Virus record (IMG/VR): IMGVR_UViG_3300017991_000054
Reading direction: 5' to 3' (one strand)
DNA length: 64,000 bases
From: an uncultured virus (IMG/VR IMGVR_UViG_3300017991_000054)
Lineage: Duplodnaviria; Heunggongvirae; Uroviricota; Caudoviricetes
Part shown: positions 1 to 64,000 of the stretch, one piece after another
Layout: each line of letters starts with the position of its first letter
Numbering within the stretch: the first letter of the stretch is position 1
Notes under the pieces: generated by a model
What the model saw: the letters and a program-made list of their open reading frames with translations, nothing else
The model's database searches: none
Told to the model about the DNA's origin: nothing
Program-made: the position numbers and the translations under genes

Positions 1-50
1 CCACTTTTGCCCTATAAAAGCCAAGAAGTCTATTCGAAGAATCCATTATT

Positions 51-935
51 TCACCTACTAAATATTGTCTGAGAAATTTTCATTACCTTGTCAAATTCAT
101 CTTCATTGTATCTTATCAAAGCTGAAGGTATAAATGTCACTCCTGGAACACTAGATGCTGTCAGAACAGATGTAAATCTAGAACAATCTTCTATAGCTGG
201 AAGAAAATTAATAGTTAACATCTTTAAGAGTTTTGATGTAAAATGATACTTAGAAATACCAGGAAATACTTTAAAGTCTGACAACGCGTTGATAAAGTCA
301 TCAATGTTATCAAATTTAAACTTATCCAGTTGTGATTTTACATCTCTATAATCTATACCTGTCTCCATACTAGCTCTTCTATAATTTGAATCTCCTTTAA
401 TTCCAAAGAATGACGCATTGATATAACACGAAGTTAGAAATTTGAGCTTGGGTATTTGGGTGGAGTAGCGTCCAAGGAGACCATATTCTTTTCCAAAGAT
501 TCTAAAAAATACAGTCATTAAATATGTTGAAATTACAGAAGAGAATTTGTCGGGAAATTTAGCTTTTCCTGTGACCATCTTCATAAAACAAATTCCATAC
601 GCAAAGCATGCATATAAATCTCGAGGACTTGGATTTGTAGGAGTCACATCTCTTACATTAAACGAAGCTAAATTGATCACAATTCCTTTGGTTGGAATAT
701 TGTAAGAAACAGGAAGATTATAACTAGGTGTGTATACAATATGGAACTTACCTTTTTTAACATACTTAAAGACAGGCTTCGTAGCAAAGTGTGTAATTCT
801 TTTTTCCATGATACCCATAATTGATTTTACTGTATCATTTGCATTTCTTACAGAGTTCGCTTTAAGTACATTTTCTGACAAATGAAGGACATTAGGTACA
901 TCTTTTAAAAGTGTAAACTTATCTAATATTATCAT
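51..935 (-). CDS. hypothetical phage protein
   Basis: 294-aa ORF in a tightly packed minus-strand operon; no motif recognised. Confidence 0.7.
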   Translation of the reverse strand: MIILDKFTLLKDVPNVLHLSENVLKANSVRNANDTVKSIMGIMEKRITHFATKPVFKYVKKGKFHIVYTPSYNLPVSYNIPTKGIVINLASFNVRDVTPTNPSPRDLYACFAYGICFMKMVTGKAKFPDKFSSVISTYLMTVFFRIFGKEYGLLGRYSTQIPKLKFLTSCYINASFFGIKGDSNYRRASMETGIDYRDVKSQLDKFKFDNIDDFINALSDFKVFPGISKYHFTSKLLKMLTINFLPAIEDCSRFTSVLTASSVPGVTFIPSALIRYNEDEFDKVMKISQTIFSR

Positions 936-948
936 CTGTCCCCCAATG

Positions 949-1347
949 TTACCAATCGACTGCTTCTAACTCAGATTCAGGTTTATCTTTTGAAATAAAA
1001 CGGTCCTCCACAATCTCCAGTATATAAGAAAAACTAGGAATCACAACCTCATTCATTGTAAAATCTTCAATTGTAAAAATTCCATTCACATACATTAATA
1101 AAGGAGCCAGAACAACAGTTCCATATTCATCATATGATAGATAATCTGGACGCATCTCATATTTTGACTCAAATGTTTTCTTTGTTGAATTTCTAAGTAA
1201 GAAATATAAGTTCTGTTCTAATACCCATAGACTAGGTGATGGAAAAGAAAACAAACCAGTCTCAGTAAGATATCTCTCAGACATATAATCTAAGTCAAGA
1301 GATAGAGCTTGATTTTGATTGCTCTCTGTATCAATTGTGAACGGCAT
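949..1347 (-). CDS. baseplate wedge protein (T4 gp53-like, LysM-related)
   Basis: YEMRPDYLSYDEYG...LLMYVNGI resembles the gp53-type RPD-x-L-S-x3-YG...L-x2-N pattern. Confidence 0.55.
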   Translation of the reverse strand: MPFTIDTESNQNQALSLDLDYMSERYLTETGLFSFPSPSLWVLEQNLYFLLRNSTKKTFESKYEMRPDYLSYDEYGTVVLAPLLMYVNGIFTIEDFTMNEVVIPSFSYILEIVEDRFISKDKPESELEAVDW

Positions 1348-1359
1348 AAATTTCCTCTA

Positions 1360-1959
1360 TTATGAAGAACCTTTTTGAAGTGCAGGATAGTTGTCTCTAC
1401 CCCATCCGCAATTACCTTCATTTACAGCGAGTCGATTATTAATAACATCAAGATCTTCATCATCTAGATATTTTACATAAGACTCCATAAACGCTTGATA
1501 GTTTCCCCTTATAAGGGAACTTGGGATTTTTAGAAATCCATTATGAAATTTTTCATGTATACTCTTTACAAGAGTTACATAACCCACTTGATTTTGAAAG
1601 TGTATTTCAATTGCGTCTAATGCAATATCAAATGAAGAAAACTCTTCTTCTTTTTCAATTTTTTCATTTACCAACGCCTTTACCAAAACAAATAATGAAG
1701 GAACATGATGGTGAACTTCTACAGAACATTGATCCATTCTTTCTTCAGTGACCATGCAACAAGTCACACCAAGAACATCAATGATATAATTCTTCCACAA
1801 TCTATATTCTATACTATTTCTAACATGCCTCTCAACATTACGAATGAATTTCATGTAGTCAGCTTCGCTCTCAAAAGTCCTAATCCGAAGGGGAAGACGA
1901 AAAGGATATTGATCACTATACAACTCTAAACCTTCTACATTAACTTTTAATTCATCCAT
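1360..1959 (-). CDS. hypothetical protein with HNH-like His cluster
   Basis: C..EVHHH...HEKFHNG pattern; stop/start coupled to upstream gene. Confidence 0.45.
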   Translation of the reverse strand: MDELKVNVEGLELYSDQYPFRLPLRIRTFESEADYMKFIRNVERHVRNSIEYRLWKNYIIDVLGVTCCMVTEERMDQCSVEVHHHVPSLFVLVKALVNEKIEKEEEFSSFDIALDAIEIHFQNQVGYVTLVKSIHEKFHNGFLKIPSSLIRGNYQAFMESYVKYLDDEDLDVINNRLAVNEGNCGWGRDNYPALQKGSS

Positions 1960-3770
1960 TATTTACCTCCTGGAATAAAACCAAGAGATTGGAAGATACT
2001 CAATACTGTCACTGACGCAATTGCAAGAACAGCAATTGTTACAATCCAGCTTATAGTACCTGTAATCGATGCAACAAATGATACAACAGGTGGAATAATA
2101 GCTACAGCGGCTGCAGCTACAATACCTGTAGAAATAATACCAAATACAAAAGCATACATCATCTCTCTATCAAAATCTTCATCCCCAACTTTCTTTTTCA
2201 TACTCTTTCTTGTATCAACTACAACCTTCTTAATGTTCTTTTTAACTTCAGACATTGGGTTGTCTGCTCCAAGTGAAGCAAATGCAAGAAATGAAGCACC
2301 TGCACTTCGAAGCGCTGAAGGAATTTCGGGTAGTGAATTTGCAAATACTTTATCTGTAAATTTATACACCCTGTCGTAATTTCCATCAACAGCTCTCATT
2401 ATAGGTTGTAGTGAAGCAAAATCAATTGTAAACTTTCCTAATTTATTTGCAGAAGACATCAAACCTTTCATGTCTCTTCTTTGTGACGCTTTCAACATAT
2501 CATTAAATATTTGTTTGTACTTCTTTGGCGCAGATTTGATATCTTTCATAACACGAGAAACTATGGGCGACCCCACGGATTCTGATACCAAATTGACCCT
2601 TGAATACTTAAGATATTTATCGTATGCAATGTCATCGCGTATCATGTTAGTTAATCTCCCCTTCATCCGAAATACTGAGGCTGCGGACCTCTGTACATCA
2701 GTAATTTTTTCATACGCTTGTACCGTCTCTCTACTAAGGGCATACAAATATCCATAGTTAACTACTGAACACATTCCTTTATATTCGTCCATACAAAAGT
2801 GCATTCTCTGATTAACTTCATCTGCAACCATGAGAGATGGCCACATTAATTTAAACAATCTCTTAACTTTACTTGCATCATATAAAAAGTCACTCTTTAA
2901 ATCTGTTTGATTTACAAGAATGAATAAATTTTTATCAAATTTTGTTGTTCCAATGATTACATCTTTTTTCCAATCACCTGTAAGAGTTCCCGTGTATAAC
3001 TCTTGCCCTACTAGACCAGTTTGATGGAACAAACCAACTGTATACTTCCAGAACCTATTTGCGAACCCCCACATCATTTTAAGAATTCGTCTTGTTTGCC
3101 ATTGAACGTTGGCGCTTGCTTTGCTTCTATATCTATCGTTCATTAACAAACGTATTAGTGATGTATCATTGTTTACAATATAAGGAACAACTTTGATACC
3201 AAGATATAGAGTACCTTTAACAGTGTCAATTGAAATTGTCGTAGGTTCTACGGTAATAGCTCTACTATCAATTTTTGTATCAAACCTTGCTGTAGCTCTA
3301 GCTTCTGGTGGTCTCTCTTTTGGTTTTTCAGGAGTTGGTGCTACAGCTATAGCAAGACCCCCATGTCCTGTACCACCTGCTCCACCAGCAGACCAAGCCA
3401 TTCCGCCTTTACCACCCTCGGCATCAGCTTGTGCAGAAACAGTTCGCCCACCTGCACGTTGCCCAGATGAAGTTCCTGGTAATCCTGCCCCAACACTACT
3501 TTGACCTCTAGTTCCTGTTGCCGTTGTCCCTTTTTTTCCAACAGTTGAACCTTTAGGTCTATCTTCCTGGATCTCTTCTACTGACTCCATAGTCAGTTTA
3601 CCTTTTGCTAACTTAATAACTTCCTTCTTTGAACCAGCTTGTTTATTTACATTATCAACAATCTTATCCATCTTGTTAACAATAAGGTATTTTTCCAGCG
3701 CTTTACATACACCAGGAAGAACATTAGGATTAACCGACTTCGAAACTATCATAGGGTAAATAACTATCAT
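1959..3770 (-). CDS. putative virion protein with Gly-rich linker and C-terminal hydrophobic helices
   Basis: 603 aa; Gly/Ala/Thr-rich segment; hydrophobic C-terminus (YAFVFGIIS...WIVTIAVLAIASV). Confidence 0.5.
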   Translation of the reverse strand: MIVIYPMIVSKSVNPNVLPGVCKALEKYLIVNKMDKIVDNVNKQAGSKKEVIKLAKGKLTMESVEEIQEDRPKGSTVGKKGTTATGTRGQSSVGAGLPGTSSGQRAGGRTVSAQADAEGGKGGMAWSAGGAGGTGHGGLAIAVAPTPEKPKERPPEARATARFDTKIDSRAITVEPTTISIDTVKGTLYLGIKVVPYIVNNDTSLIRLLMNDRYRSKASANVQWQTRRILKMMWGFANRFWKYTVGLFHQTGLVGQELYTGTLTGDWKKDVIIGTTKFDKNLFILVNQTDLKSDFLYDASKVKRLFKLMWPSLMVADEVNQRMHFCMDEYKGMCSVVNYGYLYALSRETVQAYEKITDVQRSAASVFRMKGRLTNMIRDDIAYDKYLKYSRVNLVSESVGSPIVSRVMKDIKSAPKKYKQIFNDMLKASQRRDMKGLMSSANKLGKFTIDFASLQPIMRAVDGNYDRVYKFTDKVFANSLPEIPSALRSAGASFLAFASLGADNPMSEVKKNIKKVVVDTRKSMKKKVGDEDFDREMMYAFVFGIISTGIVAAAAVAIIPPVVSFVASITGTISWIVTIAVLAIASVTVLSIFQSLGFIPGGK

Positions 3771-3785
3771 GTTGTTCCTCCAATA

Positions 3786-4691
3786 TTACAACAAGAACGC
3801 TGTCTTCGGCTTCATGTTTTTCTTTGCCGTCTGTGCAAACGGTCTTAGCATCTCAGTATGATCTTTCTTACAGTATTTTTTATAAGAGCAATACGTACAC
3901 TGCTCCTTATCTGCACCAATCGGATCTGGAACTATCTGGTCAGTAAGACATGAATGAAGGATAAGAGACCTTTTTAAGAAGTCGACAGAAAGGTCATCTT
4001 TGAGAGGTAGGTCAAAGGGGACAACTCGTTTGAGTGATCTAACTATATAGACTATTGTTATTGTATCAATGTTATAGCCATACTCAGTATTCAATATATA
4101 CGCATAAATTAGTCCTTGATGATAATGACTTGGTAAATACGCACCTTTAAATTTTCGCTCATCTATTGTTTTGTACTCAAGTAGAAAATTGTCTCGAATG
4201 CCATCGACTCTACCTTTTACCTTAAACTTCTCACTGACAATAGTTTTTTCAATCTCTGTATGATCATATAAAGATTGAATTACGTCATGTACCGCGTTCC
4301 CGACTTTATTGATCAAATATAGATACGCAAATGAGTATTGTTGTGCAACGTCGATTTGATATTTCATTCGACTGTAATAACTCTTACGTATACAAGAAAT
4401 CAACTCGGTAACTGATATATAAGGTCTTTCATAGGTCTGAATCTTTTTATGGTCGCCGACTAATTGAGCTCTCATAAGAGATTCGAAACGACCTACATCG
4501 AAACCCTTTGAGGTAACATTCGGTGTACCCATCTGGACATCCGAATGTATATCCTCAAAAGATTCTCGGATTAATTTCTGAGTATTGTCAGAAACTTGTT
4601 CAGGAGATTCATCAGGAATCTCCTTTTCTGTCGGTAATTGTGACTCGAGATATTTTACAAGTTCTCCATAATCATTATTCAAGGAGTTCAT
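3786..4691 (-). CDS. Cas4-like PD-(D/E)XK exonuclease
   Basis: SCIRK..Y, G..VH, GRVD...EYKT, Q..IY and C-terminal CTYCSYKKYC (Fe-S Cys set). Confidence 0.8.
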   Translation of the reverse strand: MNSLNNDYGELVKYLESQLPTEKEIPDESPEQVSDNTQKLIRESFEDIHSDVQMGTPNVTSKGFDVGRFESLMRAQLVGDHKKIQTYERPYISVTELISCIRKSYYSRMKYQIDVAQQYSFAYLYLINKVGNAVHDVIQSLYDHTEIEKTIVSEKFKVKGRVDGIRDNFLLEYKTIDERKFKGAYLPSHYHQGLIYAYILNTEYGYNIDTITIVYIVRSLKRVVPFDLPLKDDLSVDFLKRSLILHSCLTDQIVPDPIGADKEQCTYCSYKKYCKKDHTEMLRPFAQTAKKNMKPKTAFLL

Positions 4692-5238
4692 CCGCTTCTA
4701 AGACAAACATAGCACTTTCTACCAAGCTATCTCTTAGAACCTTATAGGCGTCCTCTACAATCTTCCCTTCCCAATCATTGAGTACTTCAATTTGATCAGA
4801 TTCGGTGACTGCTCTACCAATGAGAATATTGTCGATTGCGAGAGAGAAAGCTTTTTCTCTAATTTTGTCTTTTACCTCTTCTTCGATGTTGATATCACTA
4901 TCTTCGGTAATACTATTCCTTAGTTCTTCTTTAATGTCTTGTCGACCTTTGTCGGAATGAACTAAGTGGTGTGCGTTTTCTCGGGCAATTTTAGCATTTT
5001 CTCTTGCTGTCTCAGCTAAACCTTCAGACGTGACTACACCGTCAATCGCTTCAGGTTTATGATCTATCAGTTTATACATTTCAATCATTAAGGACATCAA
5101 TGCACCTTTAACTGTAATGTAATCTTCGATCAGAGATGGACAACAGGCCTGCATTTTCTTTACTGGTTTTCCAAAGAAAACATAGTCCAGTGAGTAAAAG
5201 TTCTCAAGAACTCTGATCTTACTTTCTTTCTGTAACAT
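4675..5238 (-). CDS. hypothetical protein
   Basis: 187-aa ORF with AGGAGG Shine-Dalgarno. Confidence 0.65.
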   Translation of the reverse strand: MLQKESKIRVLENFYSLDYVFFGKPVKKMQACCPSLIEDYITVKGALMSLMIEMYKLIDHKPEAIDGVVTSEGLAETARENAKIARENAHHLVHSDKGRQDIKEELRNSITEDSDINIEEEVKDKIREKAFSLAIDNILIGRAVTESDQIEVLNDWEGKIVEDAYKVLRDSLVESAMFVLEADELLE

Positions 5239-5266
5239 CGTGAAAGTCCTCCTTATATCAATTTAC

Positions 5267-5566
5267 CTAGCCTTTATTTAGATCCATAAAATTTGAGTTT
5301 TCATCCTCAATTATTTCCAACGACACACGCCGCGTATCTCGTGGAAAATGTGTGTTTTTTATTGCTAATGTTATGATCTTAAGAGCATCAATGGTTCTAC
5401 CTTTCTTACCAATGATTTTTCCCAGATCTTCTTGTTTACTCTTTATTTGTACAATCACTGATTTTGTAGATACGGTAATAAAAATCGAGACTTCGTTTGG
5501 GTTGTCCACAAGTCGTTTAACGGTATCTTCAACATAATCGCGCAGCAAGTCTGACATCTGCTTCAT
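5267..5566 (-). CDS. khpA: KH-domain RNA-binding protein, KhpA/UPF0109 family
   Basis: LVDNPNEV...DLGKIIGKKGRTIDAL (GxxG KH loop), ~99 aa. Confidence 0.85.
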   Translation of the reverse strand: MKQMSDLLRDYVEDTVKRLVDNPNEVSIFITVSTKSVIVQIKSKQEDLGKIIGKKGRTIDALKIITLAIKNTHFPRDTRRVSLEIIEDENSNFMDLNKG

Positions 5567-5658
5567 AACATTTCCCCCTTCAAATTGTTAGCGTAATTCA
5601 ATTTTGTAATTTGTTCTAAAATCATACGCTTGTTAGAGGGAAACTTGGAGAAATCTAG

Positions 5659-6879
5659 TTAGAGTTTAGGATTATATTTTTGTATGATCTCCGTTTGAAT
5701 TGCTTCTTGTGTTGCTTCGTCAAATGCTTTTCTAAAGTTCTCATCTTCGTAGTACAAAATCTCAGCATCTTTGGTACGAAACTTCTTATCTTTATAACTT
5801 TTCAAGTAGTTCCACGCACCTGAAACAAGTCTCTTTTCTTTTACTAAGAAGTTATAACTCGTTCTGAAGTTGTTAAATCCCCTTACAAAATCTCCTATCA
5901 ATTCAACAACTATATTAGGTGGCATCAGTTTATTTTTAACAGTTGTAGCTGTAACCATCATTCCTTCAAACCCCATCTTCTCAGGATCTAAAGCGGCTTT
6001 TGCTTTCAACTCTAGAAGTGTAAACGCATTAAACTTTAGTACATTTCCACCAGGTAGAGTTTTTCCGGTACTGAGATATCTTAGTTCTTTTGGTGCAGAA
6101 TAAGGACCAATTGCTAATTGATCTCGCATTTGATTTACAGTAATCCATGCTATTCCATACTTTGAACATTTCGCAACATATTTTGGAACTAGAATGCTTA
6201 ACAATCTTGCTTTGTACCCAATAACAGAATTAATATCCTCGACTTCTCTTTCTTTTTCTGAGAGGGTATTTGCTATTGAATCCCAGCACACTACAGATGG
6301 TACATCGACTATGTTCTTTTGTTCTTTAAAGAGACACATAGTTTCAAGATGTTTGAAAACTTTTTCAACTGTCACATCTGTATATGGTTTAATTGGAGGA
6401 TATTTAACTCCAAGATTTGAAAGTCTTAATGAGGTCGTGGCTTCTTCTGAGTCTAAAAATGATGCTAAACAACCCTTATATTCTTTTTGAGCAGAACCCA
6501 TTGTCTGGATAGCTAACATACTTTTACCACTTCCAGGATTTCCAACAATTTGACTCATTGTACCAACAGCAAATCCACCACCGAGTGCGCCATCTAGAAC
6601 ATCAATCCCTGTAGGGATAACAGCTTTTACCCCTGTGTCTTCCGTAATGTCAGCTTTAACTTTTAAGAAACTACCAAACTCTTCATAGAGAGCAAGGGTT
6701 TCAGGATCAACTCCTACATTTTCTGCTTTCTTTTCAATCTCGTCCTTGTCAATCTCAATCTCAACATCATCTTTATTAATAGAAACACTCTCCATCATTT
6801 TGGACAGGTCTTCTTTTGTGGGTTGAGCTGGACCGCTATCTTGCTCCTGAACTTTCTGTTCCTCTTTTTCCACCATCAT
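5659..6879 (-). CDS. RecA/UvsX-like recombinase
   Basis: TGIDVLD.ALGGG, Walker A GNPGSGKS, DSE, WDS, NQMR, PGG..LKF, KNK. Confidence 0.9.
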   Translation of the reverse strand: MMVEKEEQKVQEQDSGPAQPTKEDLSKMMESVSINKDDVEIEIDKDEIEKKAENVGVDPETLALYEEFGSFLKVKADITEDTGVKAVIPTGIDVLDGALGGGFAVGTMSQIVGNPGSGKSMLAIQTMGSAQKEYKGCLASFLDSEEATTSLRLSNLGVKYPPIKPYTDVTVEKVFKHLETMCLFKEQKNIVDVPSVVCWDSIANTLSEKEREVEDINSVIGYKARLLSILVPKYVAKCSKYGIAWITVNQMRDQLAIGPYSAPKELRYLSTGKTLPGGNVLKFNAFTLLELKAKAALDPEKMGFEGMMVTATTVKNKLMPPNIVVELIGDFVRGFNNFRTSYNFLVKEKRLVSGAWNYLKSYKDKKFRTKDAEILYYEDENFRKAFDEATQEAIQTEIIQKYNPKL

Positions 6880-7270
6880 TCTTCTCTCCCTTGTCCTTCA
6901 CGTTTTCCACAACTTTTAACTTCTTCTTATTTAACTTTTCAACCTGTGTGGCTAAATCTCGGACATCGATGATATCTTCCATTCCACCTGTCGATTCAAG
7001 TGTAATACGACGACGAATTTCAATCTCATCTCGCATACTTTTAATTAACTCTTTTCTGATGTCCAACAAAACATTGAACATAGATGATGCTGCTTTAACT
7101 TTCTCTTCAAAGATATTTCTGAATCTTTTCTCTATCTTATCAGGAAACAACGTATCTATCTTCTCTTTAATTTGTTCGACATCATCAATCATCTTTTCGA
7201 GATCTACACGTTGTTTTTTAAACCCTTCGAGAAGCTCGGCGATGATTAATTCATTATTGTCAAAACTCAT
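6836..7270 (-). CDS. hypothetical coiled-coil protein
   Basis: 144-aa ORF in operon. Confidence 0.6.
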   Translation of the reverse strand: MSFDNNELIIAELLEGFKKQRVDLEKMIDDVEQIKEKIDTLFPDKIEKRFRNIFEEKVKAASSMFNVLLDIRKELIKSMRDEIEIRRRITLESTGGMEDIIDVRDLATQVEKLNKKKLKVVENVKDKGEKNDGGKRGTESSGAR

Positions 7271-7472
7271 TAAGCACCTTCCATTATAACTTTCATTTTA
7301 CCTGTTTTGTCCATTGGATGTCTTTGTTGACCAAACTCAGTAATCCGACCGGAAGAATCTACATATTCACAAGAGAATGTGGTATCCCGATCATTCCTTG
7401 CACCATAACACGTATTTCCAACATTGTATTTACACCGACCAGAATGTGGACACTTTTCTTTTGCTTCAAGTA

Positions 7473-7877
7473 TTAACATCCAATTCCCTCCTCTACTGTT
7501 TGAGCTGGTTCACTAGAAAGTGTTTCAGGGTTTGGGTAAAATGCAGTCGGGACGATTTCCCAACCAATCATATCATTTTTAATTCTCTCCCACGTTTCTC
7601 TAGTAAAAGGACCATCAGGTAAATCATTCCCCCTCGTCCAGCTTTCACCAGCTCTCTTTTTTCTGGAGGATACTTGACAACCAAGATATCCGTCTTTACC
7701 ATATCGGTCGATGGCTATAAATCTATATACGTACCTATCAGTATATATTTTAAAGCTCCACTTTCGTTCTACATCACTACCCTCACCACTTACATCATCA
7801 ACTAATCTTTCATAAGTAGTCCATCGACACAGTTCTTCTTTAATCCATTTTTCTAATTGCTTAATTTTTGATTCCAT
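7473..7877 (-). CDS. hypothetical protein
   Basis: 134-aa ORF with AGGAG SD. Confidence 0.6.
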   Translation of the reverse strand: MESKIKQLEKWIKEELCRWTTYERLVDDVSGEGSDVERKWSFKIYTDRYVYRFIAIDRYGKDGYLGCQVSSRKKRAGESWTRGNDLPDGPFTRETWERIKNDMIGWEIVPTAFYPNPETLSSEPAQTVEEGIGC

Positions 7878-7893
7878 ATGTACTCCTTTCTAC

Positions 7894-8558
7894 AAACGAA
7901 ACTCTCTAGACGCAGAGAAATTAGATTAATGGTTAGTCGAAGTAATAGTGCATTCCGAAGCCGACTTTAACCTCTTGATCTTCATTCTCAAGTTCAATGG
8001 TACCATCTGTATCAGTAAGATAATACCCGGTTTCAATATCAATTCCAAGTTCTGGTACTCCAGCAAAGTTCCATTCAAAACCAAAACCGGCGCCATAGGT
8101 CGCTATATCTGCTTTATCAGAAATAGCAATGTCGTCAATTTTACCCCATAATCCTTCGCCAAAGAAATAAAACTTAGATTGTTCAGCACGTACTGGAGCC
8201 GCCATCAACTTCACGCCATACAACGCAAGATCTCCGTCGGCTTGAACACCTTGTTCATTTTTAACTTCTGCATTTGAATAATAAAAATTTCCTTCCATTC
8301 CTAGCCAGCTGTCAGTCCAACCTCGGATACTTACACCCGCGTAAGTATCTTCAGTAGAACTTAATGTATGAAATCCAAACCCTATTTTACCAGGGTTGCC
8401 TGAATCAGGTACTGCTTTTACATCCTCTGTTGCGAATGCAGGTACTGCGCACATAAGTGCAACTACAATTGTAAAAATTCCAAATAATTTAAACATCTTC
8501 ATTACTACATTTCCTCCTGTGTTTTATTTCGGATCTCTGCGTCTAGAGACTCCCGTTT
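7894..8558. repeat. inverted-repeat arms 7894-7918 and 8534-8558 enclosing the beta-barrel gene
   Basis: TCTCTAGACGCAGAGA (7903-7918) is the exact reverse complement of TCTCTGCGTCTAGAGA (8534-8549); 8 further pairs (2 G-U) on the minus strand. Confidence 0.9.
7933..8502 (-). CDS. outer-membrane beta-barrel protein
   Basis: Sec signal peptide ending AFA; alternating aromatic/Gly beta strands; C-terminal VGFGMHYYFD resembling a BAM beta-signal. Confidence 0.8.
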   Translation of the reverse strand: MKMFKLFGIFTIVVALMCAVPAFATEDVKAVPDSGNPGKIGFGFHTLSSTEDTYAGVSIRGWTDSWLGMEGNFYYSNAEVKNEQGVQADGDLALYGVKLMAAPVRAEQSKFYFFGEGLWGKIDDIAISDKADIATYGAGFGFEWNFAGVPELGIDIETGYYLTDTDGTIELENEDQEVKVGFGMHYYFD

Positions 8559-10285
8559 TATAATTCACATGAACCATTCACACAACGAACATCATCCTCT
8601 GTTCGATTTGACTCAATCTTTCCATTTTTCTCTAGGTAGGCTCGAGCATCCTCCTCTGTAACACGGCGAAGTGGTTGTCCATCTCTACATCCGTCTCGAT
8701 AGACGGTAACACCTTTCAGATCTGTAATGTACTCTAACAATAAGGCACTCAGCTCATCTGGGGTAGTTTCATGTGGTAAATTGATTGTTTTCGAAACCGA
8801 CCCATCATTATATTTCTGTAGCGCGACCTGAACTTCAAAATGATCAGTAGGAGATAAATCAAATGTATCTACAAACCAATTTGGAATTTCTTCTCTTGAT
8901 TTTAACATCTCTTCATAGATAGGATGAATATACATTCTATCTCCAACACGGTCATGTCGCATATACGCTTTAGCAAATAGTGGTTCCCCACTACCTGTAT
9001 AGTCAGCTAAAAGGGAGATCGTACCATTTGGAGCAATCGCCATTAACGTGGTATTCCTAATACCAAAGTTCTTTATGTCTGCTCGAATTCTGGCGGGAAG
9101 TTTTCTTACGAACGAAGCTTTCTTATGTTGAATAGGATCAAATGCAGGGAATGAACCTTTTTCTGCTGCTAGTTCAATTGAAGCTACATAACAAGCATTT
9201 CTAATGAATTGCATCAATCTTTCAATTTCTGTAATTGCTCTTTCACTCCCATATCTCAATTTCTTTGCAAATAAATATTCTGCAAGCCCAAGTACTCCAA
9301 TCCCAATTCTCCTAGATTTATGGGCATTAATATCAATGTCTTTTAAGGTATACTTATTAACGTCAATGACGTTGTCTAAAAATCTTACTGCAAGTTTAAT
9401 TGTTCTTTCTAGTTTTTGCCAATTTGTGTTTACTTTACCTGTGATAAAATTTGGAAGAACTAATGAACCTAGGTCGCATACACCATAAGGTCCAAGTGTT
9501 GTTTCTCCACAGGGATTAGTTCCCAATACAGGTTCAAAATAATACGAGTTGTTCTTTGAAAAGTTGTCCCAGTTGATTAAACCTGGTTCAGCACACTTTA
9601 CCATATTCTCAACAATTTTATCCCAAATAACTCTAGCTTTTACCTTACCATAACTTCTCTGTTTGAATTTGAATTCCCAATCCCCATCAGCTTCTACTGC
9701 TTCAAGAAATTTGCCATTTACAGATACAGAAATATTAAAGTGTGTGATCCTTCCATCCACCAACTTAGCGTCAATAAAATCCATCACCTCTGGATGTGAC
9801 ACATCTACATGAGCGATAGCTGCTGCTCTTCTGCTTCCCCCACTTTCAATGGTCTCAGCAACAGCATCCGTAGCTTGGATAAAACTGACTAAACCTGATG
9901 ATGTTCCACCCTTTCCAAAAATTTTATCTCCCCTTGGTCGTAATGGTGAAAAGTTTACACCAACACCACCGCCTTCTGACCAGAGAATTAATGCGTCCTT
10001 AATTAACTGACCAATCTCCTCAATGCTATCACCTATTGGGAGATGGTAACAGTTAAAAAGCGACCCCCTTGGTCGCCCGCAATTTCTCAATATTCTTCCA
10101 CCAGGAAGAAAATCCATATTATGAATCATTTCATGGAAAGCATCCAGATACTTTTGTCGTTCATTTTCTGGTGTTGATATCACGCTTGCTACGCGGTGAG
10201 TACATGACATCCAATTTTCTCCGTCCATAAAGTATCTACTTTCAGCAACTTGTGTAGCGTTATCCGACAATACAACTTTTCCCAT
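8558..10285 (-). CDS. nrdJ: ribonucleotide reductase, probably class II (adenosylcobalamin-dependent)
   Basis: PGGRIL, LFNC, GGGVG, TNPCGE, IAPNGTIS, SKTIN, YRDG, C-terminal CxxxxC; no beta subunit nearby. Confidence 0.85.
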   Translation of the reverse strand: MGKVVLSDNATQVAESRYFMDGENWMSCTHRVASVISTPENERQKYLDAFHEMIHNMDFLPGGRILRNCGRPRGSLFNCYHLPIGDSIEEIGQLIKDALILWSEGGGVGVNFSPLRPRGDKIFGKGGTSSGLVSFIQATDAVAETIESGGSRRAAAIAHVDVSHPEVMDFIDAKLVDGRITHFNISVSVNGKFLEAVEADGDWEFKFKQRSYGKVKARVIWDKIVENMVKCAEPGLINWDNFSKNNSYYFEPVLGTNPCGETTLGPYGVCDLGSLVLPNFITGKVNTNWQKLERTIKLAVRFLDNVIDVNKYTLKDIDINAHKSRRIGIGVLGLAEYLFAKKLRYGSERAITEIERLMQFIRNACYVASIELAAEKGSFPAFDPIQHKKASFVRKLPARIRADIKNFGIRNTTLMAIAPNGTISLLADYTGSGEPLFAKAYMRHDRVGDRMYIHPIYEEMLKSREEIPNWFVDTFDLSPTDHFEVQVALQKYNDGSVSKTINLPHETTPDELSALLLEYITDLKGVTVYRDGCRDGQPLRRVTEEDARAYLEKNGKIESNRTEDDVRCVNGSCEL

Positions 10286-10385
10286 ATAACATTTCTCCTT
10301 TAAGAATTTTCTAGTATTAATTTGTTCTATATATACCTAGAAAAATTCTATTTTCAATACGAAACAAACAAATTCACTTAAGATT

Positions 10386-10784
10386 CTATCTTTCTTCGCA
10401 TTCTTTTTCCATCTTTGCGAGACGAGTGTAATATGTAGGACATTCCATCAAATGGTCTTTTGCGATTGATTTTGAGATGGTTTCTGAATCTGTATGTTCC
10501 TTCTCTACTTCAATTCCCATCTCCAATTCATTAGCATCAAACTTAGTATCTGGAATGTGATCATGTTTGCCAACACCAGTAATAAAGTCCGACAAGAGAG
10601 AATAGATATAAGATTCCAGACGATGTGGATTGATTCCCTCTTTCTCTGCAAATTTATGAACTTGATCATCATCCGGATATGGATTCTTTACAAAGAAATT
10701 AACAATTTTATCTTTTATAGATTTCCCACCAACGTCTTCTCGGAAGATATTTCCAAGGTACTTCTTTACTTTTGAACGGCTCAT
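10386..10784 (-). CDS. DUF5661-like protein
   Basis: GIEVEKEH...IAKDHL.E.P.YY.RL..ME. Confidence 0.6.
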   Translation of the reverse strand: MSRSKVKKYLGNIFREDVGGKSIKDKIVNFFVKNPYPDDDQVHKFAEKEGINPHRLESYIYSLLSDFITGVGKHDHIPDTKFDANELEMGIEVEKEHTDSETISKSIAKDHLMECPTYYTRLAKMEKECEER

Positions 10785-10785
10785 C

Positions 10786-11109
10786 TTACCCCCATAGATC
10801 AGATGTCAACTCTTCAGCTTCTTCTTTTCCCTCTTCTTCGCTTTCCTCATGCTCTGGATCTAATCGTTCTAATAAGAATTCAAATTCGCCCACATGAACT
10901 TTTTCTTCTTTTGATATATCTAGTAGAAGTTTTTTAACTGCTGGGTGTATAGCAATCTCAGACATCTGCTCATAAAGATTTGATGCATCTAGTTCAGCAA
11001 TTATTGCCATTCTTAAAATCTCTTTATCTCTATTGTCGGGAGTCGCATTCTTCAGATCTTGAACGGACCCTACAAATATTTCGTTTAGTGTTTCTTTAAT
11101 TTTTTTCAT
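10786..11109 (-). CDS. ferritin/rubrerythrin-like protein (resembles encapsulin-cargo ferritins)
   Basis: AIIAELDA.NLYEQ...EEKVHVGEF di-iron ExxH motif. Confidence 0.8.
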   Translation of the reverse strand: MKKIKETLNEIFVGSVQDLKNATPDNRDKEILRMAIIAELDASNLYEQMSEIAIHPAVKKLLLDISKEEKVHVGEFEFLLERLDPEHEESEEEGKEEAEELTSDLWG

Positions 11110-11609
11110 GCGATACGACCTCCAGGATACATTCTAAATCTAGATCCTGTTTTTAATATCGTGTCTAACGAACTTCCTTTAATCTTTAAAGGTTGATAGT
11201 CTGTCATTTTTGACTTAAATAAAAGATATTGTTTTTGTTTAAACTTAGACTTCTTCACATTTCCCAAGGATACCATATGATACAACCCTTTAATTTTTGC
11301 TCCTTGAAATTGTATCACAATATGTGCAGAGGTTAGTTTTTCTATTCTGCATACACCTTGATCAAATACTGTAATTATTCCACCGCCATATTCTTTCGGG
11401 GGAATCTCGCCTTGAAATAAAGCTTCCTCTTCTGTATGTACATGAGTTTGAATAGCAAGAACCTTTTCACCTGGATTGAGTGGTACCTTCTTTGGTACAG
11501 CAAAACTATACCAATTTTTCATATTCTTTGGATCTTGAAATCTTAAATCTTGATGATATCCAGCTCTTCTTGCTTTATGATCATGTACTACAAATTTAAC
11601 GGTTGCCAT
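11106..11609 (-). CDS. stand-alone LigD 3'-phosphoesterase (PE) domain
   Basis: FVVH.H.A...H.DLRF, SFAVPK, LAIQT..H, F.GEIP..EYGGG...FD.G. Confidence 0.85.
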   Translation of the reverse strand: MATVKFVVHDHKARRAGYHQDLRFQDPKNMKNWYSFAVPKKVPLNPGEKVLAIQTHVHTEEEALFQGEIPPKEYGGGIITVFDQGVCRIEKLTSAHIVIQFQGAKIKGLYHMVSLGNVKKSKFKQKQYLLFKSKMTDYQPLKIKGSSLDTILKTGSRFRMYPGGRIA

Positions 11610-12075
11610 TGGTAGATTCCTTTAGAGCCATGCGAGCAAGACAATATGCGTCACATATATTATCGTCTTCAAAGTCTACACCCCATCTACTCTTAGCAAC
11701 TTTCATCATTTCTTTTTTATCTGCTCTTCCATTATCTGTTGTAAATTTTTTCAAGGTTGTAGGTGGGACAATTTTATAGGGAACTTCTCTCTCAAATAAA
11801 TGCGTAAGGATTAAATATAGAAGACCGCATCTTTCAAACAATGTTGGACTTACAGACATGTATGAAAGACCTTCTATATATACAGCCTCTAATCTACAAA
11901 CATTTGCAATGTATTTAACCTCGTTAAATACATCTAGTACTCTTTGTTCACCATTAAGGTAACATTCTTTGTGAGTAGAGACTAGTTTTGTGTCGTGGAT
12001 ATTTCCTTTGTTGTCAATAATAACTATCGCATTTCCCGTCAAACTGGGGTCGACCCCAACAAAAAATTTCTCCAT
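11596..12075 (-). CDS. RuvC-like Holliday junction resolvase
   Basis: GVDPSLTG, IEG, P..LKKF.T..G.A.K, DDN..DAY. Confidence 0.85.
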   Translation of the reverse strand: MEKFFVGVDPSLTGNAIVIIDNKGNIHDTKLVSTHKECYLNGEQRVLDVFNEVKYIANVCRLEAVYIEGLSYMSVSPTLFERCGLLYLILTHLFEREVPYKIVPPTTLKKFTTDNGRADKKEMMKVAKSRWGVDFEDDNICDAYCLARMALKESTNGNR

Positions 12076-12084
12076 TCAAAACTC

Positions 12085-12804
12085 CTATCCGTGATCAATA
12101 ACCACATTCGGTAAGTATAACCTATCTAGTCTCTCAATTAGTTCTCGTTTCTTCTCCTTACCTTCATCAAAAATTTCTGCGCCGACTGGGATTTCGCCAA
12201 AAGGTGTGCGCATATTCCCGTCACCGTATTTCTTTCTGACACGACCAATTCTAATCATGCAATCCGCCATTGCAAATTCACAAAATATGACTTGATGTTC
12301 ATTTGGGATACCTCCCAAATCAGGTGGTTGTATTCTTTCGTACTCTACTGTACAATGTGTTATGTCGGTAGGGACAGGTGATATACGAAGTATATTAGGA
12401 TGTTTAAACGCAAAGGTTTTGTCCCACGAAGAAAATTGTTTGGTCTCGTTAGCCATCTCAGTAGCCAGCGCCCATTCCCTCAACTCAAAATGTGTGAATG
12501 GTCCGTAAACAGGATGACCATGAATATACAAATCAGTAGCGGGATAATACACATCAATAACATTCATTATCTCAAGATTGTCCGGTTCTACAAGATAGTA
12601 TTCATTTTGTCTTCCAGGGACTTGTAATTGTGTAGCGTTGACATTAAGATCTATTTTGTTTACGTCAGGTACATACCCTGAAAACTCTCTGAGTGAATAA
12701 GTTACAAAATAGTTTATAATGTCATCGTCTGTAAATTCTAGCTGCTGGAATGGAAACCCAAGATTGTCCTTTATATAATCTAGGACACGGGATTGGTTGA
12801 GCAT
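12085..12804 (-). CDS. neck/head-completion protein (T4 gp13-like)
   Basis: DYIK..LG.P...LE.TDD.I N-terminus and G..R.KY...E....L C-terminal pattern. Confidence 0.55.
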   Translation of the reverse strand: MLNQSRVLDYIKDNLGFPFQQLEFTDDDIINYFVTYSLREFSGYVPDVNKIDLNVNATQLQVPGRQNEYYLVEPDNLEIMNVIDVYYPATDLYIHGHPVYGPFTHFELREWALATEMANETKQFSSWDKTFAFKHPNILRISPVPTDITHCTVEYERIQPPDLGGIPNEHQVIFCEFAMADCMIRIGRVRKKYGDGNMRTPFGEIPVGAEIFDEGKEKKRELIERLDRLYLPNVVIDHG

Positions 12805-12806
12805 AA

Positions 12807-13943
12807 TTACCCTCCATAACCATGGTATATATTCTCCAAATCATCCCCTTGAATGTCTATTCTGTTCATTTCTAGAACTTCTCTCATTCGGTCTAATTTA
12901 ACAATGTCGTTTGTATCCAATACTTTCAGTAAGTTCTTTCTTCTCTCTAACATTTCCGTTGTATCCGGATCATCAAAATATCTGGATATCAATTCAAAGG
13001 AAACCAATCGAAGATTATTAGAAATAAGTTTGCGTTTTTCTTCTTCACTAAGTATCTTGTTTATATATTTGTTCTTGATAATTCCTTTAGTGTCGAAGAT
13101 TTGTTTACCCTTCAATACATTTTCGTATAGTTGTTCCATCCCTCCTGTCATCTTTAATAAATCTTTAGCATTAGATAAGAATCGCTTTGGACCAACACCT
13201 TTAACCCCATCAACATCATCTCCAGGATCGCCTATAATCGCCATTGCTAATGGTTGAATTTCATCCCCAAGATCACAGTCACACTTCAACTGTTGTTTCA
13301 TCCCTTCACCCTTTTTGATAATTCTCTTTTTATAAGGGACTTTTGAAAAGATATAACAATGATCATTTACAGTTTGACATAGGTCATGGTCGTTCGAGTA
13401 AACTACATGAGCTACATTTGGGTCCGTTTCAACTAATTTTCTTGTAGTTAGATAATATGGAATAAAGTCAGCTTCAAAATTTAGTAATCTCAATACCTTA
13501 ATATCAGGCAATCGATTACCAGCATTTTCAATTAGAGCAAGATTATTTCTTATGACTTCGAAAAATGTTTTTCGATCTACTGCGTCCAAACCATATAAGT
13601 CATCTATTCGTCTAGACACTTTATACTTCTTACTTACATTATTATGATAATATGACCTACCACTCTCATAAAAAATATAGAACTTAATCTTAATATTTCT
13701 TCGAGCAGCATACACTCTATGGAATGATAGGAAGGATAATAATGAAGTGAACACAGATGTGTCATGTTGACCACTCAATTTTGTAGACTCGACCATATTT
13801 ACAATAGTATGTTCCATATAAATACTTTGTAGACAATTCTTTAGATCTACATAAACGTTAATTACATCATAATCATTGTAGGATATGATCTCGTCTAAAA
13901 TTGAGTACGTTGGGTAGTAGCTTAGTATACTTGATGGGTGCAT
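12807..13943 (-). CDS. 5'-3' exonuclease / flap endonuclease (T4 RNase H-like)
   Basis: EAD, SNDHD..Q, H3TH motif GDPGDDVDGVKGVGPK. Confidence 0.85.
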   Translation of the reverse strand: MHPSSILSYYPTYSILDEIISYNDYDVINVYVDLKNCLQSIYMEHTIVNMVESTKLSGQHDTSVFTSLLSFLSFHRVYAARRNIKIKFYIFYESGRSYYHNNVSKKYKVSRRIDDLYGLDAVDRKTFFEVIRNNLALIENAGNRLPDIKVLRLLNFEADFIPYYLTTRKLVETDPNVAHVVYSNDHDLCQTVNDHCYIFSKVPYKKRIIKKGEGMKQQLKCDCDLGDEIQPLAMAIIGDPGDDVDGVKGVGPKRFLSNAKDLLKMTGGMEQLYENVLKGKQIFDTKGIIKNKYINKILSEEEKRKLISNNLRLVSFELISRYFDDPDTTEMLERRKNLLKVLDTNDIVKLDRMREVLEMNRIDIQGDDLENIYHGYGG

Positions 13944-14479
13944 ATTATAGATCCATTGTTAAATCACAATTAAAGTTAATAGTATCGCCAGGGTCTACCA
14001 TCGTTGGTGGAACAAAGGTAGAAGTTCTATCTGTTCCCATCTCAGGTATTAACCATCGAAACTTAGTTAGTTGTATAGGTCTCGTTACAGAAAATGTAAG
14101 TTTAACGGTAACCTTTTTAAAGTTAATAGGGATCATGTGAGTAGCCGCTAACATATCTTCAACATAAACTGACATTTCAGTTTTATGAACTTTGTTAAAT
14201 CGATCCTTATCTTTCTCCATTACAAACCAATCTCGAAAGTCATTAAACTTCACATCAACCTTAAAATTAGCTTTTATGTCTTTGAGTTCACATTTTCTCT
14301 TCCTGAGATCATCCGTAAGAACTTTTCCGGATCTTTGGAAAATTCGATCAAGAACTTTTCCAAGGGAGTTTCCTCCTGTAATACCCATCCCTTTCCCTCC
14401 TTACACCAATCACATTTCGGACTTTCCTCTTTAGGACCCTCCCACTCATGATGACAAAGATTGCAATGATAAAGTGGCA

Positions 14480-15217
14480 TTATTCAACCTCTGTAAGTGC
14501 ACTCCTGCTATAAATGTTAATGTCAATATCACCTATGGTTGTAGAACATTTATTGGAACAAACATTATCTTGAAAGTTATACATCTTGAAAATTATATCA
14601 CCATCATGGTCAATAATAAATGGTGTGTTAACCAAACTGCTAGTACAATTCATAACTCTCTCAGCCATAATATCAGAAATGATTTTTGCTGTTTGCTCTT
14701 TACTTTGAGTTTGCATTGTCATAGAAGCAGTTTCACCATCAAAAACTACTTGGGTTGTATTGACACTAAACCCCTGAGCAATAACTCTCATACGTTCAGA
14801 GATCGTCGTTGATAGTTCTGTATTCAATATCATGTCTTCTTCATTCAATACAAAGATACTATCAAGTTCCTCATCGGTAAGAAATTTGTTATCCATAAAA
14901 TCTAAATCAGGACCATCGAAATGTAGAGTTGAATATTGGTCAGAAAATGAAAAACTCCCATCATCTTCTACAGTAATTTCAACCTCTTGTTCAGAAAAAA
15001 TCTTTAACAAATCCAACTTTTGTTTTAGATTGATCAATGGAATACTCAAATCGTCGAGAATCGATGTCAACATAATTTCAAATACTGTCGCTTTATCATT
15101 TGTACGTTGTCGAGCAACCCCTTCTTGTATATCAACATCATTACAAATGTCTTTCAAAATTCCCAAACACCTCAAAAACTCTTCATAACGTTCCGCGCTC
15201 AAACCTACTTGCTGCAT
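14480..15217 (-). CDS. putative DNA polymerase sliding clamp
   Basis: 245 aa, very acidic, two-domain size, upstream of it lie primase and clamp loader; contextual call. Confidence 0.5.
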   Translation of the reverse strand: MQQVGLSAERYEEFLRCLGILKDICNDVDIQEGVARQRTNDKATVFEIMLTSILDDLSIPLINLKQKLDLLKIFSEQEVEITVEDDGSFSFSDQYSTLHFDGPDLDFMDNKFLTDEELDSIFVLNEEDMILNTELSTTISERMRVIAQGFSVNTTQVVFDGETASMTMQTQSKEQTAKIISDIMAERVMNCTSSLVNTPFIIDHDGDIIFKMYNFQDNVCSNKCSTTIGDIDINIYSRSALTEVE

Positions 15218-15840
15218 TCCTTCTACCTCCTTTTAGGCGATTCCCCATTTATCTTTTTTTCCAAACCTTCTCCAAAGTCTCTTAGCTAACTTGTATACTT
15301 GCGTACCTTCAAGGTCATTGAACATTTTATCTTTGTTAGCTCCAACACTAAAACATTCACGTTTGATGGTCTCAATCATATTATCGTCTTGATGTAATAC
15401 AAGATTAAAGATCATCTTCGCTCTTGTTCCTCGCATTTAATCCTCCTCTCGACTGGTCAACTTTTTTATTACTGTCACATATACAAATTTATCATTTTTC
15501 TTTTCCTTAGCTTGGATGAAATCAAGTGTAGTAAAACACCGTTCCATTGTTTCTGTGATTTCCATCACTCGATCAGCAATATTTTTTGTACTTGAGTCTG
15601 AGTTAATCGGTATTGAAAAAATGACCAATACTGATTCATCATCCTCATGTAAACAATTGAACATACAGACGTTTGCGCCAAGGAATTTGAATAATCGATC
15701 CTTGGATGTTGCTTTACAAAATAATCCAAAATAATCAATGTCTAACATCGTCCCATCATACCTCAGATTATTTGTCTCGACTGTATCTTCAAATGCTTCT
15801 TTAATTCGTTGTTGTAAAGATACTTTCTTCATAGTCCTCC

Positions 15841-16824
15841 CTATACTACCTGCTTATCCACGATAATTGGTGTAACATTAAAGTCTTTTCCAGACCTATT
15901 GTAATACACCGTTAAGGTGTTAATTAGATGTTTATTATAATATTTTAACTTTTTATAGTAACTTAAATCAACATCAATATCTGATAAGATATGAACATCT
16001 TGTTGAAATATTTGTTCATGGAATGCAATACTTTTTAGGAGAGAAAGGTAGGACGATGAAATTGTAGCTGCATATAATCTTGCTTTATTCCTTAACCCTA
16101 ATGAGTCAAATATATGTTCGGTTGATATGTCATATATTCCCTCAGCTAAGACTACAATTTTAGACAAAAAATTTCCAGTGTCTAGTTTATAATAATCGGT
16201 TAATGGGTACTGTTGCAGCTTCATTCTGTAGTATCTAAAATCAGATTTCTTATCTACATTTCTCAACACCAGGTTCGTATGGTACTCAGAAATGAAACCT
16301 ACAAAGTTTGTGTGGAAATACTGTCGTAGTCCTTCCTCCTTTTCTGACAGCTCTATTTTGTTAATCCTAAAAAATTGGTCTACATCAAATATAAGTCCTT
16401 TGATAGTCTTCAAATTCTCTTTGGCGAATTTGAATCTCTGTCTTGTATACAATGCTTTATAATGAAAAACTTGTTCATCAAGTTGTGGTAGTATAAATCT
16501 CTTTGGTCGAAAAACTGTTCTTTTTAATGTTAGTCGTTTCTTTGCTAGAGATTTAATTTTACCCTGGTCTACATATTTACCTGACGAATCTTTTCCTTCA
16601 ATTTTATTAAGTAGTTTTGATAGTACTCCACTCTGCTTACATCCAGCTCTAAAACAATTAAAGATCGGAGCTTCAATTGAAATCCACAGGTGATCTTTAC
16701 TGGTTGTTCTACCAACATCACACCAGGGACATTTACAAATAATGTTCTTTACATTAACTCGAGGTTTACCACCTAAATTCTCCTCGAGATACTCTAGAAA
16801 CCCTTCTTTGTAAATTCCTGTCAT
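15841..16824 (-). CDS. DNA primase-like protein (Zn finger + TOPRIM)
   Basis: CPWC...CFRAGC zinc finger; EGIYD and D.D TOPRIM acidic motifs. Confidence 0.7.
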   Translation of the reverse strand: MTGIYKEGFLEYLEENLGGKPRVNVKNIICKCPWCDVGRTTSKDHLWISIEAPIFNCFRAGCKQSGVLSKLLNKIEGKDSSGKYVDQGKIKSLAKKRLTLKRTVFRPKRFILPQLDEQVFHYKALYTRQRFKFAKENLKTIKGLIFDVDQFFRINKIELSEKEEGLRQYFHTNFVGFISEYHTNLVLRNVDKKSDFRYYRMKLQQYPLTDYYKLDTGNFLSKIVVLAEGIYDISTEHIFDSLGLRNKARLYAATISSSYLSLLKSIAFHEQIFQQDVHILSDIDVDLSYYKKLKYYNKHLINTLTVYYNRSGKDFNVTPIIVDKQVV

Positions 16825-17040
16825 TAGTGAAATGTCCTAAATACTCTTATTGTTTTTCCGTGATCTTTATAGACAGCAAAAAAATGTTTGCATACTTGAC
16901 ATTGTTGATATGTGCTATCACCATGAAATTTTCCATCTTCACTTAGTTCTAATTCACCTCCACAATCAGGACAACAGCCAGTAAGTACAACAATCCCAAT
17001 CAATGACTTTTCATCATTTGTTACCTGATTACATAATTGA

Positions 17041-17409
17041 CTACACCCCATTGGTAGAATGACACACTCCTTGCATGGGTAAGAGATGCGCCCTTGTAAC
17101 TCTTTGGACGAAGTCGATTGTACCTTCTCCTCCGCACGCCTCACAAATGCCCCAATTCTGAGTTCTACCCGTCCCATTACATTTCTCACATATGAAAAAA
17201 AGCTGCGAATCTTCCCAATCAAGGTATCCACTACCATCACACTTTTCACAATAATCACCATTCCACATAAACCCAGAATCATGTTTTGTTATTCCTGCTA
17301 ACCCAGTACCACCACACCCATTACATTTTCTAAACCCTTCTTCACCAAGTGCTTTAATTCTGGTTCGGACTTGATCTGCAGTCTGGATTTTCGATGGTGT
17401 CAATTTCAT
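17041..17409 (-). CDS. DnaJ-type zinc-finger repeat protein
   Basis: four CxxCxGxG repeats. Confidence 0.75.
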   Translation of the reverse strand: MKLTPSKIQTADQVRTRIKALGEEGFRKCNGCGGTGLAGITKHDSGFMWNGDYCEKCDGSGYLDWEDSQLFFICEKCNGTGRTQNWGICEACGGEGTIDFVQRVTRAHLLPMQGVCHSTNGV

Positions 17410-18389
17410 TTTTCAATACTCCTGTAGTACTGATTCACGCATTGAATAATCTCCATTATCATAGCAGCGAAATGCATTGATGGGACAAGACATGATTGGT
17501 GTTCTCTAGAATATTTATTTACTAATACTTTTGCAGGGACTGGAATTTGTTTTGAATTAAAGAGATTGACATAGATATTTCTAAACTCAAGATCTTGTTT
17601 ATCAAGTAAGTTGATTATTGAAGTCATGAGTTTATTCACTTTATGTGGCTTCTTATCTTTTAAATAACCAACTATCTCAATAATCGAACCAATGATTGCT
17701 TTCTCAGATGTTAAAGCTACATCTTTATTTACTTTTAAAGTTCCATTTATTGAGCGTCGTTGAAGTTCATATACTATCCTTCTAACATCCGGATATAGAT
17801 TATCAATTATAAACTTCAGATCTTCTTCTTGATATTTAACCTTTTCATTAGACAGAATATCTTTGCAGTATTTATCAACAAATTCCATTGGGAGTTGCTT
17901 AAACATATATACTGCAAAACGACTCTGAACTGGGTCAGGAATTTTAGAGAGGTAATTACAAGTAAGAATAAATCTCCCATACTTTACTTGATATTTTTCT
18001 ATTACGCCTCTAAGAGATCTGAAACTTGCTTCCGTTAAGTTGTCACCCTCATCAATAAAAACAATGCGATATTTATCTTGACCTGCGGGTGGGATTTTTA
18101 GAAATGGTTCAATTACTTTATCTACAAAATCAATACCTCTAGTTTCTTTTGCAGAACCGTTTATCTCCAAAACATTATGATCTCTCTGACTTATTACGCC
18201 TGCTTTAGATGTAACAATTCTTGCGAGAGTTGTTTTTCCACCTCCCGCTGGTCCAGACAACAAAATGTTTGGAATTTCTTTATTCTTTAAAAACCTTCCA
18301 AACTCCTGATAGTGGTCTTCAGATAAAGCCACTTCTTTCAATGTTCGAGGTCTGTATTTCTCTACCCACAGAGTTTGTTCTATCTTCAC
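17406..18389 (-). CDS. clamp loader AAA+ subunit (RFC small subunit/T4 gp44-like)
   Basis: LWVEKYRP, GPAGGGKT, DEGD, SRF. Confidence 0.9.
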   Translation of the reverse strand: MKIEQTLWVEKYRPRTLKEVALSEDHYQEFGRFLKNKEIPNILLSGPAGGGKTTLARIVTSKAGVISQRDHNVLEINGSAKETRGIDFVDKVIEPFLKIPPAGQDKYRIVFIDEGDNLTEASFRSLRGVIEKYQVKYGRFILTCNYLSKIPDPVQSRFAVYMFKQLPMEFVDKYCKDILSNEKVKYQEEDLKFIIDNLYPDVRRIVYELQRRSINGTLKVNKDVALTSEKAIIGSIIEIVGYLKDKKPHKVNKLMTSIINLLDKQDLEFRNIYVNLFNSKQIPVPAKVLVNKYSREHQSCLVPSMHFAAMIMEIIQCVNQYYRSIEK

Positions 18390-19337
18390 TTCTCCTCCTT
18401 ACTCTTTGTAAGCTTCTGCAGATTTTGTAATTTCTACAATCATATACTTACAAAATTTATCAAAATCTTGGATTCCTTTCATATCAACTTGAGCTTTTAA
18501 AATTGTTTTTAATGGTTCAAAAATTAGATTAAAGTCTAGTGCAATCCCAGCTTTTGATTTTTCAGGCATCATTGGACATTTTTCACCCGGTTGCAATGCT
18601 GGGTGAGCTGTTCCACATTGGTTACAAATGGGGTTTGCCATTTCCATTTCAACATACCTCCTAACATACTCTTTCATTTGGTTTATGTTACCTTTTGACA
18701 AAATAGTTTCATAAGAAAATTCAAACAAAAAAAAAGAGTCCGAATTAGTCCGGAAACTCTTTTTTCATGTACTCTACTACTCGTCTTAGTTTTTCTTCTG
18801 TGGTTTCTCGTTCCACGAAAAATCTAGATAGTTCCGTTGCACGTTCCTTTGCTCGTTGGACATCCTCCTCTGTCCATCTAGCTTTAATAAAATGAAAAAA
18901 TGCACGAGATTCCTTATCTGGTTCTCCCTCATAATACCTGATGTAAAACGAAAAGTAAGCACCTACTTGAATCCACTCTCGATCTCGCTCTCTGATTTGG
19001 TCTTTTGGAATTTCAGCTTCCATGTCAGGTTTGGTTGGATCTGTTTTATCTTCAAGGTGCGCCCAGAAAGTGTCCTCCGTCACCTCTATAATATATCCTA
19101 CCCATTTCCAAAACTTTTTCATTCTAACACCCTTTTTAACCAGTCTGCAAAACCGGTTACGGTGACCAACCAAATTCCAAGTGCGATTAATATAACACCT
19201 GTCATCAATCCATCAATCAATCTCCACCATTCATTTGGCGCTTTCATCTACCCTCCTAAAAAAATCCACATTCCATTAATAAGACTGCGAGTCCACCTAT
19301 AATGATGATGATGTTAATCACATCCTTCCAATTCAAT

Positions 19338-19850
19338 TTAAGGCCTCCATGAATAATTGTCCGCTCTTCCAGATGGACATGTTTTAGGTTCTGGCTCAGG
19401 TTCTGGTCTACAAATCGCAATACACAACTCAGGTCTTTCTTCTACATCAGATAATCTGACATCTAATTCATCCTCAGTCTCAATTGCAAAATGACACATA
19501 TGATGTACAAGTCCCTCGTAAAGATACATTGCCAGATTACTTCTCCCTTTTTCCAATGGATATTTATACGCTATTATTTCTAGCGCATATATGAAATGGG
19601 TTGCACAATGTAATGAGCAATAATTTATCTCATTTTCGATATCACTCCATTGTGGAAGTCGTTTATTTTTTTCGCACATAAACGTATGATTTTTGTCAGC
19701 GTTATGGAAGACCAGACTCCTCATCCATCTACATATGTCTTTCATATTCTTACAGAAATGAGTGTCTGGCGCCCTTAACCCCTGTACCATTACCGTTTGC
19801 ATTTTCCAAGGTAACTCATTTACCCATTCTCTAAATAAGGGTTGTTTCAT
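19338..19850 (-). CDS. hypothetical phage protein
   Basis: 170-aa ORF in operon. Confidence 0.6.
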   Translation of the reverse strand: MKQPLFREWVNELPWKMQTVMVQGLRAPDTHFCKNMKDICRWMRSLVFHNADKNHTFMCEKNKRLPQWSDIENEINYCSLHCATHFIYALEIIAYKYPLEKGRSNLAMYLYEGLVHHMCHFAIETEDELDVRLSDVEERPELCIAICRPEPEPEPKTCPSGRADNYSWRP

Positions 19851-20396
19851 TCTTCTCTTTTCCCCTTTATCTTTTCTCGAAACCCTTTCCCAAGTTTTTT
19901 GTCTTGGTAGTATTCTTTAACCTCTTGGTCCGTCATATCCTTTAACCTCTTAGGAACAGGAAATAAACAATCTACTGAACACCTTCCCATCCACACATAC
20001 CACTTGAATTGTTCAAAGGAGCAATGTCTATGTCGAGATGTGTACATTGACCATTCTCTTATATGATTGAATGCACCTCGTAGAGAACATGACTCAAAAA
20101 CAGCGACATCAGTCATAACTCCCCATCCAACCGCTTGAGAATATTCCATATAATATCGTTTAGGAAGAATCTCATTATCGAACCTTATTGCCATATAAAT
20201 TCCGAAAGGTATCGCAACACACCCAAGAGGAAAGATTGTCCATGAAAATATTGGGTTTGCTTCTCTTGTTCCTTTGAGGAATAGATATACAGCTTCCCTT
20301 CCAAACCACAGTTGGGCACCAGCTTGAATAAGAAGTATAAACAGCATCCCAACTATCACACATAATCCTACCGTTAATCCTCTCACAACATCCTCC

Positions 20397-21671
20397 CTAC
20401 CAGTTGTTGTAGTTATAAATCACAAATAATTTCTCCCTTGCTCTAGTAACTGCTGTGTACAACCACCTACGATAATCATCATCGTTTTGATATTTATTCC
20501 TTTGGTCAAATAGTATAACCTTATCCCATTCACTCCCCTGTGACTTATGGACGGTGATCGCGTAACCATAGTCAAAAAGGTCAAGGTTAATACAACCATG
20601 GTCTTTCATCGCCTTTTCATATTTCTTACGAAGATTCATCTCAAAGACTTCGTCGTAAGAAACCTGACCAAAACAACCATCATATATCAAGGTAAGATAA
20701 TCATCTCCAATACCATCCATCTTAACGGTTGCGTTCATTAATCCAGGATGACCAGAAGGCATACCAAAGGTCAGTGTACCAATTTGACCATTCATTACAC
20801 CGCTGTTATGATTGTTACGAAGACATATCATTCGTTCACCCAGATAAGGAAATTTCATTTTCCATTTTTTCTTCTCTCGAATCATATTATTCAACTCTAC
20901 TCGAGTTGAGTTAAACCCACATAAACAAATGATATCTTGTTGGAAGTTAATACCTTTGAATGTATTTTGGCATCTTGGGTCTCTCCAATTCATTGCAAAC
21001 ACCGGTTGGTGTAATGACTTTGGATAACCTAAGACGAGTTTTCCAGTTTGTCGTACTCTTTGCGAAAGTTGAATAATAGGGCTATCAAGTGCTTGTCGAT
21101 GAACTTTGGTTAGCATTAATTGAGGGGACTGCATTAAATTGAATTTACCACCTACAGGGGGTAATTGACCATGGTCTCCAATTGCAATAATTGGCACATC
21201 ATAAGACAGCAAGTCATTCCATAATTCTCTATTAACCATAGATGCTTCATCTACAATTACTGCAGTCACATCAAGATCTTCTTTCTTTCTCCAACCGCTG
21301 ATGACTTTCTTTTTAACCCCCTTGATTTTCACTTCTTTCATCAATGGAACATACATTAAACTATGTAATGTCCCACAAAAGTCATCTGGATCTATTACTC
21401 CAGCTTCCCTTAATTTTGTCTTCATAACAAAACTAGCTTTTCCTGTGAATGCAGCAAAAGCAAGACGACCCCACCTTCCTCGTCTTAAGTAATCTACAAG
21501 ATAAGGAATGATTGATGTTTTTCCTGTCCCAGCATATCCACCAACTGTAACATACTGGGACAGGTTTGAGTTGTACCAATCAATTACATTGTTACACACT
21601 TTCTCCTGTTGCTTCGTCAGTTCGATCAACGTTCTCCTCCGTGGTCGCAATTCGAGTTTTGTATGCAACAT
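20397..21671 (-). CDS. SF1 helicase (RecD/Dda-like)
   Basis: GYAGTGKT, AFTGKA, DEASM, GDHGQLPP, HRQ, YAITVHKSQGSE, YTAVTRA. Confidence 0.9.
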   Translation of the reverse strand: MLHTKLELRPRRRTLIELTKQQEKVCNNVIDWYNSNLSQYVTVGGYAGTGKTSIIPYLVDYLRRGRWGRLAFAAFTGKASFVMKTKLREAGVIDPDDFCGTLHSLMYVPLMKEVKIKGVKKKVISGWRKKEDLDVTAVIVDEASMVNRELWNDLLSYDVPIIAIGDHGQLPPVGGKFNLMQSPQLMLTKVHRQALDSPIIQLSQRVRQTGKLVLGYPKSLHQPVFAMNWRDPRCQNTFKGINFQQDIICLCGFNSTRVELNNMIREKKKWKMKFPYLGERMICLRNNHNSGVMNGQIGTLTFGMPSGHPGLMNATVKMDGIGDDYLTLIYDGCFGQVSYDEVFEMNLRKKYEKAMKDHGCINLDLFDYGYAITVHKSQGSEWDKVILFDQRNKYQNDDDYRRWLYTAVTRAREKLFVIYNYNNW

Positions 21672-22266
21672 ACCGATTCATGTGTTTAAACACTTTCTCG
21701 GTATATCCATCTTCTTTCCCAACATACCAGTGAAGAGCTAGGTCCAAATTCCCTTTTGATTTCTGGAGTTTAGACTTTAAAATCTCCACACCCTTTTGAA
21801 TATTATACCTGAGGTCATAAGCACATTTAGGATCAATTTCAACTCCATCTTCTTTGAGTATTTGCATTAATCCTTTTGCGCCTTTGGGAGATGTTGCAAA
21901 TGGGTTCCATGTGGACTCAGTTTCAATAACTCCACATATAACTCCAATCTCCATATTTTGCAACTCAGCTTGATTATGAATCTCCCAAGCAATTCTATCC
22001 GCTATCTCAACAGCAATCCTATTATTTCTTGATTGGATGTAGGAGGACAGAATCTCCATATCTTTGCTCAGCTCAAAAGGGTCAACTATCTGAGCAATGA
22101 CCTCAGGTTTTGGTTCCGGTTTGTTCGTAATTTCTACAATGGTGTCCTGAATTGATTTCATCATTTTTGCGTTAAACAATAACATTCCCATATTCAACAA
22201 TAATAGCAAACTACAAACTACAAATACTAACAACGCCATCTTCTTTTCTCTAGTCGTTACACTCAT
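21592..22266 (-). CDS. membrane-anchored lytic transglycosylase (SLT domain)
   Basis: N-terminal TM helix; IETES, A.S..GA.GLMQ, AL..Y. Confidence 0.85.
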   Translation of the reverse strand: MSVTTREKKMALLVFVVCSLLLLLNMGMLLFNAKMMKSIQDTIVEITNKPEPKPEVIAQIVDPFELSKDMEILSSYIQSRNNRIAVEIADRIAWEIHNQAELQNMEIGVICGVIETESTWNPFATSPKGAKGLMQILKEDGVEIDPKCAYDLRYNIQKGVEILKSKLQKSKGNLDLALHWYVGKEDGYTEKVFKHMNRYVAYKTRIATTEENVDRTDEATGESV

Positions 22267-22624
22267 CCTCCCATCACCTCCTAGTTAGAATATCCAATAA
22301 ATATACATCCCTAAACCGATTAACCAAGGGACTACACCAAATATTAATATGACGGCTAAGAATCCATATACAAAACACCACATAAGGAAATCTTGTACTT
22401 CATTCTTTTGGAAGTACCGTCTGATTCTTTCCTTTGCACTGTCAATTACTCCAGTTAAAAATTCATACATGTCTGTCTCCTTTTAAACTTTTGTTCATAT
22501 AGAAACAAATATGTTCCCATACATATAGTAATATATATAGTTTGGTTCTAATAATCTAATTAAGAAAATTTCCTATAGTTTAGTAACAAATGTTAAAATA
22601 GGTTTAGTGTGAAAGGAGACATTT

Positions 22625-23854
22625 ATGATCGGATTGATTAGTGAACGTGGAGTAAACCAAGCATTTTTACCTATCGAAAAGAAAAGAGGAAATGATTTAT
22701 CTAATGGGTATAAAGTGAATGCAAGTCATGGGAAATTTGAATCTGAGAAAAATTGTACGTGGGATGTTTATTGTTTTAATTTAATGGATTATTTAGCCAC
22801 TGAGTGCCAGCTACATTTTGAGAGTATAATTAAGAAGAAACATAATATCAGCACTGTTTCTGCTAATGGTAGCATTCTCCAACAATTACCTTTCTCAACT
22901 AATGTAGGATTCATAGCTGATTGTGAAGAACCTAATGTGCATCCCAAAGATTTAGAAACTCTAAGAGGAACCTGTAAACCTTTTAAATTCTCAAGAACTA
23001 GTAAAGAAATGTTAAAGTCTCTTCCTCTTAAAGGAATGAGTACAGCAAAATTACGACAAACTATTAACAAAATAGCTACATGTAATGTAAAAACAAGTTA
23101 TAGCATCAAAACAATAATTAACTCAAATGGAAATAGAAAAAAGACTAAGAAGAAAAAATTAGAAACAACATTTCAAAAAAAATATCAAAATAAATATTTC
23201 TCACCTTTATTTTTTGTAGAAGAAAAACAAGATCAAGGTGTATATGGTTCAACCTACACCTTCAATTTTGATACTATTTTAGGAACGTTATTTACTCACA
23301 ATATTATGTCCCAAGGTTATTCTATTATTAAACCTGAACTAGCTAAGATTTTGTATTCCCTCTCGCCTAATGCAAATCTCATCTTTAGACGCTACTTAAT
23401 CCATTTGAATAGGATGGTTCAAAAAACTTTGAAAATTGAAGAAATTGTAACAGATTTGGGAATTAGAACTAATGTAGATTCTGTAAGAAAAAATATGGTC
23501 GTTAGTTGGATAAGAGAATTGGAAACTACTGGTTTAATTGAAGTAACTAATATGGATTTGACAAGATATCATTTTTTAGTAAGACGTGGTAATATAGAAA
23601 ACCCAAAGAAACCAAAAAAGAAATCGCATCAAGAACAAGTAGTTGATTTGTTAACTACATTAGTTCAACAAAATCAAAAGATAATAGAAGACAATCAACA
23701 ATTGAAAGAAGATATAAGTCGTTTGAGGGAAATTGATGAATTAAGACGTGCTTGGGTTCTGGCTAAAGAAAAAGAACAAAAAAAAGAATGTAAAAACGCG
23801 ATTACGGTTGATAATCTCCTAGAAGATTTCCAAGGACTCAGTCATGCGTTTTAA
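22625..23854 (+). CDS. putative winged-helix DNA-binding / replication-initiator-like protein
   Basis: basic 409 aa; LSPNANL...IEEIVTDLG...IRELETTGLI wHTH-like segment; first gene after the strand switch. Confidence 0.4.
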   Translation: MIGLISERGVNQAFLPIEKKRGNDLSNGYKVNASHGKFESEKNCTWDVYCFNLMDYLATECQLHFESIIKKKHNISTVSANGSILQQLPFSTNVGFIADCEEPNVHPKDLETLRGTCKPFKFSRTSKEMLKSLPLKGMSTAKLRQTINKIATCNVKTSYSIKTIINSNGNRKKTKKKKLETTFQKKYQNKYFSPLFFVEEKQDQGVYGSTYTFNFDTILGTLFTHNIMSQGYSIIKPELAKILYSLSPNANLIFRRYLIHLNRMVQKTLKIEEIVTDLGIRTNVDSVRKNMVVSWIRELETTGLIEVTNMDLTRYHFLVRRGNIENPKKPKKKSHQEQVVDLLTTLVQQNQKIIEDNQQLKEDISRLREIDELRRAWVLAKEKEQKKECKNAITVDNLLEDFQGLSHAF

Positions 23855-24032
23855 AATAACCATTTTATGTTATTATTACATTTTAAAATATGGAATAATT
23901 CTATGGATTTACAACACACAAAAACCCTATAATCATATAATGATAAAGCTTTTAAGCTTTTAATCTATAGTCACCCTTCGGGCGACATCTAAAATAAATA
24001 TAGAATAAGAATTAGAAAGGAGATTAAAGGAA

Positions 24033-25961
24033 ATGTATAATGAAGAAGTAATTTGGATTAATCAATCTCTTTACTCATACAAAGATAATGCATATCATTC
24101 TGATGGGTATTTAGATATCTCAATTGTTGTAACGACAACTGACTATATCAACTTCTCAAAACCTAGGTTTTCTATCTCAATTGATAATAATAGGAAAAGG
24201 AGAGTTTGTAGTATCTGTAGGTCAAACGTTAGTGATTTAGTAAGAACATTCAACACCGTTGCTCCTAATCTCAAAGAAATCTATGACAATCCTGAATCAG
24301 GAGATATCACAAAAAGATATAACAAGAAAAGAGATCTCATATTTGAATTTCGTAAAGACCCAAACACAGGTGATAGACTGGTAGTTATTAGAATAGTATT
24401 TGGACCATCTGATGAAGGTAAGGTGATAATTCCACTTTCGGAATGTCAAGAAATTATAGAACTAGCACGAATGTTTAAAGATAAATACGTTGACCTAATG
24501 TTAGGTATGAAAAATGGTTACCTGCTTAGTATGCTCGTACAAGAACAGAAAGCTATAAATGCTAGTTTAAAGATTCTTCCATCACAGTTGGTTGGTCAAG
24601 TTTCGCCACAGGAGGTTGCGCACGACGATGAGCCGATCGACGTCGACACCAGTAACATCGATGACTTCGAGAAGTTTGTCACGGAAAATGAAGATAACGT
24701 TAAGATCCCGGAGTTGGACAGTGACGTGGTTGCGCCGCAGGAGCCTGTCACGCAAGAGTTCCAAAGTAACTTTCTAGATAATATTTTAAAAGGTGATTGT
24801 CAGGTTTTCGACCAGATGATGACCGCTGTTATGACAGACTCGAATCCACTTGACTCCATTATAAAACATCTTAAAGTAGGAGAGGGAGTTGAGTTGTTTC
24901 CAGGAATGTCTATCGATGATTATAAGTCAATATGTTACATGTCCAACATCTTATTTAGAGTTCCATTCCAAAAATATATGTTAAATAATGTGGCTCTTCC
25001 AGCTACATCAAACATCTTAAAATATTCTCCATCTGAAACAAGTCAATATAACACAGATCTTGCACATGATATACTCTTAATGAATAGTTACTTAAGAATA
25101 TACCGAAGTAAAATAGAGTCAGTGAATTCAGATGCTTATTCAAATGGAGCAATGGTTTTTATGGCTACCAGATGCTTCATGGACGTATTATGTTTTAGTT
25201 TTCTTGACCATCAAAATCCAGAAGCTATAAAGAATTATGTAGTATCAAAATACAAGGATTATTTGGAGAAGGGTTTCTTTCGACATTATCAGGAAATGCT
25301 TACAATGAATAATTGTAAAGATATTTCTCCTGTAGAAGTTGGAGCAATTGTAGAGAAAGCTCTAGAAGCTGGAGTAAAAACCAGTTCGATTGATCTTGTG
25401 CATAATGCTGCGTATGACGACCATTCTGTGATTCTTCCTTATAAAAATACCTTTGAGTTAGAACAAATTACAAACGAGATTGTTCCGTTGGAAGTGAAAG
25501 TTCATTTGGGTGCTGATCCCTCAAAGGAAACTGACAATGAAGATTATTTGGGTCTCTTTGGTAATTTGCAGATTAAAAAGAGAAAGCCAAAACGCACCCA
25601 ACATAAAACGGAACCTACAAAGAAAGAAACAAACATTGTTAGATACATAAGGTTCGTTAAAGATTCTATTCAGGATAAGTATGTTGATAAGCTACTTAGA
25701 GCTGTAGATGGACTTGAAGAATCAAACTATGATTTTTCCAATCCAGAAATTCCATCTCAAGAACTTGATGAGAGTGTACTTCAAGGATTGTATGTCTGGA
25801 ATGAATCTGAAAAGAACGAGGGGTATAAATCCTTCTTTATGAAGATTGAAGAATGTATCTCGAAAGACTTAATACTTGCAAAAATACAAGGTACCGAGAA
25901 TCTAGAAGATAACACTGGAAGTGAAGGTGATTGGTTGGGCGGAGCCAACCTCGACCTATAG
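24033..25961 (+). CDS. hypothetical protein
   Basis: 642-aa ORF with SD. Confidence 0.7.
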   Translation: MYNEEVIWINQSLYSYKDNAYHSDGYLDISIVVTTTDYINFSKPRFSISIDNNRKRRVCSICRSNVSDLVRTFNTVAPNLKEIYDNPESGDITKRYNKKRDLIFEFRKDPNTGDRLVVIRIVFGPSDEGKVIIPLSECQEIIELARMFKDKYVDLMLGMKNGYLLSMLVQEQKAINASLKILPSQLVGQVSPQEVAHDDEPIDVDTSNIDDFEKFVTENEDNVKIPELDSDVVAPQEPVTQEFQSNFLDNILKGDCQVFDQMMTAVMTDSNPLDSIIKHLKVGEGVELFPGMSIDDYKSICYMSNILFRVPFQKYMLNNVALPATSNILKYSPSETSQYNTDLAHDILLMNSYLRIYRSKIESVNSDAYSNGAMVFMATRCFMDVLCFSFLDHQNPEAIKNYVVSKYKDYLEKGFFRHYQEMLTMNNCKDISPVEVGAIVEKALEAGVKTSSIDLVHNAAYDDHSVILPYKNTFELEQITNEIVPLEVKVHLGADPSKETDNEDYLGLFGNLQIKKRKPKRTQHKTEPTKKETNIVRYIRFVKDSIQDKYVDKLLRAVDGLEESNYDFSNPEIPSQELDESVLQGLYVWNESEKNEGYKSFFMKIEECISKDLILAKIQGTENLEDNTGSEGDWLGGANLDL

Positions 25962-25976
25962 AAAGGAGAATTTAGA

Positions 25977-26627
25977 ATGTCATTGAATCTTGGAAGAACG
26001 TTTGATCGAAGTTATATGTTAAGAGTCCCGTTTCTGGATGGTTATTACAATATTGGTACATTCTTTAATAAGAGATCATCATTTTTACTTTTTAGTGTTG
26101 ACGCAGATTTTGAAGGAAGTGTTGCTTCTCATGGTGTTAAAGTGAACATGTTTAAGAATTTGGAGTCTTCTAAATTCTGTGAAACATTCTTAACACTACA
26201 CAACTATAGGAAGACAACCCTGGATATCATTAATCAATTTGAAAATATCAAATCTGATTATTATTACGACGTTAATTTTCTTTTCAATGAAACTCTCAGA
26301 CTATCAAAAATTGAAGTTAATGATAGAACACTTTTTGATACATTAACTTTGTACGGACTAACTCTTACAAGTTATAGCAATGAGTTTGTGTTCGTAATTG
26401 CTGAGAGACAAAATATTATTAAGAAGCTTGGTAAAAAGGTAGTAAGGACGACAGGAATTCAAATAGGGACATCACGAGCATTATCACTATTAGACGAATT
26501 TCATAAAGAGAGTTTGACTGCTGGAATGCAAGGAAAACAAGAACTTGTTGCAGTTCCATCAGATGAAAAAGAGATTATCACTCTTTCTGAAGTCGACAAG
26601 GAGTTAGGATTGAATGGCAAGGACTAG
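25977..26627 (+). CDS. hypothetical protein
   Basis: 216-aa ORF with AGGAG SD. Confidence 0.65.
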   Translation: MSLNLGRTFDRSYMLRVPFLDGYYNIGTFFNKRSSFLLFSVDADFEGSVASHGVKVNMFKNLESSKFCETFLTLHNYRKTTLDIINQFENIKSDYYYDVNFLFNETLRLSKIEVNDRTLFDTLTLYGLTLTSYSNEFVFVIAERQNIIKKLGKKVVRTTGIQIGTSRALSLLDEFHKESLTAGMQGKQELVAVPSDEKEIITLSEVDKELGLNGKD

Positions 26628-27831
26628 AGACGGTTATCATTATACGTTTATACATAATGTATTTGGTGGATTTATTGAGGATACATTAAGTTACTTTGCA
26701 GATTATATGTATCCAAGAACTAATTATCGCGTTGTAGGGACATATGATAAAGCTGTGGATTATCTAAAAGAACAGATGAATCTAGGACGCGAAATGGATA
26801 TGCCAAATTTAACATCTATGATTCTGAACCCTTCAGGAGACTTCAACCTTGATGAAGCAAATTCCGGAGCAAAACAACTCTATAGATTTCCAAATTTAAA
26901 CTCAGGGTTTATACAAAGACTATATGAACCTATCTATAAAGATGCAAATACTCAAATTAATGTAGGGTTTACAAGACTTCGAGGAGAGTTTGAATTATTA
27001 ATTCTGGTAAATTCTTTTTATGAATATTTTGATGTAAAACTTTTAATGATGCAATATTTTGGAGGAGAAGGAAGAATAATCACGCCTGTATATTTCAATT
27101 CATTTATTATCATTCCTGATGAGCTTAAAAACTTTAGATACGAAAATGACGAAACTGGTGTTTCCTATGGACTTGATTGGGATAGCGCTGGTGCTTATGA
27201 TCATCTTGTAAGAACTACAAATAGAAATGAATTGGTCATAGCAGGAAAAATTAAACCACGATACATCTTAAGAGGAATATCGGATGCATCAGCAAGACAT
27301 GGTGGATTAGATTCTCTTGCTGATTGGCGTTTATCATTAACAATTGAATATGAACTTGAGATACCAAGTTTTATTATAATTGATAGTGATTATATTGCAG
27401 AAGGCATTGTTACTAATTTTCGATATGGACACACATACTCTGAATATCCTGATTATAATGAAGCACCCGATGCAAAAGATAGTATTGATACTGTATGGGA
27501 CTCAGGATTACAAGATGGCATTAGTGATACAGTTCCTCCTGATTTACCTGATGAAGTTGATGCAATTACTAAAACTGAAAGACAATTTAAGATAAGATAC
27601 TTCCATGAAATCACCACACAAGAAGCAGATGCTACATCTGTAGTTTTCATTGATCTACCAGAACCAATTACAGATCAAACACTTTTAATAGTACAAAATT
27701 CAGAAGGTAGACTAGAATACGGTGATGATTATACAATAGAAAATAGCGGTAATATATTATCAATTAGCTCAGATGTTATATTAAAGGAAGGAGAATTCCT
27801 TGAGTTATATGTCTATGAGGTAGTGGTATGA
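26614..27831 (+). CDS. putative virion structural protein
   Basis: 405 aa, acidic and beta-rich C-terminus; contextual call. Confidence 0.4.
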   Translation: MARTRDGYHYTFIHNVFGGFIEDTLSYFADYMYPRTNYRVVGTYDKAVDYLKEQMNLGREMDMPNLTSMILNPSGDFNLDEANSGAKQLYRFPNLNSGFIQRLYEPIYKDANTQINVGFTRLRGEFELLILVNSFYEYFDVKLLMMQYFGGEGRIITPVYFNSFIIIPDELKNFRYENDETGVSYGLDWDSAGAYDHLVRTTNRNELVIAGKIKPRYILRGISDASARHGGLDSLADWRLSLTIEYELEIPSFIIIDSDYIAEGIVTNFRYGHTYSEYPDYNEAPDAKDSIDTVWDSGLQDGISDTVPPDLPDEVDAITKTERQFKIRYFHEITTQEADATSVVFIDLPEPITDQTLLIVQNSEGRLEYGDDYTIENSGNILSISSDVILKEGEFLELYVYEVVV

Positions 27832-28385
27832 CTTTAGATAAATCAGTAATGAATACTATATTTACAGATAGGAAAAAATTTGTTAAAAAAGTAAATGTGG
27901 CTGGAGCAGTTATTGCGAAGCTAGGAGAAAAAGGGGAAACCCTCATCTTATTAATTAGAAGATCTCCAACAGATCATTGGCCCCTTCATTTTGAATTTCC
28001 AAGAGGTAAATGTGATCAAGGACTAGACGAGGATACTATTAAATGTCTCAAAAGAGAAGTGAAAGAAGAAACTGGATTAGATGTTCGTATTTTAAGATTT
28101 ATTGATAAATTTACATATATAGCGGATAGTGGAAGAAGAGAATCTACACAGTACAATTATTTATGTCAAATGAAAGATCCTAAACAACCTGTAAAATTAT
28201 CACATGAACATGACGACTTTAAATGGATTTCGAGTATGGGTGAAGTTGAATTAATGACTCTCCCAGAGATGAAAAAGACTATTTCAAAAGTTTTAGATTT
28301 GGATGAGAGAATTGTTGATTATCCTACAAATAACTTCTCAGGAGAAACAAAAATTAAAGAAATGATAAACAAAATTTTTGAATAA
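27828..28385 (+). CDS. NUDIX hydrolase
   Basis: FPRGK...E....CLKREVKEETGL Nudix box; LSHEHDDFKW. Confidence 0.9.
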   Translation: MTLDKSVMNTIFTDRKKFVKKVNVAGAVIAKLGEKGETLILLIRRSPTDHWPLHFEFPRGKCDQGLDEDTIKCLKREVKEETGLDVRILRFIDKFTYIADSGRRESTQYNYLCQMKDPKQPVKLSHEHDDFKWISSMGEVELMTLPEMKKTISKVLDLDERIVDYPTNNFSGETKIKEMINKIFE

Positions 28386-28523
28386 ATTCATTGGTTTAAA
28401 AATACCCTTGTATATACTAAGAACTAATATTTTCACATTTTTATGGAAGTATAATTTCTTAAAAATATTCTAAAATATAAGTTACAAACTTATAAAATAA
28501 ATAGAACAAAATAAGGTGTTGTT

Positions 28524-29042
28524 ATGGATCCTTTAGATGAGTATTTACAATATTTACAAGATAGCTCCTTGGGTCAGGGACTTGCAATGGGTGCTCTATC
28601 AGGTTTGACAGCTGGTGGTCTTTTATACGCTATGACAAAAGGTAAGTTAAATAAGATGCAGAGAAAAGCAGCTATCACTAGAGCAATAAATAAAAGATGT
28701 AAAAATGTAAGAAATCCTGCTACTAAGAAAGATTGTATTAAAAATCAAAAGAAGAAATTTGGAATAACAGAAGCTGGGTTTGAGGGTATGCCAAAAGGAT
28801 GGACTAAAAAATCCATTACTAAAGCGGGTCGTTCTCTAGCTAAGACAGTTGGTGATAAATCCCCAAAAGAAAAAGGCTTTTTTAAGAAGTGTGTTAAGAG
28901 AATGAGAAAACATATGGGAGATGGAGCAGAAGGGTATTGCGCATCTCTAAAAGATGAAGCTTATGGAAGTACATACTGGCGAGGAAAAAAGAAACCCAAA
29001 AAGGTTGCACAAAAACTCACCTCAAGGATTAAGAATGTATAA
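28524..29042 (+). CDS. basic hypothetical protein (possible head internal protein)
   Basis: Lys-rich 172 aa with acidic N-terminus. Confidence 0.5.
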   Translation: MDPLDEYLQYLQDSSLGQGLAMGALSGLTAGGLLYAMTKGKLNKMQRKAAITRAINKRCKNVRNPATKKDCIKNQKKKFGITEAGFEGMPKGWTKKSITKAGRSLAKTVGDKSPKEKGFFKKCVKRMRKHMGDGAEGYCASLKDEAYGSTYWRGKKKPKKVAQKLTSRIKNV

Positions 29043-29556
29043 CAAGAAGAACAAATTATAAAACTTATTATATGGGCTATATTATGTACAAACATTTATT
29101 AAATAATGTTTTTGAGTCAAAAAAGAAAGAACAGAAAGTTAGAAAATCTAATTTTATAAAACTAAAAGACCTTTTAAAAAAATATAAAGAGGGTAGAAAA
29201 TTACAAAAAAAGAGTCAAGACAGAGACGTTACACCCGGAGTACTTGGTAAAAAGAGTACTAATTGGCTCGCTGGGAGGTAGTATGAAACTAAAAGAGAAA
29301 ATTCAACTCTCAGAAGTAATGGTTGATTACTATCTTTTGGGAGAAGATTGGGTATATAATACATTGATGGGTATACAGACCGCTCAAGGAGTCGGTCAGG
29401 ATATATCCAGACTGACAAATTGGATCAAAAAGAAACGAGAAGCAAGAAAACAAAAAGAATTGTTGAGGAAAAAACAAGAACATCAAAAAGCTAAGATGTC
29501 AGCAGCAGGAAAGGAATACCAACCACCTAAGAATATGTCTGGGATGGTTTAAAATA

Positions 29557-30087
29557 TTGGGGGAAGTTATCATGAAACCAGATAAACTTGTAGATGCATA
29601 TCTTGATGGTACAATAGAAGATATAAGAGTCGTTGAAGGTTTGGTTGACGACTTAGTTGATGAGGGATTGAGATCTTTTTTCAAAAAGAAATGGACTAAA
29701 AAGGGCGAAGAAGCTAATTTTGAAAGAGCTAAAAGAAAATTTCGCGCTCAACGAGGATTAGAAGATCCGCAAAAACCTCGTGAAATTAATCGTCATACGA
29801 CCGCAGGCATCCTCTTAAGAAGAAATCAACAACTAAAAGATATCATGGGCGAGGCGTTTTCTAAAAAAAAAGTAGGTGAAGCAACCGCCTGGATGACTAG
29901 AGCAGTAAATGCAAGAAGTCAAAAAACACCAGGATCTAAATTTTTTAAGAAAGTGAAACAAGCATTAAAAGATGCAGTCCCAAGACGCAAACAAAAAGCA
30001 TATGAATTAACACCAGCAGATTATGCAGATATAGAGAGGAAAAAACAACAGATACTTTCTAGAGTTGCAGCAAGAAAATCGAAATAA
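29557..30087 (+). CDS. basic hypothetical protein (possible head internal protein)
   Basis: acidic N-terminal part ending in VDE, then Lys/Arg-rich body. Confidence 0.5.
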   Translation: MGEVIMKPDKLVDAYLDGTIEDIRVVEGLVDDLVDEGLRSFFKKKWTKKGEEANFERAKRKFRAQRGLEDPQKPREINRHTTAGILLRRNQQLKDIMGEAFSKKKVGEATAWMTRAVNARSQKTPGSKFFKKVKQALKDAVPRRKQKAYELTPADYADIERKKQQILSRVAARKSK

Positions 30088-30104
30088 TTGAAAGGAGTTT
30101 ACAG

Positions 30105-31400
30105 GTGAAGAGTTTTGAATTTGATGGAAAGGGACCTAAAGTTGATAAGGAAATCCAAAGACAATCTATTAAAAAAATGGGGTTGAAAAGCGACAAACCA
30201 CAGTATGTACAACATATGGAGGAACTTCGAGAATCACCCCCAAATATTGTAATTGCTGAAGCTCTAAGAACTGCAGGGTTCATACAGAATAAATTCAAAC
30301 ATCAAGTTCTTAAAAAGAAACAAAAATATGTAATGGGATTAGGTGTTTATAAACAATTATGGTATGACAATTTCAGAAAGGTTAAAATTCTTAAACCAGC
30401 CACCGTACAATTCAATAAAGTATATAGACCTTATACAGGTCAAGATCTTACTGACAAATCCCTCTTGGTTACAAGAACAGGAGGGATTGGAGATCTTTTA
30501 TTCATCCAACCTAATCTAATCTATCTAAAAGAAAAATATCCGACCTGCACAATCAAATTTGCGTGTGGTCCGCAATACCAAGCTATGATAGAAGGTTGGG
30601 ATTGTGTAGATGAAATTCTAGACCTTCCATTTTCTTTAACCCATTTATTAAGATCAGATTACCATTCAATTTTTGAGGGTGTTATTGAAAGGTGTAGAGA
30701 AGCTACCGAGGAAAATGCTTATCGACTTTTTACAAAATGGATGGGTCTTAATTTACCAGATGAAAAACTTATCCCTACTCAAAATCCTGTAAAGGATAAA
30801 GTTGAAGCATGTCAAAAGTATTTAGATCAAAATAATGTAAAGAATTTTGTTTTGGTACAATTGCGGGCTTCTTCACCAATTAGAACACCAAGTCCAAATT
30901 TATGGAAAGATCTTCTTGGTCATTTAGTCAGGAAAAACCATACTGTAATTATCACAGATGCTCCTCATATGCATACACATATTCAAGCATTTATTGAATC
31001 GTTAGATGAGGATGTGCAGCATTGTGTATTAAATTTTACAAAGGAATCACAAACTTTAGATTATACAATCGCATTAGCACATTTAGCTGATTGTATATTA
31101 TCTCCTGATAGTTCATTGATTCATATTGCTGCCAGTTTAAGAGTTCCTGGTTTTGGAATTTATGGAGCATTTCCTGGAAAAATTAGATTAGAGACATATA
31201 AAAATATTGATTGGATTGAGGGAAAAACAGAATGTGCTCCATGTTTTACACATGGAATGAACCTATGTAGAAATGCGATTGGAAAAAGTCCAAAATGTTA
31301 TAGTACTATAAATGTTGATGAAGTAGTTAATCGTATTGAGAGGCTCATTAGTAATGATAAAGATAGGTCTGTGCGTCCGAAACCGATTAGCAGTAACTAA
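30105..31400 (+). CDS. glycosyltransferase family 9 (heptosyltransferase-like)
   Basis: GGIGDLL, DSSLIHIAASL, C.PC motifs. Confidence 0.85.
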   Translation: MKSFEFDGKGPKVDKEIQRQSIKKMGLKSDKPQYVQHMEELRESPPNIVIAEALRTAGFIQNKFKHQVLKKKQKYVMGLGVYKQLWYDNFRKVKILKPATVQFNKVYRPYTGQDLTDKSLLVTRTGGIGDLLFIQPNLIYLKEKYPTCTIKFACGPQYQAMIEGWDCVDEILDLPFSLTHLLRSDYHSIFEGVIERCREATEENAYRLFTKWMGLNLPDEKLIPTQNPVKDKVEACQKYLDQNNVKNFVLVQLRASSPIRTPSPNLWKDLLGHLVRKNHTVIITDAPHMHTHIQAFIESLDEDVQHCVLNFTKESQTLDYTIALAHLADCILSPDSSLIHIAASLRVPGFGIYGAFPGKIRLETYKNIDWIEGKTECAPCFTHGMNLCRNAIGKSPKCYSTINVDEVVNRIERLISNDKDRSVRPKPISSN

Positions 31401-33120
31401 AAAAGTAATAGAGGCTTTACATAAACACACTAAAAATCCATTCCAATTGTACGTTTATGATAATATTACTAACTATAAACTCCAAGAACACTTTGATTAT
31501 TTTTCGAAGTTGTTCCGGGAGGGAATGATTTCCCAAGTTACTTTTAACACAAAAGCGTCTACACATGAAGCTTTCTCGAAAGCTGCAGCATTGAATCAAT
31601 TTGGTCAAAACCATGAGCAAGACCCAAAGAAAGACAAGACTGATTTCTTGTTATTTCTTGATAATGATATGTTAGTTACTCCAGACTGGGATGAAGTAAT
31701 TAAAAAGGCTTGGAGAGATGTCAAACGTCATCGAATGGAGAATGTTAAAGTTATTAGTCAGCATCCTAGCGCCATAAAATTTGGTTCTATTATTTCTACA
31801 AGAATTGCGGGATACAAAGCATACCTTGGTAAATTGGGCGGAAGTGCTTTTTGGACTGTTAGACCAAACTTCTTTAGAGATGTTGGGTATCTTGATCTTG
31901 GTCCATTAGTTGGTCTTTGTAAAAAACACGATCAAAATTACTGGGTTAAGATGGATAGATTAACTAAGGGACAACCTTATATACTTGGAGTTAAAAAAGT
32001 ACTTGCTTTAAATAGTGGAAAATATGTAGGAAGCATTTGTAATGTCATTGGTTTTGGGTCTGACGCAAAAAGAATGGAAAAGATCAAGTATGCTAATTCA
32101 GATCGAAAAGTTGAATCGATGACATTTGATGAATTTTATAACATGGTGAAAGGAGATAAGAGAATCGACAAGAATCCCGTGATAACAGAGGAAGAAAAAT
32201 CCGAGAATATTCATACTCAAAAAACAAAATATGCAATTTTAGCTGGCCCATTTCTCGGTGAGTTTGGATGGGAACTTTTAAGATTTGCGCCTCATGTGTT
32301 ATGGTATAAGAAGCATAAACACAAAGGTGCAAAATTAATAGTATACACTCGGGAAGATCGTTTTGACTTATATGGAAAATACGCTGATGAGTTGATACCG
32401 CTTGAGATTTCAGGTGACTTCCAAAAATATACATCTGATTGTTTAAAACTAACAGGGTTCCCTGATCAAAAATATAAACAACTGGTACATAATTTTCGAG
32501 CGAAATATTCTGCGGAATATACAATTCTCGAACATATAGTCCCAAGGATTGGTGCTAGAAGATATACTGAGAAGGGACAATTCCCAGACGCACAAAAAAT
32601 CTTTAACTTTAAACCCAGACCTCAAAACAAAACATTTGTAGATAAAATGATTCCAAGTGATAAACCAGTAATTGTATTAGGTCCAAGATTTAGACGTCAT
32701 AATAAGAAGAGAAACTGGAATAACTGGAAAGAATTTTACGATTTGATTGAGAATCTTAGAAATAGATATTCCTTTGTGTTATGCGGAAGAGCACCAGAAT
32801 ATATTCCTGATCCAAAAGATAGGTATTATGACATCAACAAATTTCAGTTACCTGCTAATACATCTCTTGTAGGTGTAACAATTGAAGTTTTGAGACGAGC
32901 AATTTTATGTATTGGAAGTCAAAGTGGAATTCCTAATTTATCAAACTTAATTGGAACTCCTACATTACAATGGGGAAATGAAAAGAAACCCCACACAGTA
33001 ACCTACAATGTAAAAAATACACCAACAACTTTTCTAGATGATCCAAAATTTAATATTAAGCCTGATAGAGTTGTTTTAGAAATGAACAGAATTTTAAAGA
33101 AAATGAAGAGGAGAAGATAA
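31354..33120 (+). CDS. two-domain glycosyltransferase (GT2-like + GT9/GT-B-like)
   Basis: N-domain YDN...FLDND; C-domain GEFGWE...RNW...GSQSG...GTP. Confidence 0.7.
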   Translation: MIKIGLCVRNRLAVTKKVIEALHKHTKNPFQLYVYDNITNYKLQEHFDYFSKLFREGMISQVTFNTKASTHEAFSKAAALNQFGQNHEQDPKKDKTDFLLFLDNDMLVTPDWDEVIKKAWRDVKRHRMENVKVISQHPSAIKFGSIISTRIAGYKAYLGKLGGSAFWTVRPNFFRDVGYLDLGPLVGLCKKHDQNYWVKMDRLTKGQPYILGVKKVLALNSGKYVGSICNVIGFGSDAKRMEKIKYANSDRKVESMTFDEFYNMVKGDKRIDKNPVITEEEKSENIHTQKTKYAILAGPFLGEFGWELLRFAPHVLWYKKHKHKGAKLIVYTREDRFDLYGKYADELIPLEISGDFQKYTSDCLKLTGFPDQKYKQLVHNFRAKYSAEYTILEHIVPRIGARRYTEKGQFPDAQKIFNFKPRPQNKTFVDKMIPSDKPVIVLGPRFRRHNKKRNWNNWKEFYDLIENLRNRYSFVLCGRAPEYIPDPKDRYYDINKFQLPANTSLVGVTIEVLRRAILCIGSQSGIPNLSNLIGTPTLQWGNEKKPHTVTYNVKNTPTTFLDDPKFNIKPDRVVLEMNRILKKMKRRR

Positions 33121-33367
33121 TGAACGAAACCGCATGGATGGCAGTTTATGGAAAGCAAGTGCGACAACTTATTACGAACCTTGAGTACTTTGCATTACAA
33201 GGTTCGTCTGATGGTAAACTTAACCTCAGACATAATGTAGAAATGTTAAAGAGTGCATTTGCAGAAATACAAAGGTTAAATGTTGAAATTGAAAATCTCA
33301 AAGCAGAGATTAATAAATTGATGGATCAAATACCATCCGTAAATAACTCATAAGGAGGTGGTCAACG

Positions 33368-34096
33368 TTGGCTAATCCAGCTGATACTTTAAAAGATATG
33401 GTTGATTCTGCAGCTTCTGATGCAGCTGACGTCCAGACATCAATAAACAGTGTTGATGATCAAATTGCTGACTTACAAGAAAAACAAGCAGCATTAGAAT
33501 ACACGATGTCAAGCAGTTGTGATGATTTGGAAAATGATTTACTTCCTGACAAGGGCGATATGGTTCATACATACGGAGATTTTGGTGTATCTAATGCAAC
33601 AGATTGGTATGTTGCAGATATAGATCTTGACAACACCGATACAACTTCAACAAACAATGTAACCTATATATCAAGTACACAATTTACATGCGACGGAAAT
33701 CAAACTACAAAATTTCCTAGTGGTGAAACCATTTTATTTGATGAAGGGGGAACAACATCCCATACAACAATAACAATCTCAGAATATGACACTACAAGTT
33801 ATATAGGATTAACTCTAGTCACTGTTGATGATGCAGTTATTCCTTCTGGAGTTGAGAAAGTTGGAGTGTTAACCTACGAATATAATGGTGTTGGATGGGA
33901 TAGTGATTCTGAAATTCAATCAAGAATTGATGAGTTTGATTTTGCATACGACTATAAAACACAACCAGTAGGTTTAGGTGGTACCTATGGAACCGAAGAT
34001 ATGATTGCAAAATTGTCCGGAGCAAAGGGATTGCTTACTTCAAATCGTGACAAACTCGCCGATTCAGAAACCAAGTTAGCGAGGCATGCATCATGA
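33368..34096 (+). CDS. putative tail/virion protein
   Basis: acidic, Thr/Ser-rich 242 aa next to the PAAR gene; GGAGG SD. Confidence 0.45.
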   Translation: MANPADTLKDMVDSAASDAADVQTSINSVDDQIADLQEKQAALEYTMSSSCDDLENDLLPDKGDMVHTYGDFGVSNATDWYVADIDLDNTDTTSTNNVTYISSTQFTCDGNQTTKFPSGETILFDEGGTTSHTTITISEYDTTSYIGLTLVTVDDAVIPSGVEKVGVLTYEYNGVGWDSDSEIQSRIDEFDFAYDYKTQPVGLGGTYGTEDMIAKLSGAKGLLTSNRDKLADSETKLARHAS

Positions 34097-34216
34097 TAGA
34101 TGTTTTAATTGATTTTGGTCTTTTTATGATTTGTGCTGCAGGATATATAGGGATGATGAATTGTCTGGATAGACGAGAAAGGTATCTATTCTTCAACCGT
34201 ATAAGGAAAATTAGAA

Positions 34217-34522
34217 ATGCCAGCAAACGCAAGACTAACTGATATATGGGTAGGTATATGTTGTTGTCATCCGCCCGCTCCATGCATTCCAATGTCAGGG
34301 CCCATTGTAACTGCGAGCCCAACAAGAACAGTAAACAACCTCGGACAAGCTAGACTTACAGACACTACAATTGGATGGTGTGGACACCCAGGAATTATTG
34401 TAACTGGTAGTCCAACAGCAAAAACTGACAATCTACCTGACGCAAGAATCACTGATTCTGTAACAGGTTGTAATATTGGCGTTATCGTAACAGGTAGTCC
34501 AGATCATACAACGGATGGTTAA
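34217..34522 (+). CDS. PAAR-repeat spike tip protein
   Basis: three ARLTD/ARITD repeats, Cys/His metal ligands, IVTGSP repeats. Confidence 0.85.
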   Translation: MPANARLTDIWVGICCCHPPAPCIPMSGPIVTASPTRTVNNLGQARLTDTTIGWCGHPGIIVTGSPTAKTDNLPDARITDSVTGCNIGVIVTGSPDHTTDG

Positions 34523-35513
34523 TATGCGAATAATTTTTAATTCAATGAATTGCGGGTTAGGAAATAATGGTGGGAGTCTAACAATCATTAAATCAGCTAA
34601 TACATTAGTTGATTTAGGTCATGACGTAACTATAGTTGATACTGGAAAATATTGCAATACTTGGGTACCACTCAAAGCAAAATTTAAGAAAGTTAAATCT
34701 GTCCAAAATATTCCAGCAGCGGAAGCTATTATTGCAACTGGTTATGGTACAGTAAAAACAACGGTTGATGCACCAGACAAATGTGGTTTGAAGATGCATT
34801 GGATCAGGGGTTGGGAAACGTGGAATATGTCAGAAGATAAAATTAAGAAAAAGGTGCTTGACCAACCAACTTTGAAAATGGTGAACTCCACATGTCTCCA
34901 AAAGAAACTTCAAGAATTTGGAAAGAACGCTTATATCATCAGACCTGGTTATGATTTTAATGAAATATTTCCAACTTATGAACGAACAGATAGAGAAATA
35001 GTACTCGGCGGATTGTATAATACAGGAGTAAAAAGAGCAGGAAAGAGAGTGTCATGGATATTCGAAACAGCGAAAAAAATGAAGGAACTTTTTCCGGGGA
35101 CTTTACTATTGACTTTTGGGTCAGATGGGACCCCAAACATGAAACATGTAGATGTATTTGCAAAGGATCCGACAATAGAGCAAAAGAACAAGATGTACAA
35201 CCAAGTGAACATTTGGCTTTCACCTACAGAGTTGGAAGGACTTCACATTCCACCAGCTGAAGCTATGTTAACTTGCTGCCCAGTTGTAGGAACTAATGCT
35301 CCAATGAGTGGAATGCAAGATTATTTGATATCTGGAAAAACAGGACTGGTGTCGGAAAACAATTTAAAATCTTTTATCGACACTGTAGAATTCTTAATGG
35401 AACAACCGGGTAAAAGAAAAAGGATGGGTAATAGAGCGCGTGATATGATCTTGACCTTAGGAAGTAGAGAAGATAATATGAAGAGACTTGTAGATCTTAT
35501 TGGGAGTTTTTAA
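34515..35513 (+). CDS. glycosyltransferase family 4
   Basis: GG...L..LGHDVT; EGLHIPPAEAM...PVV (EX7E). Confidence 0.9.
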   Translation: MVNMRIIFNSMNCGLGNNGGSLTIIKSANTLVDLGHDVTIVDTGKYCNTWVPLKAKFKKVKSVQNIPAAEAIIATGYGTVKTTVDAPDKCGLKMHWIRGWETWNMSEDKIKKKVLDQPTLKMVNSTCLQKKLQEFGKNAYIIRPGYDFNEIFPTYERTDREIVLGGLYNTGVKRAGKRVSWIFETAKKMKELFPGTLLLTFGSDGTPNMKHVDVFAKDPTIEQKNKMYNQVNIWLSPTELEGLHIPPAEAMLTCCPVVGTNAPMSGMQDYLISGKTGLVSENNLKSFIDTVEFLMEQPGKRKRMGNRARDMILTLGSREDNMKRLVDLIGSF

Positions 35514-36421
35514 TGAAGTTTATTATACCTGTTGAAAGTATTATTCAGAATAAAGGTGGAGTAATTGAATATGATCCTATCAATAACAAAATTCTTCGAC
35601 AATATGTACACTCTAAAAAATGGAGGAGATCAGGTTGGAGAGGTGGGATAATTCATAAGGATTATTTAATTGCGACAGATTGGCAAGACCTCCACTACTT
35701 CAACTTGAAAAAGTGGAAGTATGAAAAATCTTATACCCAAACTACTTTTAATGATCTTCATTATCTTACTATCTATGATAATCGACTTTACGTGGTTAAT
35801 ACCGGGTTAGATGCAATTGAAGAAATAAGAAATCCAATGAAACCTGAAGAGGGTCCAAATTTTCTCACGTTTGTTTTCAGTAAAATTCCAGAAATCAAAA
35901 AGAGAAAAATTGATATATGGGAAAAGTGGAATGAGAAATATAAAACAAATCATGTATGTCATCCAAATTGTATCACTATCAAAAAAGGTTTAAAGTTTGT
36001 AACATGTTTTGAGAATGAAAAAAGAGGGAAAAAATCTGGAAAGGTTGTTGAGTTAAGCACACAACAGGTTGTTCTAGATAAACATAATTGTCACGATGGT
36101 AATTTTTATAACGATGATTTTTATTTGTCAGGTACAAGAGAACATCAAATCTATGTTATATATGAACTCTTGGAACAGAAGTGGCCTGTAAAAATTGATA
36201 AGAAGATCAATATTGGAAAACCAGGTTGGTGGCGAGGGATGGTTATCCATAACGATAAAGCATTTATATTTGCTAGTTACGCTTATGGTGAAAATAGTTC
36301 TTGTAAGATGGCGGTAATTGATTTACAAGATCAAAAAACTATTGATATAGTCACTCTACCAAAACATCAAGGAGTTCAGTGGGATACAATTTACCAACCT
36401 AATTTGGCGGGGAAAATATGA
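35513..36421 (+). CDS. beta-propeller-like hypothetical protein
   Basis: repeated GWRG/NDLH/HPN/HDG motifs within the glycan cluster. Confidence 0.45.
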   Translation: MKFIIPVESIIQNKGGVIEYDPINNKILRQYVHSKKWRRSGWRGGIIHKDYLIATDWQDLHYFNLKKWKYEKSYTQTTFNDLHYLTIYDNRLYVVNTGLDAIEEIRNPMKPEEGPNFLTFVFSKIPEIKKRKIDIWEKWNEKYKTNHVCHPNCITIKKGLKFVTCFENEKRGKKSGKVVELSTQQVVLDKHNCHDGNFYNDDFYLSGTREHQIYVIYELLEQKWPVKIDKKINIGKPGWWRGMVIHNDKAFIFASYAYGENSSCKMAVIDLQDQKTIDIVTLPKHQGVQWDTIYQPNLAGKI

Positions 36422-37038
36422 AAGACGTAATTATTGAGAAAGACAAACACTATAAAATAATAAATAAACCAGGGCAGTCAAAAGAACCTACATTCTGGAG
36501 ATATCATGATCCAAGTCATCCAAGACATAAAAGGTATCATAAAAGATTTCCTAGAATATTAGAAAATATTGTAGGTCCAAAACTTCTCGATATTGGTTGT
36601 GGTGCTGGATTGACTTGTTATCTTGCTAGTCAGAGAGATGATATAAAAGAGATAGTTGGAATTGATGTACAGGAATCTGTATTAAAAGACGCTGTAAAAA
36701 ATGTTAAAAGCAAAAAAGTTGAATTCCATCAAGGGTTTGCAGAAGAACTAACCTTCTTAAAAGAATCATTTAATACAGTGACATTAACCGAAACTCTAGA
36801 GCACGTATATAATGTAGATAAAACATTAAAAGAAGCTCATAGGGTTCTGGTACCTGGCGGGACAATTATAATAACTTGTCCATTTAAAGGTCAAACAAGC
36901 GAGCTTCATGTAAGGTCTATTGATAAGAAATATCTAATTCCGAAGGTTGAGAAATACTTTAAAGTTGTAGAATTTGACATTGTCGACTACCCGCACGACA
37001 CTGGACCAAAGGGAGTATTTCTTATAGGAAAAAAATAA
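36418..37038 (+). CDS. class I SAM-dependent methyltransferase
   Basis: LLDIGCGAG, GID, ETLEH, RVL.PGG. Confidence 0.9.
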   Translation: MKDVIIEKDKHYKIINKPGQSKEPTFWRYHDPSHPRHKRYHKRFPRILENIVGPKLLDIGCGAGLTCYLASQRDDIKEIVGIDVQESVLKDAVKNVKSKKVEFHQGFAEELTFLKESFNTVTLTETLEHVYNVDKTLKEAHRVLVPGGTIIITCPFKGQTSELHVRSIDKKYLIPKVEKYFKVVEFDIVDYPHDTGPKGVFLIGKK

Positions 37039-37796
37039 TGATCTTACCTGATTTCATTATAGCTGGGGTAGCAAAGGGCGGAACTACACCATTATGGTAT
37101 AACCTTGACAAACATCCAGAAATTAACATGATGACCAAAAGTAAAACAAGCATTGAAATGAATTTCTGGGGTGGTGGACGAACGTGGGGAAAAGGTCTTG
37201 AATGGTATTCTAGTCGATGTGTTGCCGGAAAATTAAACGGAGAAAAAACACCTCTTTATCTCCAACGAAACTCTAGCATACGGATTATGAACAGGTATAT
37301 TCCAAATGCTAAAATTATTCTATGTTTGAGAAATCCTGTAGATAGAGCTTTTTCGAACTTTCAAATGAATCGAAAGGCAGGAAAAGTATCTGTATTTAAT
37401 TTCAACGTATTTCAAGATCGATATGATGCTGATGGTAGATATTTTGCTAAAATGAAAAAGAATTTATTACCTTTCTTTGATAAATCACAAATTCATATTT
37501 GTATTATGGAATGGATGAAAGCTAATACAACAGAAGAAATGAAAAAGGTTTTTTCTTTTCTTGGGATATCTGATTTAAATCTTCCTCGAAAAGAAGTACA
37601 TGGGGTTATATTACGAAATAGATCAAGACAAGAAGATATTAAAAAAAATAGAGAAGAAAAATATTATCGAGTATGGTCAAAACATAAAGAAAGGTTAGGT
37701 GGTCCACTACGAGAAAAACTTCTTTCTCATTATAAACCCTATAATCAAAAGCTGTTTAAATTTCTTGGACATAAAGTGAAGGAGTGGAATCGTTGA
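37038..37796 (+). CDS. PAPS-dependent sulfotransferase
   Basis: PDFIIAG..KGGTT (5'-PSB), EKTP.Y, LRNPVDRAFS (3'-PB). Confidence 0.9.
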   Translation: MILPDFIIAGVAKGGTTPLWYNLDKHPEINMMTKSKTSIEMNFWGGGRTWGKGLEWYSSRCVAGKLNGEKTPLYLQRNSSIRIMNRYIPNAKIILCLRNPVDRAFSNFQMNRKAGKVSVFNFNVFQDRYDADGRYFAKMKKNLLPFFDKSQIHICIMEWMKANTTEEMKKVFSFLGISDLNLPRKEVHGVILRNRSRQEDIKKNREEKYYRVWSKHKERLGGPLREKLLSHYKPYNQKLFKFLGHKVKEWNR

Positions 37797-38575
37797 TAGT
37801 ACATGCATACTTTACGAATGGATTTTTTGGTTGGGCGAAAATTTTTGTTGAATCATTTAGACATACTAATGGAAATGATATTCGTATATGTTTAGATGGG
37901 AGAGACCTTTCAAATAACCAAATAGACGAATTATCATCTCATAAAAACATCACAATTTACAATCGTGAGTTAAACAAAGAATGGTTAGCAAAACGAGCGG
38001 GAATTGGTGTTAATGAGCTCCTAACCCATAAAGATCAAATAGAAAAAGTTCATGTCACTGATAAAAGTAAAATTTGGAAGTTAATGATTGCTGCTGATGA
38101 TCGAGTTAAGTCGATTAGAGAAGCACTTCATCGATATAAAGATAGTAAACACACTTACATGTTACATTGTGACATTGATCTCTATTTTAGAAATAAGATA
38201 ACAAACCTTTTTAATCTTATAAGGTCTCATGACATTTCTTTTAGATTTAGATTAAACTCTAAACCAAATAGAAAGATTATGATCGGAGTTGAAGGACTTC
38301 ATATAAAGAAATCTATTGCATTTTTAGACCAATGGATTCGATATGTAAATGATGTAAAACCTGCGGATAGACCTTTGGGGTATGGTCAAACGTCCTGTTA
38401 CTATGCTTACAGGGATTTGAAAGATCAATACAAATGGGGAGATATTCCCATAGAATTTATTTCTCCTCATATGAGACCCGACGATATTATATGGAGTGCA
38501 AATACAACAAAAGGCAAAACTGAAAATTTACAAATATGTAGAGACGACTTTAGAAGGTTAAAGAATGAGAGATAG
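37784..38575 (+). CDS. putative GT-A fold glycosyltransferase
   Basis: HCDID DxD motif; cluster context. Confidence 0.5.
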   Translation: MESLIVHAYFTNGFFGWAKIFVESFRHTNGNDIRICLDGRDLSNNQIDELSSHKNITIYNRELNKEWLAKRAGIGVNELLTHKDQIEKVHVTDKSKIWKLMIAADDRVKSIREALHRYKDSKHTYMLHCDIDLYFRNKITNLFNLIRSHDISFRFRLNSKPNRKIMIGVEGLHIKKSIAFLDQWIRYVNDVKPADRPLGYGQTSCYYAYRDLKDQYKWGDIPIEFISPHMRPDDIIWSANTTKGKTENLQICRDDFRRLKNER

Positions 38576-39770
38576 AATAATTGTTTGCGGTGGTGATGGT
38601 TTTTTGGGTTGGGCTATCAGTCTTCGATTATCTCAACAGGGATATGATGTATTCATTGTTGATGATATGTCAAAAAGAGATATCGAGTTATACCTCAATG
38701 TTGAATCATTAACTCCAGTATCTAGTCCAAAAGAAAGATTGGATACATGGAAAGATATAACTGGAAAATCTATTGTATTTTATCCCCTTGATTTGTCAAT
38801 TGATTTTATGAGTTTTCAATTACTGCTTGAAAAACTCCAACCAAAAGCAGTAGTGCATTTAGCAGAACAACCTTCCGCTGCTCTTTCAATGAAAAATCCT
38901 CGTTATAACCAATATACTGTAAATAGAAACCTAGGGGCAACAAATAATATTTTATGTGCTATTGTTGAATCAGGTTTAGATATCCATGTAGTCCATATTG
39001 GGACAATGGGTGTTTACGGTTATGGAACAGCAGGGATGGAAATTCCTGAAGGATATCTACCAATTAAGGTTGAATCTAATGGAACTGAAAAAGAATTAGA
39101 GATTCCATATCCTCCAAACCCTGGAAGTATTTATCACATGACAAAATGTCAAGATGCTTTATTTTTCTATTACTACAATAAAAATAATGACATTAGAATT
39201 ACTGATTTACATCAAGGAATTGTATGGGGAACCCAAACAGAAGAAACTAAATTACACCCACATCTAATCAATAAGTTTTATTACGATGGTAACCTGGGTA
39301 CCGTTTTGAATAGATTTCTAATGCAAGCAGCTATTGAGCATCCACTAACTGTTCATGGAACCGGAGGTCAGACCAGAGCATTTATTCACATTCAAGATAC
39401 AGTAAAATGTATTCAGATGGCAATTGAAAATCCTCCGGAGAAAGGAGATAGAGTTAAGATATTTAATCAGACATCTGAGTGTTTGAATATTAATGATCTT
39501 GCTCTAAAAGTAAGCGAGTTAACTGGGGCGGAAGTCCGTTATTATATTAACCCAAGAAACGAGGATCCTAGAAATGACTTACAAGTAGTTAATCAAGGAT
39601 TTAAAAGCCTTGGGTGGGATCCTATTTATTTGAGTGATGGACTTCTTATGGAAGTAAATGAAATAGCGAAAAAATATAAAGATCGTTGTAATAAAGATGA
39701 AATATTTTGTACCTCGGTATGGAGGAAAGACATACCAATAGACACACAAGGAAAGGAAAAAGGAAAGTGA
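38565..39770 (+). CDS. sqdB: UDP-sulfoquinovose synthase
   Basis: GGDGFLGW, HLAEQ.SA, GTMGVYG, PGSIYHMTK, TDLHQGIVWG, GTVLNRF, PLTVHGTGGQTRAFIH, NPR.E. Confidence 0.92.
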   Translation: MRDRIIVCGGDGFLGWAISLRLSQQGYDVFIVDDMSKRDIELYLNVESLTPVSSPKERLDTWKDITGKSIVFYPLDLSIDFMSFQLLLEKLQPKAVVHLAEQPSAALSMKNPRYNQYTVNRNLGATNNILCAIVESGLDIHVVHIGTMGVYGYGTAGMEIPEGYLPIKVESNGTEKELEIPYPPNPGSIYHMTKCQDALFFYYYNKNNDIRITDLHQGIVWGTQTEETKLHPHLINKFYYDGNLGTVLNRFLMQAAIEHPLTVHGTGGQTRAFIHIQDTVKCIQMAIENPPEKGDRVKIFNQTSECLNINDLALKVSELTGAEVRYYINPRNEDPRNDLQVVNQGFKSLGWDPIYLSDGLLMEVNEIAKKYKDRCNKDEIFCTSVWRKDIPIDTQGKEKGK

Positions 39771-40813
39771 AATGGTTAATTACAGGAGGTTGTGGTTTTA
39801 TTGGGGCTAATTTAGTAAGTAGATTAAGAAAAGATGAAAAGAATAGAATTAGAGTTCTTGACAATCTAAAAGTTGGGTCATTTAAAAATATCACTCCATA
39901 TTCAACCACAGAGTTCTCATCATGTTTTACAGATGTAGAATTAGTTGATGGGGATATTCGAGGTCAAAAAACTGTAGTTGAAGCAGCTAGGGGATCAGAC
40001 GTAATAGTTCATCTAGCAGCTTTACCTGGGGTCAGAGAGTCAGTCCAAGAACCACAACAGTATTTTAATAACAATGTCATTGGTACTTTTAATATTCTAG
40101 AAGCTGCTAGAGTTAACGAGATTACCAATGTAATTTTTGCGTCAAGTGCTGCAGCAGTCGGAGAATGCAAACCACCAGTCAATGAAACTAAATATCAAGA
40201 ACCAATTTCACCTTATGGTGCTACGAAAACTTGTGGTGAAGCATTATGTCATGCATATCATCACTCGTATAAAATGAGTATTTCTTCATTAAGATTTAGC
40301 AATGTATATGGACCATACTCAGCACATAAGACTAGTCTGGTTGCGAAGTTTATTAGAAGAGCCATAAATGGGAAAATACTTCAGATTTATGGTAGTGGTA
40401 ATCAAACAAGAGATTTTATCTATGTAGATGATTTAGTAAGCGCAATTATTAAACTATCCATTCTACCACAATACGGAATATTTCAACTTTCTACAGGAAT
40501 TGAAACTTCTGTTAATAAAGTTGTTAGTGAATTAGTAAGGATGTTAAAAGAAAAAGGCATCGAAGATATTCAATTGGAACATATCTCAGAACAACTTGGA
40601 GATATGAAAACTAACTGGGCAGACAGCAGTAAATTAAGAAAAGCAATCAATTGGAAACCAGAAGTAGATTTAGAAACTGGTTTGTGGAAAACTATAGATT
40701 GGTTTTTCAAACAAAAAAAACGAGCCCCACATAAATCAAAGCAGGGCTCCAAACCTACGGACGACGATTTGCGATTTCGTCGATTCGATCTAAACACCTC
40801 TCGAACCACTTAA
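39767..40813 (+). CDS. NAD-dependent nucleotide-sugar epimerase/dehydratase (GalE-like)
   Basis: TGGCGFIG, HLAA, SS, YGATK (YxxxK), NVYGP, RDFIYVDD; GTG start overlaps sqdB stop. Confidence 0.9.
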   Translation: MKWLITGGCGFIGANLVSRLRKDEKNRIRVLDNLKVGSFKNITPYSTTEFSSCFTDVELVDGDIRGQKTVVEAARGSDVIVHLAALPGVRESVQEPQQYFNNNVIGTFNILEAARVNEITNVIFASSAAAVGECKPPVNETKYQEPISPYGATKTCGEALCHAYHHSYKMSISSLRFSNVYGPYSAHKTSLVAKFIRRAINGKILQIYGSGNQTRDFIYVDDLVSAIIKLSILPQYGIFQLSTGIETSVNKVVSELVRMLKEKGIEDIQLEHISEQLGDMKTNWADSSKLRKAINWKPEVDLETGLWKTIDWFFKQKKRAPHKSKQGSKPTDDDLRFRRFDLNTSRTT

Positions 40814-40826
40814 CTATTCGTTTCAT
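40755..40826 (-). CDS. 23-aa small ORF MKRIVKWFERCLDRIDEIANRRP
   Basis: AGGAG SD upstream; followed by hairpin plus U8 tract on the minus strand (40713-40750). Confidence 0.4.
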   Translation of the reverse strand: MKRIVKWFERCLDRIDEIANRRP

Positions 40827-40838
40827 AATATCACTCCT

Positions 40839-40879
40839 AAAAAAATGGACCCCCTCTGTGTGTAGATAGAGGGGGTCCA
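40839..40879 (-). terminator. intrinsic terminator
   Basis: 12-bp stem TGGACCCCCTCT/AGAGGGGGTCCA with U-run on the minus strand, just after the 336-aa gene. Confidence 0.8.
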
Positions 40880-40899
40880 GTTATGGTGTCTGGCACCGT

Positions 40900-41910
40900 T
40901 TACTTCACAATTCGTTTCAAAGTTTTGGAACCGGCGTAAGCCTGAACCAATTCGTCATCCTGGTACAGAGCAACCTTCACGCTCACAACCTGACCAGCCA
41001 AGTCAACGATGTCTACATTATTGATGTAGATATAATGCTTGTTGACACCGCGTTCCTTGGTTACCCGAAGCTTGGCAATATAACTACCGCTGTCCGGATA
41101 ATCATAGGCGTCCAGGCGATAACCTTCAAAGTCCTTGTCCGGAAGATTGAAGTACTCAATATCATCCGTCAGGTTGAAGGTACCGGCGCACTCATCGTTA
41201 ATAGTCACGATGGCCTTGACTTTACCGTTCTTGAACAGCGTCCAGTCAATCGTCCCACCAGAAGCAATCATTCGAAAAGTTTCGATTCCGGTTCTACCCC
41301 TCAGGGCGTACAGGGTGGAGATGCTCATCGGGTCATAGTCAATGGAAAGATCTGAACAATCGGTCTCATCGGCGGTATCCAGAGGAGCAACCTTCGTGGC
41401 GGCTATAAAAGCCTCAGGAGCGATCTCAGAAAGCGGTTCTATTTCAGGCTCTTCAGCCGGGGTTTCCTCTTCCACTGGCTCCTCGTCAACCGGTTCATCC
41501 ACCGGGTCGTCAGCAGGGGCTTCGTCAACAACATCGTCCATCGTCAAGATGAACTGGTTCCCGTTGATCACGAACCTGTTATCGAAGGCGTCCTTGTTGC
41601 TGTGACCGGTATAGTACCGTTTGTTTTTTCCGTCGGCCCAGAACTTCACGGCCTCGGCATCAAAGTTACCGACATACAGGGTTGCTGTATCACAGGTGTT
41701 ACCGACGATCAAGTCATCACCAGATACAGGGTCAACATAACCAAAGCTGTAGCAACCTTTGTGGCCGCGTTCCACCGTTACGTATGTGTCGCCATTACAG
41801 ATGTAGTCTTTTCCAAGACCACCGGCGTAAGCCCAATCAGTGTCAAGAGTCCAAGGGTTAAACCAAAACAGGGCGCTTGCCAATACGAGAATGCTGAGTA
41901 ATTTTTTCAT
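40900..41910 (-). CDS. secreted/periplasmic protein with acidic Pro-rich linker
   Basis: signal peptide MKKLLSILVLASAL; DEPVDEEPVEEETP linker; visibly higher GC than flanks. Confidence 0.7.
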   Translation of the reverse strand: MKKLLSILVLASALFWFNPWTLDTDWAYAGGLGKDYICNGDTYVTVERGHKGCYSFGYVDPVSGDDLIVGNTCDTATLYVGNFDAEAVKFWADGKNKRYYTGHSNKDAFDNRFVINGNQFILTMDDVVDEAPADDPVDEPVDEEPVEEETPAEEPEIEPLSEIAPEAFIAATKVAPLDTADETDCSDLSIDYDPMSISTLYALRGRTGIETFRMIASGGTIDWTLFKNGKVKAIVTINDECAGTFNLTDDIEYFNLPDKDFEGYRLDAYDYPDSGSYIAKLRVTKERGVNKHYIYINNVDIVDLAGQVVSVKVALYQDDELVQAYAGSKTLKRIVK

Positions 41911-42626
41911 TGTATGTTACTCCTTTTAATAAATGCAGTTTTTGTAATCGGGATAAGGAAAATCCAGTACCCCTAAACGTACCATTCAGTCAACGTACCG
42001 CTACTGCGGGTCCCTAGCCAATTTGTATCGATCACCTCCTAGTTAAGAATTCCGAGGCGGATAGCCACCTCATTATTCGCACGCTTCAATGCGTTGAGTG
42101 CTTTTGTAGCTTGTACCCATTCATGTTTCGGTGGGTTTTCACCGGGTTTTTCACCCCAACGCTGCGTGAACGAAATCGCGTTGGCATGGGCAGTTTTGAG
42201 ATTCACTTCCAATGTAAATGGATCACACGTCTTACAAGCCTCTCTGGGCTGTCGGCACTTTTGTGCAAATGGACAATTCATATTCTTTCTCCCCTCTTAG
42301 TGGCGGGCTTGAGTTTCTGTCCACGCCTCAGGATATAACTCACTCAACTGCTGATATCGACTCATCTCGTCAAGTGATATTGGTATCGGTTGTGGTTCTT
42401 CACATCGTTTACATACCCAATCCGGAACGAAGTCTTTCCCGTTATCGTATTTGCTGGGGTGGAACTCCGTAGCCTTCCGACACTCCGGACACCAACCAGG
42501 TTCTTTCTTGGCTGGATCATAGTCAGTTACTCGGCCTAGGTTGTGGGTAGATACCACAGCCGTAGGGGTGTTAGTCGATGTTTCCATTTGAAGGTTATTC
42601 AGATTGTTCATTGTGGTACCTCCTCC

Positions 42627-43577
42627 CTAAGCATCTTTGCTTGGATTCAGATGTCTTACATATTGTTCAAACCAATATTTGTCATACTTGCCTGCGACAA
42701 CTTCCGTTGCGATAAACTTACACGCATGGAAACTAGTTATCGCTTTCCGATACTTTCGAGTGTCCGATGTAAGGGCTTCATGACAATCGATAATTGCAAC
42801 GATTCTACAGAACTCACTAATGTCCTCACCCTTTTTTCCATGGTAACCAGAACCATCCAGCTTCTCATGATGATACATGGCTACATCGAGGACTGCTGCA
42901 TCTATCTTGAGATCTCCGAAGCTCACTCGTTCGAGGATTACTTTACCAATAATCGTGTGGGCACGCATGGCTACATATTCCTCTTCTGATAATTTCTCCT
43001 CGGACTGTAAGATTTCATCAGGAATTTGTGTTTTCCCGATGTCATGGGTTAAACACGCTAATGCAAAGATTCGAGTCTTTCTCATCGACCATTTCATATA
43101 CATGGCGAAGCTAATACCAAGACTCATGACCCTTACACTGTGTACGAGCGTGCTATAGTCTTTGTCACTAATGGCTAAGACCGACTTTAGCATTTCAACA
43201 CTACTACCATCAATCAACTCGTCGACTAGAGCTTTTACAGCATCTATCTTCGCTTTGATGATGTCGTTGGGATCACTGAAAATAGTATCCTCAGCGATAT
43301 CTTTAATAAGTTCCTTGGTCTTCTTAATATCTCCTGAAGCCAAGTTTTCCCTGAGAGCCGAAGTCCAACTTTCTTTCAACTCTTCGAACATTACGTCCTC
43401 GTCAAGCTTGCGAATATACAATTTCGCAGGTAATGTCTCGGACCGAATTCGTTTATGTAGTGGCCTATCGCCATTGGAATACAAATGATACTCGCCATTA
43501 TAAAACCTATACAGCGGCGTGTTATTCAGGTATTCCAACCTGCGGGGCGGCACTACACAGAAGATGGGTCTGGTCAT
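42627..43577 (-). CDS. HD-GYP family cyclic-dinucleotide phosphodiesterase
   Basis: HS..V, HDIGK, H...G, HHEKLDGSGY, I.AIID..AL...R.YR. Confidence 0.9.
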   Translation of the reverse strand: MTRPIFCVVPPRRLEYLNNTPLYRFYNGEYHLYSNGDRPLHKRIRSETLPAKLYIRKLDEDVMFEELKESWTSALRENLASGDIKKTKELIKDIAEDTIFSDPNDIIKAKIDAVKALVDELIDGSSVEMLKSVLAISDKDYSTLVHSVRVMSLGISFAMYMKWSMRKTRIFALACLTHDIGKTQIPDEILQSEEKLSEEEYVAMRAHTIIGKVILERVSFGDLKIDAAVLDVAMYHHEKLDGSGYHGKKGEDISEFCRIVAIIDCHEALTSDTRKYRKAITSFHACKFIATEVVAGKYDKYWFEQYVRHLNPSKDA

Positions 43578-43816
43578 TTTGACCCCCTTTCATAGTAGTT
43601 ATTATTCCGTCTTTTTTGATATTAGCGAAAACTAATAATCCCTTAACCTATAATCCATTCTATAATATATATAGAATTTTGTTTTATAATGGATGATATT
43701 TTTTGTGACTTTTTGAACAAAAAATAAACGGAGTACAAAAACTTGCAGAACCCTTTCACAGGTTCCATTAATTAATATATTTAGTTTCGAGAACTATATC
43801 TAAAGGAATTTATGAC

Positions 43817-44500
43817 ATGTCACGACCGGAAAATCCGAACACGATCATCTTAAAAAATCAGTTCTACCCAAAAGGGTTGACGGAAGGACAGGTCTACGAT
43901 TACTACATGAAGTGGAAGGGTCCAATCTTAAACGAAACACGGGGAAGGGAATTGATGTTTGCGATCATGACTGATGTAAACAAACCAATCATAAGGCGCC
44001 GAGGTAAGGACAATAAGTTCTTAAGATTGAACAATTCGAATTATGAAGAAGTGATTACGGGAAGGAGCATTGCAATATATTCTACAATGCATTCATATGA
44101 GGAATTTGCTATTGTGGATATTGACAGTGATAACCTAAACCAAGCCAAACAAGCATCGTTAGATGTTCTGAATACTATAACCTCCATTGATTTAGTCAGA
44201 GAAGCTAAAATACGATTTACAGGTAAGACATCATTTCATATTATCTGCACATTAGTTAGAAAATCCCAAATTGATCGGATTAGGGGAATTTTTGAAACAT
44301 TCCTTAAAAACAGTGATTTAGCTGCAAAATATACAATAGCGTATAAAAGAACTAGAGGTATTCCAAATCTTGATTTGAGTCCGAATAAATTTCGGGGTGC
44401 GTATATCACGTTAGGCTCTCTAAGTCTCCTTGGGCTACGATGTGTAGATCTCCTACCTCATAGACTCAGATCATTTCAACCTTATCAGATGACAATTTAA
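43817..44500 (+). CDS. LigD polymerase-domain-like (AEP superfamily) protein
   Basis: T...V.DYY....IL...RGR.L, DID, TG..SFH, D...N pattern. Confidence 0.6.
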   Translation: MSRPENPNTIILKNQFYPKGLTEGQVYDYYMKWKGPILNETRGRELMFAIMTDVNKPIIRRRGKDNKFLRLNNSNYEEVITGRSIAIYSTMHSYEEFAIVDIDSDNLNQAKQASLDVLNTITSIDLVREAKIRFTGKTSFHIICTLVRKSQIDRIRGIFETFLKNSDLAAKYTIAYKRTRGIPNLDLSPNKFRGAYITLGSLSLLGLRCVDLLPHRLRSFQPYQMTI

Positions 44501-44863
44501 AACAAAAAAAAGACGTCCGCAGGTAGGCAACGTCTTTCTTTGGCGAGCTACTGTTCCAATAAGGCTTGTGGTTGACCCATCATTGTAACACCAATCATAC
44601 AGAAATTGTCTTCCTCTCGCCTCGGGACAGTGGTTAACCTGCATCGATCTCCCTCCTTAGTTTGAAATGGACAATCGGGATACGTGCAGGAAGAACCAGT
44701 TTCGCCCCAGTAAGTCACCATAGTGTGGCGCAGTGCTGGTCGTGTTGATCCCTTCATGATCGCCTCCGAATTAGGGTTAATAATATAAAACAATCTTCTC
44801 CAGTCGGGTATAAATATATATAGAATAAAAACATATAATGGATTACAAAAATGGGAGAATTAC

Positions 44864-45883
44864 ATGAGACGACTGTGGGTATTTCGAAGTGACATCAGAC
44901 AATTAGAGTATTACCACAAGTACAAATTTGGTCATGAAATGAAGGAACATTGTCATGATTTTTATCTCATGATGGGGTTTCATTATTTAGAAAAAGATGT
45001 TTTTGATGAAGTTACAATTTGGAGATTAGAACCACCAGATAAGAAGACTGATGTTGAAATGTTAACGTTAAATGGAAAGAAATTTATTCAACGATTTGTT
45101 CCCAACTTTGAAATATGCGCTTTATATCCTTCTCCAGAAATCTCATTCTTTCGTGGGGGATTTAAAGAGTATTGCAGGGTGACTCAAAAGATACCAAAAA
45201 AGTTTGGAACCAAATTATATTGTGGAACAGGAAAAAGAGTGGCGCCGCAATATGGTGGAATTTATGATAAAGTGTTAGTCGAAGATCAAAAGGAGCTAGA
45301 CAAATATAAGGATGTCATTCCATTCTATAAAACTGCAACTCCTAGTATATTTCATCCAATTGAAGCTAAAATCAAATATGATATATGTTGGCCAGCAAAT
45401 TTTACTCAAGCTACTTATAAGGGTCAAGACTTCTTTATTAGCAGAGTGGGTAAATCAAAATTTCTTAAGAGTTTGAGAATTATTCATTTGGGTAATAAAC
45501 CTGGGGTTGGTAGGAAATTAGCTAGAAAACATGGAGTTACAAATATTGAATTTGTTGGATGGAAGGATAGACCTCAATTCAACAAAATATTAAATCAAAG
45601 TAAAGTTGGTCTATGTTGTTCTAATAGGACCGATGGTTGTCCAAGAGTTGTAACAGAAGTATTAGCCGCAGGTACCCCATTACTAACCAGAAACAAAACA
45701 CGCCTACTAGATTATTATAGACAAACTAAGCAGGTATTAAACTTCAATGATCAGAATGTAGAAAGTAGGGTAAAAGACGCAATTGATAATTTTGAAGTAT
45801 ATAAGAGAAAAGCTAAAGAAGGTTTGGGACATATTTCAATGGATCGGATTTGTTCTAGAAACATTGACCTATGGCGAAAATAA
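44864..45883 (+). CDS. GT-B glycosyltransferase (GT4-like)
   Basis: KGQD, FVGW, DGCPRVVTEVLAAGTP. Confidence 0.75.
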   Translation: MRRLWVFRSDIRQLEYYHKYKFGHEMKEHCHDFYLMMGFHYLEKDVFDEVTIWRLEPPDKKTDVEMLTLNGKKFIQRFVPNFEICALYPSPEISFFRGGFKEYCRVTQKIPKKFGTKLYCGTGKRVAPQYGGIYDKVLVEDQKELDKYKDVIPFYKTATPSIFHPIEAKIKYDICWPANFTQATYKGQDFFISRVGKSKFLKSLRIIHLGNKPGVGRKLARKHGVTNIEFVGWKDRPQFNKILNQSKVGLCCSNRTDGCPRVVTEVLAAGTPLLTRNKTRLLDYYRQTKQVLNFNDQNVESRVKDAIDNFEVYKRKAKEGLGHISMDRICSRNIDLWRK

Positions 45884-45949
45884 TAGAATATTTCTTATAA
45901 CATTGGAACAAAATATAAACGGAGTACAAATAGAAAGGAGTATATCTGA

Positions 45950-46501
45950 ATGAAAGAAGATTTGGTAATTCTGTTTAGTGGTGGTGCAGATTCTCGGTTA
46001 ATGATTGAGCTTGCGAAAAAACAGGGGAAAACACCATATTGCGTTCTCGTCAATTATGGACAATTGCATGCACAAGAATTGGAACTAGCTGCTAAGCAAT
46101 TAGAGAACCAGGGAATTCCATACCAAGTTACCTCAATTCAAAACCTTGGAGTTAATAGTGGACTTACAGGTTCAGGTGAAAAAGGAATGTACGAAGATGT
46201 ACATGAGATGCACGTACCTGCAAGAAATATGATGTTTGTTGGTATTGCAACATCTGTAGCTGAAAGTAAGGGTATTGACACTGTATGGTACGGTGCGGAT
46301 TGGAGTGACTACTTGAACGAGTTTCCTGATTGCAAGCAGGAGTGGTTCGGTAGGATGAATAAGGTTTTGGAAATCAATGGTCCACACCCGATCAAATTAG
46401 AGGCGCCAGTTTCGGGAATGACCAAAGAAAGTATTCTTAAACTTCTGGAATCATTTGGCGTCAAGGAGGAAGAAATTTTCTCCGGATATGGAGACCTATA
46501 A
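45950..46501 (+). CDS. queC: QueC-like PP-loop protein, lacking the C-terminal Zn-binding region
   Basis: LFSGGADS, YGQ.H, VPARN, FPDC; only 183 aa. Confidence 0.75.
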   Translation: MKEDLVILFSGGADSRLMIELAKKQGKTPYCVLVNYGQLHAQELELAAKQLENQGIPYQVTSIQNLGVNSGLTGSGEKGMYEDVHEMHVPARNMMFVGIATSVAESKGIDTVWYGADWSDYLNEFPDCKQEWFGRMNKVLEINGPHPIKLEAPVSGMTKESILKLLESFGVKEEEIFSGYGDL

Positions 46502-46914
46502 TGAATGGAATACCTAGCTTTCCAGGTAAAGTAAGAAAACAAGTAGCGCAAGATATTACTGATAGGTTACATGCGATTAAGGAGTTTACATTCAGTGATT
46601 ACCAACGTGAATGTATAACAACGGCTAAATACCCGGGCATCGGTGCTAACTTCACATATCCAACCCTAGGTATGTGTGGCGAAACCGGAGAGGTAGCTGA
46701 AAAAATCAAAAAGGTGATTCGGGACAGTGATGGTAAAGTCACACCCGAACGTAAAGAAGAATTGAAGAAAGAAATCGGGGACGTTTTGTGGTATGTAGCA
46801 ATGTTATGTACAGAGTTACGCCTCGAACTTGGAGATGTTGCATTAGTAAATATTAAAAAACTAAAAAGCAGAATAGAAAGGGGCGTAATCAAGGGTGACG
46901 GAGATAATAGATAA
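46501..46914 (+). CDS. MazG-like NTP pyrophosphohydrolase
   Basis: GETGEVAEKIKK...EIGDVLWY...N..KL..R. Confidence 0.9.
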   Translation: MNGIPSFPGKVRKQVAQDITDRLHAIKEFTFSDYQRECITTAKYPGIGANFTYPTLGMCGETGEVAEKIKKVIRDSDGKVTPERKEELKKEIGDVLWYVAMLCTELRLELGDVALVNIKKLKSRIERGVIKGDGDNR

Positions 46915-47601
46915 ATGGATCTATTCCAGTACCTTGATAAACACGATTTTATTTCGTTCCTATTTTTTGTTGGAGTAATACCATTTGTAGCTTGGATGTT
47001 TGTAAGCTCGGTTAACTCTTTATTTGAATTCTTTTCTCAATTGTTGAGAAGTGTAACAATTTGGGCTCATGGTTGGCCACCTGAACATGTAGATGCGAAT
47101 GGTGAAATGATCGAAACCTCAGTTGTATTTGATGCTGAGGAGGAAGAGGAAGACGATGTTTGATTCAATACATATTTTCTTTCAGGAGTGGGGATGGGTA
47201 TTTCTTTGTATTATCTCTGTAAAAGTTATGCACTGGTGTAGAGATAACAGAAGATATCTTACAGAACCAAGCGACTTTTATTTCTGGGGAGTTTTTTCTT
47301 GGGCGATAATTGAGATGGCGATTAATTCCCCCAAAGGGTGAGCCTATGACTGAGCACCGAGGCAAAATTGAATCGGATGCGGACATGTCGAACGAATTAA
47401 AAGTCGAAATATTAATAGCTGAAACCTTACTTGAAATACGAGATCTAGTAAAAAATATGAAATCAAAAGAAGAGATGTTAAAAAGTCTCGATGAACAATT
47501 TGATAGAAAAGAGCGCAAGCTAATTGAAGCTTTAGTTGATATTCGTGATGTATTGAAAAGTATCGACTTGCGTCTTGAACGGGAATGGGGTAAACTTAAA
47601 A

Positions 47602-48165
47602 ATGAATAAGTGGGACGAGTACTTTCATGAAGTGTGTGTGTCGGTTGGCAAGAATACTAAATGTTTTTCACGACAAATTGGCGCTATACTCGTCAGGGAC
47701 AAGAGTATTATTTCAACAGGATATAATGGTCCGCCTCGTGGAATAATGAGTTGTGACAGGCGATGCGTCAACGACAATGTGTTGGCTGAGTTGCTTACTG
47801 ATAAAAAGATCCATCCTGAACAAGCAATGTATCTAGAAAAATGTCCAAGACAAATTCTTGGTTATAAATCTGGAGAAGGATTAGATCTTTGCGTCGCTGG
47901 ACATGCTGAAAGAAATACACTCATCAATGCTGCAAGACATGGTATAGAAACAAAAGGGACAACTTTGTATATGGACTGTGGAATTCCATGTACTCCATGT
48001 CTAGTTGAAATTATTAACGCAGGTGTAAAAGCTATTGTTGTAACAAAAGTAGAGTACTACGATAAGTCAGCAGAGTACTTATTGAAGGAAAGTGATTTAG
48101 GATATAGAGTTTTTGGACAAGAATGGGAAAGGAGACCAAAAGATGGAGATGGTGAAAAAAGTTGA
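47602..48165 (+). CDS. dCMP deaminase
   Basis: TGYNG, HAERN, PCTPC. Confidence 0.9.
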   Translation: MNKWDEYFHEVCVSVGKNTKCFSRQIGAILVRDKSIISTGYNGPPRGIMSCDRRCVNDNVLAELLTDKKIHPEQAMYLEKCPRQILGYKSGEGLDLCVAGHAERNTLINAARHGIETKGTTLYMDCGIPCTPCLVEIINAGVKAIVVTKVEYYDKSAEYLLKESDLGYRVFGQEWERRPKDGDGEKS

Positions 48166-48345
48166 AAACATTGGTTGGGGCGATGTATTAATTGGAACAC
48201 ATAAAAAGATCAAAAAATATGCTCTAGAAAAACCTTCCTCTTTTACACTCACTGTTGTTATATGTGGTGTGGTTGGAACATTTTTAGGTAGTTTATTTTT
48301 GTTTGTTATGAAGGGTCTTTGGCGAACTTTTTGGTAAGGTGACTT

Positions 48346-48819
48346 ATGGAAACAAGAACAAGTAAAGAAGAACCGGGTCTAAAATATGACTATGGAAAAC
48401 ATAGGTATGATCTAATACCTGGCGATTCACTGGATGAAATCGCAAAAGTCTATACTTATGGCGCATCGAAATATGCTGACAACAACTGGCGAAAAGGTAT
48501 GTCTTGGGGTCGTTGTTTTGGAGCAATGATGCGTCATGCGTGGGCTTGGTGGAGAGGGGAAAAGATTGACGAAGAAAGTGGATGTCATCATTTAGCGATG
48601 ACTGCTTGGTATTGTCTTTCTCTAATGAATTATGAAAAAACCCATCCTGATAAGGATGACCGAGTAAAAGATTTAGTTGTTGAACACGCAAAAGTAATTA
48701 AAGCTGTAGGTCCAGAAATTAAGTTTGATCCTGACCTGGACCTTACTCCAGAACGACTTGCTAACATAAAAGAGAGTGCACAAAGACTAGTTGAATTTCT
48801 AAACAAAAAGGAAAACTAA
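48346..48819 (+). CDS. dATP/dGTP diphosphohydrolase-like (DUF5664 type)
   Basis: KYD.GK..YDLIP, YGA.KY...NW.KG, RH..AW..GE..D.ESG.HHL. Confidence 0.85.
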   Translation: METRTSKEEPGLKYDYGKHRYDLIPGDSLDEIAKVYTYGASKYADNNWRKGMSWGRCFGAMMRHAWAWWRGEKIDEESGCHHLAMTAWYCLSLMNYEKTHPDKDDRVKDLVVEHAKVIKAVGPEIKFDPDLDLTPERLANIKESAQRLVEFLNKKEN

Positions 48820-49347
48820 ATGGTCGTAGGACGTCAAACTTATATTGATGGGTATGGCGTTAGGAGGACAATACGTAAACTACTACCAAGATTCGAAGAA
48901 AGGAGCAAGGCGATGGTTAGGGTATATCTCGCTGGGGCGATTGAAGAAACTGGTTATAGGACGGCGGCAACAGACAAATATTCAAACTTGGTTACTATTG
49001 TTGATCCATTGGTTGAAGTTGAGGCAATTATTATACAGTCAGACTTGGCTGATGTAATAATGAAAAAACGAAAGCTTACTAAAGAAGAAAAAGATAAAAT
49101 TGTAGAACAAGATAAAGCATGTATCGATACTTGTGATATTCTGGTAGCATATGTGAGAAAGTATTCAGCTGGAACAATGATGGAAATCCTTCATGCATGG
49201 AATTGTCAGAAAACTATTTATCTAATAGATCCAACTGGAAACTTCCGAGAGGATGTATGGATTGATTCCCATGTTACAAGAGCATTTGATAGTATCGAAG
49301 ATTGCTTTGATTTCATAGTCGAAAGTAGTGAAATTTATGGACCCTAA
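48820..49347 (+). CDS. nucleoside 2-deoxyribosyltransferase-like protein
   Basis: VYLAGAI, D...ID.CD, SAGT.ME (true start may be the ATG before VRVYLAG). Confidence 0.75.
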   Translation: MVVGRQTYIDGYGVRRTIRKLLPRFEERSKAMVRVYLAGAIEETGYRTAATDKYSNLVTIVDPLVEVEAIIIQSDLADVIMKKRKLTKEEKDKIVEQDKACIDTCDILVAYVRKYSAGTMMEILHAWNCQKTIYLIDPTGNFREDVWIDSHVTRAFDSIEDCFDFIVESSEIYGP

Positions 49348-50715
49348 TGGAACATATTATAAATGGTGTACCCCACCATCAGCTGGTTTAATGTTATGGT
49401 TTGATACAATGAATAGTGAAAAGGAGAATAGAATGTCTGGTCCAGAAGACTGTAAATGTGAATGTGGGTCAAATGAACCTGAAGTGGTAGTAACTGATAT
49501 GAATGGAGTAGTAGAAGATTTGTTGATACCGGATGCTAAAATGATTGCTGAGAAGTTGATTGGGCAACGCCAATTAGAGGGTAATCGAATGGGAATGCTC
49601 GACGACAATTGTAATACAAATCTTATCTCCAAAAATTATAGTCCAATGTTTATCCGCAAGTTCAATGCAACGGCTGTTACAAATTGGCCGATGTATATCT
49701 CAATGATATGCGATGAGGATGTTAGTGACATTGACCATGTTGTAAATGGCGCATTGGATGCTTATGCAGAAGCTGGATTGATTACCAATGACCTTCAAGC
49801 TATGAGAAATCTCACCGGAATTATTTCTGAGACTCTCTCACAATATTACGACGCAAAGAAAAAGAATTGTGTTGAAGGAATTGCGGTAACTCTATACGTC
49901 GATAAAGCATATATCCAGAGTCTTAGCGGAGACTTTATGAATCACGCTCAATGTAGATCTGAGTATACTGCGGCTCTTCGAATGATGACACAGATATGAC
50001 AGACAAAGACAAAAGTGTTATTCCAAAAGGCGACTACTGTTATGGTAATAATGGTATATGTCCTTACTGGAGCACCAATCCTGATCAACATGAGATGGAG
50101 AATGGATATTGCTCCTATATCGAAAAAGGTGATTGGGAATTGAACGATGAGAAAAAGTGGAAGACTGCATACAGAGACGGTAGAACAGTAGCTGATTCTG
50201 AGTGTAAAAGTGCTCATGAACTTGGAATGTTTATGAGTCTTTTGTGGGATCAGTGTAAAGAATGTGGAGTGAATATCGGAGATTAAAATGCCTTATATTC
50301 CATACGAGAGAAGAGGAAGGTTCGACGTTCCCATTAATAATGCAGCAACATTTGTTGAAACTAGCGGAGACTTAAATTACTGCTTTTCAATGCTTTGTAA
50401 ACATTTTATTGAGATGTTTGGTGAGTCATATACAAATTACGCAACATGTATCTCAGCTTTAGAAGGTGCTAAACTCGAGTTGTATAGGAGAAAGGTTGCG
50501 CCTTACGAAGACAAAAAAATTGAGGAGAACGGAGATCTGTAAAAGAAAGAAGAACATAATGACCCGACGACAGCAAGCGGGAAATCAAATGGCAGATGCT
50601 CTTATTGAGTGGTGTCATATGATGTACAACCATCAAACAGCTAAGGGAGTCATTAACTCTGTGATTCAAAGGTTGGAGAAAAGGGTTAATGAATATGTAC
50701 CTGTCAAACAAGAAC

Positions 50716-50787
50716 GGGTCCGAGGTCATGGTGACCAAACTGGCTCCAAACCAGTAGGACGGGGTTCGATTCCTCGCGGGCCTGCCA
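50716..50787 (+). tRNA. tRNA-Trp(CCA)
   Basis: cloverleaf; ACTGG-CT CCA AA-CCAGT; TTCGA; CCA end. Confidence 0.9.
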
Positions 50788-50791
50788 ATAC

Positions 50792-50866
50792 GGTCCCGTA
50801 GCTCAGTGGCAGAGCAGTTGGCTTATAACCGACAGACGATAGGTTCGATTCCTACCGGGACTACCA
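50792..50866 (+). tRNA. tRNA-Ile(TAT)
   Basis: cloverleaf; GTTGG-CT TAT AA-CCGAC; CCA end. Confidence 0.9.
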
Positions 50867-51460
50867 TGAAAAAGAAACTAGATAAAGAGCTTAAAAAACT
50901 TTTACCAGAAGGTACAAAGATCTCTTGGTTAACTTGTATTGACTGTGGTTGTCAATTTGAAGCCACAGAATTCTTCATCAAAAAGGAGTTAAAACACAGA
51001 TGTCGTGATTGTCAACACAACTGGTGTGAAGCAATTGGCGATAAATATGGGTGGTATTAACTCCGAGGAGTCGATCATGTGTCCCTTTGACGACATTGAT
51101 CGGCTTAAAGATGCTATAGCGAGATCTAAAAGGAGACGAGCGAAAGAGTTTGTGTATCTTAAAGTCGATCAACTAAAAGACGGTCATCTCTATAAGATTA
51201 ATGCTAGAAACGCATCGTATGGAATATGGATCGCCGAGCATGGTCATTTTATTATTTCTAGAGTGAAAATGAATACAAATTTTTTATTCGAAGAGATTCA
51301 CTGGGATTTAAGCGATCACTTCGGGACTGTGAGACCACTTATGGAAATAGAAAAGAGTCCTTTTCGACATCATGATTTTGATAGTACAGGTATGCAATAC
51401 AGGGAGGAAAAAGAAATTCTAAAATACCTTAACGGATTTGAGAGACGTTAACCTAAATAT

Positions 51461-51534
51461 TCCAGGGTAGTTCAAAGGCAGAACGGGTGGCTGTTAACCA
51501 CTTAATGGAGGTTCGAGTCCTCCTCCTGGAGCCA
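51461..51534 (+). tRNA. tRNA-Asn(GTT)
   Basis: GGTGG-CT GTT AA-CCACT; CCA end. Confidence 0.92.
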
Positions 51535-51761
51535 ACTCAAATCTGGAGGTATTATGACAAGTCCCTGTAAGGAATGTGGTAAACACAAAGAAGAATTTCC
51601 TGATTGTTTTGATGGTTGTAAACGCATTGCTGCTTTCCAAAATTCCATCATCATGTTTCCTGAACGAGAAATAGTTGAAAGATATGACTATAATGAATGT
51701 GTTGAAGCTGGTATATGTCTACCTGAATGTATAGGTCTTTCAAAAACTAAAATGTTATATT

Positions 51762-51835
51762 AGGCTCGTAGCTCAATGGTAGAGCACAGGGTTTTGGCCC
51801 CTGTTACGTAGGTTCGATTCCTACCGGGCCTTCCA
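51762..51835 (+). tRNA. tRNA-Gln(TTG)
   Basis: CAGGG-TT TTG GC-CCCTG; CCA end. Confidence 0.9.
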
Positions 51836-51839
51836 TTTT

Positions 51840-51949
51840 TTGGGGATAGTGTATGTCTTCGGACATCAGTTGAATGGGTAGTGGAGTAACTGCTGGCAGA
51901 GCCGTTAAATATTCACCCATGAATTTGCAGGGGCTCCCACTATCCCCAA
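51840..51949 (+). ncRNA. unassigned ~110-nt structured RNA
   Basis: 12-bp terminal stem TTGGGGATAGTG/CACTATCCCCAA, C(UUCG)G hairpin, two further arms. Confidence 0.6.
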
Positions 51950-51979
51950 TTTAAAAAACCCTAAAGGAGGAAATTGAGA

Positions 51980-52672
51980 ATGGCTGATTTAAGTGTATCG
52001 GAGAATAAGGATGCGAAGCTTGCGAAAAAACTAAAAAATTACGTTGCGATTGTTCTTGATCGTAGTGGTTCGATGGGAACGATGCAACAGGAAGCAATTG
52101 ATGCATTCAACGAACAGGTTGATAAGATTCGAGAAGAGTCGCATGACATGGCAACTCTTGTCTCATTTGTCACATTTGGAAGTTTTGTAACACCGGAGTT
52201 CTGGAACAATGATCCTGATAAACTGGATAAGCTGACTACGGATACATATCGTCCAGATGGTATGACCTCTATGTTAGACGCAGTTGCTATGACTGTTTTG
52301 GAATTGAAAAAGGTTCCTGATGTAGATGATGAGGATACATCTTTTCTTCTTATTGTCATTAGTGACGGGCAAGAAAATAACTCAAAACAATATGATTGGC
52401 ATGACGTAGCAGAACTACTACAAGATGTACAAAAGACGAATAGATGGACTGTAACCTATCTTGGAGCGAACCAAGATCTCTCAAGATTAGCTTCCAGCTT
52501 AAAAATCGCTAAGGGAAATGTAAAATCATTTGCTGGTACAAAAGCAGGAATGAAAACAGGATCAGCAGATATTCTCAAAGGAATGTCCGCATTTTATGCT
52601 TCCCGAAGAGTTGGAAAGAAATCACTAACGTCATTTTATGATGGAGACGATAACCAGCAAGATAGCCAGTGA
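51980..52672 (+). CDS. vWA domain protein
   Basis: MIDAS DRSGSM, T...DA, ISDGQEN.S, YLGANQD. Confidence 0.9.
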   Translation: MADLSVSENKDAKLAKKLKNYVAIVLDRSGSMGTMQQEAIDAFNEQVDKIREESHDMATLVSFVTFGSFVTPEFWNNDPDKLDKLTTDTYRPDGMTSMLDAVAMTVLELKKVPDVDDEDTSFLLIVISDGQENNSKQYDWHDVAELLQDVQKTNRWTVTYLGANQDLSRLASSLKIAKGNVKSFAGTKAGMKTGSADILKGMSAFYASRRVGKKSLTSFYDGDDNQQDSQ

Positions 52673-52689
52673 CCTGAAAGGAGGTAGCC

Positions 52690-53199
52690 ATGGACCGGGT
52701 CATTTTACTCAATAGTGACTACAGTTTCCTCAACACTATCAGTTGGCAAAAGGCTATGTGTCTCATGGCAAAAGGAAAAGTCGAGGTTGTCAAAGCCTCG
52801 AATAAAATAGTCCAAAGTGTTGAGAATGCTTGGAAATGTGTAGTACCTCAGGTAATTAGATTGATCAAATTGGTACGTACAATATATCGTTCTCGAGTAC
52901 CATTTAGCAAAAAGAATGTACTATATCGAGACGAGTTCACTTGTCAATATTGTGGAAAAACACGAGGTAAATTAACCATCGACCACGTGATACCAAAATC
53001 CAAAGGTGGTAAATCTACCTTCGAAAATTGTGTTGCTTCCTGTAAACCTTGTAATAATACAAAAGGTAATAGAACTCCACGAGAAGCAAAGATGCCACTC
53101 AGGAAACATCCTGTGCAACCAACCATTATGGAGTTTCTAAAACTTCGTATGAGAAAGTTGGGCATTGACTCCCTTCTAAAAGAACTTGGTATCTATTAA
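52690..53199 (+). CDS. HNH endonuclease
   Basis: RD.F.CQYCG...TIDHVIPKSKGG...N...C..CN..K. Confidence 0.92.
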   Translation: MDRVILLNSDYSFLNTISWQKAMCLMAKGKVEVVKASNKIVQSVENAWKCVVPQVIRLIKLVRTIYRSRVPFSKKNVLYRDEFTCQYCGKTRGKLTIDHVIPKSKGGKSTFENCVASCKPCNNTKGNRTPREAKMPLRKHPVQPTIMEFLKLRMRKLGIDSLLKELGIY

Positions 53200-53259
53200 A
53201 AGTTACGGTTTGTATATATATAAATATACAACAAGGACTTTTTGAAAGGAGGAGAACAG

Positions 53260-53823
53260 GTGAAAAACAAGGGTACATGGTTGGTGGTAATTGGACTGAT
53301 TTTGTCATTGGTGTTTATACGTCAATTTCAAATCAGTGAAATGAAAGATCGAGGTAGGATCGCCATTGAATTCTTTGAAAAAGAAGGTGTTGAAGATTAT
53401 GATAAGTATTTGATGGCGATCAACCTCAGTGATCCTGTAAGGGTCATAACCTTAAAGAAGGGTACAAGAGTCGCTCAATATCAGACTTCTAATGCACCGC
53501 AAGGGAATTATTACGCTCCGGAGAAATCAACTCCAGAAACGTTAGGTGTCAATCCCGAAGCTATTGATCCAAAAACAGGAATGAAAGAACCTCGTAAGAA
53601 ACGTGTTTATATACTAACAATTAATACACAGGTCCTTCAATCTCAAGCTTCTGGAACGTATGACACGTGGTCAGTTGAAGGTCAGAGGATCAAAGTGAGG
53701 GGAACAGGCATTCAATATTTCTCTACTTGCAAATCTTGTTTCAAGTTGGAAAAACCCACAACGTATGAAGGAGCGCTTTGGTGGAGTATTCTTCCCCCTG
53801 AAGTTGCTATGGTGATGCAATGA
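53260..53823 (+). CDS. membrane-anchored polymorphic toxin type 46 (Ntox46)-like protein
   Basis: N-terminal TM; PV.V.TLKKGT..AQYQ...PQGNYY.P...P..LG...DTWS...G.G.QYF. Confidence 0.65.
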   Translation: MKNKGTWLVVIGLILSLVFIRQFQISEMKDRGRIAIEFFEKEGVEDYDKYLMAINLSDPVRVITLKKGTRVAQYQTSNAPQGNYYAPEKSTPETLGVNPEAIDPKTGMKEPRKKRVYILTINTQVLQSQASGTYDTWSVEGQRIKVRGTGIQYFSTCKSCFKLEKPTTYEGALWWSILPPEVAMVMQ

Positions 53824-54074
53824 AAATCAAAGACCTTCAAGAGTTTAGCGACCTTGTACGAGAGGGTGGAAAAAATTGGGACGATACCAAATTTGATAGG
53901 TTTTGCGAACTGCGAGATATCGCAAAGAATGATGGTCTTATAAAAACATGGACCGAAGGTGATAGCGAGATCACATTTCATAAATTCAAATGGTCGCAAG
54001 GTGCGTATACATTTGCTGCAATTCATGGTATTTACCTAGCAGACCTAGCTGATCCAGAAGAGGATGACAACTAA

Positions 54075-54165
54075 AGCGGGGTATGCTAACTGGCTAAGCA
54101 ACCTGATTTGAAATCAGGCGTAGGTGTCAAAGCCGATCGGGGTTCGAGTCCCTGTCCCGCCGCCA
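54075..54165 (+). tRNA. tRNA-Ser(TGA)
   Basis: CCTGA-TT TGA AA-TCAGG; long variable arm; GCCA end. Confidence 0.9.
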
Positions 54166-54566
54166 TTTTTATTCATAGGTGAATAATGAAGGTTAAATTG
54201 ACTAATGTGAAAACTGGAAAAGTGAAGACCTTTGATCCTGATACTGATCGATTAATCTTTAGTGCGACAAGTAAAGATCCTATAAGAATACTTGTATGGG
54301 ACGAATATTCAATTGAGGTCATGGATGGAAAGGTAACCAGAGAAGAACGAATGGAGAACGTAACATTATGAAACGAGAGACGAAAGAACAACTCTTAATC
54401 CGGCGAGTCTTCAAGGTTATAGCGGAACATTTTTTTAACGACCATAAAATGATCGAGTGTTATTGCGGCGATGTTAGTTTTCCAAGACAACTTGGCGACG
54501 ACATCACAGAATATGTCAAGAAAAACAATCCTGGTTATTTTCGAAAAAAAGAAAAAGAATTTAAAC

Positions 54567-54654
54567 GGTGAGGTGGCCGAGGTGGTCAAGGCACTGTCTT
54601 GGAAAGGCAGCGGGTGTCAAAGCCCTGCAGGTTCGAACCCTGTCCTCACCGCCA
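54567..54654 (+). tRNA. tRNA-Ser(GGA)
   Basis: CTGTC-TT GGA AA-GGCAG; long variable arm; GCCA end. Confidence 0.92.
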
Positions 54655-54659
54655 TTTAC

Positions 54660-54756
54660 GCCGTAGTGGTGTATCGGATGCACGCCGGAGGCGTCAGGTG
54701 ACGACCTGTTGTGAGTCCCGGAGGAATCGCGGGTTCAACCCCCGTCTACGGCTCCA
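54660..54756 (+). ncRNA. tRNA-like RNA with extended (37-nt) anticodon arm
   Basis: acceptor GCCGTAG/CTACGGC + T-CCA; D arm GTGT/GCAC; T arm GCGGG-TTCAACC-CCCGT; no 7-nt anticodon loop. Confidence 0.75.
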
Positions 54757-54937
54757 ATAGAAAGGAGAAAATTATTGACATATACAAAGGATGGTTCATG
54801 TCCATTTTGTAATAAACGATTACCAATTTGGATTCGAGAAACTGATAATGGAGAAATTGAATGCTACTGTGAAGATTGTAAACGGACCTTTATTGATAGC
54901 CTAAAGGATGACGGTTCTCCAAGAAAGAAGAAAGAAA

Positions 54938-55528
54938 ATGCAGCTTGATAATATAGCTCTATTTGATATGGATGATACCATTGTTGATTTTGACATTGGA
55001 ATGCTTCGAGAATTGCAAAAGATGGCAGCACCAGGAGAATTTTGTGGGCACTCCCATTACAGTAAAGATGACCCACTACACATCAGAGCAAGAAAACATT
55101 CAATTATGCGCCAAGTTGGATGGTGGAGAAATCTTCCAAGAAAACGAATAGGTTTTCAAATCATGGAAATTGCTTCCGCAATGGGATTTGAAATTCATAT
55201 TCTAACAAAAGGTCCGTCAACAAAACCACATGTATGGACTGAAAAGATTGAGTGGTGTAAAGAACATCTTGGAGATACTCCTGTCACAATTACTCAGGAT
55301 AAAGGTCTCGTGTACGGAAAAGTCTTAGTGGATGATTATCCCGCCTACATTGAGAGATGGTTAAAGTGGCGTCCTCGTGGATTAGTTGTGATGCCAGATA
55401 CTGTTCATAATAGACATTTTGATCACCCAAACGTTGTTCGAGCAACAGGTGAGAATTTTGACATTGTTGAAGCAGCAATGACTTTAGCTGCTAAAAGACC
55501 ACCAGGGGAAAGGAGAATTTTTAAGTGA
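54938..55528 (+). CDS. HAD-family 5'(3')-deoxyribonucleotidase
   Basis: FDMDDT, ILT, EK.EW...H, K..V.G.VLVDD. Confidence 0.85.
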   Translation: MQLDNIALFDMDDTIVDFDIGMLRELQKMAAPGEFCGHSHYSKDDPLHIRARKHSIMRQVGWWRNLPRKRIGFQIMEIASAMGFEIHILTKGPSTKPHVWTEKIEWCKEHLGDTPVTITQDKGLVYGKVLVDDYPAYIERWLKWRPRGLVVMPDTVHNRHFDHPNVVRATGENFDIVEAAMTLAAKRPPGERRIFK

Positions 55529-56286
55529 AGTACTATTTTGTGAAACTCGAAAAAGATTGGGCGGATGAATTTGACGTAAAAAGTCTTTCTGTTATTTCTG
55601 AGAAAGATTGGAAACAATTTCAAGAAGATATTAACAAGTATGATGGGTATCCAATTGAATGTTATTTTGGGACCAACGAAGCATTACTCTTTGAGAGCGA
55701 ACAAGATATTATGCACAGCTTATCTCCAGTTGAAGTATCTGAATCCGAGGCTGAACTTTTAAAGAAGGTTATGAAGGGAAAGAGTTTTGGGCAGGTAGAT
55801 GTATTTGATGTCTGGGATCATACTAGAGGCGCTTATGGATAAAGGAAACCTTTTTCAAACATAAGAACATAATACAAACCTTAAACTTGAAAGGAGGGTA
55901 TTATGTTACCTTTAATCCCTGCAATGATTTTAACAAGTGCTGGTTTTCTCGCGATTTCTCCAACGCTGAGAAAAGAAACAATGGACTTTGGGAGAAGTGC
56001 TGTAAAGAGATGTGGTAAAGCATTAGACGCTTTATTTGATGATCCAAATGACGAGGTAAAAGATCCTACCGATGAAAAAACGGATCCAACTGATGTCTAG
56101 GAGTTCACATGAGATTGTTTATAGGTTTAGCAATTGCTTTTGTAGTCCTATACTTGGCTGCAGGATTTTTCTTGAGTTATGCTCTTGAAGGTATTGCATC
56201 CAGACAACCAACTTTTCCCGAGAGAATACAATTTGCTTTTACTTGGGGTTGGGATTTTGTTATTAGTAGATTAATCAATAAATAAT

Positions 56287-56650
<364 letters not shown>

Positions 56651-56652
56651 TT

Positions 56653-56677
56653 AAATCAGTCGTGCGACTGATTTTTT
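56653..56677 (+). terminator. intrinsic terminator after ssrA
   Basis: AAATCAGTC/GACTGATTT stem plus T run. Confidence 0.8.
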
Positions 56678-56718
56678 GTACAAAAATTATAGTAGGAAGG
56701 GTAAGTGTTGTTTGAAAA

Positions 56719-57288
56719 ATGCCACACGCGAATGTACCGGATGAAGTTGAAGAGTTAAAAGAAACGTTGTATCAAATGTTGACCGTAGACCCAAATGACG
56801 AGAGGGATGTAAAGATCGGTCAAAAAATGGACGTTGCTTTATCACCGACAATCAAAAGAGATGGTGTGAATATTATCCAGTTGCAAAATGTTGACAACCG
56901 GATTACAACAAATGTAGTAGAAGCCCTGAAGATAACAGATCGACTTCAATCAACTTTGATGACCGGAACTAGACGTCTCAAACCTAGCATTGAAAAAGAT
57001 CTAAAACAACAAATTGAAACTCTCGAACAACAGATTTCTCGACATAATGGAGATGATGTAATTGACATTACTCCAAAACAAATTGAACATAAAGACCCAA
57101 TCAAAGATATTGTATCAGGATTCTTTAATGATGGAACAACTATGCGAGAGTTTTTAAATGAAATGAAAAAGGAGTATGTGAAATATGCTCTTGACGTCTC
57201 GAGTAGTGATAAAGAAGCAGCTGAAAAACTAGATCTTCAACCTACTTCATTACCAGGGTTGAAGAAGAGATTAGACTTAATTGGTTGA
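56719..57288 (+). CDS. protein with C-terminal Fis-type helix-turn-helix
   Basis: FLNEMKKEYVKYAL......EAAEKLDL..TSL. Confidence 0.65.
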   Translation: MPHANVPDEVEELKETLYQMLTVDPNDERDVKIGQKMDVALSPTIKRDGVNIIQLQNVDNRITTNVVEALKITDRLQSTLMTGTRRLKPSIEKDLKQQIETLEQQISRHNGDDVIDITPKQIEHKDPIKDIVSGFFNDGTTMREFLNEMKKEYVKYALDVSSSDKEAAEKLDLQPTSLPGLKKRLDLIG

Positions 57289-57368
57289 GTGGCGGAATAG
57301 GTATACGCGCAACGTTGAGGGCGTTGTGAGCTAAGCTCATGTGGGTTCGACTCCCACCTCAACCACCA
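57283..57368 (+). tRNA. tRNA-Leu(GAG)
   Basis: CAACG-TT GAG GG-CGTTG; long variable arm; ACCA end. Confidence 0.92.
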
Positions 57369-57959
57369 AAATAGAATAGGAGAATATGTGAAATGTATGA
57401 CACAGATGGAATGAGTGATAGACCAATGGGTGAAAGTATGAAACCTTGTAAACCTGATTATGAAGCAATGGCTGCAACATCAAAACAAAATCTTGATGTT
57501 GTAAAAAATTTTAGAGCTTCATTGATAGATTTTATCAGTGTGATTGGTCGACATAGTATGCGGAGACGGGAACCTTCTTCTCTTCCAGAACTCTTAGGAA
57601 CTGTAGAACTGGATATTATTTCAAGAGAAAGAGAGGTTGAAAATTTACTCAAACAAATTGAGGAATAGAAGACCTATGGGACGGTTACGAAAAGGAAGAA
57701 AAGTAATCGAATTATTCCCAAGAGATGAGCAAGAATTCCATCAATTTTTGGATATGCTCAGAGACACTTACGACGAAAACAGACTGAAAAACTTTATTTG
57801 TATTTATGATTACGAATTCAAAGAAGATGATGAACGAGTAGAGAGCTACGCAAGTGGTATTGACACTCATTGGTTTGGGGATAAATCAACAATTTATATT
57901 CTTGGACTAATTGAAATGATTAAGCAAGAAGTAATGGATTGGTTAGATAACAACAATTA

Positions 57960-58048
57960 GGGCGAGTGGCGAAATCTAGGTAGACGCACGGGACTTAAAA
58001 TCCCGCGAGCTTAAGCTCATGGGGGTTCGACTCCCCTCTTGCCCACCA
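57960..58048 (+). tRNA. tRNA-Leu(TAA)
   Basis: CGGGA-CT TAA AA-TCCCG; ACCA end. Confidence 0.92.
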
Positions 58049-58055
58049 AAATAAT

Positions 58056-58142
58056 GCCCGAGTGGCGGAACTGGTAGACGCGCTAGACTTAGGATCTAGT
58101 GACCGTAAGGTCATGGGGGTTCGACACCCTCCTCGGGTACCA
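58056..58142 (+). tRNA. tRNA-Leu(TAG)
   Basis: CTAGA-CT TAG GA-TCTAG; ACCA end. Confidence 0.92.
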
Positions 58143-58146
58143 ATTT

Positions 58147-58246
58147 TATAATGGGTGTTTTATTCACCATTAACCTATGATTTTATCTATAATGGGGTAT
58201 ATACTCCCCATTAACCGAGTTAAGGGGTGTTATACTCCCCATTACG
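58147..58246. repeat. three imperfect palindromic repeats of ~24-29 bp
   Basis: TATAATGGGTGTTTTATTCACCATTAACC; TATAATGGGGTATATACTCCCCATTAACC; TAAGGGGTGTTATACTCCCCATTA. Confidence 0.8.
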
Positions 58247-58258
58247 AAAGGAGTGTAT

Positions 58259-58585
58259 ATGAAAAAAGAACATCTTTTTTCTGTTACAAAGAAAGATATT
58301 GAAATTACATATTACTCAGGTAGAGGTGCTGGTGGTCAGCATCGTAATAGGCACAAAAACTGAGTAAGGATGAGACACCCAGAATCAGGGGTAATGGTCA
58401 CTGGGTGTGATCACAAAAGTCTTACACAAAATAAAAGAGCTGCATTTTTACGTTTAGCAAACCATCCAAAGTTCATACAATGGGCGAAAATAAAAGCATC
58501 TGGTGTCTCATTAGAATTGGATAAAATTCAAGAGAAAGTAGATAACTGGATGAGACCAGAGTTCATAAAAGTTGAATATTTTTAA
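58259..58585 (+). CDS. GGQ peptidyl-tRNA hydrolase / release-factor-like protein with in-frame TGA at codon 35 (recoded or pseudogene)
   Basis: AGGAG SD; MKKEHLFSVTKKDIEITYYSGRGAGGQHRNRHKN*VRMRHPESG...QNKRAAFLRL, TGA at 58361-58363. Confidence 0.8.
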
Positions 58586-58987
58586 GGGGTAGTTATGGAC
58601 CTTGAATTAGAAAAGAAGTTATTTGAAAAATACCCAAAAATCTTTGCTCAAAAAGATGAGTCAATGCAACGAACCGCAATGTGCTGGGGAATTGAGTGCG
58701 GAAATGGGTGGTATTGGTTAATTGATAATTTGTGTGACAGTATTCAATTTCATATCGACCATAACAAAGCACTTCAACTAGAAGCAACTCAAGTCAAAGA
58801 AAAATTTGGAAGTCTTAGTTTTTATAGTATTGGTGGTGATGAACTTATACGAGGAATGATTTGGTTCGCTCAAAGTTTATCACGAAAAATATGTGAAAAC
58901 TGTGGAACAACCAAAGACGTAAAATCTACTAAAGGATGGATTCATAATCTCTGTCCATCATGTACAGAGGAATATTTACAAAGTAAA

Positions 58988-59073
58988 GGCTAAGTGGTGG
59001 AATTGGTATACACGCTAGTCTCAAAAACTAGTGCTTTCAGAGCATGTGGGTTCGACTCCCACCTTAGCCACCA
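58988..59073 (+). tRNA. tRNA-Leu(CAA)
   Basis: CTAGT-CT CAA AA-ACTAG; ACCA end. Confidence 0.92.
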
Positions 59074-59288
59074 CTTCGGGAGGACAACATGATAAATTTT
59101 TTGTTTGGACTTGGTGCAGGTATTGTAGCAGCATCGGTTATTTGGTATTTCGTTTTGAGAAACAATAGAAATAAACTCGCTCAATTCATTGATGTTCCAG
59201 AAGCAATGTGGGAAAAGGTAAAACAAGAAGTAGATGAATTCGATGACGATGTGAAAGATAAACTCCAAAATTTATTCAATAAGAAATA

Positions 59289-59373
59289 GGCGGGGACACC
59301 AATGGTGGTAACGAGCCTCGAAAACTCGGGCGTGTAGACAGCGTAGTCGGTTCGATTCCGGCTCCCGCCGCCA
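59289..59373 (+). tRNA. tRNA-Ser(CGA), atypical D arm
   Basis: GGCGGGG/TCCCGCC acceptor; CT CGA AA loop; long variable arm; GCCA end. Confidence 0.75.
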
Positions 59374-60166
59374 CAGGGTGAATTATGTTTACGATATCGA
59401 GATGGAAGAAGTGGCAAAAAGAATGGTTTCATGTTGCTGTTATAGTTGATAATGTAAAAACTACTACATTTATCAATGGAAAGCTACGGTTTATTCATTA
59501 TGGATAAGAAAGACGAGTTGTATGATATAGCTTTTGAATTGGAAAGATTTGCCTCCGAAGGTTTAAAAGGATGGGCATCAAAAGAACTCAAGAAACTCGT
59601 TGATCGAATAAGAGAGGTAGCAAAAAATGTCGATTGATTGGAACCAAGCTTGTGGAATTTTTTTGTCTGTTGGTTGGGTAATCTTTGTAGGAATCCCGTA
59701 TATGAAAAGAGACTGGCGTGAAAGAAAAAAATAAAATTAGAGCACTATTTGGTCTTGGTGTTGCTGGCGCTCTCATTGCTGGCCTCATGTTTTATATGGC
59801 GCTTGTGGCAGGCGTTGAAGTATCAGTACAAAACGTAAAGAAAAGTGTACAGGTGAATAAAATGACAAGAGTGAATGTTGTGTTAAATGTTTATGAAGGT
59901 GATAGTATGGGTCCGGGTTATGAAGAATATATTTGTAGCTTTGAGAGACATACTTTACTTGTTATTGAACCAGTTATGCACATGATCCTTGACTTTGATG
60001 GTTACGGATTTGAGGTACGTGCAATTATTCAAAATGTAAACGAAGGACTTTTAACTGTTCAGGACAAATTTGTAATTAGTCCATCAGACGATGTTGAAGA
60101 CAAAGTTAAATTTCTTCAAACAAAACTTGGGTCTGAGTGGAAAAAAGTAGATAAGGGTTTATAATT

Positions 60167-60717
60167 TTTGGGACTCGCGGTCGATTAATTTTAGTACTAG
60201 GAGGTACTTAAATGAAAGATCTAGTTAAGATGACCGACTCGTTGACGGGTGGTTTTCCGGACTGGGATCGTTTCGACAAATTCTTCGACCGATTCGCAGA
60301 CAACTTCACGGAGAACTTTTTTACTAACTTTCCAACTTCTGTTGGACAACCAAAGGCCTCATTCCCAAAGATCAATGCTTGGGAAGATGAATCGAGTTAT
60401 CATGTAGAGGCCGCTCTGGCGGGGTTTGACAAAGATGACGTCGAACTCGAATTTAAGGACAACTCTCTTTATCTCAAGGTTGAAAAACAAAAAGATGAAG
60501 GGAAGCCAGGTAAATACACCATTCGAGAAATCTCATATAGGTCAGCAAGTAGAGGTATTCAATTTGCTAAACCTGTAGACGTCAATAAGATTTCTTCAAC
60601 ATTTAAAAATGGTGTATTGAAAGTGGATCTCGGGAAAGAAGATATTCCTGAGAAACCAGACTCCGTTAAAATTGACATTAAATAATAACCTTTAATAGCT
60701 CGACTGCGAGTCCCAAA
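60167..60717. repeat. inverted-repeat arms 60167-60184 and 60700-60717 enclosing the Hsp20 gene
   Basis: TTTGGGACTCGCGGTCGA vs TCGACTGCGAGTCCCAAA: 17 Watson-Crick pairs plus one G-U on the + strand. Confidence 0.9.
60212..60685 (+). CDS. small heat-shock protein (Hsp20/alpha-crystallin)
   Basis: FP.IN..E...Y.VE..LAGF.K.DV, REI.YRS..R, F.NGVL.V. Confidence 0.92.
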   Translation: MKDLVKMTDSLTGGFPDWDRFDKFFDRFADNFTENFFTNFPTSVGQPKASFPKINAWEDESSYHVEAALAGFDKDDVELEFKDNSLYLKVEKQKDEGKPGKYTIREISYRSASRGIQFAKPVDVNKISSTFKNGVLKVDLGKEDIPEKPDSVKIDIK

Positions 60718-60973
60718 TTCACGATACAAACCGACTTCTAGTTTCATAAAAGTCTAGAACATATTATAAATAATTCTTTTGGGGGTAAAAATGAATTCTG
60801 TATTTTTTCATTTTGAGCATTATAACTTCGCCCCTAGTTCCTCCGGTTATCCAACTGAACCGGATATTATGGAACCATCACGCCAAGAAGGATCTCTTTT
60901 GTAATTCACATAGACTTCCTTCTTGAGCAAGAGGGAAGTTTAAAACTCCCCTCTGTAGTAATAAATCCAAAAC

Positions 60974-61051
60974 GGCCTGTTAGTGTTAATAGGTAGAACA
61001 CGACGCCCTGTCACGGCGTTACTGCCGGTTCGAGTCCGGTACAGGCCGCCA
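60974..61051 (+). tRNA. tRNA-Asp(GTC)
   Basis: ACGCC-CT GTC AC-GGCGT; GCCA end. Confidence 0.92.
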
Positions 61052-61294
61052 TTATCAAAAAGGATTGTAGTGATGAGCATTCCCCTATGGATGCAGCACT
61101 ATATTAACCCGCTGCATGTTTATTGCCGACTTATTGACATTGGATTAAGTAGGGAGAACGCGCTGAAAATAACTTGTCTTTACGAAAAAACCATATATAA
61201 TTTTATTGGTAATAATTTCAATCATCGAAGTTTGAATCTAACTAGGGAAGAATGTCGGGAAGTTCTCTCTAAAAATTATTGTGATAATAACTAT

Positions 61295-61380
61295 GGCGAG
61301 GTGGAGTAATGGTATCTCAATGGTTTGCTACACCATCCAGGTTCACCCCTGTGCAGGTTCGAATCCTGTCCTCGCCGCCA
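61295..61380 (+). tRNA. tRNA-Ser(GCT)
   Basis: ATGGT-TT GCT AC-ACCAT; long variable arm; GCCA end. Confidence 0.88.
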
Positions 61381-61673
61381 CGGAGTTAATATGCCAAAAA
61401 TTTCTGATATAGTTAAAGACCCGGAGTGGCAAAAAGTCAGGAAAAGTCTTCTGGGTCAATGGAGTAAGCGACCTGACTGGTGTTGCGCACAACTCCGAAA
61501 ATATCTAGGTACGATAAATAAGACGAGTAACGATAAAATAAGAATCGTAATGAATTATGCTACAGGAACAGGGTTTAGAACCGGAAAGATTAAACCACCT
61601 TGTATAGTAAAATTAAGAACTCAGCTATCAGCTGAAATAAAGAAAAGAAAAGCGAAAAAGAGTTGGTAATTAA

Positions 61674-61749
61674 CGCGGCGTGCATGTAATGGTAACAGGC
61701 GAGGTTCATATCCTCGTAATTGGGAGTTCGATTCTCCCCGCCGCTACCA
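61674..61749 (+). tRNA. tRNA-Met(CAT), initiator-like
   Basis: CGAGG-TT CAT AT-CCTCG; unpaired C1-U72; ACCA end. Confidence 0.85.
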
Positions 61750-61752
61750 AAT

Positions 61753-61826
61753 GGCTCGGGTATGTTGGCATACAGCTAGGGCTCATATCCTTGGTTACGT
61801 GGGTTCGATTCCCATACGAGCCACCA
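61753..61826 (+). tRNA. tRNA with CAT anticodon (Met or Ile2)
   Basis: TAGGG-CT CAT AT-CCTTG; T arm GTGGG-TTCGATT-CCCAT; ACCA end. Confidence 0.75.
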
Positions 61827-61831
61827 CAAAT

Positions 61832-61905
61832 GGGGCGATAGTTTAGTGGTAAAATCTGTGGCTTTCGACCACAAGTTCGGGGTTCGATTCCCCGTCGCCC
61901 TACCA
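61832..61905 (+). tRNA. tRNA-Glu(TTC)
   Basis: TGTGG-CT TTC GA-CCACA; ACCA end. Confidence 0.9.
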
Positions 61906-61932
61906 TTCTATCTTGAAAGGAGAATAGAGTAT

Positions 61933-62301
61933 ATGCGAATGTGGATGGTTGACCCAAAAATTATGTGTAGGAAACATCTTCTAGGCGAACACGTAGAACA
62001 TCATATGTTCATTGGAACACTCAAAAAAGGAATAAAAGTAGACGGTTATATAAGAAACAATTGTTTCCAACCAAGGTCATTATTTGAAAGACATGACGCG
62101 TTGGTTTGTGAAATGGAAAGACGTGGTTATAACCACCAAAGTCCAATTACTGAAGAGGAATGTGATGTATGTCATCTTCCAAATGAACAACAATATTGGA
62201 AAATAAATAAAGAGCAATCTCTCAGGGATCTCCTTGAGAGATGTCCTGAATGTAGATTGCGAAAGGAGCAATCGGATGACAGTGAAAGGCATATTCACTA
62301 A
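61933..62301 (+). CDS. pyrimidine-dimer DNA glycosylase (endonuclease V/DenV family)
   Basis: MRMW.V.P...C..HLLGEH.E...L..EM..RGYNH. Confidence 0.8.
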   Translation: MRMWMVDPKIMCRKHLLGEHVEHHMFIGTLKKGIKVDGYIRNNCFQPRSLFERHDALVCEMERRGYNHQSPITEEECDVCHLPNEQQYWKINKEQSLRDLLERCPECRLRKEQSDDSERHIH

Positions 62302-62693
62302 GAAAGCTGTAACTTGGCTATCTATAATCGGTGGAGGAATTGTAGCAATTACAGCAATTTTTCAACTTGATGAAAGATGGAATGAGGAATCGTGTATTTC
62401 TGCTTATGCGCAGGATGTTAAAGCTAATGGAGAAAAAATTGAGGAACTTACAGTCGCTGCTTCTAAAATTAGTAAGCGGCTGGACCAAAAGATTCTAGAA
62501 GATCAATCCAATAATCTACAGAATAGAATGTGGAAATTAGAGGATCGATATGGTCAACCAGCTCAAATGACTCCAGAGCAAAGAGAAATTTATAGAAACC
62601 TTCAACTCGATAAGAAAAAGGTCGATGATAGAATAAAGGCGTTAAAGAACTCGTCTTAGAAAATTTCTTAGGTTAAGGTAACATATATCAAAA

Positions 62694-62782
62694 GGGTGTG
62701 TAGACCGTTAAGGAAGGCGGCCCGGTCTGTAAAACCGGTGGCTTAAAGTCCCGAGTGGGTTCGATTCCCTCCACACCCACCA
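62694..62782 (+). tRNA. tRNA-Tyr(GTA)
   Basis: CCGGT-CT GTA AA-ACCGG; variable arm; ACCA end. Confidence 0.9.
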
Positions 62783-63337
62783 CTCTCGCTAAGGAGATAA
62801 AATGGACAAAGATAATGTTACAATGGCTCTAGATCGAATGTTTGATGAATGCGGAACTGATGAATCGAAGTGGTTAAAGAAATTAGAGAAAGGCACTGTA
62901 AATTTAGATTATTCATTTACAGTCCAAAGTGGTGAAAGTTATAAAGTGAAAGCGAAATGGCAATGTGTCGATGTGCAAGTAGAACTTGTAAGCGTTGATG
63001 GCGAGAATGTTGTCATTCATTGAAGGAGAAAAAATGGGATTAATAGATTCGTTCCAAAAGACAAGCCTTTATAAATGGATTAACAGTCAACTGCATAATC
63101 ATTCAGATGGTATATCAAAGTTTATTGCAATTTTTGTTGTGTGGTTGGTAGCTTTAATTCCATTATATATTGCGTCGTTTTTATACTGGTTTATTTCTCC
63201 TATTCTCATGTGGGAAATTTTAGTTACTATTGGATTACTTCTATTCTTCTTTGGAAGTGTGCAATTCGGAATAGGCGTCTTAGCCTTTTTTCTTACAATA
63301 AAGATTCTTGTAGATGACTTTTAAATTGAAAGGGTAA

Positions 63338-63937
63338 ATGATGGTTCTTCAGGAATTATTTGAACGACGAGATGTAGTTTTACGAAATGGTCATTTTAGA
63401 CTCACGACTGGAAGACACTCAGATACTTACGTAAACAAAGATAGAATTTTTTGCGATCCAATTCTATTCAAGACTGTATTATCAAGTATGTTATCTGAAC
63501 TATGTGGAGACTTTTTATTCGACGTAGTTACTGGACCTGCTATTGCTGGAGCTGTGTTGGCCTCACCTCTAGCAGTTATGACAGGGAAAACCTTTGTTTA
63601 TCCTGAAAAAGTCATGAAAGATCCCCTTGCAGGAAATCCCTATGAGTGGGAAGAAATGAAGTTTAGACGAGGATATGACAGAGTTGTTAAAAATAACAAT
63701 ATTCTTATAGTAGAGGATGTAATAACAACAGGAATATCAGTACAAAGAACCATCGATGCTATTGAAAAGAATGGCGGTATGATTTCAGGTGTTGCTTGCA
63801 TTTGGAATCGTAGTGGATGGTCAACTGACTTATGTGAAGTTAAATCTCTGATCCATGAAGAATTGGATTCATGGTGGCCAGAAGAATGTCCTTATTGTAA
63901 AGAGGGCGTAGAACTAATGGATCCAAAAGATGCTTAA
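63338..63937 (+). CDS. pyrE: orotate phosphoribosyltransferase
   Basis: GHF.LT.G.HS..Y, PRPP motif IVEDVITTG.S, C-terminal CP.C. Confidence 0.88.
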   Translation: MMVLQELFERRDVVLRNGHFRLTTGRHSDTYVNKDRIFCDPILFKTVLSSMLSELCGDFLFDVVTGPAIAGAVLASPLAVMTGKTFVYPEKVMKDPLAGNPYEWEEMKFRRGYDRVVKNNNILIVEDVITTGISVQRTIDAIEKNGGMISGVACIWNRSGWSTDLCEVKSLIHEELDSWWPEECPYCKEGVELMDPKDA

Positions 63938-64000
63938 AAAAGTAATTTCAGGTGGACAAACGGGGGCAGACCAAGCTGGTTTACGCGCGGCTAGGAAAGT
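63930..64000 (+). CDS. partial SLOG-family (MoCo carrier/YpsA-like) protein, runs off the window
   Basis: MLKKVISGGQTGADQAGLRAA. Confidence 0.65.
   Translation, partial: MLKKVISGGQTGADQAGLRAARK

Follow-up and report, generated by a model that had tools for sequence, protein, structure and literature searches.

The window, as we call the whole 64,000-nucleotide stretch of DNA analyzed here, is AT-rich (36.6% GC) and comes from a large T4-like phage of marine sediment or seawater. It encodes UvsX, ribonucleotide reductase, a clamp loader, a Dda-like helicase, sugar-modifying enzymes, MazG, dCMP deaminase and Hsp20. A related contig of 121 kb, G001, is 99.997% identical to the window over positions 1–37804 (37.8 kb), which is the whole of their overlap, and runs 83 kb further; it carries neither a tRNA gene nor the GGQ gene described below. 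Between 30105 and 45883, the window holds glycosyltransferases (GT9, GT1), two nucleotide-sugar epimerase-like genes and a methyltransferase, an arrangement that resembles phage glycan islands.

A GGQ gene within a tRNA and tmRNA island

An island spanning 50716–62782 comprises 16 tRNA genes and a full tmRNA gene, and encloses a gene for a mini release factor of the GGQ type that is interrupted by an in-frame TGA. The features around this gene are as follows.

56287–56648, + strand: complete tmRNA gene (Rfam, 153.5 bits, model positions 1–374)
57960–58048 and 58056–58142: tRNA-Leu genes immediately upstream of the GGQ gene
58246–58253, + strand: Shine-Dalgarno sequence GAAAGGAG, read from the sequence, 5 nt upstream of the ATG
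58259–58585, + strand: GGQ mini release factor gene, 108 codons, Shine-Dalgarno-led, with TGA at codon 35
58259–58360, + strand: codons 1–34, with GGQ at codons 25–27 (58331–58339)
58361–58363, + strand: in-frame TGA (opal), codon 35, in a column that is Cys in 140 of 146 relatives
58364–58585, + strand: codons 36–108 and the TAA stop (58583–58585), in frame 0, 73 codons past the TGA
58370–58372, + strand: ATG of Met38, the first after the TGA and 6 nt past it, a candidate re-initiation site
58988–59073: tRNA-Leu gene downstream of the GGQ gene

The tmRNA, with the predicted tag ADDYYTEVRLAA, lies 1.6 kb upstream of the GGQ gene. Comparable company is on record: excerpts of PMC5966550 place RF-1-domain genes, Pth and tmRNA inside tRNA arrays, and parts of PMC7162821 describe release factors and tmRNAs in huge phages.

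Several other elements of the island were noted in their own right. At 53242–53823 (+ strand) is a 193-aa ORF that matches Pfam Ntox46 (bacterial toxin 46; E 3e-21) and is followed, via an ATGA overlap, by an 84-aa ORF. Between tRNA-Leu(tag) and the Shine-Dalgarno sequence of the GGQ gene, at 58190–58246 (+ strand), there are two tandem copies, 31 nt apart, of an ∼24-nt motif with GGGGT..TATACTCCCCATTA. Its 12-mer occurs in the window twice exactly, both times at this site, and once with one mismatch, against 0.28 occurrences expected; the motif may serve as a promoter or operator, or mark a processing site. The gene directly downstream (58595–58993, + strand) encodes 132 aa with no family match and a terminal CxxC...CxxC zinc-ribbon-like motif.

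Direct translation of 58259–58585 (+ strand) gives MKKEHLFSVTKKDIEITYYSGRGAGGQHRNRHKN*VRMRHPESG... and bears out the first-pass annotation of this locus, which had described a Shine-Dalgarno-led frame that passes through an in-frame TGA and continues for 73 codons, and of which the ORF list holds the 3′ part alone (58370–58585, 71 aa). Both pieces have been called as separate proteins elsewhere, the 34-aa piece (P0047) on 4 contigs and the 71-aa piece (P0002) on 6. This separate calling, together with the short termination-reinitiation distance of 6 nt between the TGA and the ATG at 58370, would suit a split gene in which ribosomes stop at UGA35 and re-initiate at AUG38, yielding a 34-aa GGQ peptide and a 71-aa piece that act jointly or separately. 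We regard such an arrangement as very improbable. The cut would fall between the GGQ loop and strand 35–40 of one compact domain, and the Shine-Dalgarno-like AAGGA before Met38 overlaps the ATG, which makes for poor spacing. A search at shorter lengths found no two-piece homologs, only the window's own P0047. The relative P0029 lends the split some support, being likewise a C-terminal piece under purifying selection (see below), but it begins at Met46 rather than Met38, so that the restart site is not conserved.

The TGA itself is genuine. Contigs from four further runs (three studies) cover 58204–58605 at a depth of 8–9, with no differences inside the gene, although two of the runs (X2 and X3) gave contigs of equal length and so may not be independent. 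Ten flanking positions, among them 57480, 57690, 58690 and 58888, do distinguish these contigs from the window. A sequencing or assembly error as the source of the TGA was therefore rejected. All TGA-bearing sequences examined belong to one near-clonal population, ∼0.5% divergent in the flanks and identical in the gene. Among the runs listed with the locus, none was an RNA run.

Nor is the genetic code unusual. Among the 96 likely genes of the window, the stop is TAA in 55, TGA in 24 and TAG in 17, with several of the TGA codons in ATGA overlaps; TGA is thus an ordinary stop elsewhere, as first annotated. An alternative code was rejected on these counts and because G001 is dense with long ORFs under code 11. 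Across 147 kb (the window plus G001), no further TGA-interrupted gene was found; the two best same-frame ORF pairs of G001 proved to be separate neighboring genes.

Family, fold and predicted function

The read-through product matches Pfam RF-1 (PF00472) at residues 7–68 with 49.1 bits (cut-off 35; E 6.6e-13) and phrog_3122 at residues 2–106 (E 2.3e-16). Because both matches span the TGA, the homology crosses it in frame 0. The catalytic motif, G25 G26 Q27, is present and is nearly invariant in 45 aligned sequences. A profile built from these 45 members aligns with domain 3 of RF2/RF1 (E ∼1e-14), covering RF2 residues 237–312 only, with mtRF-R/C12orf65 over nearly its full length (E 1.4e-13) and with PrfH (E 1e-9); its match to ArfB (E 2e-5) is confined to profile positions 13–39. 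In the profile alignment, codon 35 corresponds to a small residue of RF2, the Ala of ‘ESAVRITH’, in line with what the first-pass annotation had stated for class I release factors.

An AF2 model of the full read-through product (pLDDT 85.7) has strands at residues 15–19, 35–40 and 45–49 and helices at 55–67 and 70–97. The best Foldseek matches of this model are to release factors, PrfH, mtRF-R and ArfB; at E ≤ 0.001 there are 35 PDB chains, with release factors, PrfH and mtRF-R among those listed. The initial assignment to the GGQ domain, domain 3 of release factors, is thus upheld by the two family matches, the RF2/RF1 profile match and the modeled fold. The codon-recognition domains 2 and 4 (PxT/SPF) are absent from the 108-aa product, as is a basic tail of the ArfB type: the C-terminal 39 residues include ∼7 Lys/Arg and ∼6 Asp/Glu.

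The family consists of small phage proteins of ∼108 aa that join the GGQ domain of class I release factors to a long C-terminal helix, and it counts at least 3850 database proteins at E ≤ 1e-10. We know of no study of the function of phrog_3122-type mini GGQ proteins. From its sequence and modeled fold, the protein is most likely a codon-independent peptidyl-tRNA hydrolase that would act on stalled ribosomes or split large subunits; the neighbors in the tRNA island, including the phage tmRNA, point the same way to a rescue-type function. Two members of the family, P0048 (L169:3001–3330) and P0025, have GGM in place of GGQ (GNGGMNKNAHHKCC), and one of these lies between tRNA genes on a 250-kb phage contig. 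To judge from this substitution, such paralogs may be catalytically altered or inactive.

The closest known counterparts are the phage ‘RF-1 domain’ proteins of phrog_3122, for example those of cluster C mycobacteriophages and Tunturiibacter phages, which share the ∼100-aa length and the single GGQ domain. In tblastn, the RF-1 genes of these phages match over 94–99% of the query at 35–40% identity, and phrog_3122 genes also sit in tRNA arrays, according to excerpts of PMC5966550. These genes are uninterrupted, whereas the window gene has a UGA at the Cys column; it is also a member of a sub-family from marine sediment that has an H-x3-H-x2-C motif, unlike the mycobacteriophage and Tunturiibacter genes. 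The GGQ gene is a variant within this known phage family.

More distantly, mtRF-R (C12orf65) and ArfB/ICT1, which are GGQ rescue factors that act independently of codons, resemble the window protein in that they too have the GGQ domain but lack those that read codons. The alignment with mtRF-R extends over residues 6–110 (E 1.4e-13), and the Foldseek matches include 7a5h_C, 6yss_y and 4v95_AY. The window protein differs from ArfB/ICT1 in lacking the basic tail and from mtRF-R in that no MTRES1-like partner was identified. We read the likeness to both as one of profile and predicted fold, and not as proof of family membership.

Codon 35 and the hairpin downstream of the TGA

Column 35 is occupied by Cys in nearly all of the 146 natural full-length relatives; the exceptions are two with Ser and one each with Asn, Ala, Gly and Trp. 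Cys or Sec would therefore fit at this position, as anticipated. At the DNA level, 210 sites among the loci listed could be read at codon 35, from 53 of 81 IMG/VR loci, all 80 listed metagenome loci and 77 sites in 77 genome-contig loci; the other 28 IMG/VR loci did not match the column motif and were left out. TGT or TGC is present at 121 of these sites, another sense codon at 89 and a stop at none. Alignment of homologs thus confirms Cys as the usual residue but reveals no conserved TGA. A TGA unique to this genome, with sense codons in its relatives, had been named in advance as evidence against recoding, and this is close to what the DNA of the listed loci presents; the truncated P0029 speaks against it, and only indirectly.

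Other relatives without Cys35 usually carry a Cys close by, at position 36, 38 or 49; P0022 is an exception, with none nearby. Position 32 is His and sometimes Cys. In the family alignment, conserved His28, His/Cys32, Cys35(/36) and His40, with a frequent Cys49/50, thus gather beside the GGQ loop. Canonical release factors have NKTxSA at this position and no such site. The alignment suggests that the movable Cys/His cluster, with H28, H32, C35 and H40 as candidate Zn ligands, is possibly a metal or redox site. We know of no redox catalysis in the mini GGQ family.

Past the TGA, the transcript could form a hairpin, described by the following features.

58375–58408, + strand: RNA hairpin with an 8-bp lower stem, ACACCCAG/CUGGGUGU, pairing 58375–58382 with 58401–58408
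same hairpin, + strand: 4-bp upper stem, AUCA/UGGU, and apical loop GGGGUAA at 58388–58394
58406–58408, + strand: TGT codon of Cys50, which contributes 3 nt of the 3′ arm

Folding of a 65-nt stretch gives a minimum free energy (MFE) of −18.1 kcal/mol (z −1.65), equaled in 13 of 200 shuffles. The first-pass annotation had described a weak hairpin with its loop 17 nt past the UGA; a hairpin is indeed there, but it is stronger, and its loop starts at 24 nt. It had also called the hairpin compatible with a bacterial SECIS element, and the four bSECIS consensus constraints given in the excerpts of PMC13188914 are satisfied: the loop is 7 nt long and the upper stem 4 bp, a G lies within the first two loop positions, the spacing is 24 nt and the MFE is below −7.5.

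On this basis the UGA might encode Sec, inserted by SelB of the host with the hairpin at 58375–58408 as SECIS element, so that Sec35 would face Cys50 beside the GGQ loop. A UGA aligned to Cys in most relatives is the classic Sec/Cys signature, the Cys cluster that moves among positions 32, 35, 36, 49 and 50 suggests a redox or metal site, and at the register of the hairpin the 119 relatives reach at most 5 of 8 pairs. Among the nearest homologs in genome bins are contigs labeled Deltaproteobacteria, Syntrophaceae and Pseudodesulfovibrio, groups rich in selenoproteins. In its UGA aligned to Cys and its consensus-type bSECIS hairpin, the window gene also resembles selenoprotein genes of the fdhF type.

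Unlike the fdhF type, however, the window gene has no Sec-bearing homolog among the loci listed, and its hairpin is largely explained by the protein sequence. The consensus is passed by 198 of the 2632 TGA trinucleotides in the window (7.5%), by 2 of 23 true TGA stops and by 32 of 194 homolog segments. Five of the eight stem pairs are forced by the His-Pro-Glu and Thr-Gly-Cys residues; among synonymous recodings with phage codon usage, 12% rebuild all eight pairs and 8.4% fold as well. In 8 of the 119 relatives there is a stem of at least 8 bp nearby, and of 118 segments from relatives, 20 fold at least as well as the window hairpin. Cys50, whose codon completes the 3′ arm, may be a change at the protein level. 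The hairpin is at best weak evidence for a SECIS element.

The remaining observations also tell against Sec. An Rfam search of 58200–58620 at a permissive E-value returned chance-level matches only and no SECIS, and neither a tRNA-Sec nor a suppressor tRNA was found in the 147 kb of window and G001, about half of a phage genome of ∼300 kb, as estimated from the completeness of G001. There is no second Sec form among the 210 loci listed, and the nearest full-length relative, P0004, has Trp and not Cys at column 35; that this Trp is a table-4 artefact is the less likely reading, since gene calling on the window's own short contigs apparently followed table 11. Among the titles and abstract openings found in a literature search, none described a phage selenoprotein, and the words ‘phage’ and ‘viral’ are absent from PMC13188914. 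A phage selenoprotein, one of three options in the first-pass annotation, is consequently the least supported of them, and we consider it unlikely.

A second option had been a sensor of limiting RF2, by analogy with the autoregulation of prfB, which like the window gene encodes a protein of the release-factor type and has an in-frame UGA early on. By this analogy, UGA decoding in the window gene could in principle report termination capacity. The comparison fails on mechanism: prfB relies on a +1 frameshift and an internal Shine-Dalgarno sequence, whereas here the homology stays in frame 0 and a shift to +1 at the TGA would meet GAG TAA, an immediate stop, so a prfB-type frameshift was rejected. 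The window protein, unlike RF2, has no codon-reading domain and hence cannot itself terminate at UGA.

Possible retention and decoding of the UGA

Two relatives are particularly informative. Among 146 full-length sequences and 2 fragments, ‘TGCD’, and with it Cys50, is found only in the window gene, P0004 and P0029; the others have Gln. From the strand register of the AF2 model, residue 50 would face residue 35 in a β hairpin. P0004 is full length, 63% identical to the window protein and has Trp at column 35, and P0029 is 79% identical but only 63 aa long, beginning at the conserved Met46. In a scan of IMG/VR, the best match to P0004 was 53% identical, and P0029 had none.

P0029 and the window protein differ at 13 positions, of which only one lies among the 29 columns with ≥50% conservation (hypergeometric P 0.0016). 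Since the differences avoid conserved columns, the region downstream of the TGA has been under purifying selection between the two lineages. The P0029 gene also looks interrupted upstream, to judge from its start, because gene callers begin at the internal Met46 when the frame breaks upstream of it; a contig end at exactly Met46 is possible but unlikely, and P0029 might carry a different lesion. For P0004, we lean toward a true TGG at codon 35 rather than a TGA read under table 4, because the short contigs of the window gene itself were apparently called under table 11, with no Trp35 version found. TGG and TGA are one transition apart.

Taken together, these observations lead us to favor, tentatively, the view that the opal codon is retained and leaks through decoding by tRNA-Trp. 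The Cys35 codon would have changed to UGA in the lineage of the window gene. Most ribosomes would then stop after 34 residues, and a small fraction would read the UGA by means of near-cognate tRNA-Trp, or of a suppressor tRNA from the unseen half of the genome, to make the full-length protein. This product would be the Trp35 form, as in P0004, and the usual Cys would have shifted to residue 50 on the neighboring strand in the TGCD clade. UGA is the leakiest stop codon, and tRNA-Trp can decode it, for example in the A1 read-through protein of phage Qβ, another phage gene whose longer product needs frame-0 read-through of a UGA. In Qβ, the coat protein is already complete at the UGA, and read-through appends a further domain, whereas the UGA of the window gene lies inside a single domain and its short product of 34 residues is probably useless.

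Several features argue for such leaky decoding. A Trp codon one transition from TGA apparently stands at this site in P0004, and P0029 seems to be interrupted yet has evolved under purifying selection downstream of the position of the TGA. The position of the Cys is flexible in the family, with Cys50 confined to the TGCD clade, and the phage has its own tRNA-Trp(CCA) in the same island. This tRNA (50716–50787, + strand) has an unusually short D-loop and scores 34.3 bits, against 35.6–69.7 for the other island tRNAs; its atypical D-loop might have a bearing on UGA decoding. A D-arm change of the Hirsh type was not seen in it, the 11:24 pair being G:C as read from the alignment.

Against a leaky codon stands the absence of TGA from all 210 relatives' DNA sites among the loci listed, and the two informative relatives are themselves open to other readings, P0004 possibly as a table-4 TGA and P0029 possibly as a contig end or the bearer of another lesion. 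The UGA is followed by G, which is not the leakiest context. That no other gene in the 147 kb is interrupted by TGA gives no sign of a dedicated suppressor, and low expression could be had more simply from a weaker ribosome-binding site. Moreover, all TGA copies are near-clonal (∼0.5%), and a young dead allele would look identical.

A recent inactivating nonsense mutation is accordingly a strong rival, doubtful on balance but a serious contender, as it had been among the options first proposed. TGT/TGC or TGG would have become TGA in an accessory gene and been fixed in a near-clonal population, with no additional decay of the gene so far and any full-length protein being accidental. One base change from Cys or Trp suffices, and the stop is confined to copies that are identical in the gene and nearly so in the flanks, in a phage whose overlap with G001 is almost without differences. 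The unexceptional hairpin, matched by many recodings and relatives, and the lack of a tRNA-Sec or suppressor tRNA in the 147 kb are in keeping with such a mutation. Phage genomes rarely retain dead genes, however, and the TGA sits on the one near-invariant Cys column, and does so in the very clade in which Cys50 arose. The pattern in P0029, N-terminally short and with differences that avoid conserved columns, would be unexpected if the downstream part had gone untranslated since a shared lesion, and so counts against this reading.

What the locus means depends on which of these histories holds. If the TGA is a fresh nonsense allele, the finding is an ordinary one. If it is retained, the in-frame UGA would be an uncommon instance of a stop codon redefined in a DNA phage with the standard code. 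Were Sec inserted, this would be the first bacteriophage selenoprotein, and pairing of Sec35 with Cys50 would form a selenenylsulfide redox switch on a phage ribosome-rescue factor. The movable Cys cluster by the catalytic loop may be of interest in its own right. Within phage tRNA islands, mini GGQ proteins abound, and many phages may use them to cope with stalled ribosomes.
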